Below, piece after piece: positions 1-64,000 of a stretch of DNA of 64,000 nucleotides. The stretch spans positions 4,416,001 to 4,480,000 of the forward strand of contig CM000152.2 of assembly GCA_000004695.1 (NCBI GenBank), in the 5' to 3' direction. The DNA comes from Dictyostelium discoideum (Eukaryota). The notes under the pieces are model-generated. The model did not search any database and was not told the origin of the DNA. It saw only the letters and a program-made list of their open reading frames with translations. A program made the position numbers and the translations under genes. Position 1 is the first letter of the stretch; each line of letters starts with the position of its first letter.

Positions 1-2
1 TC

Positions 3-46
<44 letters not shown>

Positions 47-561
47 CACAACCACCACAACAGAGTCATTTTGAATTACCTACAGCATGTTCAATTTCTG
101 ATCATAGTTTAATTGTTGAACCTAGTGAAGAATATAAAAATTGTGTTAGATTTGAAACACCAAAATCAAGTTATGTTCATGAAATTATTGAAGGTATACT
201 TCCAAAAGAGCTTGTGTCTGGTTCAAGAATGATTACACCAAGTGAGCCTCATTGTATCTATGTAAATTTTACATCTGCTGTGAAAGCTTATCAAGCTGAT
301 CAATATATTAGACAATGGAGTGAAAAGAATTTACCCTCTTTGAAATCAATGTTAGTGAGACAATCTTTGGATACTTTCTTTCCATATGAAAAATCAAAAA
401 TTGAAAAGGTAAACAATTATTATACCACAAAATATGATACAACATTTACTTCAAATTTATTACAACAAAATCGATTTGACATTGAAAATGTAAATTATAT
501 TAATGTATGTTTTATTTTTCTTTTTTCTTTTTTATTTTTTTAATTTTTCTTTACACCTTTT

Positions 562-611
<50 letters not shown>

Positions 612-1045
612 TAAATCTAATTTTTTTTAATCTTAAATTTTTTTTTTGATATCATTTGATATATTTTTTTTTTAATTATTTATTGTTCTTTTTTTATTTA
701 TTTTATATAATATTTTATATAAAATGTTTTTTTTATTTTTTTATTTTTTTTTTTTGATTATAGTTTCCAGAATATCCAGTTCCAAAATTCAAATTAATCA
801 ATAATAAAAATGAATGTGATAAATTAGTAACTGAATTATTATTAAATGGAAAACCAATTAATTCAATTTCAAATGAAGATGAAATGGTATTTAGTTTTGA
901 TTTACAATATAGACATATTGATAATAAACCAAATACTGTTCATTTCTATGTTTTAACATTATCAAATGGTAAAAATAATTTAATCCTCAATTTAGATTCA
1001 TTAAATGGTATTCCAAAAATTGTTTCAAAAATTTTTAATTCACCT
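1..1045 (+). CDS. 5'-truncated gene of unknown function with an N-terminal poly-Q tract. Two exons are visible: 1..504 (frame 1, enters the window already in CDS) and 764..1045. A further donor at 1046 implies 3' exon(s) that lie in or beyond the N gap.
   Basis: Open frame 1 runs from base 1, (CAA)n first, up to a GTATGT donor at 505. A TAG acceptor at 761-763 is followed by exon 764..1045 in phase 0 (the ORF 884..1126 frame extended upstream). GTATGT at 1046 precedes a poly-A run, so this is an intron rather than a poly-K read-through. The motif MVFSFDLQY weakly recalls a degenerate 3'-5' exonuclease motif I; that is speculative. Confidence 0.45.
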
Positions 1046-1052
1046 GTATGTA

Positions 1053-1113
<61 letters not shown>

Positions 1114-1158
1114 AAATAAAAAATAATGATTAATTTGAATTTTGAAACTAAATATTCT

Positions 1159-1258
1159 NNNNNNNNNNNNNNNNNNNNNNNNNNNNNNNNNNNNNNNNNN
1201 NNNNNNNNNNNNNNNNNNNNNNNNNNNNNNNNNNNNNNNNNNNNNNNNNNNNNNNNNN
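1159..1258. other. Assembly gap: 100 N.
   Basis: A literal run of N, flanked on the right by a (TTTTCA)n repeat. Confidence 0.99.
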
Positions 1259-1375
1259 TTCATTTTCATTTTCATTTTTATTTTCATTTTCATTTCATCT
1301 TCATTTTCATTTTCATTTCATTTTTTTTCATTTTCATTTTCATTTCAATTTCATTTTCATTTTCATTTTCACTAT
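1259..1375. repeat. (TTTTCA)n hexamer microsatellite of about 19 units. It encodes the low-complexity C-terminus (ENENE.../MKMK...) of the minus-strand RCC1 gene.
   Basis: cattttcattttcatttt... is visible directly and abuts the N gap. Confidence 0.9.
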
Positions 1376-2661
1376 TAGCAACTTGAGTGGAAGTTTGTTC
1401 AATATATTGACTGAATTCTATAAAACCATTAATGATAGCATTTATTGTTTCAAGTGAAATTTCAAATCCTTTTGTTTTTGTTAATATCTCTATATTGTTT
1501 AATGTAACGATTGCATTTGCTTCAAATTCTTTTGAATAATTTTCTAAATATTGATCCCATTCATATTTGGTTGATTTTGGTGAATTAACTGTAGTTGAAT
1601 TGTTATTATTATTATTATTATTAATATTTTGTTTAAAACTTGATTTTAAATAAGACATTAATCTTTGAGAACGATCAGAATGATTTCTATTTAAAGTTAA
1701 ATGACTATCAATTTTTAAAACTGTATTAATTGGTAAAGTATTTATATCTGGAAAAGATGTATCAGTTTCCATGTTATTAATTATATTCTCTGAAATATAT
1801 TTAATACAATATTGTTGTAATGATTCAATTGGTGCTATTAATTGAATCTTTGAAGGGGTTGCTAATGTATGAAATTTACCACATGATACTTTATCAATTA
1901 CAATCTTATTCTTTTTTAATGATTGAATGAACTGTGGTGAAAATTGATTTCTTGCCCCATCATAATGTGATAATTCATTAAAATGATATTGAAATTCTAA
2001 CATTTCTTCTTCAGTTAGTATTCCTTTATCATTAATTCCTTGACTATCTTTATCATTGTCGTCGTCATCATGGTGGTCATCATCACTATGGTCGCTTTCA
2101 TCATCATCATCATGGTTATCTTTGTTTTTATTTGTATGTTTAGTTTCATTATTTTCATTTTTATCTTTAATTTCAAAATTTATTAATTGACTTGTTGGTT
2201 TATTAAATTTAATATTTTCACTAATGATTGTTTCATCTTTTGTAGTATCAACTTTGAATTGAATAGTTTGAAAACCACCCTCACCATTACCAAGTGCCAC
2301 AGACATCCTAATGTCATCACTAACTACTAATCCACCACCCATTACTATTAATTCACCATTATTTGTTACAAATGCACTATGATAAGCACCTGATGATATA
2401 TGTTTAATCTCTACCAATGGTAATTCAATTAATATTGGTTCAGTTGAATAATCAATACCTTCAATACCTAATTGACCATTTAAATTTTCACCCCAACCAT
2501 AAACTTGATTTTGATAACCATCTAATGCTAATGAATTATAATATCCTGATGATATTTCAATTATATTTCTTAATTGTTTTAATTTCTTTGGTATAATAAT
2601 ATTAAATTGTTCTTCCCCTTCTTCTTCTTCTACTACTTTTTCTACTACTTTTTCTTTAATT

Positions 2662-2744
<83 letters not shown>

Positions 2745-3250
2745 AAATTCATCATAATGACCAGTTGAAATACCTCCACCATTTGAATAAACTTCACCTC
2801 TGTTTGTTAAGTATAAATAATGATTTACACCACATGCTACAGATTGAATTTCAATATTATTTTCAATAAAGTAATCTACTGGTTTAGGTTCATTATTAAA
2901 ATTAAAACCTATGAATGCAATACCATTATGTGATACTCCAATTGAATTATTTAATGAACAATCGATTGCTTTAATTGGATATTGAAATTTTAATAATCTT
3001 GGTATTAATGTATCAATACTTTTACCCCATTCCCAAACTTTACCTTGATCTGTAATTGCATATGACTGATTCCAACATGATACTGATACTATCTTTTCAT
3101 TCTCAAATTGTTTATTTAATATTGGTACTTTACTATACACTAATGAATTATTACCAAACTAAATTTTAAATTTTAAAAATTTTTTTTTTTTTTTTTTTTT
3201 TTATTATAAATTAATTATTATTTATTTATATGGTATTATTATTATTATTA

Positions 3251-3295
<45 letters not shown>

Positions 3296-3538
3296 TAAGA
3301 AAAAAAACTTACTTCAGCAGAACTATTTTCACCAAATACCCAACATCTATTTTTATTATCAATTGCTAATGAATGAGCTCTGCCAGCACAAAAATCAATA
3401 AATTCTATATCTTTTTCACCTTTTACTTCGGTTTCTTCTTCTTCTGAAAATATGTTTACTTGTTCACTATTTGAAATATTAAAATATAAAGGTTTTGGTG
3501 TTTTAATATCTGACAATGGAGAACCATGTCCTATTCTA

Positions 3539-3580
<42 letters not shown>

Positions 3581-3659
3581 AGTAAGAGTTTGATTAAAAT
3601 TAATTAAAAAAGAAAGAAATTAAAAATAATAAAACAATACCAGATCCCCAGCAATACAT
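1290..3659 (-). CDS. RCC1 (regulator of chromosome condensation)-repeat protein of about 704 aa. Exons: 3659..3641, 3539..3313, 3158..1290.
   Basis: Exon 1 on the minus strand is ATG TAT TGC TGG GGA TCT G followed by a GTATTG donor. Exon 2 starts after ...AAAAAG and gives YCWGSGRIGHGSP...CAGRAHSLAIDNKNRCWVFGENSSAE, then a GTAAGT donor. Exon 3 follows TTTAG and is the 616-aa ORF. There are repeated RCC1 signatures: GRIGHG, WGENLNGQLG, and GVNHYLYLTNRGEVYSNG. The phases are consistent (19+227 nt = phase 0). Confidence 0.75.
3256..3295. repeat. (GATT)10 microsatellite inside intron 2 of the RCC1 gene.
   Basis: gattgattgatt... is visible directly. Confidence 0.95.
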
Positions 3660-4383
3660 TGGAAGTAGTTTTAATTGTTTGTGATTATAAATAATAATAA
3701 TAAAAAAAAAAAAAAAAATTGAATTTTTTTTTTTTTTTTTTTTCAAAGAATCTTTTTGTTTGTTGACAAATGAACCCAAATTTTTTTTTTTTTTTTTTTT
3801 AGTTTATTTCTCTAATTTTAATTACTTCTAATTTTATATTTATTTTCATAAATTATTGTTTCATTAGAAATAAATTTTTTTTTTTTGTAATGGATCGAGT
3901 GTGGAAAGAAAAAAAAAAATTTTAAAAAAAATAAAGAAATGAAAAGTAAATTAATATAATTATCTTAATTGTCTTTATTTATTTTTTTAACTTGATTTTT
4001 TATTTATTTTTGATATGAATTTAGTAAACAAAAATGGACCACTCAAAAATAAACGAAATGATATGAAATAATTTTTTTTTTTTAAAAGTTTAAAAAAAAT
4101 TAAATCCAAAAAAATAAAAACTAATATGTATAAAAGAAGATAAAAATTATTTTAAAAAATATTGAGCTTTATTAGTTTATTGATTCTAAATATGTTACTA
4201 TTTTTTTTATTTCTGTACATGTGAAGACACATTTATATGTACCAGTAAGCGAGGCTGTAATAAAAACTTTGATTTAAACAGCCTAAATGTGTCCTAACAA
4301 AAAAATGTATCCATTGCAAAATACACAACTTTTTTTTCTTTTAAAAACGTGCATTTATTACAAAATACAAAAATTGGATTTGA

Positions 4384-4506
4384 ATTGCCAGAAGCCATTT
4401 CAAACAAAAACATGTTATAAATCAAAATACCAAACTAATTAGAAAAAAAAAAGTTTGGTATTTTGATTTAAAACACGTTTTTGTTTTGAAATGGCTTCTG
4501 GCAATT
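4384..4506. repeat. Long near-perfect inverted repeat (hairpin) with ~53-bp arms and a 15-nt A-rich loop. It is flanked by imperfect ~40-bp direct repeats at 4269-4310 and 4520-4560.
   Basis: The left arm aattgccagaagccatttcaaacaaaaacatgttataaatcaaaataccaaact is the reverse complement, with about 3 differences, of the right arm agtttggtattttgatttaaaacacgtttttgttttgaaatggcttctggcaatt. The flanking repeat is tgatttaaac..atgtgtcc..aaaaaaat. Confidence 0.8.
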
Positions 4507-5048
4507 AAGAACAAGAAAACCTTGATTTAAACTGTTGCTATTATGTGTCCAAAAAAATCACACAAGTAACCACCAATCCTTTTCATTTAAGATATAAAAA
4601 AAAAAAAAAAAATAATGATTAAAATTAAAAAAAAAAAAAATTAAAAAAAAATAAAAAAAAAAAAAAGAAAAAAAAATAAAAAAAACGAGAACGAAATTCG
4701 AAGTGATTTGGAAAATGTAAAAAACAAATGAAATTTCAAGCCAATATTATTTTTTAAATATATAAGAAAAATAAAAAAAATAAAAAAACAAATAATTAAA
4801 AATAACATTATAAAAAAAAATAATAAAAAAAAGTGTGTGTGATAAAAAAGAAAATGATGATCAATATCCAAATTGGGGTTGTAGTTCGAACAGTGTTGAT
4901 AAAAAATTATTACAAAAAAAAAATAAAAAAAAAATAAAAAAAAAAAAAAAAAAAAAAAATGAAAAAACAAAAAAAAAAATTTTCAAAAATTTTTAAAATT
5001 TTTTTTTTTCACATTAATTACTATCATATTTATACCTACACACACAAA

Positions 5049-5316
5049 ATGTTTGCTTTAAGATCAATTCGTTCAGCTACTAAAGCTTTCCAAACCACTT
5101 CAATTGTTTCTCAAAGGTATAAAAATAAATATAAATATAAAAATAAAAATAAAAATTAGATATACAAATATATAAACATTGTTTTTTTTTTTTTTTGTGA
5201 TCTTATTTTATGTCAATGAAATAAAGTAAAAACAAAATACAACAAACAAATAATAAAAAAATAATGACAAAATAAAGATAAAAATATAAAAATAAAAATA
5301 TAAGATTATTGAATGG

Positions 5317-5357
<41 letters not shown>

Positions 5358-5920
5358 ACATAGTTTAGTAAATACTAATTTGAAACATTATAAAATAAAA
5401 TATTTATATAAAATATATTTAGAGGATTTTTACAAACTACCCTTAAAAACGTCCTCTTCCCAACTGAAAGACAATTAAGACGTCAATACTTAGCTGATAA
5501 TCACATCAAAGTAGGTTCACCAGAATTCGATAAATTTTATGAAGATTTACAACCATCAGAACTCTCAAAACAATCTGGTTTAAGTGATGCCCTCCTCGAT
5601 GACCCAATCCTCCACATTTGTGTCATCAAATACAACAAAAACATTGTCCAAAGGTAAGTAATCAACCAAACACTCAAATTTAATATAAATAAAACTGAAC
5701 GAATTGAATTATAAAAAGAAAATAGATATAAAAATCAATATATACTAATAATTAAAATCAACAATAACAGATACAACTTAACCCCAGAACAAGAAAAAGA
5801 TATCATGGAAAACTATAACGTTAGTGCTGGTGACCCATCACTCGAACAAATTTTACCAATCCCAGTCCCAGCAGTAAATATTACATTATTATTACATTAT
5901 TATTTTTATTTTTATTTTTA

Positions 5921-5999
<79 letters not shown>

Positions 6000-6099
6000 A
6001 TTTATAAAGTACACATTTACTAACTCAATATATATAATATTAAATCAATTTTAGCATATCTTCGAAGAGTTACCAATTGTCAAAGTTTTAAATAACTAA
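5049..6099 (+). CDS. Small protein of about 148 aa with a mitochondrial-presequence-like N-terminus; function unknown. Exons: 5049..5116, 5423..5653, 5771..5873, 6055..6099.
   Basis: MFALRSIRSATKAFQTTSIVSQ is basic and hydroxylated with no acidic residues, as in a mitochondrial presequence. Donors are AG|GTATAA at 5117, AG|GTAAGT at 5654 and GCA|GTAAAT at 5874. Acceptors are TTTAG at 5422, AACAG at 5770 and TTTTAG at 6054. Phases 2, 2 and 0 carry through to a TAA at 6097-6099. The alternative of reading on into a (TAT)n poly-Y tract was rejected. Confidence 0.55.
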
Positions 6100-6700
6100 A
6101 TAGGTTTATGTAATTACATACTGATGTACTTTCTTTTATTACACTGAATGGTGAAAAATATAAATTTCAAAAAAAAAATAAATAAATAAATAAAAAAACC
6201 CAAAAAATAAATAAAAAAAACAATTGATATATAATAGTAATAATAATAATAGTAATAATAATAATATTTCTTTATGTAGTATTTTTTTTTTTTTCTTTTT
6301 TTTTTTTTTAATAAAATTTATTTATTAAATATTTTCATAATTAAAGTAAAATAAAGTAAAATAAAAAAAAATAAAATAAAAAAATTAAAATTAAAATAAA
6401 AACAAGATATTAAAATTTTTATTCTTTTTTTTTTTTTATTTTTTTTATTTAATCTTTTTTTTTAATTTACTTTAATTATAATGTTGGAAATGTTGAGTTG
6501 TTGATTTGCTCAAAATAAGTAAATATACCCCAAGAGCGCCAAAAAAAGATTGGTAGATCCATTTTTTATAATTATTTGATTTATTTGGATGAATATCCAA
6601 CTAATCAATAAAATGATATTATTAAAGAATACCTATTCTCTAATGTTACCGACACCAACATTACTAATAAAAAATATGGCAACAATAAATGGATGCAAGA

Positions 6701-7161
<461 letters not shown>

Positions 7162-7246
7162 ATTATAGTTTTTGTCTTTATTTAATTTTTTAATTTTTTA
7201 TTTGTTTTGTGTTTAGAAAAAAAAAAATAAATAAAAAATAAATCAC

Positions 7247-7262
7247 ATCCTTTGCAAAGGAT
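7247..7262. promoter_or_regulatory. Perfect 16-bp palindrome atcctttg|caaaggat in intergenic DNA. A second hairpin, cctctttt-tg-aaaagagg, lies 50 bp downstream at 7312-7329.
   Basis: GC-containing palindromes stand out against a T-homopolymer background. Their function is unknown; a protein-binding site or RNA hairpin are possibilities. Confidence 0.3.
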
Positions 7263-7805
7263 ATTTCTAATTTTTAGATTTTCATTTATTTTATTTTATG
7301 GTATGATCCACCCTCTTTTTGAAAAGAGGATTATTTAAACAGATATTTAACTCGAAATTTTAATCCCTTTACAATAATTTTCAAAAATAGTCTTTTATTG
7401 TGAAAATCTTTTTTTTTTTAGACTTTACTATTTTTTTTTCATTGAAAAAACGTATTCTTTTTGGTTCTTTTTTTTTTTTTTTTTTTGTTTTTTTTGTAAA
7501 ATAAGTTTTTGTTTTTTTTTTTTTTTTGTTTTTATTTTTTTTTTTATTTTTTTTTTTTATTTTTTTTTTTTATTAAAACTTGCTGTATTTGATAAATGAA
7601 TTATGACACTTTAGTTGGTGTGATTTTGTATACATTTTTTTTTTTTTTTTTTAAATGTATTTAATTTAATTATTTTTTTTATTTTTCATTATCTTTTTAC
7701 AATTTCAATCATGGACAGATAATAATTAAAAAAATAAATAAAAATAAAAAATTTCTTTTTTTAAATGTGTATTTTTTTTTTTTTTTTTAATATTATTATT
7801 ATTAT

Positions 7806-7925
7806 TTATTTTCCAGGATCATTTTCAGTGTTATTATATTGAGCGACAATAAAGTAAGACCACATAGCTTTATCACCTCTATGAAGGAAAGAATTGAATG
7901 GAGAATCGATTGAACCAGTGCGGTT
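7806..7925 (-). pseudogene. Truncated duplicate of the C-terminal end of the neighbouring BBE-like FAD oxidase gene.
   Basis: Bases 7811-7920 are about 90% identical to 8826-8935. The encoded RTGSIDSPFNSFLHRGDKAMWSYFIVAQYNNTENDP matches RTGSIDSPFNSFLHRGDEAMWSYTIVAQYNNTENDP, and similarity is lost outside this stretch. Confidence 0.6.
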
Positions 7926-8610
7926 GCCAATCTTGATATTCATCATCGATTTCATATACATATTTGTTGTTAAGACCCTGAAAATGAGCATTACTTTCAA
8001 ACAACCATCTTAAATTGGGTTGTTCTTAGAGTGAATATGCATCATCCAAAGCTACTAATACAGTAGCCTCCAGACGAATATTCTGTTTTGTAATTTGTGC
8101 CATGTTCTTCATTCCAACGCTGTAATATTCCTGGTGTATCTGTTGCAACATCATAACCAATTGCAACACACAATTATAATGGCAAATATAATTAGACAAG
8201 AACTGTTAGCATTACAAGAATATTATTAATAATTATCAAATTATTAAATTATTATAAAAATTAAATTAAAAAAATTAAAATTTAAAAAAAAAAAAAATTT
8301 TTTTTTTTTGATTACAAACACCCAACACCACAATACTCAACACCACAACTTTAAAACAATAAAATAATGTTTAAACATGTATATATAAAACCAAAATTGA
8401 CCTCTGAATCCACCTCTTCTTGCTGTTTTGATTTAACTCTTATTTAAAATGTTAAAATTTTATCTTTAGAAAAAAATTAAAATAAAAAAAAAAAAAATAT
8501 AAAAAAAAATAAAAAAAAAAAAATGGAAAAAGTGTTTAGAAAAAAAAAAAAATTAATTATTATTTAATAAAAGTATTATTTTAATTGTTTAATTTAATTA
8601 TTAAATTTAT

Positions 8611-10259
8611 TTATTTCTTTGGTAATTCAATTGATTGTGGATAATTAAAATAATTATTTGGATCATATTTTCCTTTAATTTCTTGAAGTTTTTTATAATT
8701 TGATTTGGTGACATAGAGTCCGGTTTGCCAATCTTCAAATTCATCATCTGGATAGTTATTATTTAATTTATCACCAATTGAAGAGAGTTTAGAGTTTACA
8801 AGTTTTCTAAGACCAGAGAATAATGGATCATTTTCAGTGTTATTATATTGAGCGACAATAGTGTATGACCACATAGCTTCATCACCTCTGTGAAGGAAAG
8901 AATTGAATGGAGAATCGATTGAACCAGTTCTATCTTGATTTTGTTTACCACCATGATAGAAAATAGCTTGATTAATATTTAACAATGTTTCTGGTTTAAC
9001 TAAAGAGGTTGAATTGATGATATTGGTGACGGCATATTTATAGAAATCGTTGATAGCCTTTGGTACATCGTTTTTAGATAATTTCTTAACGAATCTTCCT
9101 TTGGTGAATTGTCTTAATGGATTATTATCATAACTCATTGAGCTAATGACTTCCCAGAATGTTTTCTTTAAAGTTTGGATATCCATGGTGGTGACTTTAC
9201 CCAATGGTGTACAGGTTGGATTTGATGGTGGACAAAGGAAACCGGTTAACAATTTTCTGAATTCGAAATCGCCCTCTTCAAGTGGACCATTGTAAAAGAA
9301 TGTAATACTAGCGGATGGAGTCATATTTGCGGATTTCAAAGTTAATTGAGAATACATATTGGCATAGATATTTTCACGAGTTTGTTCAGTGGCAGAACGT
9401 ACATAAGAATCCAATAAGGCGAGAGCTTTATCTAAATTGACAATATCGAAACGAATGGTATTCTTGTAAAAGTATTGTGGAATTGGGTAAACTTTAATTT
9501 TGTAATCTACAACAACACCAAAACCACCACCACCAGAACCAGCCAATGCCCAATAGAGGTCACTATATTTATTCTTTGGATTGGCTTTAACAATTGAACC
9601 ATCTTCAAGTACAACGGTGAATTCTAATATGTTATCAGCCATATAACCATATTTACCACCAAAGTAATTTGATCCACCACCCAATACAACACCCATACCA
9701 ACAGTTGGACAACTACCAGCAGTTGTTGCCAATAATAATTTAGTTGTGGCATTATATAATTCAATAACTTGTACACCAGCTTGTACAACAACAGTTTGAG
9801 CTTCAACATCAATTTCAATACCTTTTAATGAACTTAAATCAATATTAACAGTTTTATTTAACATTGAAAATTGTGTTGCTGAATGACCACCTGATCTAAT
9901 TGATACCTAAAATTAAATTAATTTTTTAAAAAAAAAAAAAAAAACAAAAAAAAAAAAAATTAATTAATTAATTAATTGAATTTAAATTTTTAAAAAAATA
10001 ATAAAATGATTTTATAAAAAAAAAAAAAATAAAAACTTACACCTCTATTAATACTTTGTGCATATAAAATTGCATCACTAATTTCAGAAGCATTCGTTGG
10101 TTTAATATAACAGTATGCTCTATTATTCATTAATGGATTAATAAATCTATAATAATTTGGATTATTATAATCAACACATTGGACGGCTTGAGTTTTTGAA
10201 ATTTGATTAATAGTAATTAATACAAATGATAAAAATAATAAAATATTATTTAATTTCAT
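8611..10259 (-). CDS. Secreted FAD-binding oxidoreductase of the berberine-bridge-enzyme (BBE)-like / vanillyl-alcohol-oxidase superfamily, about 490 aa. Exons: 10259..10041, 9906..8611.
   Basis: Exon 1 encodes a signal peptide (MKLNNILLFLSFVLITINQISKT...SINRG) and ends at a GTAAGT donor. Exon 2 follows TTTTAG and begins VSIRSGGHS, the FAD-attachment motif R-S-G-G-H. It continues through the PCMH-type FAD-binding region (GGGFGVV) and ends with a BBE-type C-terminus (YKKLQEIKGKYDPNNYFNYPQSI). Confidence 0.85.
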
Positions 10260-10289
10260 TTTATTTTTTAAAAAATATTATTTAATTAT

Positions 10290-10325
<36 letters not shown>

Positions 10326-10531
10326 CAATATGTTTATGGTTTTTTTTTTTTTTTTATTATTAAAAATACAAAAAGGTTATTTTATTTTATTTTATTTATT
10401 ATTACAATATTTTTATTAGTTTTTATGGAAATACAATTTTAATGGTACAATTTATTATTATAATTATTTTGGATGATTAAAAAAAAAAAAAATAGTTCAA
10501 TTTATAATAAAATATTTAGAGGGAAAATAGA

Positions 10532-10581
<50 letters not shown>

Positions 10582-10889
10582 TAATTAAAATATCAGAATT
10601 TTTCTTAAATAATCATTGCGAGTACACAAGCAATGAATTTGTGACCTTTTAGTTTTTTTTTTTTTTTTTTATCTGAAAACATAAAGTTCAATGAATAGAA
10701 GGAAAATATCTTTTTTTTTTTAGCGAATTTTTAAAAAAAAAAATTTTCCAACCAATTTTTAGCGATTTACTTTTAAAAAAATGCGAGTAACTCTTTGAGA
10801 TTAAAATATCTAAATAACCAGAGTTATAAAAAATAAAAAAAATCTTTTATTTACCTAAAATCTCAAAAATAATTTGATTCTAATCATTT

Positions 10890-10920
<31 letters not shown>

Positions 10921-11174
10921 TTAAAATTAAAAGAAAAAGAAAAATCTAAAAAAAAAAAAAAAAAAAAATTTTAGTCTTGATAAAAAAAATGATTTATTAT
11001 TCGTTCGTTCATTCCATTTTTTTTTTTTTCTTTTGTCTGAAAAAAAAAAAAATCAAATATCTTTTCCTAATTTTTTTTTTTTTTTTTTTTTTTTCATTTT
11101 TTTTTCATTTTTTTTTTCTTTATTTTTTTTTCTTTATTTTTTTTTTCTTTATTTTTTTTTTTTATTCTTTTTTC

Positions 11175-11219
<45 letters not shown>

Positions 11220-11472
11220 CTTTATTTTTTTTTTTTTATTAAAACTCTTTATTTAAATTTCTTGTTACCAATATGGTAATGTTGAAAATGGAAATTATTT
11301 AATTTGAGAAAAAATAAAATCAAAAATTAAAATTATTATAATTATAAAATCTAAATAATAACCACACTATATGAATTAATATATATTGTTTATTTAATTT
11401 TGTGTAAAATCATTCAAATGTTAGCGTTTGTAAACACTTGGTGGTTGAACATAATTATAAAATTAATTTTTT

Positions 11473-11533
<61 letters not shown>

Positions 11534-12569
11534 GGATCTGAAAAAAAGTCGATATAATCACACCCCTATTAATATTTTTAAAATAAATTTAAATAAATTC
11601 AATGTATTCAATTATAGCCTAACTGTTTGATAGTATTAATAATCCACTATATCAACATTTAGATTGGCCTTCAATATTATGTGCACTTTATTCTTTTCAA
11701 ATTTTAAAAATAACACTAATATATTGAACCTTTGATTTCAACTAAAATAAAAATATATTATACTCTAAAAAAGGTATGTAGTTAAATTGCTATTATTATT
11801 ATTTTTATTTTTTATTTGAACAGAGGGTGTGTGGGTGTGCATTCAAGTGGTTATCATAATAATTTGGAATTCCTGAAAATAAAAAAAAAAAAAAAAAAAC
11901 AATTCACACACAATCAGTTTCTATTTATAAATATTTTTTTAAACAAAATGAAAATAAAAAAAAAAACATTTTATTTTTTTTATTTTTTTATTTTTTTTTT
12001 TATTTTTTAATTTTTTTTTTTTGGAATTTTTTTTTTTTTTTTTAATGTCATCTAAAAATACACGCACCTGTGTGTTTTTTTCTGTGTGTGTGTTGAAACA
12101 ACCCTTTTTTTAATTATTATTATTTTTATTTTATTTTTTATTTTTTTATTTTTAAATATAGTAATATTACATCAAAAATAAAAAAAATAAAAATAAAATT
12201 TAATGTTTTTTTTAATTTTTAACATTAAAAAAAAAAAAAAAAAAAAAAAAAATTAAAAATAGTTACTTCTCTCTTTCACACCACAACAACAACCAACAAC
12301 CAAATAGAATATTTATTCAATTTTTTATATTTATTCAAATTAATAATAATAGTTATACAATAACTATTTAGATAGATATCAAAATAACATAATACAATTT
12401 AAATGTGTTGGGAAATAACAAAAACAACATATTAAAATAAATAAATAAATTAAAAAAAAAACAAAGAGAAAGAGAAAGAGAGAAAATCAATCTAATAGGG
12501 AAACTTTTTTTTTTTTTTTATAAAAAATAATTGTAATAATAATTAATTCACAATCAATATTTCATATAC

Positions 12570-12603
<34 letters not shown>

Positions 12604-12700
12604 AAAAGTATTTATCATTTTCTTTTTGTAAATTCATCACCATCATTATAACCAACACTTCTATATAATATTAATAGTAATAATAATAATAATATTAATA

Positions 12701-12755
<55 letters not shown>

Positions 12756-13231
12756 CAACAATAATACAACTCACCCACCCACACACTTCACACACACCAC
12801 CCAATCTTTTTTTTTTTCTATTTTTTTTTTTTTTTTTTCTTTTTCTTTTTTTTTTTTTTTTTAACTCCTTATAATTTGATTATTTTTTTTGTATTCAATT
12901 TTTTCTTTTTTATTTTTAATTTTGTTAATTATTTATTATTATTATTATCATAAATAAACCATATAATTATATATAATATATCCATAAAATTTGTAACTAA
13001 AAAAATATATTAAAATTTCCTACTCTCTAGAAGGAAATTATCTTAACACTGTCGTGACTTTGTCCACATTATTTTAAAAAAATAAAATAAATATATAATA
13101 ATAAAAAAAAAAAAAATAAAAAAAAAATAATTGTAATAATATAGTAACAACAATAAAGACAACAATAGTAATATTAAAAAAAATTAAAAATTTTAAAAAA
13201 AAAAAAAAAATAAAAAAAAAAAAGAAAAATA

Positions 13232-14227
13232 ATGTACTCAGAAGATCCAGAAATTCCTATGAATCAAGAACCATTTAATAACAGTAATAATGTATCATTT
13301 AATAATTTTAATAATTTTATGAATGTAAGTTATTTGTTTTGTTTTTTTTTTTTTAATTACATTTTATATGTGTATATTAATAATATAATTTTATTTTTTT
13401 GTTTTATTATTTTTATTATTTTAGCCAAATGAAGAGGAACCAACAGAAGAGAAAACAGTTGCACCAAGAACAGTACATATTGGTAATTTAGAACATAATT
13501 ATAAACATGGTTATGGTAAGAATGAGATTGCAACCTCTAGATACTCTAGCATTAGTCGTATACCGCGTATCATTGTATCACAATTGATTCGTTTAATCAA
13601 TGTTTACTTTATAATCATCATAGTTTTATCTTTTATTGATGGTGTAAGTCCAACTGGTAAATTTACAACATTAGGTCCTTGGTTAATTACAATTACAATT
13701 TCAGTTTTAAGAGAAATTATTGAAGATTTAGTAAGTGTGGTGGTGTTGTTTGTTTGTTTGTTTGTTTATTATTAATAATAATAAATAATAATTATATTAA
13801 TATATTTTTAATATTTTATTTAATATAGAAAAGACAAAAACAAGATGAAGCAGTAAATTATGGTACATCAGAAGTATTTAGAAATGGACAATTTGTTCAA
13901 ACATTATGGAAAGATATTAGAGTTGGTGATATTGTTAAAGTACGTAATAGACAATATTTTCCAGCTGATATTTATATATTTTCAACTAGTGAACCAGAGA
14001 ATGTTTGTTGGTTCGAATCAAAGAATTTAGATGGCGAAACCAATTTAAAACAAAGACAAGCCACAAAAGAAACAATTTATCTAAAAGATAATGCTGAATT
14101 ACTTTCAAATTTTTGTGGTTTAATTGAATGTAATTCACCAACTAAAGATTTACTACATCTTAAAGGTTCTTTCTTTTTTGATGATAATTATGTAATTTTA
14201 ACACCAAAACAATTATTATTAAGAGTA

Positions 14228-14323
<96 letters not shown>

Positions 14324-17300
14324 TATAATTTATAATATATTTTTATTTATAATTATTTATTAATATAATATATCTATTTATAATTATTTATTTATTTATT
14401 TATTTATTTTAAAAGGGTACAAAATTAAGAAATACAGAGTGGATTAATGGTGTTGTAATGTATACTGGTATTGATACAAAATTAATGCAAAATACAGAAA
14501 AAGTTAAAGAAAAGAAAAGTCATATTGAAGATTTGACTAATCATTTTATAATATTCATATTTTTTTTACAAATTTTATTATGTGGTGGTAGTGCAATTGC
14601 AAATGGTGTTTGGAGTACAAGTAATCACGATGTTTGGTATTTATTATTTACAGCAACTGGTATAGTGGAGGGTGGTAAATCATTTTTAACATTCTTGGTA
14701 CTCTATAATAATATTATACCAATTTCATTCTATGCTACAATTGAAGTGGTAAGATTCATTCAAACCTGCTTCATTAATAATGATGTTGAAATGTATCATG
14801 AAGAAACTGATACACCAGCACTTGTAAAAACTGCAAATTTAAATGAGGAATTAGGTCAAATTGAATATGTTTTCACTGATAAAACTGGTACTTTAACTCA
14901 AAATGCAATGACTTTTAAAAAATGTTCAATTGGTGGTTATGTTTATGGTGATAATTCAAGTACAAATACAAATAGTAACAATAATAATTATGATGATAGT
15001 AATGGTGGTGCAAGTGGTAGTGGTAATGGTAATGAAATTAGATCAAATGAAATGATGTCATTAGAAATACCAATTTCACCAACTTATCATACTGGTATTA
15101 CAAATTATGATTTAAATAATAATAATAATAATAATAATAGTAATAATGGTAATGGTAATGGTGCTGGTTCATCATCATCATCAAATTCAAATTCAAATTA
15201 TACAAAACAATTAATACCATTTGTTGATTTAAATGATGATAAATTATTAGAAGATTTACACGCAAAGAATGAACAATCAAGATTGATTGAAGAATTTTTC
15301 TATGTTTTATCAATTTGTCATAGTGTTATACCATTACAAGAGGATGGTAAAGTTAGTTATATTGCAACATCACCCGATGAGAATGCATTGGTATTTGCTG
15401 CTAAATCATTTGGATTCGAATTCATACACAAGACAACCAAAGCGGTCTATTTAAAAAAGAATGGTGTCGAAGATTTGAAATTTGAGTTATTGAATGTTTT
15501 AGACTTTTCATCGGAACGTAAGAGAATGAGTGTCATTGTCAAGACGCCAACTGGTAGGATCATGTTATATTGTAAAGGTGCGGATTCAGTGATCTTTGAT
15601 AAATTGGCACCCAATCAACCAAATGCCGATACTTCAATTACTCACATTCAAGATTTTGGTTACCAAGGTTTAAGAACACTTTGTGTGGCCTCCACTCAAT
15701 TGGATGAACGTGTCTATCAACAATGGGCACAACAATATCATGCGGCTTGTTCATTAACCATTGGTTTGGATGTACCTTCACAATTGGAGAAAGATAAAGA
15801 GATTGAACGTGTTGCTGAATTGATTGAAACCGATTTCCAATTGTTGGGTGTAACCGGTGTTGAAGATAAACTTCAAGAGGGTGTACCTGAAACCATTCAA
15901 TTACTAACTGAAGCCGGTATTAAAATGTGGATGTTGACTGGTGATGGTCAAGAGAATGCTATCAACATTGGTTATAGTTCAGGTTTAATGAATGAAAATT
16001 ATGAAATGATCATTATCAATGAACGTACAAAAGAGAATGCAATTCAAGAATTAAATAGACATGTTGGTGAACAAATTATACTTCAACAGGAGAATAATAA
16101 CAATAATAATGATGGTAATGATTCAAATAACAACAATGGTGGTGATGATGATGATGGATCAATTACAAGAAATGAAGAAAGAAATAAATTGGTATTGGTT
16201 ATTGATGGTGGTACATTAAAGTTTGTATTGGATGATGCAGTTGGTTTTACATTCCTTAGATTGGCTAAAATGTGTGATACTGTTATATGTTGTCGTGTTT
16301 CAGCACATCAAAAATCAAAGATTGTTAAATTGGTACGTAAAACATTTGCTCCAAAAACTTTGGCAATCGGTGATGGTGCCAATGATGTAATGATGATTCA
16401 ATGTGCTCATGTTGGTATTGGTATCAATGGAAAGGAGGGTAATCAAGCCATTTATGCAGCAGACTATTCAATCTCTCAATTTCAACATCTTGGTCGTTTA
16501 TTGATGGTGCATGGTCATCATAGTTATCGTAGAATGTCAAAACTCATTTGTTATATCTTTTATAAAAACATTGTACTATACTTTTGCCAATTTTTATTTG
16601 CCATTTTCTCTGGTTGGTCAGGTCAAACATTATTTGAAACTTATAATCTAACAGCCTACAGTGTAGTTTACACTCTCATACCATTGATCGTCTATTGTGT
16701 CTTGGAAAAGGATGTCAACGAGCGTACAATCTATCAACATCCTCAACTTTACAAAGAAGGTATTCAACATAAATATTTCAATCATTTCACTTTTCTACAA
16801 TGGATTGCCAATGGATTCTATCATGGTTTCGTGGCCTTCGCTTTGGTGTATTGTACAGTGGTAAAGAGTAATCCATTCACCAATGGTCAAACTCAAGAAC
16901 TTTACGCATTTGGTATCATTGTCTATAGTTGTGTCATGCTAATTGTCACCTTGAAATTGGCTTTGGAAACTCATCATTGGACTTGGATCAATCATTTGGC
17001 AATGTGGGGTAGTTTAGTGGTATTCTTCATTTGGAATGTAATTTATGCAACTATCAATACCACCGCCGTCGGTTCAAATGTTTACTACGCCATCTTCCAC
17101 ATTGGTGAATCGGCTCACTATTATCTACTCTTGGTTTTCGTACCAACTTTAGCCCTTTGGAGAGATTTCACTTGGAAATATGTTTATCGTACTTTCTTAC
17201 CTGATCAGTCTCATATCATTCAAGAAATTCAAAGAAAAAATAATAATAACGCTGCTAATAGCAAATTTAAAGATGATTTAGATATTAAATCTTATCGTCC

Positions 17301-17391
17301 TAATAATGTAAAAAGATCAACTTCCTCTTATTCAATTTCTCAAGAAGGTAGTAATTCAATACCTTTAAAAAATTTAAAAAATTCTAATTAA
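13232..17391 (+). CDS. P4-type ATPase (phospholipid-transporting flippase) of about 1257 aa. Exons: 13232..13324, 13425..13730, 13829..14224, 14416..17391.
   Basis: P4-ATPase signatures are present: ATSRYS…[100 protein letters not shown] and GDGANDVMMIQCAHVGIGI. All junctions have GTAAGT or GTAATT donors and TAG/AAG acceptors, with phase 0 throughout. Intron 3 contains an (ATT)n run of about 35 units. Confidence 0.9.
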
Positions 17392-17624
17392 TAATAATAA
17401 ATAAATCAATAAATGTATATATTTAATTTTAAAAAAAAAATCAAAATCAAAATCAAAAAATCAAAAAAATTGTGTGAATTTTTTTATTTTTTTTTTTATT
17501 TTTTATTTTTTTTTATTTTTTTTTTTTTTTCGTCAAATTTTTTTTTTTTGATTTGAAATTTTTTTTTTTTTTTCATTTTTGATTTTCATCATTTTTTTGA
17601 ATAACAAATACATATACAACAACA

Positions 17625-18218
17625 ATGGCTGATTCAGATGTTAAAAAAGTTACTAAAGGAGAAAAGAAGACTCGTGAAGCTATGAAAAAATTAGGTTTAG
17701 CTCCAGTCAGTGATATCTTCCGTGTTACCATTAAACAAAAAGAAGGTGTAAGTATTTTTTTTTTTTTTTTTTTTTTATTATTTTATATTTTAAGCAACAC
17801 AAAAAATATTAATAAAATTTTTTAAATAAATAAATATAAATGAAAATTATATATATAGGTCTTAGTTGTTGTTGCTGAACCAGAAGTTTATGCTTCCCCA
17901 TCAGGTGAAACCTACGTAGTTTTCGGTGACCACTCATTCGATGATATCGCCAGTCGTTTACAAAAAGCTGTCCCAAAGGCCAACGTTGATGACATCGTCA
18001 AAGCTGCCATGCCAGCACCAACTGCCGTCAAAGAATCTGAAGAATCAGAAGAAATCGTCGCTCAAGCCGTCGACAGCTTTGATTACAAAGGTGTCAACCC
18101 AAAGGATGTCGAAGTCGTCATGAAGGAAACTAAAGCCTCAAGAGAAAAAGTCGTTGAAACTTTAATTGCCACCAAAAACGATCTCGTCTCTGCTGTCTTA
18201 GAACTCACCACCAACTAA
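17625..18218 (+). CDS. Nascent polypeptide-associated complex alpha subunit (NAC-alpha), 160 aa. Exons: 17625..17747, 17859..18218.
   Basis: KKTREAMKKLGLAPVSDIFRVTIKQKEG, then a GTAAGT donor and a TATAG acceptor, then VLVVVAEPEVYASPSGETYVVFGDHSFDD. This is the NAC-A/B domain, followed by a C-terminal UBA-like tail (REKVVETLIATKNDLVSAVLELT). Codon usage is GC-rich (GTC/GCC/ACC), as in highly expressed genes. Confidence 0.9.
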
Positions 18219-18231
18219 ATAAATTTCTAAA

Positions 18232-18273
<42 letters not shown>

Positions 18274-18295
18274 ATCATTATTTTATTTATTTTTA

Positions 18296-18540
18296 TATTT
18301 AAAGATTTCATGTAATTTACAATGTAGCAGTATATCACCAAATGAAATATTTTATTACAGTGATCAAAACTTAAGTTCAAATGAAACTGATATTATAAAT
18401 AGTACTGATTGTTTATCATGCCATTCAAATTCATTTGTTAATGAAATATCAGGACTATTATATCCATCTCCAATTAGGCTCAACATCATTCCATTGTGAT
18501 GTTAAAATTGAAGAAATTAAATTATCATTAATTTACCACA
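18296..18540 (+). pseudogene. Duplicated fragment of about 240 bp copying the 3' end of the downstream Tgr-like gene (equivalent to 21766-21990).
   Basis: tttcatgtaatttacaatgtag…cagtgatcaaaacttaagttcaa…tcaggact…ctccaattaggctcaacatcat…gatgttaaaattgaa is about 90% identical to the C-terminal coding region of the gene at 19413..22134. Confidence 0.65.
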
Positions 18541-19412
18541 TTTTCTTTTTTTTTTACACACGAATAATATGGGGTGAATTTTTTATTATTTTTTGTAATT
18601 GTTTTTTTAATTATTATAAAAAATAATTAAATATTTAATAATCAAAATAAAAAAATAATTCTAAAAAAAGAATGAAAATAATTAAAATCTAGATAGTAGC
18701 TGTTAAATACCATGTTACCACCATTATCAGTAAGTACCCTCCATTTTAGTGAGAACCAGTAAATACGGGTAGGAAAAGTTTCTTTCAATGGGCTACATAT
18801 CGAGACTTCAATTATCCAATTATTTGGGGTTAAAAACTCTTCTCTTAGAATGTGCCCGAATAATGGGAAGCACCTAGTGTAATAAAATAAAAAAAAAAAA
18901 AAAAAAAATTAAATTCACACACCAAAAAAAAAAAAAAAAGATTAAATTTTAACCTTCCTAATAAAAAAATTTACAACAAAAATTATTTTTTATTTTTTAA
19001 AATGTGTTTCAACAAAAAAAACAACACCAACCCCTTACCCCTTTTCAAATTAATGGAACTCCGCAATCATGCTCATTCACCAGATAGAATCTATTTTTAG
19101 AATTTTCATTTTGTTTTTTTTTTTTTTCATTATTTTTATTTTTATTATTATATTTTCTTTTTTTATTTTTTTATTATTATTATATTATTTTATTATATTT
19201 TTTTTTGTTTTATTTTTAATTTTATTATTTCTTTATATTTTTAATTTAATTTTTATTCATTTTTTTTTCCATTTATTTATTAAAAATTGTTTTTATTATT
19301 AATTTTTTTTAGAAAATTTTTTTTTCCAGTTATTATTAAATTTCTCTTTTTTAATTTATTTTATAAAATTACTTATGTAGTCAAATTCAAAAAATAAGAA
19401 TTTTTGATAGAA

Positions 19413-22134
19413 ATGGAACAGAAAATAATAATTCTATTTTTATTTTTGTTCTCAATTTTTAAATTAGGATATTCAGTGAAACCATCACCAATTGGTAAGT
19501 TTCATTATATTTTTAATTATATAAATAATTAGTTTATGTAATTAATTTTTTTTTTTAGATGTAATATATGAAGATAAATCATTTACATTTATTTTTAATA
19601 GTAATCTCCCATATTTTACCCGTTTAATTTTATATCAAAACCAAACAACACCCAGAAATGAAATGGCACCAAATTATTTTGATTGTAGCCTAGTTGTTGC
19701 TAATAAGAGACATTGTTTATTCCATTCAGATGAGCCATTCTCAAGACTATGGGGTAGTATTTACAGTAAGATATGTGCAAGAAATGTATCAAGTCCAGTA
19801 GAGGATTGTTCATTAAGGGTTTCAGCTTTGGATTTTTATCCATTACCATCTAATTTGAAATATAGTAAAAAACCAAAAACGTCTGGGGAAGATATAATAA
19901 TTACTGGTTCATATTTAAGATTCATGGGTGGTCCTAATTTCCTTATAAATTCCTTTGATTTTGATAATCCTTTTATTGTTAAAGGTAATTTCTCTGATCC
20001 ATCTTTTGACTGTAATTATCTTACTGTAACTATTCCACCAGGATCTGGAAAGTGTGAATTGTACTATGATGAAACTGGTTTATTTTCTGTCCCATTTTCA
20101 TACGAATCACCTAAAATATCAAGTACTGTTTCTAACTTATCAAAACAAATATTAGTAATTAATGGTGATAACTTCTTTACAAATAAAAACTTGGTTAGGG
20201 TTTCTTTTGATGGTATTAATCAACCCAATTTTATTATTTCAGTAAATCATACACAAATTCAAGTGAATAACTTTAATAGAGTCGACCCTGGCCCAATGTC
20301 TGTTAATGTATCTGTCGATGGTATCTCAATTGAAAACAATTATATTCATTGTTCCCCAGCAATAATAACATCAATATCATCAGTATCAAATCATTTGGGT
20401 GGTACTGTAACAATTAAAGGTGAAAAATTATCTTCAACTTTAAATTCATCATTGACTCCATCGATTACAATTGGTGATAAAAAGTGTATATTTATTAGAT
20501 CAAAAATAACCGAATTGGAATGTCGATTGGATCCAAATGAATATGGTGGTAAGAGTTTATCAGTTGACGTTAATTTCGGTGGTTGTAGTTCAACAAGTCC
20601 TAATGGCGTATCATTTACATATAATTTTCCCACATTATCAAGTGGATCATATTCAAATGGTATCGTTACATTAATTGGTACAAATCTTGGTACAAATAAA
20701 GAATCACTCATTCAATTATATGGTAATGAAATAAACGATAATATAAGTATTGACCAATTTAATGTATCATCAGATGAAAAGACTTTATCATTTAAATTAC
20801 CTCTTTTAAGATGTAAATCATTTAATATTAAACTCACTCGTTCAAATATTTCCTCAAATACACTTTCAATTTCTGCATCATTAATAATAAATGTAATAAG
20901 TAGATCAACAGTATCAAATGGAACATTAAATATTGAAATATATTATATGGATTGTCAAGTAAGTTCATCACCAAGTATTACTGTTGGTAATTCATTTTCA
21001 CCCACACAATGTTCGATACCATTACAATCTTTAACATCTGGTTACTATGAAACAACATGTCCAACACCATATGGTACTGGTATTAACAAACAATTCTTAT
21101 TCAAATTAAACTCAGAGACAGTGAGTGATGAATTTTCATATGCTCTCCCAACAGTCCAGAATAGTAAAATTTCTCAAGGTAATATAACATTTCATGGTAA
21201 CAATTTCGGTAATTCAACATCATTAGTTCAAGTATATTTAAATGGTAGTGATATTACATCAGAAATTCTAGAATTGGAAGATCATCAATTTACTATTAAA
21301 AAATTGGATTCATTTGAAAATGGTCCAATTAATATTACTGTAGATGGCAATAATATGGAGTTATTATTTAATTTAAAATTACCACCTGTCATTTATGGTA
21401 TAACAAATAAAGATAATAAAGCAATTGCTTGTGGAGGTCTTATCACAATTTCTGGTAAAAATTTATTGACAAGTGACAATGAATTCAAAGTTAAGGTATT
21501 TGCAAATAAAAGAAATACTACAGTAATTGTTCAAGATGAAAAGATATTAATAGTTAGAGATGAAAGTAAAGAAAGCCCACTCTTTGTTTCAACATTGATT
21601 GGAGATGATTTAGGACCAAATGCAATATTGACATATTTAGAACCAAAGATTACAGTAATTCCACCTATTAAAATTAAAAAAGAAGGGATTTCAATAAGAG
21701 TGGGTGGCGTTAGTTTTCCAGGTATTTTTAATGCTGGCTTAGCACTTTCATCAGAAAATGTTTCTCTTTCATGTAATTTACAATGTAGTTTATCACCAAA
21801 TGAAATATTATATTACAGTGATCAAAACTTAAGTTCAAGTGAAACTGATATTACAGATAGTACTGATTGTTTATCTTGCCATTCAAATTCATCTGTTGAT
21901 GAAATATCAGGACTTTTATATCTCCAATTAGGCTCAACATCATTTAATTACGATGTTAAAATTGAAAAAGTTAAATTATCACTATCACCATCACCATCAA
22001 ACGGTTCTGAAAGAAATAGCAATTCATCCAAACTATCAGGTGGTGCAATTGCAGGTATTACAATTGGTTGTGTCGCTGCCGTTGGTCTCTTTGTTTTTCT
22101 CTTTGGTTTTGTCTTTATTAAAAAAGCTCGCTGA
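19413..22134 (+). CDS. Type I transmembrane glycoprotein with IPT/TIG-like repeats, resembling the Dictyostelium Tgr ('tiger') cell-surface family; about 879 aa. Exons: 19413..19494, 19559..22134.
   Basis: Exon 1 is a signal peptide ([28 protein letters not shown]), ends in phase 1 at a GTAAGT donor, and is followed by a TTTTTAG acceptor. The ectodomain has repeated IPT-like units ([45 protein letters not shown]) and many N-glycosylation sites. There is a single C-terminal TM helix ([27 protein letters not shown]) and a short basic tail (KKAR). Confidence 0.75.
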
Positions 22135-22380
22135 GGGGGAGAAAAAAGTAAGATTCATAGTTTTATGAGAAATTTTACTAGGTCAATTTCTCACGGGAAG
22201 ATAAAATAATATAAAAAGAAAATGTAAATTTCAAATCACAAATCACATATTGGTAAAATTAAAACTTAAAAAACTTAAAATAAAATAAATAAAGATAAAA
22301 TAAAATAAAAAATTTAATTTAACATATGTTTATTTATTTTATTTTATTTTTACCATATATATATACAAGGCATTCACTTA

Positions 22381-22398
22381 TTTATTTATTTATTTATT

Positions 22399-22429
<31 letters not shown>

Positions 22430-22432
22430 TTT
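22381..22432. repeat. (TTTA)n microsatellite.
   Basis: atttatttatttattt… is visible directly. Confidence 0.9.
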
Positions 22433-22756
22433 TTGAGTGAATTTGCAATCCAATCAGATCTTTCATATATACCATTTGATTTAATGGCACTGCATATTTA
22501 GTTGAATATACGATTTTCTATCTTTAATTGAATTTAAATTTAAAGAGTTTACAATTTCTGCGGTATTCATTGCATTGAAAATTTTTATGTTCAATAGTTC
22601 AACCCGGTGGTTGGAATGGTTGTAACAACATCACCCAATTTTAATTTATATACATGTATTGACTTTACCTACACAATAAAGTCCTATCATTAATATTCTT
22701 GTATCTTTTCTAACTTCAAATAGAATATCTAACGTTGAAAAAATATGATTACATTT

Positions 22757-22835
22757 TATTTTATTTATTTTATTTTATTTTATTTTATTCTATTTTATTT
22801 TATTTTATTTTATTTTATTTTATTTTATTTTAATT
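22757..22835. repeat. (TTTTA)n pentamer microsatellite of about 15 units.
   Basis: ttttattttattttatttta… is visible directly. Confidence 0.9.
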
Positions 22836-23594
22836 ATATTTATTAAATGAATTTATTTTATTTATTTTTATTAATTTGTTTTATTTTTTTATTTTATTTT
22901 TTTATTTTCTTTAATAACAAATGAATACACACAACTGGACCATGACCACCTGTTTGGGAAATGGTTTTGGTTTGGTTGAAGTTCTAAAAAATGAGTTGAT
23001 TTTATTGTATGAAATAAAAAAAAGAAAAGTGAAAAAACTTGGTATATATATATTTTTTTTGTTAATTTATTTTGATTATTTATATATTACATATATTAAA
23101 ATTTAAAAAAAAAAAAACTATTTTATAAAACATATATGATTGTTGTTGTTATTGGATGAGCATATTTTGGTCAAATGACAATTTTTTTTTTTATTTTATT
23201 TTATTTTTTTTATTTTTTTTTTTTTAATTATTTTTTTTTAATTTTTTTTTTTTAAATTAAAAAATTTTTTTTTTTAAAAAATTTTTTTTTTTTTTTTTTT
23301 TTAATAACCCCTGTGCCCATAGTAATAATAAAAAAAAAAAATAAAAAAAAGATTTGTTTGTTTTTTTTTTTTTTTTTAAAATAAAAAATAATAAATAATA
23401 ATAAATATACACTATATAATAAGAAACAATATAGTTTGTGTGTATACAATCTTCTGTAATAAATAATAATAACAATAATAATAATAAAAATAATAATAAC
23501 AATAATAATAAATTAAAAACTTTTTTGAAAAAAAAATAAAAAAAAAAATAAAAAAAAAATTAAAGTATGTTCATTATTTTTATTTAAAATACCA

Positions 23595-23625
<31 letters not shown>

Positions 23626-23742
23626 CTAATTCCTTAATTTAATAAATTTTTTTAATTTATTTTATTTTTAATTTTTTAATTTATTTTTAAAAAAAAAAAA
23701 CAAAATTTTTTTTTTTCTTTTTTTTTTTTAAATATTTTTAAA

Positions 23743-23773
<31 letters not shown>

Positions 23774-23810
23774 TAATAAAAATAATAATAAAATAAAAAT
23801 TTATAATAGA

Positions 23811-24920
23811 ATGGATAAATATTATCGTGTTCCAAGAACATATGATAATGATACAGAAGCAAATGAAGTTAGAATCGGAGGTGTACATAGTCAAGTTAGT
23901 TCATCAATTGAATATGGATTAAATTTATTTAACAAACCACATGATTCGATCATTGTTAAAGCAATTGGTAGTAAGATGATATCAAAAGCAATATTCACAG
24001 CAGAGATCATTAAACTTAGAGTACCAGGATTACATCAAATCACAGAGATAGGTACCACAGAGATCGTCACTCAATACATGCCAAAGGAAGAAGGTTTGGA
24101 TAAAGTTGAAATCTCAAAAAAGTCTGCCTTCATCAAAATTACTTTATCGAAAACACCATTGGATACAACTAATCCAGGTTATCAACCACCTCTTCCAGAA
24201 TCGGAAACTCAAAAGAAACCAACAAGACCAAGAGATTACTCACCACGTAGAACTAGAGGTGGATTTAGAGGTGGCAGTAGTGGTGGATTTAGAGGTGGTA
24301 GTGGTGGTGGATTTAGAGGTAGAGGTAGAGGTGGTGGTTTTAGAGGTAGTAGTTCTCATCCTTCAACAGCAACAGACAATACAGCAGCAACAACAACAAC
24401 AACTTCACCATCAACGTCTACTACATCACCAACAACAACGACAACAACAACAGCACCAGTTGAACAACAACAACAACAACAACAACAACAATATCAACCT
24501 TCAGATAGTGGATTCAGAGGTAGAGGTAGAGGTGGATTTAGAGGTCGTGGTAGAGGTAGAGGTGGATTTAGAGGTCGTGGAAGAGGTAGAGGTGGATTTA
24601 GAGGTCGTGGAAGAGGTAGAGGTGGATTTAGAGGTGGTTCACCATTAAATAGTAATTATCAAGAATCAGAATCATCTTCATCAACAACCAATACAACAAA
24701 TACTGCAACTACATCAGCAACAAATAATTCACCAAATCCAACAACAATAACAACAACAGAAGGTAATGATTTTAGACCAAGAAGAGGTAGAGGTGGATTT
24801 AGAGGTAGAGGTGGATTCAGAGGTCGTGGTGGAAATAGATCATCAAGTAATTCTCCTTCATCATCTCCAAATCCAACAACAACAACTACAACATCAACAA
24901 CTTCTCCTACTCCAAAATAA
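23811..24920 (+). CDS. Alba-domain protein of the Rpp25/Pop6-like family with long C-terminal RGG/FRGRG and poly-T/poly-Q low-complexity repeats; 369 aa, single exon.
   Basis: EVRIGGVHSQVSSSIEYGLNLF…IIVKAIGSKMISKAIFTAEIIKLRVPGLHQITEIGTTEIV…GLDKVEISKKSAFIKITLSK is the Alba fold with the conserved RVPGLHQ motif. It is followed by (GGFRG)/(RGRGRGGFRG)n repeats. Confidence 0.7.
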   Translation: MDKYYRVPRTYDNDTEANEVRIGGVHSQVSSSIEYGLNLFNKPHDSIIVKAIGSKMISKAIFTAEIIKLRVPGLHQITEIGTTEIVTQYMPKEEGLDKVEISKKSAFIKITLSKTPLDTTNPGYQPPLPESETQKKPTRPRDYSPRRTRGGFRGGSSGGFRGGSGGGFRGRGRGGGFRGSSSHPSTATDNTAATTTTTSPSTSTTSPTTTTTTTAPVEQQQQQQQQQYQPSDSGFRGRGRGGFRGRGRGRGGFRGRGRGRGGFRGRGRGRGGFRGGSPLNSNYQESESSSSTTNTTNTATTSATNNSPNPTTITTTEGNDFRPRRGRGGFRGRGGFRGRGGNRSSSNSPSSSPNPTTTTTTSTTSPTPK

Positions 24921-25505
24921 AAAATAAAAAAAACAAAAAAAAAAAAAAACAATGTTCAATATTAATCTACACACCCTTAAAAATTAAATAAATAAAAAAA
25001 AAAAAAAAATAAAAAAAAATAAAAAAAAAAAAAAATACATGAATATATTATTTGAAAAACAGATATAAAAACTCGTTTAAAAACATTTTATATCTTTATT
25101 TTTATAAATATTTAATTTTTTATTGGGTATTAAATTATTTGAAAATAATCATGTGTGAAATATTAGTAGATAAAAAAAAAAAAAAAAAATTGATATATGT
25201 TGTAGTTGTTTATTCGTCATTCCATATTAATAATTAAAAAATAAGGCTTATTGGGTAAAAATATATTTTTTTTAAAAAATCCCAGAAAAATGATGTGAGT
25301 ACAATTTTTTAAACTACTTGGATATCAATTATTTTTAATTTTTTGTATTCTTTAAAAATAATATAAAAAAAAAAAAAAAATAACACCAATAAATATATTT
25401 AATATAAATAATTAATTTGATACTTTAAATGAATACATTAAACTTGATCCCAACTTTTTTTTATTTTTTTTTTTTCTCACATATTATAAAAAACCTTTCC
25501 ACACC

Positions 25506-25546
<41 letters not shown>

Positions 25547-26026
25547 AATTTAATAACAATTATAAAATAAAGAATAAATATTATGATGTTGTAATAATAA
25601 TTATTTTTTTATTATTATTTTAATTTTTTTAAAAAAAGGGTTTTAAAAAAAAAATACTTAAAAATGTGTTATTACTTGTAAATTTTGTTAAATTCTTTGA
25701 ATCATATTTATTTTTTATTAAAATTGAGAAAAAAAACAGTTTAAAAATTCAGTATATCTCCCTATAACATCATATTTGTATTATTAATCATTGTTTTAAT
25801 TGACTCATCAAAATATATTATATCGCTACCCCCAAAAAAAAAACAAAAAAATAAAAAATAATTAAATTTAAAAATTGAATAAATAATTATTAAATCAAAA
25901 TTTATCGTCACGTTTTTTTTAACACACACATTCTCTCTAACACATTCTCACATTTTAACACACATACATAGATAGTTAATTTGATAGATACACACAAATT
26001 TAATATCACCATTTAATATCATCCAT

Positions 26027-26059
<33 letters not shown>

Positions 26060-26671
26060 TATTGAACATAAAGAATATTTTAATATTAAATTTCCCCATA
26101 TTAATTTTAATATAAATTTAATTAAATAGTTATTAAAATTAATTTTAATTTTTTTTTTTTTTTTTTATATATTAAATTACTCATATTATCAATACATTAA
26201 CAACCACCATAATTTTATATATCTACTTTTTTAAATGTTATGTCTCTACACCCACTATCACCACCACCACCACCACCACTTAATAAAAATCAAAAACAAC
26301 AATAATAATAACAACAACAACAACAATAACAACAACCACTATCCCACTACAAATAAATAATAACAACAACCACTTATAAAATTTTAATTTTTTAAACTCA
26401 TAGATGACAAACTTAAAAAAAAAAGATGTAAAAAAAATGGGTGCATGTGTGCTATCAATTCATTCGATGTTGTACAATTTGTCATTCAAATAATTTATTT
26501 TTATTTTTTTATTATTTTTTCCAATTATTTTTTTATATATTTTTTTTTTTTTTATTTAAAAAAAATGACTATTTAAACTGATTATTAAATCTATTCCTTT
26601 TCAAAATTAAACAGTTACAAATAATAATAATAATAATTAAAACACTTCTTTTTAATTTTTTTTATTAAGCA

Positions 26672-26712
<41 letters not shown>

Positions 26713-26748
26713 AAAAAATAAAATAAAATAAAATAAAATATTAAAAAA

Positions 26749-27103
26749 ATGCAAAAAATGGAATTAGAATTTATTTTAAACAATAAAAAACAACCATTAC
26801 ATTTATTTGAAGGAATTTTCTCAAGTTTTGGTATAAACAAAGAAAATGAATTTTATTATAATTATTTAGATTATAAAAATAATAATAATACAAAAAATGA
26901 TAAAAACTATACAAAATGTAATAAAATCAGATTCAATTGTATTAATGGTACACCAATTAATAAATCAAATGTTTCCATAATAGTATCATCAAATAATTTC
27001 TGTAATTCTATGAAACCATCAATTATGAATTGTAATAATACATGTTCTGCCACTCTCGATGATTTAAAATTTTTATGTGATCAAGAATTTATGGTTATTG
27101 AAG

Positions 27104-27108
<5 letters not shown>
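26749..27108 (+). CDS. Hypothetical small Cys-containing protein of 119 aa.
   Basis: It is an ORF only, with no recognisable domain and moderate complexity. Confidence 0.25.
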
Positions 27109-27145
<37 letters not shown>

Positions 27146-27493
27146 AAATCAAATCAAAAACAAAAACAAAAACAAACAAAATCGCTATTAATAAACAATG
27201 TACTATTTATTTTTTAAAAAAACTAAATTTCTTTATTTCTATCATTATTTTTTTTTTTTTTTTCAGTGGTTTGGTGAAATTTACTTCCATTTTTTTTTTT
27301 TTTAATTTTCAAATTAATTTTTTAATTTCTTTTTTTCACTTTTTTTTTTTTTTTTTTTAATTTTTTATTTTTTCCTTTTACAAACAAACAATTCATTTAT
27401 CCAATTCAAAAAAAAACAAACAATTCATTTATTATTATTAATCATAGTCAAAACCAAATAATAATAATTCAAAAAAAAAAAAAAAAAAAAAAA

Positions 27494-27721
27494 ATGGAAA
27501 GTAAAAAATATAAAATTGAAGGGAGAGATGAACTTTTAGATAAAGAAGAGATTTTAAAATTATTAGGAGAAGAATCAGGATCATCAGCTCCATATTCATT
27601 TGAATTTAATGATTCTAAAAATCATTTATACTTTTTATCAAATGTAAAAGATCAAAAGAATATTAAAAATATTCATTACATTGATATGAATAGTGATTCA
27701 AAAGGTTTGTTAAACATTTTC

Positions 27722-27782
<61 letters not shown>

Positions 27783-30173
27783 ATAATAATAATAATAATA
27801 ATTTATTAATACTATTTTTTATTTTTTTTATTTATTTATTTTCAAATAAATAATCAATAGAAATTAAACCATTGTTTAATTATGTTGATAAGGATGTTGA
27901 ACTATCAATTGAAGATCAATTACAAAGAGAAAGAATGAGAACTGCTGCTAATGGTATCACTCAATTTACTTTTGATCAAAAGTAAGTTTTTTTTTTTTTT
28001 ATTTATTTTTTTATATAAACCCTAAGAATTCTAAAAATTAAAATTTTTATTTTTTTTATTTTTTTATTTTTTTATTTTTTTTATTTTTTTAAGGCATCAA
28101 TTTATAATTGCACCAATTAATAATAAAATTAATAAAATTGATATTAAAGAATCAATTACAAAACCAATTATTAAAGAGATTGTTGGTGAAACATATAATC
28201 ATCAAATTTCAGCAGATGGAAAGATTGTATCATTTTTAAAGGATAAAGATATTTGGATTACAGATATTTCAACAAATGCAATGTATAGAATTACATTTTC
28301 AAATGATGAAAAACACCATAAATTTAGATATGCCGGTGATATTGGATTCATTTATGCAGAGGAGTTTTCACGTTATACTGGCTACTGGTGGTCACCAATC
28401 GTAGGAACATGTGTCAAAACTGGTAAACCAATGTATACAATTTGTTATTTGGAAGAGGACGAAACCAATGTTATGGACTACCACATACCAACATCCGACC
28501 TAAGAGGTAAAACCACCCAATACAAGTACCCCTTAGCCGGTGAAAAGAATTCAATTTGTAAAGTCTGTTTAGTCTCATTCGTGTTACCAACTAGAACTAC
28601 TTTTCAAGATAGTAAAATCGAAATTGTTAAAAGTGAATTATTCGACCTAAAAACTCAATTCCCATGGGCTGAATACATAACCAGAGCTGGTTGGACACCC
28701 AATGGTCACTCAATCTATTTACAACTATTAGATAGAAAACAACAACATTTAGCATTAGTCATGGTGCCATTACATGTCTTTGCTGAAGACTACTCCTCCT
28801 CCTCCTCCTCCTCGGTTAAAAGCATTCCAAAACTACCAGTACTCATTGAAGAAACTACCTCAGTTTGGATTAATATTGAATTTTCATTTCAATTTTTAAA
28901 ATCTATTGAAAATCAATTAATTTGGTCAAATGAGCAATCTGGTTATCGTCATCTTTATTTAATAAAATGGGATAAGAATTTCACAAATATTCAATCAACA
29001 CCAATCACTTTATCAACTTGTAATGATAATGATAATGATAATAATAATTGGATGGTTTCAAGTGATGATATTCATATTGATGAAAAAAGAAAATTAGTTT
29101 ATTTCACTGGTACAAAAGATACTTGTTTAGAACAACATTTATATGTTACAAGATTTGATAAACCAAATTCTGAAATTAAAAGATTATCACATGCAAACTT
29201 TAGTCATAGATCAATTTCAATTTCAAGTAACTTTAAAAAATTCATAACAACTTATTCAAATATTTCAACAATTTCAAAAACTGAAGTATTTGATTTAATT
29301 TATAATGATGATAATAATGACAATAATGATATTTATCCAATTGTTAAATCATCATTTTTTATTAATGATGATGATGATGATGATGATAATGATAAAAAGA
29401 AAATTAATATTAATATTCCAAAAATTTTTAATTTTAAAAATTCAAAAGGTGTTACAATTTATGGTCAATATACATTACCATCAGATTATTCAAAAGATAA
29501 GAAATATCCAACTGTTGTATATGTTTATGGTGGACCACATGTTCAAATAGTACGTAATCAATATAACTATATTAAACAACATTATACAAATTTTGGATTC
29601 ATTCAAGTTATGATTGATAATGTTGGTAGTGCAAATAGAGGTTTAGAATTCGAGTCTCATATTCGTGAGAAAATGGGTCAAGTTGAGATTGGTGATCAAG
29701 TTGAGGGTATTAATTATTTAGTTGGTAATGATATTGTGTCGATTGATGTTAATAGAATCGCAATTTCAGGTTGGAGTTATGGTGGCTACAATTCATTGAT
29801 GGCAATTAGTCAAAGACCTGATGTCTTTAAAATTGCAGTTTGTGGCGCACCAGTTAGTGATTGGCGTTTATATAATACAGGTTACACTGAACGTTATATG
29901 AATGTGCCTCAAGATAATATTGATGGCTATAAATTGGGTGATACAACTCATTATTCATTCCCAACTGAAGAAAATCGTCTCTTATTAATTCATGGTCTTC
30001 AAGATGAAAATGTCCATTTCTCAAATACAATTTATATCATTGATCATTTAACTAAAACTCAAAAACCATATATCTTAAAAACTTTACCAAATGAAAGACA
30101 TGGTGTTAGAAACACTGATAATAGAATTTATATTGGTCTTTTTGTAATTAATCATTTATTAAAAAATTTATAA
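27494..30173 (+). CDS. Dipeptidyl-peptidase 8/9-like cytosolic serine peptidase (S9B, DPP-IV family) of about 803 aa. Exons: 27494..27704, 27861..27981, 28094..30173.
   Basis: YAEEFSRYTGYWWSP matches the DPP8/9 motif EEFDRFTGYWWCP. Also present are KKYPTVVYVYGGPHVQI and the catalytic serine in GWSYGGY. YTERYM and LLIHGLQDENVHF complete the triad region. There is no signal peptide or TM segment. Donors are G|GTTTGT (weak) and AA|GTAAGT; acceptors are CAATAG and TTTTAAG; phases are 1 and 2. Intron 1 carries an A(43) homopolymer. Confidence 0.85.
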
Positions 30174-30201
30174 AATTAAAAAATAAAAAATAATTTTTCT
30201 C

Positions 30202-30232
<31 letters not shown>

Positions 30233-30524
30233 CCAAAAATTGTAATATAATATTATTTTAAGTAATCATTTTTCTTCAAAAAATAAATAAAAAAATAAAT
30301 AAATAAATAAATAAAAAAAAACAAAACGTTAAAATTTAATGAATAAAATATCCATTAATTTTTTTTTTTTATTTTTTGTTTTTATTTTTATATTTTTTAA
30401 AATTTTTTTTATATTTTTTTAATAATAAATTTTTCATTTTATAAAATTGATTTGATTTAATTATTATAAATTAAAATTTCTACAAAAAAATAATTTGAAT
30501 CCTTAAATATTTTATTCCAATTTG

Positions 30525-30555
<31 letters not shown>

Positions 30556-31230
30556 TTTTTTTATTTTTTGTTTATTGTAATAATTAATAATAAAAACTTT
30601 TTTGTAAATAATTAGTTTTAACAAACAATTTTATTAAATTTGTGGTTTATGTACATTAATGAATAAAAAAAAAAAAAAAAGGTCCAATTTACAAATAATT
30701 TCAAAAATAATTGTAAAAATAATTTTGTTCTCGTTAATGTTTATTTAATATTGCCAAAATTAATTTTTGTTTAGAGTTTTTTTTTAAAAAAAAAAAAAAA
30801 AAATAATAATAATTAGATTTTGAATTTAATTGTTTATGAAAGTAGTAGAGATGTTTTAAATATAATATAAAATTTTTAAAAAAAGTAAAATTAAAAATTA
30901 AAAATTAAAAATTAATAATAATAAATAAACTTGTTGAAAAGACACCACACATACTACCAAATTGGTATAACCTTTCTAAAAGCGTATAAAATAAATACAA
31001 AATATTAGATATAGTATGGATAAATATAAAAAATGATTATTACTATTTTTTTTTTTTTACTTTTGATGAGCACATATGTTTTTTTTTCTCTTTTGATCAT
31101 TTATCAAATAAATAAATAAAATTTTTACTCACCCTACACGCACCCCACTGATCCACTTATTCTTAAAAAAAAAACAACTAAAAAATATTTATATCTATAA
31201 TATCCTTAAAATAATAAAATAGTAACATTC

Positions 31231-31264
<34 letters not shown>

Positions 31265-32073
31265 ACCACACTTCTCAAATTATTTAACTTAATAATATAA
31301 ACCACTCCAACCATCATTCAACCACACCCTATTTTTTTTATTTTTTATTTTATCAATTAATTTTTTTTTATATATTTAATTATTATTATTTTTTTTTTTT
31401 TTTTAATAAAATTTTTTTTTTTTTCTTTTTTTATTTAAACCATTTATTTGTTTTTATTTGTTTTATTTCAAAAAAAAAATAAAAAAAAAATAAAAAAAAA
31501 TTAAAAAAAATAAAAATAATTTTGCTTTAATTTTTTTTTTATTTTTTTTTAATTTTAATTTTTTTTAATTTTTTGGTTTTTTTTTATTTTTTTTTTTTTT
31601 TTTTTATTTTTTTTTTTCAAAAACTGTCTTTTCTTTCCCTTCAAACAAAATTTATAATCTAAAAGTTTATTTTTATTTTTCCCAATTATAAAAATAGTAA
31701 TTAATATAAAAATAATAGCTTGTGTGCTTTTAAACAAAATATCATCATCATATCCATAAAATTAATATTTTTTTTTAAAAAAATTTTAATTCATCAACAA
31801 AAAAAAAAAAAAAAATAATAACTAAAAAAAAAAAAAAAAAAAAAAAAATTAAATAAGAATTATTTTCTAAATTATTTTTTATTTTTGTATTATACTCACC
31901 ACAACCACATAAATTTGGTTCGCACTCCTTAAAAAAAAAAAATAAAATAAAATAAAAAAGTAAAATTTAATTTTTTTTTAAAAACTTTTAAAAAAAAAAA
32001 AAAGATAATAGTAACATAATAGTAATATAAAATAACAAACTTTTTTAATAAATCAATTATATATATATATAAA

Positions 32074-32170
32074 ATGTCATCAGCAGAATTCTCAATGGAC
32101 GATTTTGAAGATACTTTTGACTCAAACGCAACTATCTCTACTAAAGATTTATTTGAAGGTTCAGAGTATG

Positions 32171-32219
<49 letters not shown>

Positions 32220-32906
32220 CTATTATATTATTTTTTAATTTAATTCAAATATTAACTATTTTTATTTTATTTTCTTCTTTTATTATTTCAACACTTTTTT
32301 TTTTTTATTTTTTTTATTTTTCTTTTCTTTTTTGGTTCTTTTTTTTTAATGAGTATAGTAGGTTACCATTAAATCAAAGTATAAATACAACAATTCAAAA
32401 TTTATATTTACCAAATGGTGGATTTGCAATTGGCGATCAAAGCCAACAACAATATTACCAAGCAATGCCACCATTAAACCAAAGTGATCAATTCAATTTA
32501 GGAAGATCAAATAATTTGACACCAAGAACAAATCAACTTCAACAACTTCAACAACAACAACAACAACAACAACAACCACAACAACAACAACAACAACAAA
32601 CATATGGTACTCAATCACCAATTCATATGTCACAAACTCCTTCAAGTCCTTTATCATCTCCATTACCAAGTCCAACTCCATTCAGTAGACAACAAAGTTA
32701 TAACAACAACAATAGTAATAATACTTCATCATCACAAAATTATAATAATAATAACATTAACATCAATAACAATAACAACAATAACAATACAAACAATAAC
32801 AACAACAACAATAATGGTAACAATAGTAATGGTAACAATGGTAATAATAATAACAACAACAACAACAATAACAATAACAATACTAACAATAATAATAATA
32901 ATAATC

Positions 32907-32974
<68 letters not shown>

Positions 32975-33386
32975 GGTAATCCAAATTTAAGTTCACCACA
33001 ACCAATTCTTGATACAATTTATAAATTATTATCAGAACAAGAACAAACATTAGTTCAAATGATTCATGAACAATCATTGTTATTAAATAGGTTACCACCA
33101 ACATTGGATGAAAATTCATTAGCACCACTCAAATCATTATCTCAAAAACAAATCACATTATCCGGTCAAATGAATACTGAAATGTCAGCACTTGATGCCA
33201 CTAAAAAAGGTATGATCCTTGAACCAACAGATTTAGCAAAATTATTTGCTTTAAAACAAGATTTACAAATTCAATTTAAACAATTAAGTTTATTACATAA
33301 TGAAATTCAATCAATTTTAAATCCACAACATTCTGCACCAAAACCAAAGTATGTAAAATAATAATATTAATAATAATAATAATAAT

Positions 33387-33417
<31 letters not shown>

Positions 33418-34633
33418 TTAATAATAATAATAATAATAATATTAATAATAATAATAATAATAACAAACTTTTTATTTTTATTTTTTGAATAAATTAGTGT
33501 TGCACTTGTATTAAAATCACAACCATTCCCAGTTGTAATTAGTAAAGGTAAACAATTAGGTGAGAATCAATTAGTTGTATTAGTATTAACTGGAGCAAGA
33601 TCAAACTTTCATATAAATGGACCAGTTAAAGCAACAATGATTTGTGATTCACATCCAACCAATAAAAATAATCCAACTACACCATTGGAAATGGATTCAC
33701 AACCAATTTATCCAGCAACATTGACAGCACATTTCCCATTGAAATTCTTGGCTGGTACTAGAAAGTGCTCTGTCAATTTGAAATTTGGTGTAAATATTCG
33801 TGATTTAGATAATGTTACCACAACCGTAGAGAGTGATGCATCCAATCCATTCGTTGTTATCACCAATGAATGTCAATGGGAGGGTAGTGCTGGTGTATTA
33901 TTGAAAAAGGATGCTTTCGATGGTCAATTGGAAATCACTTGGGCTCAATTCATCAATACCCTTCAAAGACATTTCTTAATTGCCACTAAACAAGATCCTG
34001 TAAGACCAAAACGTCCACTCTCTTCCTATGATTTGAAATATATTCAAACTCATTTCTTTGGTAATCGTTCAATCATTCACCAACAAGATTTCGATAAATT
34101 TTGGGTTTGGTTCGGTAAATCAATGCAAACTCTTAGATATCAAAGACATATTTCAACTTTATGGCAAGAAGGGTAAGTTTAAAAAAATTTTATTTTTAAT
34201 TTTATTTATTTATTTTTAAAAAGTATATTAATATTGTTTTTTATTTTTTATTTTTTATTTTTAAAGTATCATTTATGGTTATATGGGTAGACAAGAAGTT
34301 AATGATGCTTTACAAAATCAAGATCCAGGCACATTTATTATAAGATTTAGTGAAAGAAATCCTGGTCAATTTGGTATTGCTTATATTGGTGTTGAAATGC
34401 CAGCTCGAATTAAACATTATTTGGTTCAACCAAATGATACTGCTGCCGCAAAGAAAACTTTCCCTGACTTTTTATCAGAGCATTCTCAATTCGTAAACTT
34501 ACTTCAATGGACTAAGGATACAAATGGTGCACCAAGATTTTTAAAATTACACAAAGATACTGCTTTAGGTTCCTTTGCTCCAAAAAGAACAGCTCCTGTA
34601 CCTGTTGGTGGTTATGAACCTTTAAATAGTTAA
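32074..34633 (+). CDS. dstA: STAT transcription factor, most consistent with Dd-STATa; the spliced product is 707 aa. Exons: 32074..32165, 32359..33348, 33498..34172, 34267..34633.
   Basis: The N-terminal half is Q/N-rich. The STAT DNA-binding region is VALVLKSQPFPVVISKGKQLGENQLVVLVLTGARSNFHINGPVKATMICDSH. The SH2 domain is GYMGRQEVNDALQNQDPGTFIIRFSERNPGQFGIAYIG. A tyrosine lies 6 residues from the C-terminus (…VGGYEPLNS), which is residue 702 of 707, matching the published Tyr702 site of Dd-STATa. All donors are GTATGT or GTAAGT, with TATAG/TTAG/AAAG acceptors and phases 2, 2, 2. Confidence 0.85.
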
Positions 34634-35019
34634 AATATATATAATTTATATATATATTAAAATGGTGTATGATTTAAAAATAATATTATAATAATTTTTC
34701 AAAAAAAAAAAAAAAAAAAAAAAAAAAAACAAAAAAAAAAAAAAAAAGACTAAATAATTGATCTTGTATCTAATGAAAAACAAATAATAATAATTTTATC
34801 CGAAGATCTCATTTGTTTGTCGACTGTTGTATACAAAAAAAAAATAAAAAAAAATAATAAAAAAAAAAATTTTAAAAAAAAAAAATTAAAATAAAAAAAA
34901 ATATATACATAACAATAGAAGAGACGCACAACATATTGTATATATTTTTTTTTTGTTTTTTTTTTAATATTAAAAAGTTTACAAAAAGGAAAGTTTGAAA
35001 GTTTTTATAAAGCAACCAT

Positions 35020-36035
35020 TCATTCTATGCCACAAATTCTTCGTCCTCTAGTTTCATCAAATTCCAATTCCAAATAAACATGATTTGCCCTGCATTCCCT
35101 AGCAAAAATATTCAAATGTTTTTTATCCAACAAAATCATAACAAGTTCCAATTTGTTTGGATGGTAATATATTGGTTGGTTAGAAGTATTATTATTGGTT
35201 TGGCTAATAGAACCACCTTGATTTTGATTATTATTTCCATTATTGATAATAACGGTTCTATTTCCAATACATGGTGAATAAAAAAATAGGGATTTTTGAC
35301 CTCTGACGTCAAATTCATAGCTAACACATCCAGTTAATTTAAAATAGAAATATAGACTTAAAAATGCACAAAAAAGGTTCAAAAGGTTCATTGCAAACAT
35401 ATTGAATATTGGATTTAATTGGAAATCTGGTGATGGTTCCCAATAAAAATAAGGAGTTTGAAATGAATCTTTATAAATTCTTGCTTGTTCTACTAAACCA
35501 GCAGTACATGTGATAATTCCAATTATAACGACAATTAATACGCCTCTTTTATTTCCATATACACTATCCACTGGAGCTAATGCATTAAAATAAGATGCAT
35601 CTATACTTAATTTTCCATCAAGCTTTTTTAAATCATATTCCCCTTTTTTTTTTTTTTTTTTAAAAAAAAAATTATAGTAATTATTAATAAAAGATTAATT
35701 ACATTTTTTAATTATTATTTTAATTAGCCTTTTTTAAAAAACTTACACATTAAAGCTTGTCTTCCAAGGAGAATAAAAAAGTTTAATCCTATTGTTAGAA
35801 TAGTAGCCCAAAAATAAGACATATTAATGTTTGAAAATGCACCAACAGCAACACCAAAGATTATATAATCAAAACCATTAAAAGCACCCCTCCAATGACC
35901 GGCTTGGTCTGCCCTATATTTTATTGTACCAACATCATTTGGTTGTTTCTCATGAGCTTGTAAATTAACATTGTCTTGTTTTCTTATTTCTTTTATGATT
36001 GTTTGGCAATGGTTACAATTACTATTATTTTCCAT
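35020..36035 (-). CDS. Predicted multi-pass membrane protein of unknown function, about 289 aa. Exons: 36035..35747, 35600..35020.
   Basis: Exon 1 is MENNSNCNHCQTIIKEI…FDYIIFGVAVGAFSNINMSYFWATILTIGLNFFILLGRQALM, then a phase-1 GTAAGT donor and an AGTATAG acceptor. Exon 2 has further hydrophobic helices (VLIVVIIGIITCTAGL, IFNMFAMNLLNLFCAFLSLYFYF). The acceptor was chosen for phase compatibility, so the exact junction is uncertain. Confidence 0.5.
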
Positions 36036-36795
36036 TTCTTTTATTTATTTATTTCTTTATTAATAGGAGAATAATACAAATAAATTTCTTTTTAAATATA
36101 CAAGAAATTTATAATTAAAAAAAAAAATTTATAATAAAAAAAAAAAAAAATTAAAAAAAAAAATTAAATAAATAATAATATTATTTTTGATTTGTTAATT
36201 ATAGAGCCTTCTATAATAGGTTGAATCAAAGAAAAACATTTCTTAAGAGAATATAATTTTTTCAATTTGGTATTCACTTAAAATATTAAAAAACATTGAA
36301 TGGGTTTGATTTTAATTGTTTTGGTGGTTATCACTGGAGGGTATTTTTTGTATGATTATTTTTTTTTTTTTTTATACAAATTATTTCTTCCCACCAAGGA
36401 AATACTCCTCGATTTAGTTTAAATTTGCTAAAAATAAAAATTTCCTGAAAAAAACAAAACCCCAAAAAAAAAAAAAAAAAAAATATTGATTAACATACTA
36501 TTTGTGTTAATCAATACCACACAATAAATAAAAAATTTATTCATTTTTTTATTACACACATGGAATAAAGAGTGGTTATTTTTATTGGGGCAAAATAATT
36601 ATAGCACTGTCACTTAATAATTTAAGAACAACACACAAATAAAATACACACAAATATTACATTTTTAAAAAATAAATAACCAAAATTTTTAAATTTTAAT
36701 TTTTTTAATTAATTATTTTTGAGTTTGATAAAAGATTAAATTTATTATGTACAGTTATTTTTTTATATTTTTACTTTTTATTAATATTAATTATT

Positions 36796-39700
36796 TTAAT
36801 CGTATTCTTCGTATGATTCACTTGAGGAAGTAAAAAAATTTGAAACATCCTCTGATCCATCAGATTGTTCTTCCTCCAATTCTGGTTCAGTACCAGATGA
36901 AATATTTAAATAATCTCTCATACTTGTATTTAAATCAGGTTTCTCGATACTTGAATCAAATGATACGTTATCAATCTCTTCTTCTTCTTGTTCTGCTTCT
37001 TCTTCTTCTTGTTCACCATCACTTTTTTTTTTTTTTTTTGGTTTCTCTTTTTCAATTGATTTTCTCTTATTTTTATTTTTCTTTTTATCTTCAATTTCAC
37101 TAATTTCTTCACTTAATATTTCATTATCATCATGTTGACTTTTCTCTTTTTTACTTGATTTTCTTTTATTTTTATTTTTATTTTTCTTTTTCTTTTTAAT
37201 TTCTTCTTCACTAATTTCTTCATAGTCTTCATGTTCTTCCTGTTCTTGTTCTTTTTGATCACTTTGGATTTCTTGATCAGACTCATCACTTGATTTTTTT
37301 TTATTTTTATTTTTATTTTTATTTTTCTTTTTCTTTTTCTTTTTAATTTCTTCTTCACTAATTTCTTCATAGTATTCTTCTTCTTGTTCTTTTTGATCAC
37401 TTTGGATTTCTTGATCAGATTCATCACTTGATTTTCTTTTATTTTTATTTTTGTTTTTATTTTTCTTTTTCTTTTTCTTTTTAATTTCTTCTTCACTAAT
37501 TACTTCATAAACTACTTCTTGATCACTTTGAATTTCTTGATCTTCAGATTCATCATTTGATTTTCTTTTATTTTTATTTTTCTTTTTCTTTTTATCTTTA
37601 TTTTTCTTTTTATAATTTGATTCACTAATTTCTTCATTTATTATTTCATCATCATTTTCAATTGATTTTCTTTTCTTTTTATTTTTCTTTTTCTTTTTAA
37701 TTTCCACCTCTTCTTCACTAATTTCAATAATTTCTTCAACAATTTCTTCTTCTTCTTCTTCTTTTTCTTCGCTCTCTTCATGTTCAATTTCTTTTTCAGT
37801 TTCTTTTTCTTGATCAGATTCAGAGGATTGTTGAGAATCTTCTTGTTGACTTTCTTCATCTTCAGAGGAAGAGTATTTAACTTTTTTAGATTTAACTCTT
37901 TTTGTTGAATTTGCCCTTGTTGATGATAATTTCTTTGATTGATTTGGTTTTTTAATTTTATCAATAATTGATAAAAGTTCATCTTGTTGTTCATCTGTTA
38001 ATTCTTGTTGATGAATATCTTTACTACCACAATCATTGTTATTATTATTATTATCAGTTTCATCATCTTTTTCAATTATTAATAATGATTTCAAATATTG
38101 ATGATACTTTGAAAGTTGACCATTATATGGTTTAGAATTGATTTCATTTGACATTTTATTCGATAGGAATAATAGTTGTTGAATTGATTCTAAACTTAAA
38201 AATGATTTATCCAATTTAAAAAGTTGAAATAATTTACAATGATTCTTACCAATTGTTGTATCACCAATAATCTCTAAAGATAAATTAAATAGTAATTTAC
38301 AATATAGTTTATTTTCAATTGTTTTAAATTTAATTTCAATTTCTTGTTCATTTAAATTAATATTACCTTCATTTTGTAGTATTTGTTGTTCTTGTTGTTT
38401 TTGTTTTTGTTGAATTTGTTGTTGTTGTTTAATAAAATTTGAAATTAAAGAATTAATTAAATATTGATATAATTTAATTAAAGTTGGTGTTGAAGTAATT
38501 GAGTTTTTAAAAACATTTTGTAAAGAAGGAATAAAAGAATTTTCAATGATTGTTAAAGAGAATTCAAAATCTCTATTTGAAGGTAAAACGAAAACATTAA
38601 AGAAAGAGGATAGAATTTGTTGAGTTGGTTTACCATCATTGGTATGATTGAAAAACATTCCCATCAAGAATGAAAATATATATTGATATTGTTCCATTGA
38701 TACCTTTTTATTCTCTAAATCACAAACTTGATTACAAATAATCTTTGAAATACCTTCAACCAATCTTTGTTGAATCTTTTCTTTACCAATGATTTCATTA
38801 TCTTGAGTTTTTTCAATCTTTTTTAATAATCCATATAATTGATCTAAAATAAATTCAAATGTAATTATGAAATTATTATCATTTTCATCAATTGATTGAT
38901 TTTGATTTTGATTTTCAATTTTATTTTCATTTTCAATTGATTGATCTTGATTTTCAATATTCTTTAATTGTTGTTGCTTTTCTTTAAATTGTTTTTCAAA
39001 AATTTTATTTAATGAATAACCATACCATGATAATAAATCAAATAAACCTTCAATTGACGAAACTAAACCATCATGTTTTTCATCAATTTCAGTTGATGAT
39101 TCTTCATTTGAATTTTGATGATGATTATCTTTTTGTTGATTAAAAAATATTAAAGATTCAGTATCTAAAGATTCTAATAGGGAACAAGTATTCTTTGAAA
39201 GTGTTGAAATATTAATCATCGATTGTAATGATAAAACTTTAATTGCCATTGATTTAACTAAAGAGTTTTCACTACATAAACAATTATCCATAATTAACTC
39301 TATGAAATTGTCAATGGTTGATTTAACTTGATTATTTAATTTCAAAATTTTAGTATTCTTTAAAAAGTGATTTAAAATACTTAGAGATTTAATCCAAATT
39401 TTCTCTTCTAATAGAATTTTTAAATTATAATTCTCTGTAATTTGATTGTATTGTTCTACCTTTAAATGAATTTCATCTCTATATAAATCCAACTTTGAAT
39501 TTAGTTTATCTACAACACTCTTATTTAAATTATTACTAATACTAATACTCTTTGAACCGCTATTGTTGCTTCCAGTATTGCCGTTATTTGAATATTTAGT
39601 TTTAATTAATGTTTTAATATCTTTTCTTTTTTGAGTTAATTTATCAATTGATTCTTTGATTGCAGTCAATTGATTTTGCATTTCAATTTTAATCGATTCA

Positions 39701-40013
39701 CTTTGTTCATTATCAATTAAATTGGTCAATGTTGTTAAACTTGTTATAATGGTTTGTGAATAACCTCTATCGGTACCACTACTACCATTTTCACTAGTAC
39801 TGCTACTATTTTGAGGATTAACCAATTGATATAATAATTCCATCAATGGTTCTAAATGATTATCATCAATACTAATTGACATTAATAATTTTTGAATGAC
39901 ATCAATTAATTGTGATCTACCAGATTCATCTGAAAAATCTAAATATTGAGCAATTAATATTAATTGTGATTGAATAAATATTAATTCATTATCACTATGT
40001 TTTAATTTCTCTG

Positions 40014-40044
<31 letters not shown>

Positions 40045-41645
40045 TTCAAGTTGTTGTTCATTTTTATCTTTTTCTTTTTCATCATCATCATCATCATCAT
40101 CATCATTTAAACCTTGTTGTCTTTTTTCAGATTTTCTAAGATAATATAATAAAACTTCATTAAAATTTAAAATACTTGGTAAAATTGTATCTAATAAATC
40201 TTGATTATTTGCTTTCTTTAAATATTGAGATAAAACTCTAAGATTGATTGCTTGTTCCTTACTAAGATTAAATAAATCATATTCTCTACATTTATCAATA
40301 CCAAATTTACCTTTTGAAAATATTTCTAATAATACTACTTCAACTTCTTGTTCAAATAATTCTACTTCTAAATTTTTAATAAACTATAATATAAAAAAAA
40401 ATTTTATTTAAACAAAAAAAAAAAAAAAATAAATAAATAAAATAATTAGTTGATTTTTTTTTTTTTTTTTTTTTAATATATATATATTTTAATTATTTAA
40501 TTACCTTTGAAATCTCTAAAGATTTTTCTAACCAATAATCAATCAACATTGTTGAACAAGCTTCTCTAACAGATTGATCACGATCTTTTAAACCATTCTT
40601 TAAAATACCAACTCTTAATGAAATTGGAATGAATCTAATTTCAATCTTTTTACCAATGAAAATAAAAGAACCTTTTCTAACGGTAGGATTAATATCTAAT
40701 GTTTTCTCTAATATTGGTTGTAATGATTTCTTTGATGGTACTATATTATTTAATGCTGTAACTCTTACATCACTTTTTTTTTAAAATGAAAATTATATTT
40801 TAAAATTAATAATAAATAATTAATAATAAATAATAAATAATAAATAATAAATAATAAATAATAAATAATAACAATAATTAATTTACATACGGTGATGTAT
40901 CAAATCTTAACATATCAATTAATCTTGAAGTGATTGGATCACCTTGAGAAGTTGGGTCTTGGATTTTAGCTAATGAATAAATTGATTGTTTTCTAATGGC
41001 AGGTATTCTATCTTTACTTTTAGTGAGAATACATTCTATTAAATTTGACCAAGTGCTTTCATTGAATTCATATTCTTCTTTTAGATTTGATAATATCTCT
41101 GATAGTATTTGAATGCTTCTGAATCTAACTGGCTTCTCTTTACTATTGGATCTATTAATGAGATGATTTAATATTGAATTAAAAAATTCATCATATTTTT
41201 CATACTCTTCATCAATTTTATTTGATTTTCTTATCATTTCCTCGTCATCAATAATATTATTTTCATCATTATCTTCACCTTCTCCTTCTCCTTCTTCTTC
41301 AATGGTTCTTTTATTATTTACTATTTGTGTTAAAAACTGAGTTAATAACTTAATGATTCTTTCAATTGCTAATTCTCTTTTAAAATGAATTAAAACTCTA
41401 TCAGCTACTGAAAAAATTATTAAATTAAAATGAGTTTTTAAAAAATTACTATTATAACATCCTAATAATAATATTCTTAATTCATTGATTGATTTTTTAC
41501 TTGGTGCTATAATCTTTTGTGATTCATCAAAAATTGTAGTTATCTTTGATTTTAATTTATTAACTTTTTCATTATTATTATTAATATTATTATTATTTAT
41601 GTTATTATTTGTTGTAGTTGGTTTTGATTTTGTTTTTTGACACAT
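36796..41645 (-). CDS. Condensin complex subunit 3 (CAP-G/Cnd3-like HEAT-repeat protein) with a very large Lys/Glu/Ser-rich repetitive C-terminal extension, about 1536 aa. Exons: 41645..40891, 40772..40505, 40383..36796.
   Basis: N-terminal HEAT repeats carry CAP-G signature stretches: KPVRFRSIQILSEIL (human NCAPG has VRFRVCQLINKLL), IRKQSIYSLAKIQD, and DTSPDVRVTALNNI spanning intron 1. Junctions are CC|GTATGT to AAAAAG|T (phase 2), AAG|GTAATT to TTATAG (phase 0). The C-terminus contains three or more tandem units of about 40 aa ([44 protein letters not shown]). Confidence 0.75.
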
Positions 41646-41762
41646 TTTATTATTTATTTTTATTTATTTATTTATTTTTTTATTTTTTTTTTTACATTAC
41701 AGGAATGACAAAAAAATAATAACAAAAACGAAAAATGAAAATGAAAATGAAACTTGTTTTGG

Positions 41763-41795
<33 letters not shown>

Positions 41796-42031
41796 GCCAA
41801 AATAATTTTTAAAAAAAAATGTTATTAAATTTTAAAAAAAATAAATATTAAAAATGATCCATTTTTTATTTGGAAATAAAATTATAGTTTTCAGTTTTTT
41901 GTAAAATTTCCATCTTATTTATTCAAATTGAATAATTATTTTCAACTGTTTCTAATAAATTAAAATCTAATTTGGTAATAAAAATTTAGTATTTTTTGAA
42001 TTGGGTAATAAAAATTTAGTTTTCATCTAAA

Positions 42032-42114
42032 GCAAGGGTAGGAAAGTCTGGTTAAATCCGTGTGACTTAAGATCTCATCCATTCGGTTCGCGAGTTCGAA
42101 TCTCGCCTCTTGCA
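42032..42114 (+). tRNA. tRNA-Leu, anticodon UAA, type II with a long variable arm; 83 nt without CCA.
   Basis: The acceptor stem gcaaggg pairs with ctcttgc (7 bp, one G-U), with discriminator A. There is a 3-bp D-stem (gga/tcc). The anticodon stem-loop is tgtga-cTTAAga-tctca, with U33 and the anticodon TAA. The variable arm is ccattcgg. The T-arm is gcgag-TTCGAAT-ctcgc. Confidence 0.85.
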
Positions 42115-42145
42115 AGCTTTTTCATACCTCCTAAATATATTCGTA

Positions 42146-42156
42146 TGTTCGATCCT
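42146..42156 (+). promoter_or_regulatory. External B box (ex-B) of the kind found downstream of many Dictyostelium tRNA genes.
   Basis: tgTTCGAtCCt lies 32 bp after the tRNA 3' end and matches the B-box consensus GGTTCGANTCC. A second, weaker copy (gttcaatctccc) is 10 bp further on. Confidence 0.55.
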
Positions 42157-42380
42157 ATGTTCAATCTCCCTACATTAACAAAAACTATTATATTTTAAAA
42201 TTAAAACTCCTTTTTTTAATTTTTTTTTCAATACAATAAAATAAAATAATAATGATTTTATATTTTTAAACAAAAATTGGTTGTATTGTTTCTCAACTTT
42301 TTCTTGGTGTATTATAAAAAAATTTTTTTTTTTTTTTTTTTAATTTTTTTTTTTTCAATTTTTTTTTTCAATTTTTTTTT

Positions 42381-45368
42381 TTGGTTTTAAAAACTTTTTC
42401 AGCCAAACAAAAATCCATAATGGCATTAACAATAATAAATAATTATTTAGATAATAATATTGAAATAAATAAGAATGAAATTTTATTTTGGAAAGTTTAT
42501 AGAAATATTTATTTAAAGAAACAAATTTTTAAACAATTAGAATCAGAAATTTATTTTAAAGATTATAGAATGTGTAATACAAAATCTAGAATTAAATTTA
42601 AAGATATTAAATCATTGAAATGGATGATAGATAATTGTGAATTTGAACTTTTAAAGAGAAAGATTGAAAATAAAGAATTCATTCAAATTTCTGGGGAAGG
42701 TATTAAATCATTGGTAAACATAAAAGATCATAGCATATCATTAGAAATACTTGAAATGTTAATGAGAAATCAAAGAGATAATATGGAAACGTTAAGACCT
42801 CTTGATTTTGCAATAAAACATGAAAACATGGAAATGGTAAAAGTGCTCATTAATGAACCATACTCTATGAGAATAACTTTAATGAATATTCAATCAGCAG
42901 TTCGTGCATGTTCTCCACAATTTTTGGATGAATTAATACCGTTGAGCGATATTGATATAAGAACTGGTTCAATAGCTCATGTTTATTGGATATTAAATCG
43001 TTGTGATTATAAAAAACAAGATTTTTTAAATGTTATAGTCAAATATCCTGAAACGATTGCACCACTTGGTCAATCTAGTTTATACAATATGTTACCACCA
43101 ACTTTCATATTAGATATAACAAGTATAACATCGGTTGAACAATTATTTTCATTAATACAGGTTAATTTATTTAAAAAGAAAAATAATTTGGGTATAAAAG
43201 AATTAGTTTCATTAATTACTGTTTATGATAAGTTTAAATATTCTATTAATATTTCAAAAATATTAATTTTCTTTGCATTATATATTGAAAATAATCCTAT
43301 ACAAAACATCAATGAAATTAAATCAAAAATGTTTGAAATTTTCAATAATACTAATAATAATAATAGTGAAATAGAAAAACAATTATTTAAATTATTTATT
43401 TTAGAAATAAATTCAAAAGAGATTTATGAAATTTATTTTTATAAATATTTTGAATTAATTGAAGAAATGGATAATAATAAAAGATATAAAACAATAAAAT
43501 TTTTAAACATTTTACCAAAATTTAATGAAATAATAAAATCAAATGATAAAAATGAAATAGTTAATTTCATTATAGAACTAATTAATCAAGGTAATTTAAG
43601 AACTCCGAAATATAATAATTTATTTAAGAAAATAATGGATACAATAATTAATTATTTAATGGATGATGAATATTATTATAAAATAATTATTAATGAAATT
43701 AAAAGAAAGAATTTAGAAAAGTTATTTTCAATACCATTTGAATGGAGTCCGATATTAAAAGAAATTATGATTGAACCAATCGATGGAGGATTAAATAAAT
43801 TATTTATAAATGATAAAGAAACAATTGATTGGTTATCATCTACATTTAAATTAAAATTAATAAATCATAGGAATGTTAAAACCATATATAATAATAAAAT
43901 GAAAAAAGGATTAGTTCAATTTTCAACACATCAACTTTATACATACTCAATTTTAATGTTAAACAAATACTCTTATGGAAAAAGTTTAATGAGGTCATTA
44001 ATTTATCCATCAATCTATAGTCATCCTTTAATAACAGTAAATGGAAATAAAGAATATTTAAATAAATCAGAAATTATGGAACTATTATTTAAATCAATAA
44101 TATCATATAATTTAAATGAAACCTTATTATATGTTAGTTTAATAGATTTAAAGAATGATTTTAAACAGTTTATTTCAATTTGGAATAGAAAATCAAAATC
44201 AAATGAATATAGATTCTTATTTTTAGATCAATTATTTTCAAAAACTGATATTGGAACAATTAAAAATATTAAAGTTGAAATTGTAATCGATTCAATAAAA
44301 TATTGGATAAATGAAGCAAAATCAAATTTACAAAACAATGATTTAGAATTATTATTTGAAACTATTATAAATTATTTATATAAAAAGTTAATTCAAAATC
44401 AAAATGTAAAAATTAATCAAGTTATTGAAATTAGAGAATTAATTTTAAAGTTAAATATTAAATTAGAGCATACAGAATTTCATGTATTTTATTATTTAAA
44501 TATCAGATCACCAAAACTTATTAGATGTTTATTATTAAATGAATCAGTATTATCATCACCATTATGTATTAGATTTCCGGATGGGTCAAAATATTATTGT
44601 TATAACCATATTAATAATAAACTTCCAACTAATAAAGTTCCAAAAATATTAGTTCCAACAAAAATTTCATTTGATTTATTATTTGGTAATAATGGAGAAT
44701 CATTTATAAATTTACTTGAATATCTTTATCAATTTCGGCCACATAATGTAGATACTCTATTAAAATTTTATTTAGATATAAATAGATTTGATTTATTTTT
44801 AAAAGGATTTCAAACATATAAAAAAGCAACTGATTATGGTCATATTAAATCTATAACTTTTGATTTTATTGAAGCATTATCAGTTGGAAATATTGATCAT
44901 AGTAAATTAATAATATTTCAAAAATATATTGATTTAGTTAAAATATCTAATTTTAAGGATGAAATTCAATTCGTTCAAGATATGTCAAATTTTTCAATTT
45001 CAAAAAATAGAATAGAGTTAGTTTCATTTATAATCAACTACTTTAAATTAAAAAATCTCAAGATTTATCGTCCTACTTTTAATTTATGCCACTATAATAT
45101 TTTTAAATACATATTTGAAAATCATTTCAATGATATTAAATCCATTAGTGTAGCTTTCATTGATTTTGGTGAATGCGTTTCATCATCTGATACTTTTATT
45201 CAAGATTCTATATTATTATTTGAATTATTTTTAAAATACTATCCAAGTTCATTAGATAATGTTTCAAATAGTTTATTTTTTTTTAATATCAAAAGAACTA
45301 AACTCAATTCAAAAATATTTGATTACTTATTATCAAAAAAATTAATAACCCAAGAAAATCATAATTAA
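42381..45368 (+). CDS. Orphan protein of 995 aa, or 982 aa if translation starts at Met-14 (42420); no domain recognised. It is the first member of a tandem paralog pair.
   Basis: It is a continuous single-exon ORF. The paralog at 45687..48665 starts at the position equivalent to Met-14. Moderately complex K/N/I-rich sequence suggests a lineage-specific family. Confidence 0.7.
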   Translation: MVLKTFSAKQKSIMALTIINNYLDNNIEINKNEILFWKVYRNIYLKKQIFKQLESEIYFKDYRMCNTKSRIKFKDIKSLKWMIDNCEFELLKRKIENKEFIQISGEGIKSLVNIKDHSISLEILEMLMRNQRDNMETLRPLDFAIKHENMEMVKVLINEPYSMRITLMNIQSAVRACSPQFLDELIPLSDIDIRTGSIAHVYWILNRCDYKKQDFLNVIVKYPETIAPLGQSSLYNMLPPTFILDITSITSVEQLFSLIQVNLFKKKNNLGIKELVSLITVYDKFKYSINISKILIFFALYIENNPIQNINEIKSKMFEIFNNTNNNNSEIEKQLFKLFILEINSKEIYEIYFYKYFELIEEMDNNKRYKTIKFLNILPKFNEIIKSNDKNEIVNFIIELINQGNLRTPKYNNLFKKIMDTIINYLMDDEYYYKIIINEIKRKNLEKLFSIPFEWSPILKEIMIEPIDGGLNKLFINDKETIDWLSSTFKLKLINHRNVKTIYNNKMKKGLVQFSTHQLYTYSILMLNKYSYGKSLMRSLIYPSIYSHPLITVNGNKEYLNKSEIMELLFKSIISYNLNETLLYVSLIDLKNDFKQFISIWNRKSKSNEYRFLFLDQLFSKTDIGTIKNIKVEIVIDSIKYWINEAKSNLQNNDLELLFETIINYLYKKLIQNQNVKINQVIEIRELILKLNIKLEHTEFHVFYYLNIRSPKLIRCLLLNESVLSSPLCIRFPDGSKYYCYNHINNKLPTNKVPKILVPTKISFDLLFGNNGESFINLLEYLYQFRPHNVDTLLKFYLDINRFDLFLKGFQTYKKATDYGHIKSITFDFIEALSVGNIDHSKLIIFQKYIDLVKISNFKDEIQFVQDMSNFSISKNRIELVSFIINYFKLKNLKIYRPTFNLCHYNIFKYIFENHFNDIKSISVAFIDFGECVSSSDTFIQDSILLFELFLKYYPSSLDNVSNSLFFFNIKRTKLNSKIFDYLLSKKLITQENHN

Positions 45369-45619
45369 AATTAAAAAAAAATAAAAAAAAAAAAAAAAAA
45401 ACATTTTAATAATAAATCGTTCTTAATCATTCTTTTTTAGTTTTTTTTTTTTTTTTTTTATTATTTTATTATTATTTTTATTCCTTTTTTTTTTTTTTTT
45501 TTTTTTTAAAAAATATATATATTTTTGGTATTTCAGTCTTTTTTTTTGACAGGTCATAATACCAAGCCAATCTTTTATCAGATTTTTTTTTCCACAAAAA
45601 TTCCCAAAAAATTTTAACG

Positions 45620-45655
<36 letters not shown>

Positions 45656-45686
45656 AATTTTTTGAAATAAATAATTAGTCAAAGCA

Positions 45687-48665
45687 ATGGATCATATTAT
45701 TAATAATAATGAAAATGAAAATTTATTTTGGAAAGTTTATAGAAATGTTTATTTAAATAAAAAAATATTTGAACAGTTAGAAATAGTGTTGGATATTAAA
45801 TTTAAAGATTATAGAATGTATAATTCTAAATCTAGAATTAAATTTAAAGATATTAATTCATTAAAATGGATGATAGATAATTGTGAATTTGAAATTTTAA
45901 AGAAAAAGATTGAAAATGAAGAATTTATTCAAATTTGTGTGTTTGGTATGAAATCATTGGCAAAAATAAAAGATGAAAACTTGTCAATCCAACTATTAAA
46001 AATGTTAATGAATAATCAAAGAGATAATTTGGAACCTTACATTATTGGTGTTGCAATAGAATATGAAAAATTAAAAATGATAAAAGTGCTAGTTAATGAA
46101 CCATACTCTATGGAAATAACTAGATTTAATATTGATCAAGCAGTTCAAACATGTTCAGCTCAATTTTTGGATGAATTATTGTTAATGTGTGACTTTGAAT
46201 TAAGAGAAACCTGCAAAAATTTTAAATTATCCCTTATTCATCAGTCAATAAATAATTCTAAAAATAATGAAAATAATGATATATTAAATATTATCATTAA
46301 ATATCCTGAAATGATTCTTCCGATTCAAAATCGTTTATATACTCAATATAGTACACCATATATACGTTATAATTTACCAAGCTTGACATCTGCTAAACAA
46401 TTATTTTCAATATTTGAAACTAATTTATTTAAAAATGAATTTAAAGTCACAAAAGATTTAATTACAGTAATTATCAGGGATCAATTTAAATATCCATTCA
46501 ATATTTCAAAATTATTAGTTTTATTTGGATTGTATATACAGAATTTATATTTCGATGAATCTCAACAATTGATAGATAAAAAACAAGAAATTAAATCAAA
46601 AATGTTTGAAATATTCGATAATAATGAAACTTCAATTAATGAAAAAGAAAAACAATTATTTAAATTATTTATTTTAGAAATTAATTCAAAAGAAATTTAT
46701 AAAATTTATTTTTATAAATATTCAGAATTAATTGATGAAATGGATAATAACTCAAGTTATAAAACATTAAGTTTTTTAAATGTTTTTCAAAAATTTGATG
46801 AGATAATAAAATTGAATGATAAAAATGAATTAACAAATTTCATTTTAAAAATTATTGATAGTGAAATTCCAATTAAAGGTCAAAAATTCAAAAACTTATT
46901 TAAAAAAATAATTGATACAATAATTAATTATTTAATGGATGATGAATATAATTATAAAATAATTATTAATGAAATTAAAAGAAAGAATTTAGAAAAGTTA
47001 TTTTCAATACCATTTGAATGGAATCCAATTTTAAGAGAAATTATGATTGAACCAATCGATGGAGGATTAAATAAATTATTTATAAATGATAAAGAAACAA
47101 TTGATTGGTTATCATCTACATTTAAATTAAAATCAAAAAATCATAAAAATGTTAAAACCATATATAATAATAAAATGAAAAAAGGATTAGTTCAATTTTC
47201 AACACATCAACTTTATACATACTCAATTTTAATGTTAAACAAATACTCTTATGGAAAAAGTTTAATGAGGTCATTAATTTATCCATCAATCTATAGTCAT
47301 CCTTTAATAACAGTAAATGGAAATAAAGAATATTTAAATAAATCAGAAATTATGGAACTATTATTTAAATCAATAATATCATATAATTTAAATGAAACCT
47401 TATTATATGTTAGTTTAATAGATTTAAAGAATGATTTTAAACAGTTTATTTCAATTTGGAATAGAAAATCAAAATTAAATGAATATAGATTCTTATTTTT
47501 AGATCAATTATTTTCAAAAACTGATATTGGAACAATTAAAAATATTAAAGTTGAAATTGTAATCGATTCAATAAAATATTGGATAAATGAAGCAAAATCA
47601 AATTTACAAAACAATGATTTAGAATTATTATTTGAAACTATTATAAATTATTTATATAAAAAGTTAATTCAAAATCAAAATGTAAAAATTAATCAAGTTA
47701 TTGAAATTAGAGAACTTGTTTTAATATTAAATATTAAATTAGAGCACACACAATTTCATGTATTTTATTATTTAAATATCAAATCACCAAAACTTATTAA
47801 ATATTTATTATTAAATGAATCATTATTATCATCACTTTTGATTAATTTAGTTTCACCATCCTTTAAATTCCCAGATGGATTTAAATATTATTGTAGTAAT
47901 TCTGCTATTAATTATAATCAAATTCATCCCACTGATTCAATTCCAATAATATTAGATCCAATAAAAATTTCATTTGATTTTATAGTAAACGAATCATTTA
48001 TGAATTTATTAGAATATATTGATAAATTTTGGTCAAATAATAATACTTTAAAAGTAAATAAGCAATTATATTATTATTTAGATATTAATAGATTTGATTT
48101 ATTTTTAAAAGAATTTGAAGAAAACAAAGAAGCAAATGTATTTAAAAAAGCTGGTAATATCGCAATGTTAAATAAAGAATTTATAAGATCTTTATCAGTT
48201 GGAAAGATCAATGATAGTAAATTAATAAACTTTAAAAAATACATCGACCTGTCCCAACTATTTAAATATCAAGAAAATGAAAAATTCACACAAGATATTA
48301 TAAATCATTCAATTGTTGCCAATGAAAAAGAATTAGTTTCATTTATAATTAATTATTTAAAAATAGAGAAAATCAATATTTATTGTGAAACTTTTAATTT
48401 ATGCTACTATGATATTTTTAAATACATATTTGAAAATCATTCCAATACTATTAAATCCATTGATGTTGGATTTGTTCAAAATAAATGTATATCAGGAACT
48501 GATACCTTTATTCAAGACTCTATATCATTATTTGAATTATTTTTAAAATATTACCCAAATTCATTTGATAATATTTCATTCATTGGAATAACCTCAAACT
48601 CAAAATTACATCACTACTTTGTATCAATAAAATTAATGCCAGAATATTCCCACACAAACAAATAA
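45687..48665 (+). CDS. Orphan protein of 992 aa, the tandem paralog of the gene at 42381..45368.
   Basis: It is a continuous ORF. It is collinear with the upstream paralog over its full length, at about 60-65% aa identity at the ends but more than 97% across the central ~310 aa. Confidence 0.7.
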   Translation: MDHIINNNENENLFWKVYRNVYLNKKIFEQLEIVLDIKFKDYRMYNSKSRIKFKDINSLKWMIDNCEFEILKKKIENEEFIQICVFGMKSLAKIKDENLSIQLLKMLMNNQRDNLEPYIIGVAIEYEKLKMIKVLVNEPYSMEITRFNIDQAVQTCSAQFLDELLLMCDFELRETCKNFKLSLIHQSINNSKNNENNDILNIIIKYPEMILPIQNRLYTQYSTPYIRYNLPSLTSAKQLFSIFETNLFKNEFKVTKDLITVIIRDQFKYPFNISKLLVLFGLYIQNLYFDESQQLIDKKQEIKSKMFEIFDNNETSINEKEKQLFKLFILEINSKEIYKIYFYKYSELIDEMDNNSSYKTLSFLNVFQKFDEIIKLNDKNELTNFILKIIDSEIPIKGQKFKNLFKKIIDTIINYLMDDEYNYKIIINEIKRKNLEKLFSIPFEWNPILREIMIEPIDGGLNKLFINDKETIDWLSSTFKLKSKNHKNVKTIYNNKMKKGLVQFSTHQLYTYSILMLNKYSYGKSLMRSLIYPSIYSHPLITVNGNKEYLNKSEIMELLFKSIISYNLNETLLYVSLIDLKNDFKQFISIWNRKSKLNEYRFLFLDQLFSKTDIGTIKNIKVEIVIDSIKYWINEAKSNLQNNDLELLFETIINYLYKKLIQNQNVKINQVIEIRELVLILNIKLEHTQFHVFYYLNIKSPKLIKYLLLNESLLSSLLINLVSPSFKFPDGFKYYCSNSAINYNQIHPTDSIPIILDPIKISFDFIVNESFMNLLEYIDKFWSNNNTLKVNKQLYYYLDINRFDLFLKEFEENKEANVFKKAGNIAMLNKEFIRSLSVGKINDSKLINFKKYIDLSQLFKYQENEKFTQDIINHSIVANEKELVSFIINYLKIEKINIYCETFNLCYYDIFKYIFENHSNTIKSIDVGFVQNKCISGTDTFIQDSISLFELFLKYYPNSFDNISFIGITSNSKLHHYFVSIKLMPEYSHTNK

Positions 48666-48772
48666 AATAAAAATAAATATATTAAAGAAATAAATAAAAT
48701 AAAAATAGATTTTTTTCCTTTTTTTTTTTTAAAATTAAACCAATTCATAATTATTACATTTTAAATTAATTA

Positions 48773-51683
<2,911 letters not shown>

Positions 51684-52485
51684 TCAAAAATTGAAACATA
51701 AAAGTCTTTTCTTTGATTTAATTTCTTTGCTTATTATTATTATTTTTTTTTTTTTATTATTATTATTATTATTTTTATTGTTATTATTATTATTATTTTT
51801 ATTGTTATTATTATTATTATAAAATGAGAAAGAAAAAAAAAAAAAAAAGAGGAAATGAAATTAATTTTTCATTTTTTTTTTTTTAAATTTTTATTTTTTA
51901 AATTTTTGTATTTTTTTTTTTATATATTTTTTTACTATTTATTCATTTAAAATCATCCAATAAATCTGTTTTTCCTGTTTGAAAATTTTTTATTCATTGA
52001 TAATTAACATTTTATTTTTTTAAGATTTTTAAATTAATTTTATTTAAATGAATTATTATTTAAATCAGTCGATTCTAAACCGGCTTTTTTTTTTTTAATT
52101 TTTCATTTTTTTAAATTTTTCACATTAAAAAAAAAAAAAAATTTCGCGCCCAAAATTAACCCACATTTTCTTGATATTTTTAGAAATTAAATAATGATAG
52201 ATTTAAATTAGATATTTTAAATTGTAAATATGTATAAAAAAACAAATTAATTTTTTTTTTTTTTTTACAGTGACAATAATTTTTTTTTTTATAATTTACT
52301 TCATTTTTTTTTTTTTTTAAATTGTAAATCATTTTTCTTATTTTTTTTTTTTCTATTTTTAGAAATCAAATAATGATAATTTAAAATGGATATTTTAAAT
52401 ATGAAACAAATTAATTTTATTTTTTATTTTTTTTTTCTATTTTTAGAATTTTTATTTATTTTTAAAATATTTTTTTTTTTTATTT

Positions 52486-54184
52486 TTAGAATTTTTCAAA
52501 TAATGGTTGAAGTTGTTTATCTTTTCTTTCTTTTTTAATTCTTTTTAATTCTAATTCATTATTTTTAGCAATAGCATCTTTTTCTAATCTTTCTAATCTT
52601 GCAATTTCATTCTTTTCAGTGATATAATCTAAAGCGAAACATAAACCAATGATCATAGCACCAACAAGACTTAATAATACAACCAAAGTTGTACCATCAG
52701 AAGAAGATCTAAGAACTGAATTTATGATATTATATTTATAGAGATCATTATAATATTTAGTGCCAGAACTTTGACCACCAAATGTAATCATAGTATTGAA
52801 AAGCGTGGTTATTGAAGTATGGCCTGATCTAGCATCAGGACCACCACTACCAATACTTGAAACGAATTCCCATTTACTAAACTCTATACTGTATCTCCAA
52901 ACTGATGAAACTGCATTCGAAGTTGAATCATTACCAGCAAATACCAACATTGTGCCCAATGGTGTCAATACAGCGGTGTGGCCATATCTTGAATCTGGTG
53001 TTGATGATGTGGAATTCAATGTTGCATTTACCCATTTCTCATTCTCTGCATCGAAAATATAAATTGCACCACTAACTTTTGATGATGATAATGATGATGA
53101 TGTTGATGTAGTAGTGGTAGTACTATTCTCATTATATTTACCACCGAAAACTATCATTTGATTAGTTAATGTCATTATTGATGAGTGTAAAAATAAACCA
53201 AATTTTGGTGCAAATAATTGTTTCTCTTCAATTGTTGTCCATTCATTTCTTTCAAAATCAAACTTAATAATATCATTTAAAAATGGTCCATCTCTACTCA
53301 ATGTATTTGATCCACCATAAAAATAGAAACAATTATAAATTGAATATAAAACACCACTATGTCCCCATCTACCTTTTGGTAAATTAACTGTAACATTTAT
53401 TAATTCCCAATTATCTGTAACTAAATAATTTTAAAATTATATACAGTATTAATATATATTTACATTTATACATATATATATAAATTAAATATATATACAG
53501 TATTAATATATATTTACATTTATATATATATATATATATATAAATTAAATAAAAATTATAATTTACCCATATTATATTTATAAATATCATTAAAAACAGT
53601 TGATTGATTTCTACCACCAAAAATAAACATTCTATTATCAGGTGTTGTTAAAGCAACATGGCCATAACGTTCAGATGGTATTGAACCTGGTAAATTTAAT
53701 TTTGTATGATTTGCATTTTTATTCTTTGCTAACCATGAATCTTGAATTAAATCGTATATTGTTAAATTATTATTTGGTAAATGATCAGAATCTTTACCAC
53801 CAAATACAATCATTGTATTATTAATTGGGTTTAATGCTGCTGAATGTAATGATACTGCTTTTGGTGCATTTTCAGTACCTGATATTACAATTGTAATCCA
53901 ACTATCTGTTACAAAATTACCTATATGCATATACATAATTTGAAATTTTTATTTATTAATTAATTAATTAATTAGTAAAGTTAAATAAAAATAAATAAAT
54001 AAATAAATAAATAAAAAATAAATAAAAAAAATAAATAAAAAAAAAAAAAAAAAATTATCCGATTTCTTTTTTTTATATGGCAGTAAAAAAAAAAAAAAAA
54101 AAAAAATCAATACTTACTGAAACTTTTTGAAACATTGAATAAACAAAACGATAATAACAAAATATAAATTAATGGTTTATTCAT
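52486..54184 (-). CDS. Kelch-repeat (beta-propeller) type I membrane protein of about 455 aa: signal peptide, kelch ectodomain, one TM helix and a charged coiled tail. Exons: 54184..54106, 53920..53567, 53420..52486.
   Basis: Exon 1 is MNKPLIYILLLSFCLFNVSKSF, then a phase-1 GTAAGTA donor. Exon 2 begins after the first downstream AG (CATATAG). Kelch motifs are MIVFGGKDS, RYGHVALTT, MFIFGGRN, FYFYGGSN, MIVFGGKY, RYGHTAVL, LVFAGND and ITFGGQSS. The TM helix is TTLVVLLSLVGAMIIGLCFAL, followed by a KNEIARLERLEKDAIAKNNELELKRIKKE tail. Confidence 0.7.
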
Positions 54185-54520
54185 ATTTATTTATATAAAG
54201 TTTAAATATAACTTAAACTACAAAATAGATATAATATACCACAATTTATTTATAGTTCAATAATAATGATAAAAAAAAAAAGTTTTTAAAAAAAAAAAAA
54301 AATTGGGTGGTTTCATTTTTTCCCAAAAAAAAAAAAAAAAATCAGAAAAAAAAAAAATTAAAAAAAAATAAAAAAAAAATAAAAAAAATAAAATTTCCAA
54401 CTAATCAAAAACTGATATTTTTTCACCCCTGTGCAATGGTGAATTTTATTTTATTTTATTCATTAAACAAAAATTCCAAATTTCTTTTTTTTTTTTTTTT
54501 TTTTTTTTTTAATTGGGATT

Positions 54521-54805
54521 CTAAAGATTTAAAGATTTTGGTAAATTAACATAAGTTGAATAAAGATCTTGATTATTTGGTGGGATGGGATATAAAGATG
54601 TACAACTATGAGTGGATAAATAAGATTGATAATAAAAACTTTTAAGATCTTGTTTCGTAATATCTTTAAAATGTTTCGATTGTTGTTCATTTGTTGTCTT
54701 CTTTTGAGAATTTGAAAATCCACTACCACCAACATTAATCGATGAGAAACCATTTCGTAATGGTGAATTTGGTATTGGTTGGTGATATTGATTATTATTG
54801 AAGTT

Positions 54806-54848
<43 letters not shown>

Positions 54849-56057
54849 TTATTATTGTTGTTGTGATGGGTATTGATAATATTATTATTGTTGTTATAAT
54901 TGGTATTGATATTAGGGTTAACATTGATATTATTATTACTATCTCCCATATTTGCATTACCAATATTAATTGGTTGATTTTTTGAATGATGATAATGATA
55001 GCTTTGGTGGGTTTGACTATCTTTTAAAGTTTTTTTTTCTGGTTCATATTGATACCTATAGTTCTCATTTGTATAATGTATTGGTTGTTTTGAAGGTGGT
55101 AATAAAATTGGAGATTTCAAAATAACACCACCTTCATTACTAATGATATTACCACTACCACCTCCATTACTATTACTACTATCATTAATATCATGTTGTT
55201 TTTGCTGTTGTTGATGATGATTATGATGTTGTTGTTGTTGGTATTGCTGTTGATGTTGTTGTTGATGTTGTTGCTTTTGTTGATTACCATTATTATTATT
55301 ATTATTAGTATAATTATAATGATTATTATTAGCAATATTATGATTATGATTATTATTACTATTACTATTACTATTACTATTACTATTACTATTGATATTA
55401 TTATTATTATTATTATTATTATTGTTATTATTATTATTACTGTTTACATTTTCTTGATCATTTATTAATCTATCAATTAAACTTGTATGTTCATTGTTAT
55501 TGCTATTAGTATTATTGTTATTATTATGAGTTGATGATGAAGATGATAAAATTGGTGTTGAGGATGATAAAACTTTTGAATTTTTAAGATTGATTTTATT
55601 ATTCTCATTTGATTTATTTTCATTTAAGGAAGAATAAAGTTTTGATTTTGATTTTTCATTTGTATTTTTTAAATATTCTTTATAATATTTTAGAGAATAT
55701 TGATCTTGACTATTATACTCTAATGGACTTTCTAAATGTGGATAGTTAATATATTGATTGAATATCTCTAAATCAAAATTATTTGTACCTAAATGTATAC
55801 CAAAATGTTTCAAAGGTTGATAATCTGGACCATTATGTAATTTAATATTTGAACCTAATTTCTTATTTTTATTTCTATTAAATTCTGCAATTATACTATT
55901 TGAATCATTTAATCCTACAACTGAACTATTATCATTCTTTTTAAATATTGAATTGTTTCTCTTTGATAATGACACAACCCATCTTTTAATATCATATCTT
56001 TTACTTTCATCTTGTTCATTATTATTATTACTATTAATATTATTGTTATTAATATTA

Positions 56058-56127
<70 letters not shown>

Positions 56128-56169
56128 CTTCATCATTTAATTGCTGTTGTTGTTGATTTAATTGATTTG

Positions 56170-56229
<60 letters not shown>

Positions 56230-58783
56230 GATCAAAATCATTATTATTTAATTGATTTTGACTTGAATCTAATTTTTGTTTTTGTTGTAAATAAGGAGTT
56301 GATAAATTTTGATTTGGATTTTCAATTGTAATTGTTAATGGTGAAGATTGATTTCTAAAACGAATTGGATCACAAAAACGATAAGAGAAATGTTTTTCAA
56401 ATAAAGTTAAACGATCAGTTTTATAGAAAGTATCTTCAAATTCATATAGGGATTTGGCCTTCATCATTTGAATCATTGAAGCTCTACTAACCAAATTGAA
56501 TAATAAAGATGACTTTTTAAATTGATTCAAAGAATGATCCCACCAATTTGTAAAAGCTAAAAGGTGATGTTGTTTTCTATTGGTTATATTATGTAGATAA
56601 TGATCGGTTTCTAAATTCCATAATGGTATTTTCTCGATCGCGATTTGCTTAGCCGGCACGAAATAACCCAAGAATAAATTAATTGAATGTTGTTTATCGG
56701 CATCAATGAATGAATTGCTAATGTATCTTTTAATTGCGTTAACTAAATCTCTAGATTGAGAAGATAGTGAATGCTTGGTATAGGTTTTAATTGTGTTTGC
56801 TAATTCTGAGCCACCATATTGTAAAGCGATTTGGTTACCACATGCCTCATACATATCGATTAAAACTTGAACTATACCTGTATTGAAATCCAATGATGGA
56901 CTATCCAATAAACCCATAGAATACAATTGATAACCTAATGCACATTTCCCAATACAAAATTGTGCTGCATTTGTTCTATCCAATGAATCAATACAATTAG
57001 TTCTAACTACACCAATTTGTTCAGTACCAATTTCATTAAATAAATAACTAAATAATTCATTCTCTTTTTCATTTAATCCACTTATTGTTGTTGCTGCTGT
57101 TGTTGTTGTTGTTGTTGTTGTTGAACCACCATTATCATCACTACTTGAATTATAATTCTCTCTTAAAAAATTACAATATAATTTTGAACTTGAATAAAAT
57201 ATACCAGTTTTTAAAATTGATTGATTTGCAAAAGAATCCAACCAAGCCATATGATCCTCATCCTTTGATTTAGCTGCTTGATGGAAATCCCAAGCTTGAT
57301 AATGAATTCTATGTTGTTCAGGTAACATTTCATTTAAACAATTGATACAATCAGTGAATTCATTTCTTAGGATACTCTCTCTTGGTTTCTTTTCATTGGA
57401 TTTAACAAGATTCAATATGATAATGGGTGACCCAAATCTTTGAAATAAATCTTGAAAATGTAAAATAGTAGAACCTAAAAACGGATCCATACGTTGAATT
57501 TTAATTGGTGGTTTAGGTGTCATTATATTGTTATCCTGTTCCCAATACAATGGTATTGAACCTCTAATTTGAACGAATGAAGAGAACTTTGCCTTACTAG
57601 ACCATCCAGTCAATGGTTCTTGAAGTATTTGTTCAGTCTCTACATCATTTGCAACCTGTCCATTCTCATTAATACCACGTTTTAAAAATCTTGCACCTGC
57701 ATAATATCTACTACGACGTGCTATCAATATTAAATCTAATCCTTTACCGAAAATATCAATCTTATCCTGAACGAAATAACCATGAATAATCGGTAACACC
57801 CAATACCACGTCTTCACCTGATCAACTAAACATTCTAATAAAAAGTGATTCCATGTAAATTGATCATTATAATATAATTTCTTTTTATTAATTTCATTTG
57901 TATTTGTATTTGTATTATTATTATTATTATTATTACTATTATTATTAGTTTGTGGTATATTTTTTGGTATTGGTGAATGAAAATATCTTGTCATATTATA
58001 TTGTAAAGTTCTAGTTATATCATAGGTATAACTAAAATAGAAATCTTTTGTTAAATCTAGGCTGAGGAATAAACCTTTGTATCTAGTTTCATCGGCAAAT
58101 TCTGGTGAATTAGTTTTTGGAAATGATGGTGGTATATAGACATAGGTGATATCATCGATACCATAGATGAAATGTGTACCAATCATACCAACTTTTCTCT
58201 TTTTTGTAATTAGTATTATATAATATCCATGTAAGAATCTAATGAATCCTAAAATACCATATGCTGAACAAACTCTTGTTAATCCCTCTCTATTAGCATT
58301 ACCAATCATTGTTAATAAATCTTGAATTTGTTGTTTATTATAATCGGTTGGATCCTCTGATATCATTACTTCCTCTTCATAAGTTCTATCAATTTTTAAA
58401 ACTTTAAATCTATTTTTTGTTCTATTTGATCCAACTAAATAAAATCTCTAAAATTTATATTTTTTTTTAAGTATGAATTCAATAAAATATATATATATAT
58501 AATACATATAATATTTTCATTTTATTAAACTTACAGTTTTAGTTTCATATAATACAAATCTTTGAAGTGAAAAACAAGTTGGTGGCATAATATAATTATC
58601 ACTCTCTTGTTTTTTATATGTTAAATCGTCCCAAAATGAGGGTTTATTGAATGATGAGCTATCTTGTGTTATATTCTCTTCATGTTTATTTTGGTGTTTA
58701 TTATTATTATTTTTATTATTATTATCCACATTTAATTTTGGTGTTGGAGTTGGTATTGGTGGTGGAGAAATAGAAGAAGACAT
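54521..58783 (-). CDS. SAC-domain polyphosphoinositide phosphatase, FIG4/Sac3-like, of about 1391 aa, with very long poly-N/poly-Q insertions in the C-terminal half. Exons: 58783..58535, 58447..54521.
   Basis: Exon 1 ends …FSLQRFVLYETKT, then a GTAAGT donor and a TTTTAG acceptor, then RFYLVGSNRTKNRFKVLKIDR. This is the Sac N-terminal 'LYET…FYLVG' region. The catalytic motif is RTNCIDSLDRTN (CX5R(T/S)). FIG4-like context comes from LDLILIARRSRYYAGARFLKRGINENGQVANDVETEQI. Confidence 0.85.
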
Positions 58784-58923
58784 GTCTTCTTTATTTAAGT
58801 TTGTATATGTGGGGGAATTTTTTAAAATAAAAAAAATAAAAAAATAAAAAAATAAAAAAAAAATGATTTTTTAAAAAATCTATTATTTTTTATTTTTTTT
58901 AATTTTTTATTTTTTACTTTTTT

Positions 58924-58955
<32 letters not shown>

Positions 58956-59057
58956 TAAAAAAAAAAAAAAAAAAAAAAAAAAAACAAAATTTTATATTTT
59001 GAAATTAAGTTTGGGGTACATAAAATAAAAATAAAAAAAATATACATATATATAAAA

Positions 59058-60479
59058 ATGGTAATGATAGATGATACTAATAGATTCTTAGAATGTGTTA
59101 AAAGGAAATGTAATGATCCGTCAATGAAAAATAAAATTTCAAATCAAACATTACTAAAAAAGAATCAAACAAAAAAAGAACATCAAACAGATATTATCAT
59201 AAAAGCATCAATTTCAATTGTAAGCTTATATATATATATTATATATAGATATTATATTAAATATTATTTATTCATTTTTAACCAATTTTTATTGTTATTC
59301 TTTTTTTTTTTTTAAATTTAATTTTTATTATTATTATTAAATAATTTAAAAAAAAAAAAAAAAAAATTAAAAATTAATATAGTATAATACAATTAATACA
59401 TTAGAATTATTTTTAAATGAACATAAAGAAGCATATGTTAATACAACTACACATATAAAATCAATGTCATCAAAGATGACAGATGAAGAGAGAGAGGAGA
59501 TTGATAAATTATCAACCAACCAAATTGAAGTTTGTAAGAGTAGTATTAAATCAATTGAAGAATTAATTAGAAAGCATTATACAGATTTATCAAAAAGTTA
59601 TAAAAAAGAGTTATCTAAATGGTATGGTAATAAATCAATATCATCATCATCAATTGCAATACTTGATATAATAAGAGATGATCCTGCTGACTTTTTAAAT
59701 CTATCTGAAACTGGTAGATTATCATTAAGAGAATCATTAGAAAACTACGGTCCTAGAGTCGTACTCTATAGCAATATCGTCGATCAATTAAAACATTATT
59801 TAAATAATGTTTCAAATTCGTTTAAAAAGTTAAGATCATTCAGATTAAATTTAAAATTAAAAGAATCTGAAAAATTAGGTAATAAAGCAACTCAAGATAA
59901 TACAACTTTATTAAGATTAAGAAATAAACCATCGTCATCATCATCAACAAAAGATCCAAATTCATATAATTATGAAGAAGAAGAAGAGAATGAAAAGAAA
60001 GTAACAACAAAAGATTTATATGGTGGTGATGGTGATGGTGATGATGATGAATTTGATGAAGAGGAAATGCAAATTTATGAACAACAAAACTCTGAATTAA
60101 AAGCTGAATTAGAAACATTAGCTGATCAAATTGAGTATGTAGAAATATTTACTTAATTAATTATTGAAATATTTATATCCTAACATTATTTTTATTTTTA
60201 TTTTATTATTATTATTAAAAAAAAAAAAAAAGAGTTATAAATCGTCAAGTTGAAGAATTATCACAACTATTTGATGAAATTACACCTCATATTTTACAAC
60301 ATAAAGAAGTGATTACAAATATACACACTACTACTATTGAGGCAACAAATTATGTTACAAGAGGAAACAATCAAATTTATGAAGCAACAAAGAAAAGTTT
60401 TGATTTTAGAGTGATGGTTTTAATATTTTTAATTATTTCTTCATTAAGTTTATTGGTTTTAAATTGGTACCAAGATTAA
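59058..60479 (+). CDS. Syntaxin-18 (Ufe1-like ER Qa-SNARE) of about 386 aa. Exons: 59058..~59219, 59383..60134, 60233..60479.
   Basis: The C-terminus …GNNQIYEATKKSFDFRVMVLIFLIISSLSLLVLNWYQD aligns to human STX18 …[38 protein letters not shown]. The N-terminal region has MTDEEREEIDK (STX18 has MTDTERDQIDQ). The Qa SNARE zero-layer Q is in ILQHKEVITNIH. Junctions are ATT|GTAAGC to AATATAG, and GA|GTATGT to AAAAAG (phase 2). The exon-1 end is uncertain by ±1 nt: the printed sequence and the supplied ORF translation disagree by one base in an A-run near 59160 and a T-run near 59277. Confidence 0.8.
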
Positions 60480-61013
60480 AGTAAATCCAAAAATAAATAT
60501 ATAAATTAAAAAATAAAATCAAGATTGATCGAAACGGTTTAATTTGTTTTTTTTTTTTTTTTATTCTTTTTTTTATTTTAGGAAAAAAATATCTATTTTA
60601 TTTTTAATTTTTTTATTTTAAAATTTTTAAAAATTTTTTTTCCCCGATTGAAATCAGGGTTATTATTTTAAAAATTAAAATAAACAAAAAAAAAAAAAAA
60701 AAAAAGAAAGAAAATTAAAAAAAATTTGGACAAGTTGAATTTTTTTATTTTTTTTTATTTTTTTTTAATTTTTTTTTTTTTTTTTTAATTTTGCCATCAA
60801 AAATGAAATTCTTAAAATCCAAAAACTTTCAATTGGGTTTTGGGAGATTACTTTTTTTTTTTTTTTTTGTTATTTTTAACTGAAAATATCTTTTTTTTTT
60901 ATAAAAACTGAAAAAATTTTTTTTTTTATTTTTTTTTTTTTTAATTTTTAATTTTTTTTTAATTTTTTTTTTTTTACTTTAATTCCATTTAACCACAATT
61001 GAACAAAAAACAT

Positions 61014-61058
<45 letters not shown>

Positions 61059-61170
61059 ATTACTTATCAAAAAAAATAAAGAAATAACAAAGAAACTTTA
61101 AAAATTTATTAAAAAAAAAAAAAAAAATAAAAAAAAAAATAAAAAATAAAAAAAAAAAAAAAAATAAAAA

Positions 61171-61700
61171 ATGAATAAAGAAAGAGATAGATTACCACCA
61201 ACTTTATCAAATTATAAAAAATTATTTACAGAATCAGAAAGGAATGGTCTAAGTAAAAGATATAAAAAAGTTGATATAGGGCCAACCTTAACATTATCAT
61301 TACAAAAACCAATTTTAAATTTAGATCATTCAAATATTTTCGAACATTCATTCCATTGTTATAATCAATTTTTAAATCAAATAACACCATTAATACATTC
61401 TGTTTGTGTTTCAACTGAAAATCAAGATTCAAAATTAACAAGAAAAATATTACATGATATCCTAACATTAATCTCAACAAGTTGTTCTGAAATTAGTATC
61501 TTTAAAGAAAAAATAAATGAATTAAAAGGGAATAATAATATTAATAATAATAATAATAAAATTGAAAATGGTAAAGATAATAAACAAGAAATAAAGAAAG
61601 AAAGATTAGAGATGAAATTCATCGAAAAAACTGAAATAAATGAAAATAAAGAGGGTGAGAAAATAGATACACAACAACCACAACCACAACAACAACAACC

Positions 61701-61766
<66 letters not shown>

Positions 61767-62085
61767 GGTACAAGCTCAATTAACAAAAAAAGAGAAGAAA
61801 CAACAAAAGAGATTAGAAAAGAAAGAAATTAAAGAGAAAATTTTACAACTTCAACAAAGAGAAATTTTAAATATTCAAGAAGAAATTAAAAATTTAGAAG
61901 AAATAGGTTGTGAAGAGAATGGGTTATCAAACTCTACAGCTTCTATTATTTCAACAACTTCAAATACATCCACAGCAACATCTTCATCAACAACAACAAC
62001 TGCTGCAGTAACTACAATTACATCATTAAAAACCAAACAACAAGAAAGAGCTGAAAAAAGGAAATTAGCAAAACAAGAGAAAAAG

Positions 62086-62118
<33 letters not shown>

Positions 62119-64000
62119 AAACAACAACAACAAACTATTAAAGATGGAAATAATAATGGTGATGTAAAAAATAATGAAAATATTGAAGAAAAAGAAGACG
62201 AAGAAAAAGAAGAACAAGAACAAGAGGAGGAGAAAGAAGAAGAAGAATATGTTGAAGAAGAAGAGGAAGTTATAGATAATATTAACAAAGAAAAAGATGG
62301 TGAAGAAATTTCAAAAAAATTTGAAAAACTAAGTTTAAAACAAAAAAAACAAAAAAAGAATCTGGTTGTTAAGGAATCAACAACGACTTCAACCACAACA
62401 ACAACTACTACCACTACAACCACAACATCAAATAGTGATGGTATAATTGAAATTGGATTTGAAAATGGAGCAAATGTAACTAATGAATCAATATCGACAG
62501 TAGAATCATTAATTCAATTTGAAAAGAATATAAAATTACAATTTCTTAAAAAGATTGATGATGTAAAAATAATGGAAAAGAATTTGAAAAGGTTATCAAA
62601 CAAAGTTCATAGAATGAAGAAAAGCTCAAAAAAAGATGAAATTGAAACACAAAAACAATTGGTTATTAAACAATCTGATCACATTAAACAATTCTATTTT
62701 AGGTTATCAGATTTCTTAAAATCATTTTCAACTTCGATTTTATCATTAGAACCAACAACAACAACAACAACAACAACAACTTTAAATCCATCCTCAACTT
62801 CGATTTTATCATTAGAACCAACAACAACAACAACAACAACAACAACAACTTTAAATCCCTCTTCAACTTCTTTAAATTCAATTCTTTTATCTTTACATAA
62901 AGAGGTTAAATGTACTAGTGATAATAGATTTAAATCATTTGATGATTTAGCAAGAATCTTAACAAGATCAATTAGTGGTATTAGATTATTTTTATTTGGT
63001 TCCTCGGTTAATAGTATGGCTTTAAAAAATAGTGATATTGATGTTTGTGCTAATTTAAAAAGGAATGATGAAAAATTAATTTTTATAATTTCTTCAATTT
63101 TAAAAAAGAGTAATTTTATTTATTTATTTATTTATTTATTTATTATTATTATTATAATATATTTTTTTTAACAATTTTATATTTTAATTATTATTATTTT
63201 TAAATAATTTAGATGGATATGAAAATATTGTTACAATTAGTCAATCAAGAGTACCATTAATTAAATTTTTTGATGCAAAATATGATATTCATATTGATTT
63301 ATGTATAAATAATCTTTTAGCAATTGAAAATTCCAGGTTGATAAAATCATATTCAAGTATAGATAGTAGAATGGAGCCATTGTTTATGTTAATTAAGACA
63401 TGGGCAAAATCAAAGGGTTTAAATGATGCAGCTGAAAAGAGTTTATCATCCTATTCATATGCAAATTTGACTGTTTTCTTCCTACAAACTAGACAACCAC
63501 CAGTACTACCATGTCTTCATAAAGGTATGAGTCCAAAAACAAAAGAAGTCCTTGTTGAAAATGTAAATGTATCTTATTTGGATCCAACCATTTTCTTAAA
63601 TAGTAGTAATAATGGTAATAATAATAATGCAAATGGAAATTATGGTTTCAAATTAAATCAAAACAAAGAATCTGTTGCAGAATTGTTATTTGGATTCTTT
63701 GATTTCTATTCGAAATTTGATTTCGAAAATTGGATCATTGATATTAGAAGAGGTGAAGCTGTTCAATTGAAATCTCGTAAAGAAATTAATTCAACACCTG
63801 CAAATATTTACATTCAAGACCCATTCATTTTCGATTTCAATCCAAGTAAATCCCTAAGTGAAAAGAATTTTATAAAATTCAATACAGAAGTTCGTAAAGC
63901 AGCCTTCCTTCTATCAAAAGGTGTTGAACTCTATGGTATTAGGGATTTAATTATGGGTGATTCTGTTTTATCTTTATCAAGTAAATTAAAATCTTTTGAA
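61171..64000 (+). CDS. Non-canonical poly(A) polymerase / terminal nucleotidyltransferase of the Cid1/GLD-2/TUT family; the 3' end runs off the window. Exons: 61171..63109, 63213..>64000.
   Basis: Exon 1 has a long low-complexity N-terminal region and then the nucleotidyltransferase core: IRLFLFGSSVNSMALKNSDIDVCANL, the GS…SD.D catalytic motif. An A|GTAATT donor (phase 1) is followed by an ATTTAG acceptor. Exon 2 is the PAP-associated domain (VPLIKFFDAKYDIHIDLCINNLLAIENSRLIKSYSSIDSRMEPLFMLIKTWAKSKGLNDAAEKSLSSYSYANLTVFFLQ). It is open to the end of the window. Confidence 0.8.

Follow-up and report, generated by a model that had tools for sequence, protein, structure and literature searches.

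A long near-perfect hairpin in the RCC1-like/cox4 spacer of Dictyostelium discoideum, probably a young palindrome born in place from copies of a local repeat unit

The extreme fold outlier on the plus strand of a 64-kb window of Dictyostelium discoideum AX4 DNA (the window being the whole stretch that was analysed, 64,000 nucleotides of chromosome 3) is a 124-nt hairpin, which lies in the 1,389-bp divergent spacer between an RCC1-like gene and the gene for cytochrome c oxidase subunit IV (cox4). We favor the explanation that this hairpin is a young palindrome that originated within the AT-rich spacer itself, and that it is at present a neutral by-product or raw material for a proto-miRNA. Both arms of the hairpin and the direct repeats that flank them are diverged copies of one local unit of ~80 nt, and among the genomes compared the element is confined to the D. 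discoideum clade.

The spacer is bounded by the RCC1-like (RCC1-repeat protein) gene, which starts at 3659 on the minus strand, and by cox4, which starts at 5049 on the plus strand and whose product matches P30815; the protein encoded by one of the window's ORFs is identical to D. discoideum AX4 DDB_G0281423. An earlier note on this DNA had named the neighbors as an RCC1 gene and a gene for a small mitochondrial protein, and both were confirmed, the latter as cytochrome c oxidase subunit IV. In a second coordinate system, window positions 4383–4506 correspond to CM142509.1:4,494,539–4,494,662. The annotation of the spacer holds no feature besides the two flanking genes, and neither tRNA nor ORF scanning there gave a credible hit; the longest ORF, of 51 aa, is broken by an 85-nt indel in wild strains. 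The features of the spacer that are discussed below are the following (window coordinates).

4252–4284: small 7-bp inverted repeat (halves 4252–4258 and 4278–4284), not conserved in the cryptic-species isolates
4262–4346, plus strand: unit copy U1, which includes the left direct repeat of the earlier note, AAAACTTTGATTTAAAC...ATGTGTCC; core CAAAATACACAACT, then a T-run
4343–4378, plus strand: partial unit copy U2, AAAAACGTGCATTTATTACAAAATACAAAAATT
4383–4436: left arm, direct-orientation copy of the local repeat unit; outer part AATTGCCAGAAGCCATTTCAAACAAAAAC, inner part variable
4437–4451: loop, A-rich, AATTAGAAAAAAAAA
4452–4506: right arm, unit copy, inverted
4515–4558, plus strand: partial unit copy DR2, the right direct repeat of the earlier note, AAAACCTTGATTTAAAC...ATGTGTCCAAAAAAAT
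4584–4690, minus strand: T-rich tract of ~100 nt, ending with G at 4584, 78 nt upstream of the hairpin base
Hairpin stretch for probing either strand: UUGCCAGAAGCCAUUUCAAAC or its complement

The left arm (54 nt) and the right arm (55 nt) are separated by a 15-nt loop and pair over 52 bp, with two mismatches and one 1-nt bulge. The coordinates, arm lengths, loop, and count of about three differences that had been read from the sequence beforehand were all correct, and the RNA folding that had been proposed as a check bore the structure out: the minimum free energy of 4383–4506 was −68.3 kcal/mol (z −17.9), with all 200 dinucleotide shuffles folding less stably. Folded as DNA, the hairpin reached −50.3 kcal/mol per strand (z −16.2). 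Sliding a 140-nt fold across the plus strand of the window (6,362 segments, mean −14.9 kcal/mol, SD 7.1 kcal/mol) gave −69.4 kcal/mol for the hairpin segment versus −39.3 kcal/mol for the runner-up. The minus-strand RNA fold of 4370–4520 was slightly stronger than that of the plus strand (−74.6 versus −70.5 kcal/mol) because one A·C mismatch turns into a G·U pair. The element is also GC-richer than its surroundings, as had been claimed (27% versus 18.5% in the surrounding kilobase). The smaller hairpin that the same note placed nearby fared less well: its halves, AGGCTGT and ACAGCCT, are present, but they are separated by 19 nt rather than 23 nt, and with z −1.6 and 11 of 200 shuffles folding equally well, this inverted repeat is no stronger than chance.

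To describe the relation of the arms to their flanks, we aligned seven copies of the unit: U1, the two AX4 arms, each extended into its flank (upstream for the left arm, and with the right arm entered as its reverse complement), the segment 4515–4575, both arms of a homologous hairpin in a cryptic-species isolate (L004, D. cf. discoideum), and an extra segment found in a wild strain. The seven-way alignment shows a common pattern of ~80 nt with a consensus of roughly AAAACTTTGATTTAAAYWGCC...AACAAAAAMATGT...CAAAATACCAAACT followed by a T-run, and at the locus itself there are three to four direct copies and one inverted copy. The imperfect direct repeats noticed earlier do exist (4262–4306 and 4515–4558, U1 versus DR2; local alignment z 8.5 against shuffles), and the arms are homologous to this adjoining sequence: in the same shuffle test, U1 aligned to the AX4 right arm with z 8.3, to the AX4 left arm with z 4.4, to the L004 right arm with z 11, and to the L004 left arm (L004 5341–5427) with z 23, the last being clearly orthologous. 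With up to two mismatches allowed, the 14-nt core CAAAATACCAAACT occurs directly at 4317, 4361, and 4423 and inverted at 4452, that is, three direct and one inverted occurrence within 150 bp; elsewhere in the 64 kb it has one match, at chance level. Together, these alignments show that the arms and the flanking direct repeats are diverged copies of one local unit.

The wild strains carry the local repetition further. In these genomes Tandem Repeats Finder detected 1.8 copies of an 89-bp repeat, which continues without a break into the left-arm base. The additional tandem copy of 85–89 bp is located at the position of U2, and the lab lineage has one copy fewer. The tandem duplication spans 5177–5262 in one wild strain (L006) and 5152–5312 in the other (L007), and it is absent from the AX4 window and from a second chromosome-level assembly (L008). 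The extra copy includes a third, degenerate arm start, which reads AATTGCCAGAAAC in L007 and AATTACAAGAAAC in L006. Intermediates are thus present at the orthologous site, in the form of a weak hairpin in L004 and of the extra copy, with a different stem, in the wild strains.

We compared the orthologous locus across nine other assemblies, most of which appear to be drawn from the genome set of PMC12745789, after reaching each locus by homology search with both flanking proteins. Besides the AX4 window, three further D. discoideum assemblies have the strong hairpin. The spacer of L008, a separate chromosome-level assembly of D. discoideum, is 100% identical to that of the window, and in the two diverged wild strains (L006 and L007) the palindrome folds at −66 to −71 kcal/mol (z −15), with a predicted stem of ~59 bp versus 52 bp in AX4. 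In L004, an isolate of the cryptic species, a homologous imperfect hairpin occupies the same place, and it is shorter (~40 bp) and weaker (−31.5 kcal/mol, z −6.9). The other cryptic isolate, L010, lacks 348 bp that correspond to window positions 4271–4618, the hairpin included; this gap extends 112 bp past each arm, and there are no terminal inverted repeats and no duplication at its ends. The spacers of D. citrinum, D. dimigraforme, and D. firmibasis are shorter (764–1,017 bp) and can be aligned only in the cox4-proximal half. Sliding-window folding of the orthologous spacers of these three species and of L010 found no hairpin, only pairings of A-runs with T-runs; inverted-repeat detection on the orthologous spacers was swamped by such pairings. 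In D. purpureum, which was covered by sequence search rather than by folding of the spacer, no 18-mer of the arms and no homologous spacer was found. From this distribution the element is confined to the D. discoideum clade among the genomes compared. The two cryptic isolates differ sharply at the spacer, L010 keeping window 4195–4270 and lacking 4271–4618 (L010 5540–5600), and L004 lacking 4189–4258 and keeping U1 and the inverted copy. We therefore regard the spacer as an indel hotspot across the whole clade, beyond the palindrome itself.

Within D. discoideum, the two halves of the stem have had different histories. The outer 29 bp are the same in the lab lineage and the wild strains, and the outer part of the left arm (AATTGCCAGAAGCCATTTCAAACAAAAAC) is identical in all D. 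discoideum genomes compared, while nowhere in the spacer is variation greater than in the inner stem and the loop. In AX4 the inner stem pairs TTATAAAT with ATTTAAAA, and in the wild strains it pairs TTTCACAT with ATGTGAAA; one or two pairs are altered on both arms, the count depending on the alignment register. In the inner stem of the left arm, 6 of 25 positions differ between strains, compared to 2 of 25 between the left and right arms of AX4. By this comparison the arms evolve in concert, each being more like its partner within a genome than like the same arm in another strain. Such covariation would be explained equally well by selection for pairing and by mechanical correction of one arm from the other, and only two independent lineages contribute to it. 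The outer stem was considered as a site of selective constraint, and this was rejected: its invariant runs of 51 and 27 nt give no constraint signal because the same spacer has invariant runs of 82, 74, 62, and 54 nt elsewhere. Relative to the wild strains, the lab lineage has lost 13 nt (a T-run, then CTA) on that side of the loop where the T-run lies, and 6 nt at the base of the stem; in folds predicted for the wild strains, T10 pairs with A10 and the stem is longer. Deletions of this kind are typical of instability at the center and the edges of a palindrome.

We propose the following origin for the element. As the copies at the locus display, a spacer unit of ~80 nt was duplicated repeatedly in tandem and one further time as an inverted copy, and the adjacent direct and inverted copies pair into the 52-bp stem (~59 bp in the folds predicted for wild strains). 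The inverted copy may have been made by replication template-switching or by fold-back. Once formed, the stem could have been kept intact by arm-to-arm correction or by selection for pairing, and the center of the palindrome would have become a hotspot for indels and substitutions. In its current state the element is most likely a neutral structural by-product, and it is a substrate of exactly the type believed to give rise to Dictyostelium miRNA genes. Were one of the strands transcribed, the RNA would form a long near-perfect duplex and should be a good substrate for the Dicer-like nuclease DrnB, yielding 21-nt RNAs.

The earlier note had suggested a MITE-like or foldback transposon remnant, and we consider it very improbable that such an element inserted here with the direct repeats as its target-site duplication. 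The locus does have the outward form of one, with long arms resembling terminal inverted repeats, a short loop, and flanking direct repeats, and the segment is missing from several related genomes; the arms qualify as terminal inverted repeats, but trivially so, as those of any palindrome do. The direct repeats, however, are not a short flanking target-site duplication: they are 44–47 nt long, imperfect (~80% identical), placed 77 and 9 nt from the arms, and paralogous both to the arms and to further local copies. Nor is there a precise empty site, as the loss in L010 reaches 112 bp past each arm (4271–4618) and is bounded by neither terminal inverted repeats nor a duplication, and the sister lineage represented by L004 carries a degenerate homologue of the hairpin at the same site. 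The search for other copies, run on the 64-kb window and on ~140 kb of related Dictyostelium DNA, placed the arm sequence at this one locus only. Because the repeats are not target-site duplications, the sequence occupies a single locus in the DNA searched, L004 has a degenerate orthologue, and the L010 loss has no clean boundaries, we do not classify the element as a MITE or foldback transposon. Scans of wider collections gave no arm match among viral sequences and an arm 20-mer in six metagenome contigs; each of these contigs matched 20–27 nt of one arm, and we rejected the six matches as chance, since they were short, confined to one arm, and in unrelated contigs of 34–51% GC. An assembly artefact such as a fold-back chimera might be thought of because the window has an assembly gap elsewhere (the N-run at ~1160–1260), but it has next to no probability and is refuted by the presence of the palindrome in four independent assemblies, of which L008 is 100% identical to the window and the two wild strains have variants of their own.

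That the DNA itself acts here, as a cruciform-forming element influencing the divergent RCC1-like and cox4 promoters or local replication, seems improbable to us. The predicted DNA hairpin is stable (−50.3 kcal/mol per strand) with an AT-rich center, and it sits in the divergent promoter region; on the other hand, in the closest relatives, which lack the hairpin, both genes and the conserved promoter blocks next to cox4 are still in place, and the palindrome center is the most variable part of the spacer. A working small-RNA gene, in which a primary RNA transcribed through the hairpin would be processed by DrnB/RbdB to 21-nt miRNAs or hairpin siRNAs and these loaded into Argonaute, is a possibility that we hold only tentatively. 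Here the predicted fold is consistent with such a gene: at 124 nt and −0.55 kcal/mol/nt, the hairpin falls inside the range of published, confirmed D. discoideum precursors (87–129 nt, −0.51 to −0.73 kcal/mol/nt). By the high-confidence miRNA criteria that PMC6161686 (Table S1) adopted for D. discoideum from Kozomara & Griffiths-Jones 2014, its energy lies below the threshold of −0.2 kcal/mol/nt, and any 21-nt duplex of the stem has at most two unpaired positions per strand where at least 60% of duplex bases should be paired. By these predicted properties it is structurally indistinguishable from D. discoideum miRNA precursors, and it could be the structured noncoding RNA that the earlier note had also mentioned. 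The best Rfam matches are all to miRNA-precursor models, yet they are generic and below threshold (MIR8562, 39.9 bits versus a gathering threshold of 211; MIR7696, 37.7 versus 83), so that there is no family membership; what the matches pick up is no more than the overall form of a long AU-rich hairpin.

Further observations bear on the small-RNA gene from both sides. Start sites of D. discoideum pri-miRNAs are preceded by a T-rich run ending in G (PMC6161686), and the minus-strand tract 78 nt upstream of the hairpin resembles this motif; the likeness is weak and non-specific, however, as T-rich/G motifs lie on both strands and are common in this genome. Both one-sided transitions yield G-U pairs in minus-strand RNA, and the minus strand is marginally favored as the transcribed one because of the promoter-like tract just upstream and these G-U pairs. 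The structure has been retained in three diverged D. discoideum lineages despite ~20% divergence of the inner stem, but pairing can persist without selection. Long, almost perfect hairpins are regarded as a hallmark of newly evolved amoebozoan miRNAs (PMC11014262). Against this, no sub-sequence of the arms was found in Liao 2018, Edelbroek 2024, or Meier 2016, miRNA tables and supplements included, or in the wider full-text literature that was searched. The only ddi-mir-70xx on chromosome 3 in these tables is mir-7097, whose sequence differs from that of the hairpin and which lies at 3.74 Mb (NC_007089.4), far from the hairpin at 4.49 Mb (CM142509.1); the ddi-mir-70xx set (Avesson et al. 2012, RNA 18:1771) is excluded as the identity of the hairpin only indirectly. 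Within the window, no target-like complementarity to the arms was found, only low-complexity matches to A-runs.

A stronger form of the same idea would be that the birth of a hairpin-RNA or miRNA gene from a spacer is caught here in visible stages, with the product transcribed and diced in D. discoideum, which we think doubtful. The first stage, with no hairpin, would be represented by D. citrinum, D. dimigraforme, D. firmibasis, and L010, the second by the imperfect ~40-bp hairpin of L004, and the third by the near-perfect, co-evolving stem of D. discoideum (52 bp in AX4, ~59 bp predicted in wild strains). The young palindrome formed in place, at present neutral, is the reading that we prefer.

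Several other features of the locus were noted. Two non-coding blocks upstream of cox4 (4686–4781 and 4850–4923) are invariant among D. discoideum strains, with runs of 82 and 74 nt, and their counterparts in D. citrinum, D. dimigraforme, and D. firmibasis still align at 72–81% identity; one of the blocks includes a small palindrome, CGAAATTCG. The blocks are probably the real promoter or regulatory elements of cox4. Beside the start of the RCC1-like gene (window 3724–3762), a T-run of ~20 is followed by CAAAGAATC, and the combination is conserved in D. discoideum, the cryptic isolates, and D. citrinum (L001 ~9925–9945, L010 ~4986–5020). A further motif, AACCCAAAT (window 3773–3781), lies ~30 nt beyond the T-run and CAAAGAATC; it is conserved in the discoideum clade and absent from D. 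citrinum L001. It resembles the DUSE promoter element of ncRNA genes ([AT]CCCA[CT]AA) without matching it. The RCC1-like ORF (window 1290–3140) has homologues among the matches listed in D. citrinum (78%) and D. purpureum (47%). Just past the 3′ end of the RCC1-like coding region there is an N-run, an assembly gap, at ~1160–1260, and X runs occur in the ORF translations. The last cox4 intron contains a (ATT)n/(TTA)n microsatellite of ~100 bp (window 5880–6000), which reads as a poly-Tyr ORF.

The miRNAs of dictyostelids turn over very fast, and the origin of new ones has been posed as an open question (PMC11014262). The locus offers a dated series of several genomes for one route, by which tandem and inverted duplication would be followed by concerted evolution of the arms. 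If the hairpin is silent, it would still illustrate clearly how palindromes form and become unstable where a genome is extremely AT-rich, and it would warn that hairpins similar to miRNA precursors come about without having a function.

Set beside known systems, the element shares its inverted arms, short loop, and flanking repeats with MITEs and foldback elements, including the multicopy thug-S-associated miRNA loci of D. discoideum, but it differs from them in having no target-site duplication, no dispersed copies (in the 64 kb and ~140 kb searched), and homology to the adjacent local sequence. In plants, proto-MIRNA genes reportedly form through inverted duplication, according to the model ascribed to Allen et al. 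2004. As in that model, an inverted duplication here would have given a long near-perfect fold-back, which in the model erodes later; there, however, the duplicated piece comes from the future target gene, whereas here the unit is non-coding spacer without an ORF, and the hairpin therefore has no built-in target. Quasi-palindromes are also mutation hotspots of the Ripley type, where template-switching and arm-to-arm gene conversion act in palindromes. The element is like these hotspots in that both arms change together, the center is hypervariable with small indels, and tandem repeats adjoin it, and unlike them in that the mechanism is read from the sequence pattern alone. Finally, it resembles the intergenic miRNA genes of D. 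discoideum (ddi-mir-1176, -1177, -7097, and -1179, among others; PMC6161686) in being intergenic, at a single locus, less AT-rich than its surroundings, and restricted to one species. [quoted passage not shown]

Follow-up and report, generated by a model that had tools for sequence, protein, structure and literature searches.

The tandem gene pair

The DNA analyzed is a 64-kb stretch of the genome of Dictyostelium discoideum AX4 (the window, in which all positions are counted), and the gene pair described here was compared within the window and then across six genomes. Gene A (DDB_G0281421; 42420..45368, + strand) is a single-exon coding sequence for 982 amino acids plus stop, and gene B (DDB_G0281423; 45687..48665, + strand), its tandem paralog, a single-exon coding sequence for 992 amino acids plus stop; between them lies a poly-A/T-rich intergenic spacer (45369..45686). 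A preliminary description of this DNA had seen two collinear tandem paralogs, and both open reading frames were found where it had placed them. It had let gene A run from 42381 to 45368, of which the end is correct but not the start: the mechanically called reading frame begins with a TTG at 42381, the annotated gene with the ATG at 42420, and the product of gene A shows 100% identity and coverage when compared with the annotated AX4 protein DDB_G0281421. The open reading frame of gene A is intact in six of six genomes. Over 2871 aligned nucleotides A and B are 82.2% identical, and their proteins are 66% identical. No mention of DDB_G0281421 or DDB_G0281423 was found in the literature searched.

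This overall identity is very unevenly distributed. The segment 43636-44565 of gene A aligns without gaps to 46912-47841 of gene B at 97.2% identity (26 differences in 930 nt), in agreement with the more than 95% that had been claimed for its match to about 46912-47840. Within the segment lies a core, the latest AX4-specific tract (43872..44438 in A, with its counterpart at 47148..47714 in B, + strand), in which the copies differ at one of 567 bp; it had been described as about 540 bp long with a single tca/tta difference, which is right for the difference and slightly short for the length. The sole core difference (44200 in A, 47476 in B, + strand) is a C in A (TCA, Ser) and a T in B (TTA, Leu). 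At this position both Dd2 and both D. citrinum copies have C and both Dcf copies have T; in AX4 the difference probably stems from a mutation later than the conversion.

The flanks are far less similar, the N-terminal one being 75.6% and the C-terminal one 73.3% identical in nucleotide sequence between A and B in AX4. At the amino acid level the identities are 53 and 51% when gap columns are counted as mismatches, so that the flanks are diverged as had been stated, at a figure somewhat lower than the 60-65% then given. By the method of Nei and Gojobori the number of synonymous differences between A and B in AX4 is 0 in 103.8 sites of the core, as compared with pS = 0.313 and dS = 0.41 in the flanks. 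Alignment of the complete genes and comparison of core with flank dS had both been proposed as checks, and in both the divergence was not uniform. The shoulders on either side of the AX4 core have dS values of 0.125 and 0.20, well below the flank value, and are leftovers of older conversion events.

When the alignment columns were permuted 10,000 times, the longest identical run never exceeded 70 nt (328 nt observed), the 567-nt window with the fewest differences still contained 63 (1 observed), and for third codon positions only, no run of identity was longer than 63 (189 observed). The AX4 pattern is therefore far beyond chance; by our own arithmetic the probability of such a core at flank-level divergence is about 1e-17.

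Comparison of six genomes

AX4 was compared with five long-read genomes (isolates of the D. discoideum complex and D. citrinum; Nanopore+Illumina assemblies). All six contain the same syntenic tandem pair, the copy number being two. Neighbor-joining trees of the N- and C-terminal flanks consist of separate A and B clades (100% support for both in the N-flank tree), each tracking the phylogeny of the species. When the centre or the core is used instead, the copies cluster by genome or lineage, with 100% support for Dcf_A with Dcf_B, 99% (bootstrap, core tree) for AX4_A with AX4_B and 100% for all four D. citrinum copies.

The same discordance is seen when informative sites are counted in quartets, given here as orthology : concerted : other. 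The N-flank yields 151:1:1, and the orthology-to-concerted ratios in the two flanks are 151:1 and 96:4, whereas the core yields 0:23:0 for AX4/Dcf, 0:10:0 for AX4/Dd2 and 0:45:0 for AX4/D. citrinum. Where A equals B within a genome the orthology pattern is impossible by construction, and the zero counts alone are thus not the argument, which is based on dS and on changes that the two copies of a lineage have in common. At about 40 core sites both paralogs have one and the same lineage-specific state, as compared with 8 of 1116 N-flank sites, and both Dcf copies contain the same Asn-run insertion. In the core A and B are 99.8% identical in AX4 and only 97.0-97.9% identical to their D. discoideum orthologs; the Dcf copies are 99.2% identical to each other and 95.4% to AX4, and the D. 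citrinum copies 91% to each other and 86-87% to AX4. Within the genomes of the D. discoideum complex the A/B core dS values are 0, 0.039, 0.048 and 0.019, while those between orthologs are 0.075-0.081 (AX4 vs. Dd2) and 0.28-0.31 (AX4 vs. D. citrinum). With ortholog dS reaching 0.31, the core is not mutationally cold.

The extents of the tracts vary from lineage to lineage. By this comparison the AX4 tract reaches from 43884 to 44340 and the Dcf tract from 43617 to 44490, and in D. citrinum there are two or three blocks and additional tracts in the C-flank. Since the extents are unequal, the conversion events were independent. In AX4 the core has only four sites informative for polarity, which point in both directions: 43942 is B-derived in both copies (B to A), whereas 44362 and 44367 are A-derived in both (A to B). 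The direction of transfer in AX4 is thus ambiguous, a point against a clean donor and acceptor, and the mixture implies more than one event or a patchy repair of heteroduplex.

The GC content at third codon positions is not raised in the tract (~0.10, against 0.09-0.14 in the flanks); over the 12 genes from six genomes it ranges from 0.08 to 0.11 in the centre and from 0.09 to 0.18 in the flanks. The signature of GC-biased gene conversion that is seen in many eukaryotes is absent here, and this is a point against the conversion reading. A polymorphism hotspot of the tgr type was considered and rejected, because the neighbouring sequence is equally diverged between strains.

Sharp borders common to all genomes

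Diagnostic sites were defined as positions at which A and B are fixed for different states in all six genomes (n = 69). None of the 69 lies within 43613-44562 of gene A. The last one on the left is at 43612 and the first one on the right at 44563; in a set of four genomes the corresponding sites are 43616 and 44555. The conversion zone in gene A (43617..44562, + strand; amino acids ~400-715), which contains no A-versus-B diagnostic site in the six genomes, corresponds to 46893..47838 (+ strand) in gene B; the offset is +3276 throughout, the zone being free of indels. Its borders are sharp and common to all six genomes.

To the left the zone adjoins a hyper-diverged patch (43560..43616 in A, 46833-46892 in B, + strand) in which nearly all differences are nonsynonymous and which contains a 3-bp indel (46860-46862 in B). 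The A-type sequence (...ELIN-QGNLxTxKY) and the B-type sequence (...KIIDxEIPIKGQKF) are each kept across species. On the right, type-specific sequence restarts at 44555..44576 in A and about 47831-47870 in B (+ strand), which in a structure model coincides with the predicted start of a low-confidence linker (amino acids 712-741). Gene B of AX4 has at this border an insertion of 18 bp (47841..47858, + strand), which was rejected as the setter of the right border: it is private to AX4_B, no other genome having it in its B ortholog, and is therefore not the cause of a border that is shared.

The protein family

The A and B proteins are members of an all-alpha family that is restricted to Dictyostelium and whose N-terminal part is ankyrin-like. 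The preliminary description had called the genes orphans of a family that may be lineage-specific. The restriction to the lineage stands; orphans they are not, the family comprising about 60 clusters at 50% identity. That no domain is recognizable in A or B was borne out by a Pfam search, in which neither gave anything above threshold. When the search also included eight family members, the result was the same except for one true ankyrin protein, which had stood among weak profile matches. No match of A or B to the Ank clan reached the gathering score, no significant sequence or fold match to alpha-solenoid families (TPR, HEAT, ARM, PPR) was obtained, and a sequence-profile search of the PDB gave no match below E = 0.2. 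A homolog search seeded with the alignment (word index) gave no further members, and a first AlphaFold model calculated from six sequences had a pLDDT of 55, too poor for use. The N-terminal motif LFWKVYRN.YL gave a lead to F-box proteins, but among the families that a Pfam scan with E values up to 1 listed for A and B there is none of the F-box type.

Across the distant family the centre is 24% identical and the flanks are 25 and 22% identical, and the idea that the centre is the conserved core of the family was rejected on these numbers. Between orthologs, the dN/dS values of the centre (0.16-0.5) are somewhat below those of the flanks (0.2-0.8). The N-terminus, where A and B are ~84-92% identical in nucleotides, has a tree in which, within the D. 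discoideum complex, orthologs group together. In the N-flank a contrast of the McDonald-Kreitman type gave 41:4 nonsynonymous to synonymous sites among fixed differences and 467:189 among variable ones (p = 0.003), a result that is subject to saturation and biased in that "fixed" synonymous sites erode faster over these distances; it is suggestive only of an adaptive divergence of the N-flank.

Recurrent gene conversion between the two copies

From the comparison of these sequences we consider it highly probable (about 0.9) that the central zone has been subject to recurrent interlocus gene conversion, i.e., concerted evolution limited to a single zone whose sharp borders are shared. The tandem duplication from which A and B originated is older than the split between D. 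citrinum and the D. discoideum complex. In this reading, non-reciprocal homologous repair with the other copy, located on the same chromosome or on the sister chromatid, has since then repeatedly overwritten the central ~0.95 kb of one gene (amino acids ~400-715) with that of its paralog. The comparisons show that the central zone evolves in concert: new substitutions and indels in it come to be present in A and B alike within a lineage, and the two ends of the genes evolve independently as A-type and B-type. As to the route, double-strand breaks were probably repaired by synthesis-dependent strand annealing with the paralog as template. The borders can probably be explained by the need of conversion for long stretches of near-identity: dense mismatches and indels would reject it, and the process would be self-reinforcing. 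Selection may also hold the borders by removing events that overrun functionally diverged flanks.

At least five episodes, separate in time, are evident across the six genomes, namely on the stem dividing D. citrinum from the rest, on the stem of D. discoideum sensu stricto, in the Dcf lineage, in the AX4 lineage and in one D. citrinum isolate. The 567-bp core of AX4 is merely the latest of them. One difference in 567, set against ~2.5-3% in our own arithmetic, would mean that the time since its last homogenization is roughly 6% of that since AX4 and Dd2 diverged, with a wide error.

That one recent conversion or double crossover in AX4 accounts for the whole pattern, as the preliminary description of a recent tract implied, is very improbable and, as a complete explanation, already contradicted. 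AX4 does have a very recent tract of its own, with its one difference and the 99% AX4 clade in the core, and to this extent the description was right; however, the same zone is 95-99% identical between A and B inside each of the five other genomes, the D. discoideum stem, Dcf and D. citrinum each show lineage-specific changes that A and B share, and the AX4 shoulders are remnants of older events.

Unequal crossing-over, which had been named together with gene conversion, or a repeated loss and re-duplication of one copy (birth and death) has a slightly smaller chance still. Tandem direct repeats are substrates for such exchanges, but one unequal crossover yields one chimeric gene or three genes rather than two with an internal patch. 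All six genomes have two copies with flanks of either A- or B-type, and each gene contains two switches (from type-specific to shared and back to type-specific), not one. Re-duplication would have homogenized the flanks too. Gene conversion is the half of the earlier claim that survives.

If the DNA or RNA of the zone were under extreme purifying selection, for example owing to an overlapping functional element, the copies would stay alike with no transfer between them, and the lower dN/dS in the centre is in favour of this idea. We regard it as extremely unlikely, because the zone does differ between lineages (as the ortholog dS in the core shows), the two paralogs changing together, and constraint is unable to yield paralog co-variation. 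Moreover, a search of Rfam gave no match in the central zone, the zone is not the most conserved part of the wider family, and the truly constrained N-terminus has lower A/B identity and an orthologous phylogeny. With a core devoid of synonymous differences and discordant segment trees, the earlier judgment that this is a conversion-type tract rather than the result of uniform purifying selection holds.

Near-identical blocks of 0.5-1 kb that lie 3.3 kb apart in DNA of ~20% GC are hard for short reads, and collapsed or mis-joined repeats might have made the identical block in the assembly; this was to be checked according to the preliminary description, and the chance of it is negligible. In GCA_054883475.1, an independent chromosome-level assembly which differs from the window in intergenic homopolymers, both coding sequences are 100% identical to those of the window, base for base and with the C/T difference included, and the five Nanopore+Illumina assemblies have the same architecture, each with its own lineage-specific sequence. 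Equally negligible is the chance that a third, unlinked member of the family, which has many, repeatedly donated the central module to both genes: the window contains no other match, and the nearest other members are ~30% identical in protein sequence and lie at different loci (the D. dimigraforme locus L007 and the P0006-type locus L006, ~30% identical, were unusable as nucleotide outgroups or donors).

Comparison with known systems

A mosaic of homogenized and diverged segments in tandem paralogs, as in A and B, has been described for the HMA4 copies of Arabidopsis halleri, where the rate or efficacy of conversion varies along the gene (bioRxiv 10.1101/2025.10.29.685298). There one species was studied and here six genomes from several species-level lineages; A and B are two single-exon copies, in which no intron/exon structure shapes the tracts, and their homogenized zone lies inside the gene, between two diverged ends. 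In the ATP1A1 duplicates of Leptodactylus frogs, 12 selected residues resist conversion and most of the gene is homogenized (bioRxiv 10.1101/2020.08.04.234435). In both systems tandem duplicates that are trans-specific undergo concerted evolution, and paralog-specific substitutions persist despite ongoing conversion; in A and B, however, homogenization covers only about a third of the gene and two large flanks resist, and whereas the reason in the frogs is toxin resistance, selection on the flanks of A and B is merely suggested. The GOT1 paralogs of Tigriopus californicus, another gene family in another organism, likewise have divergent islands that persist beside converted regions and that are taken, as in A and B, to be candidate targets of selection for a new function (PMC3728101).

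In Dictyostelium itself there is the allorecognition pair tgrB1/tgrC1 of the tgr family, and for the tgr genes it has been considered that recombination or gene conversion may generate variation (PMC12745789; bioRxiv 10.1101/2025.10.22.684067). These, like A and B, are adjacent, rapidly evolving genes compared in the same new genome set. The tgr genes code for polymorphic cell-surface proteins, whereas A and B are without a Pfam domain, and conversion at A and B homogenizes rather than diversifies.

Meaning of the finding

It is conceivable, though rather unlikely, that the architecture is functional and not incidental, the central module being kept identical while selection drives the N- and C-terminal parts apart. 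If so, the subunits or isoforms could dock to the same partner yet recognize different targets, and conversion would be a maintenance mechanism, with the conserved sharp borders held by selection. A related idea is that the zone might hold a cis-acting recombination hotspot.

The mechanism of recurrent gene conversion is known and ordinary, and A and B are an additional, very clean example of it. The host Dictyostelium is haploid, genetically tractable and capable of efficient homologous recombination. The pair is a convenient natural system in which rates of ectopic conversion and tract lengths could be studied, and is suited to weighing mismatch-dependent heteroduplex rejection against selection as the setters of the borders. 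Trees of Dictyostelium paralogs can mislead where converted segments stay unmasked. In A and B the same ~0.95 kb has been homogenized at least five times within borders that are base-pair-sharp and common across species, which is concerted evolution limited to a module.

The gene pair and its identity mosaic

The GC content is about 20%, with long poly-A/T runs between genes and runs of AAT/CAA triplets within ORFs. Gene A (DDB_G0281421, 42420-45368) and gene B (DDB_G0281423, 45687-48665) each form one uninterrupted ORF on the + strand, 318 bp apart; the proteins, that of A translated from 42420-45365, are 100% identical to the D. discoideum AX4 entries. The preliminary description had located the pair correctly but began A at 42381 instead of at the ATG at 42420.

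In a global protein-guided codon alignment A and B are 82.2% identical over 2871 aligned nucleotide positions. The alignment and the identity in 90-nt windows bear out the proposed mosaic of non-uniform divergence: the N- and C-terminal parts show ~51-93% per window, identity rises to 94-100% from ~43629, is 100% over most of 43899-44390 and drops after ~44480. The flanks are indeed diverged, their amino acid identity being nearer 51-53% (gaps counted) than the 60-65% first estimated. The block 43636-44565 / 46912-47841 is 97.2% identical and ungapped, in line with the >95% claimed for ~43636-44565 against ~46912-47840. Inside it, the core (A 43872-44438 = B 47148-47714) has one difference (44200 C / 47476 T; TCA Ser versus TTA Leu), the very position reported before, in 567 bp rather than ~540 bp.

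The longest identical run is 328 nt and the fewest differences per 567-nt window are 1, as against at most 70 nt and at least 63 differences in column permutations; with third codon positions alone the run is 189 versus a permutation maximum of 63. The comparison of dS proposed earlier gave 0 synonymous differences per 103.8 synonymous sites in the core and pS 0.313, dS 0.41 in the flanks (Nei-Gojobori), the shoulders beside the core being intermediate (43617-43871, dS 0.125; 44439-44565, dS 0.20). The mosaic exceeds chance, and protein-level selection is not its cause. Nor is it an assembly artefact, a possibility raised at the outset: a separate chromosome-level assembly (GCA_054883475.1, L008; probably one of the re-assemblies, AX2-214 or AX4, in PMC12745789) reproduces both CDS base for base over 2949 and 2979 nt, the single C/T difference included, and differs outside them by 8 mismatches and 14 gap positions within 12,957 nt, mainly in homopolymers.

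Comparison of six genomes

Ortholog contigs were found by protein search and then fetched. The same tandem pair lies in the same gene neighbourhood in five further genomes, namely 'D. discoideum' isolates (L001, L004), 'D. cf. discoideum' (L003; Dcf) and D. citrinum (L002, L005), all de novo Nanopore+Illumina assemblies, several of the 'discoideum' isolates probably being cryptic sister species (PMC12745789). All 12 genes have an intact ORF, and the shape of the A/B identity profile is the same in every genome (flanks ~73-78%, centre 90-97%).

For both the N-flank (1116 ungapped nt) and the C-flank (708 nt), neighbour-joining places A and B in separate clades that each mirror the species tree, and the duplication is therefore older than all these lineages. 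The centre (951 nt) and the core (567 nt) gave trees in which copies of one lineage cluster: support is 100% for Dcf_A plus Dcf_B, 100% for the group of four D. citrinum genes and, in the core, 99% for AX4_A plus AX4_B. Quartet sites gave orthology:concerted ratios of 240:1, 151:1 and 176:0 in the flanks and of 0:10 (AX4/Dd2), 0:23 (AX4/Dcf) and 0:45 (AX4/D. citrinum) in the core, where the zeros must be read in the light of A=B, which rules out orthology patterns by construction. Sites were therefore also classified on all 12 sequences: the core has no site fixed between A and B and ~40 with a lineage-specific state common to both paralogs, the N-flank 45 fixed sites and just 8 lineage-specific shared ones.

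The 69 sites at which A and B differ consistently across the six genomes leave a gap between 43612 and 44563, and the 240 A/B-diagnostic sites of the four D. discoideum-complex genomes one between 43616 and 44555; in the protein sequences the borders stand out clearly, at identical positions in all genomes. Core dS between orthologs (0.075-0.081 for AX4 versus its nearest relative, 0.28-0.31 versus D. citrinum) is comparable to that of the flanks, while between A and B of one genome the core dS is 0 (AX4), 0.039, 0.048, 0.019 (Dcf) and 0.11-0.19 (D. citrinum). The central zone is homogenised, not slowly evolving.

Conversion episodes and borders

Lineage-specific states common to both paralogs occur at 43 sites throughout the zone on the branch between D. 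citrinum and the other lineages, at 8 on the D. discoideum sensu stricto stem, at 6 in Dcf (plus a shared insertion) and at 2 in AX4, where A/B differences still present in the isolates Dd2 and Dd3 have also been erased. A long run of identity is private to one D. citrinum isolate (44231-44548 with 1 difference, versus 6 in its sister isolate). These four sets and the private run amount to at least five conversion episodes. Window-by-window mapping placed the tracts at ~43884-44340 in AX4, over the whole zone (43617-44490) in Dcf, in patches within 43974-44300 in Dd2/Dd3, and at 43617-43790, 43884-43970 and 44070-44490 in D. citrinum. Only D. citrinum, not the D. discoideum complex, has additional homogenised patches (A-equivalents ~44685-44885 in the C-flank and ~42468-42700 near the N-terminus, up to 89-95% identity), and so the borders are strongly preferred, not absolute.

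An Asn-codon (AAT-rich) indel at ~44330 inside the core (protein 'NLQNN-DLELL') varies in concert: neither AX4 copy has it, the two Dcf copies have a long form and the two D. citrinum copies a short one; in Dd2 it is in the B copy only. Independent microsatellite slippage could also account for this pattern.

The zone as a whole is an internal patch with both flanks kept and copy number constant, the expected outcome of non-crossover gene conversion, whereas a single unequal crossover would yield one chimeric gene or a triplication. Polarity in AX4 runs both ways, from B to A at 43942 and from A to B at 44362/44367, which suggests that there were several events or that mismatches were corrected patchily; the zone shows no GC3 excess.

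The left border adjoins a 57-bp patch with 23 differing positions, nearly all nonsynonymous, and a 3-bp indel, the A and B versions of which are each conserved across species. Such conservation of type-specific residues suggests that selection favours distinct flanks. In the AlphaFold2 model a low-confidence linker (aa 712-741) begins at the right border. At this border AX4_B alone among the B orthologs carries an 18-bp insertion (47841-47858; protein ...LLSSLLINL...). We infer that dense mismatches and/or selection hold the borders; dense mismatches would stop heteroduplex extension and thus make a self-reinforcing barrier. An MK-style contrast in the N-flank (fixed N:S 41:4 versus variable 467:189, p = 0.003) would fit adaptive divergence there, but since fixed synonymous sites erode faster, which biases the contrast, it is only suggestive.

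The protein family and the neighbourhood

As initially described, the proteins have no recognisable domain: Pfam gave no above-threshold match in A or B, only sub-threshold ankyrin matches (A aa 108-145). A full profile search with HMMER found 60 representative clusters (E up to 1e-3). Those looked up were without exception hypothetical proteins from Dictyostelium species (D. purpureum, D. dimigraforme, D. citrinum and the D. discoideum complex), consistent with the suggestion of a lineage-specific family; the closest relatives beyond A/B, at other loci, have ~30% identity. AlphaFold2 with 29 family sequences gave a usable all-alpha model (pLDDT 73.6, pTM 0.54), and ortholog dN/dS of A/B is 0.2-0.8. 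A and B thus belong to a fast-evolving, genus-restricted family of helical-repeat proteins with an ankyrin-like N-terminal part, and the conversion zone falls in an uncharacterised helical region.

Among 23 distant members the centre, at 24% identity to A, does not exceed the flanks (25% and 22%) in conservation; the conserved part of the family is the N-terminal ~90 residues (39%). Best conserved in the ~60-cluster family is the motif 'EILFWKVYRN.YL...IF..L ... R.KFKDI.SL.WMI.N' (42468-42700; A aa ~17-95), with 39% identity to distant members and F23, N29, I36 and K81 nearly invariant; no Pfam model matched it. A P0006-type distant paralog (~30% to A) is one 1153-aa protein in another isolate and two adjacent genes in L006 (10001-11281 and 11377-13590; 426 and 737 aa), a split that may reflect a frameshift, an intron or pseudogenisation.

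A tRNA-Leu(UAA) gene (42032-42114, +) lies ~300 bp upstream of A, a position kept in all but one of the five other genomes (L001 9619-9701; L002 9479-9563; L004 6293-6375; L005 7238-7322). In L005 a 650-aa RVT_1 reverse-transcriptase ORF (7747-9699) between this gene and A looks like the insertion of a tRNA-gene-targeted retroelement. In L003 the tRNA-Leu gene (110-194) is ~6 kb from A (6493), with a large minus-strand neighbour gene between them, which suggests that the region was rearranged locally compared with AX4. Long AAT/ATT and CAA/TTG triplet runs coding for poly-Asn and poly-Gln, typical of Dictyostelium coding sequence, occur in the minus-strand ORFs beyond the 3' end of B (48876-49000, 49490-49560, 49690-49830). 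The neighbouring ORF 50391-51683 (-) has a Tesmin/TSO1 CXC domain (Pfam, E = 4e-9), and ORF 40878-41645 (-) a HEAT repeat match that falls just short of threshold (22.4 bits versus a cut-off of 23.5).

Relation to known systems

There are well-documented cases of tandem paralogs whose divergence has become mosaic by interlocus gene conversion: HMA4 of Arabidopsis halleri (bioRxiv 10.1101/2025.10.29.685298), ATP1A1 of Leptodactylus frogs, with selected residues that withstand conversion (bioRxiv 10.1101/2020.08.04.234435), and GOT1 of Tigriopus (PMC3728101). For Dictyostelium itself, two studies discuss recombination among tgr genes (PMC12745789; bioRxiv 10.1101/2025.10.22.684067). No mention of DDB_G0281421 or DDB_G0281423 was found in the literature searched. 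Of the earlier reading, gene conversion stands, but not as one recent tract. The pair is a new example, and an unusually clean one, of a known process and not a new kind of system, and the evidence supports long-running, recurrent, module-limited concerted evolution of A and B.
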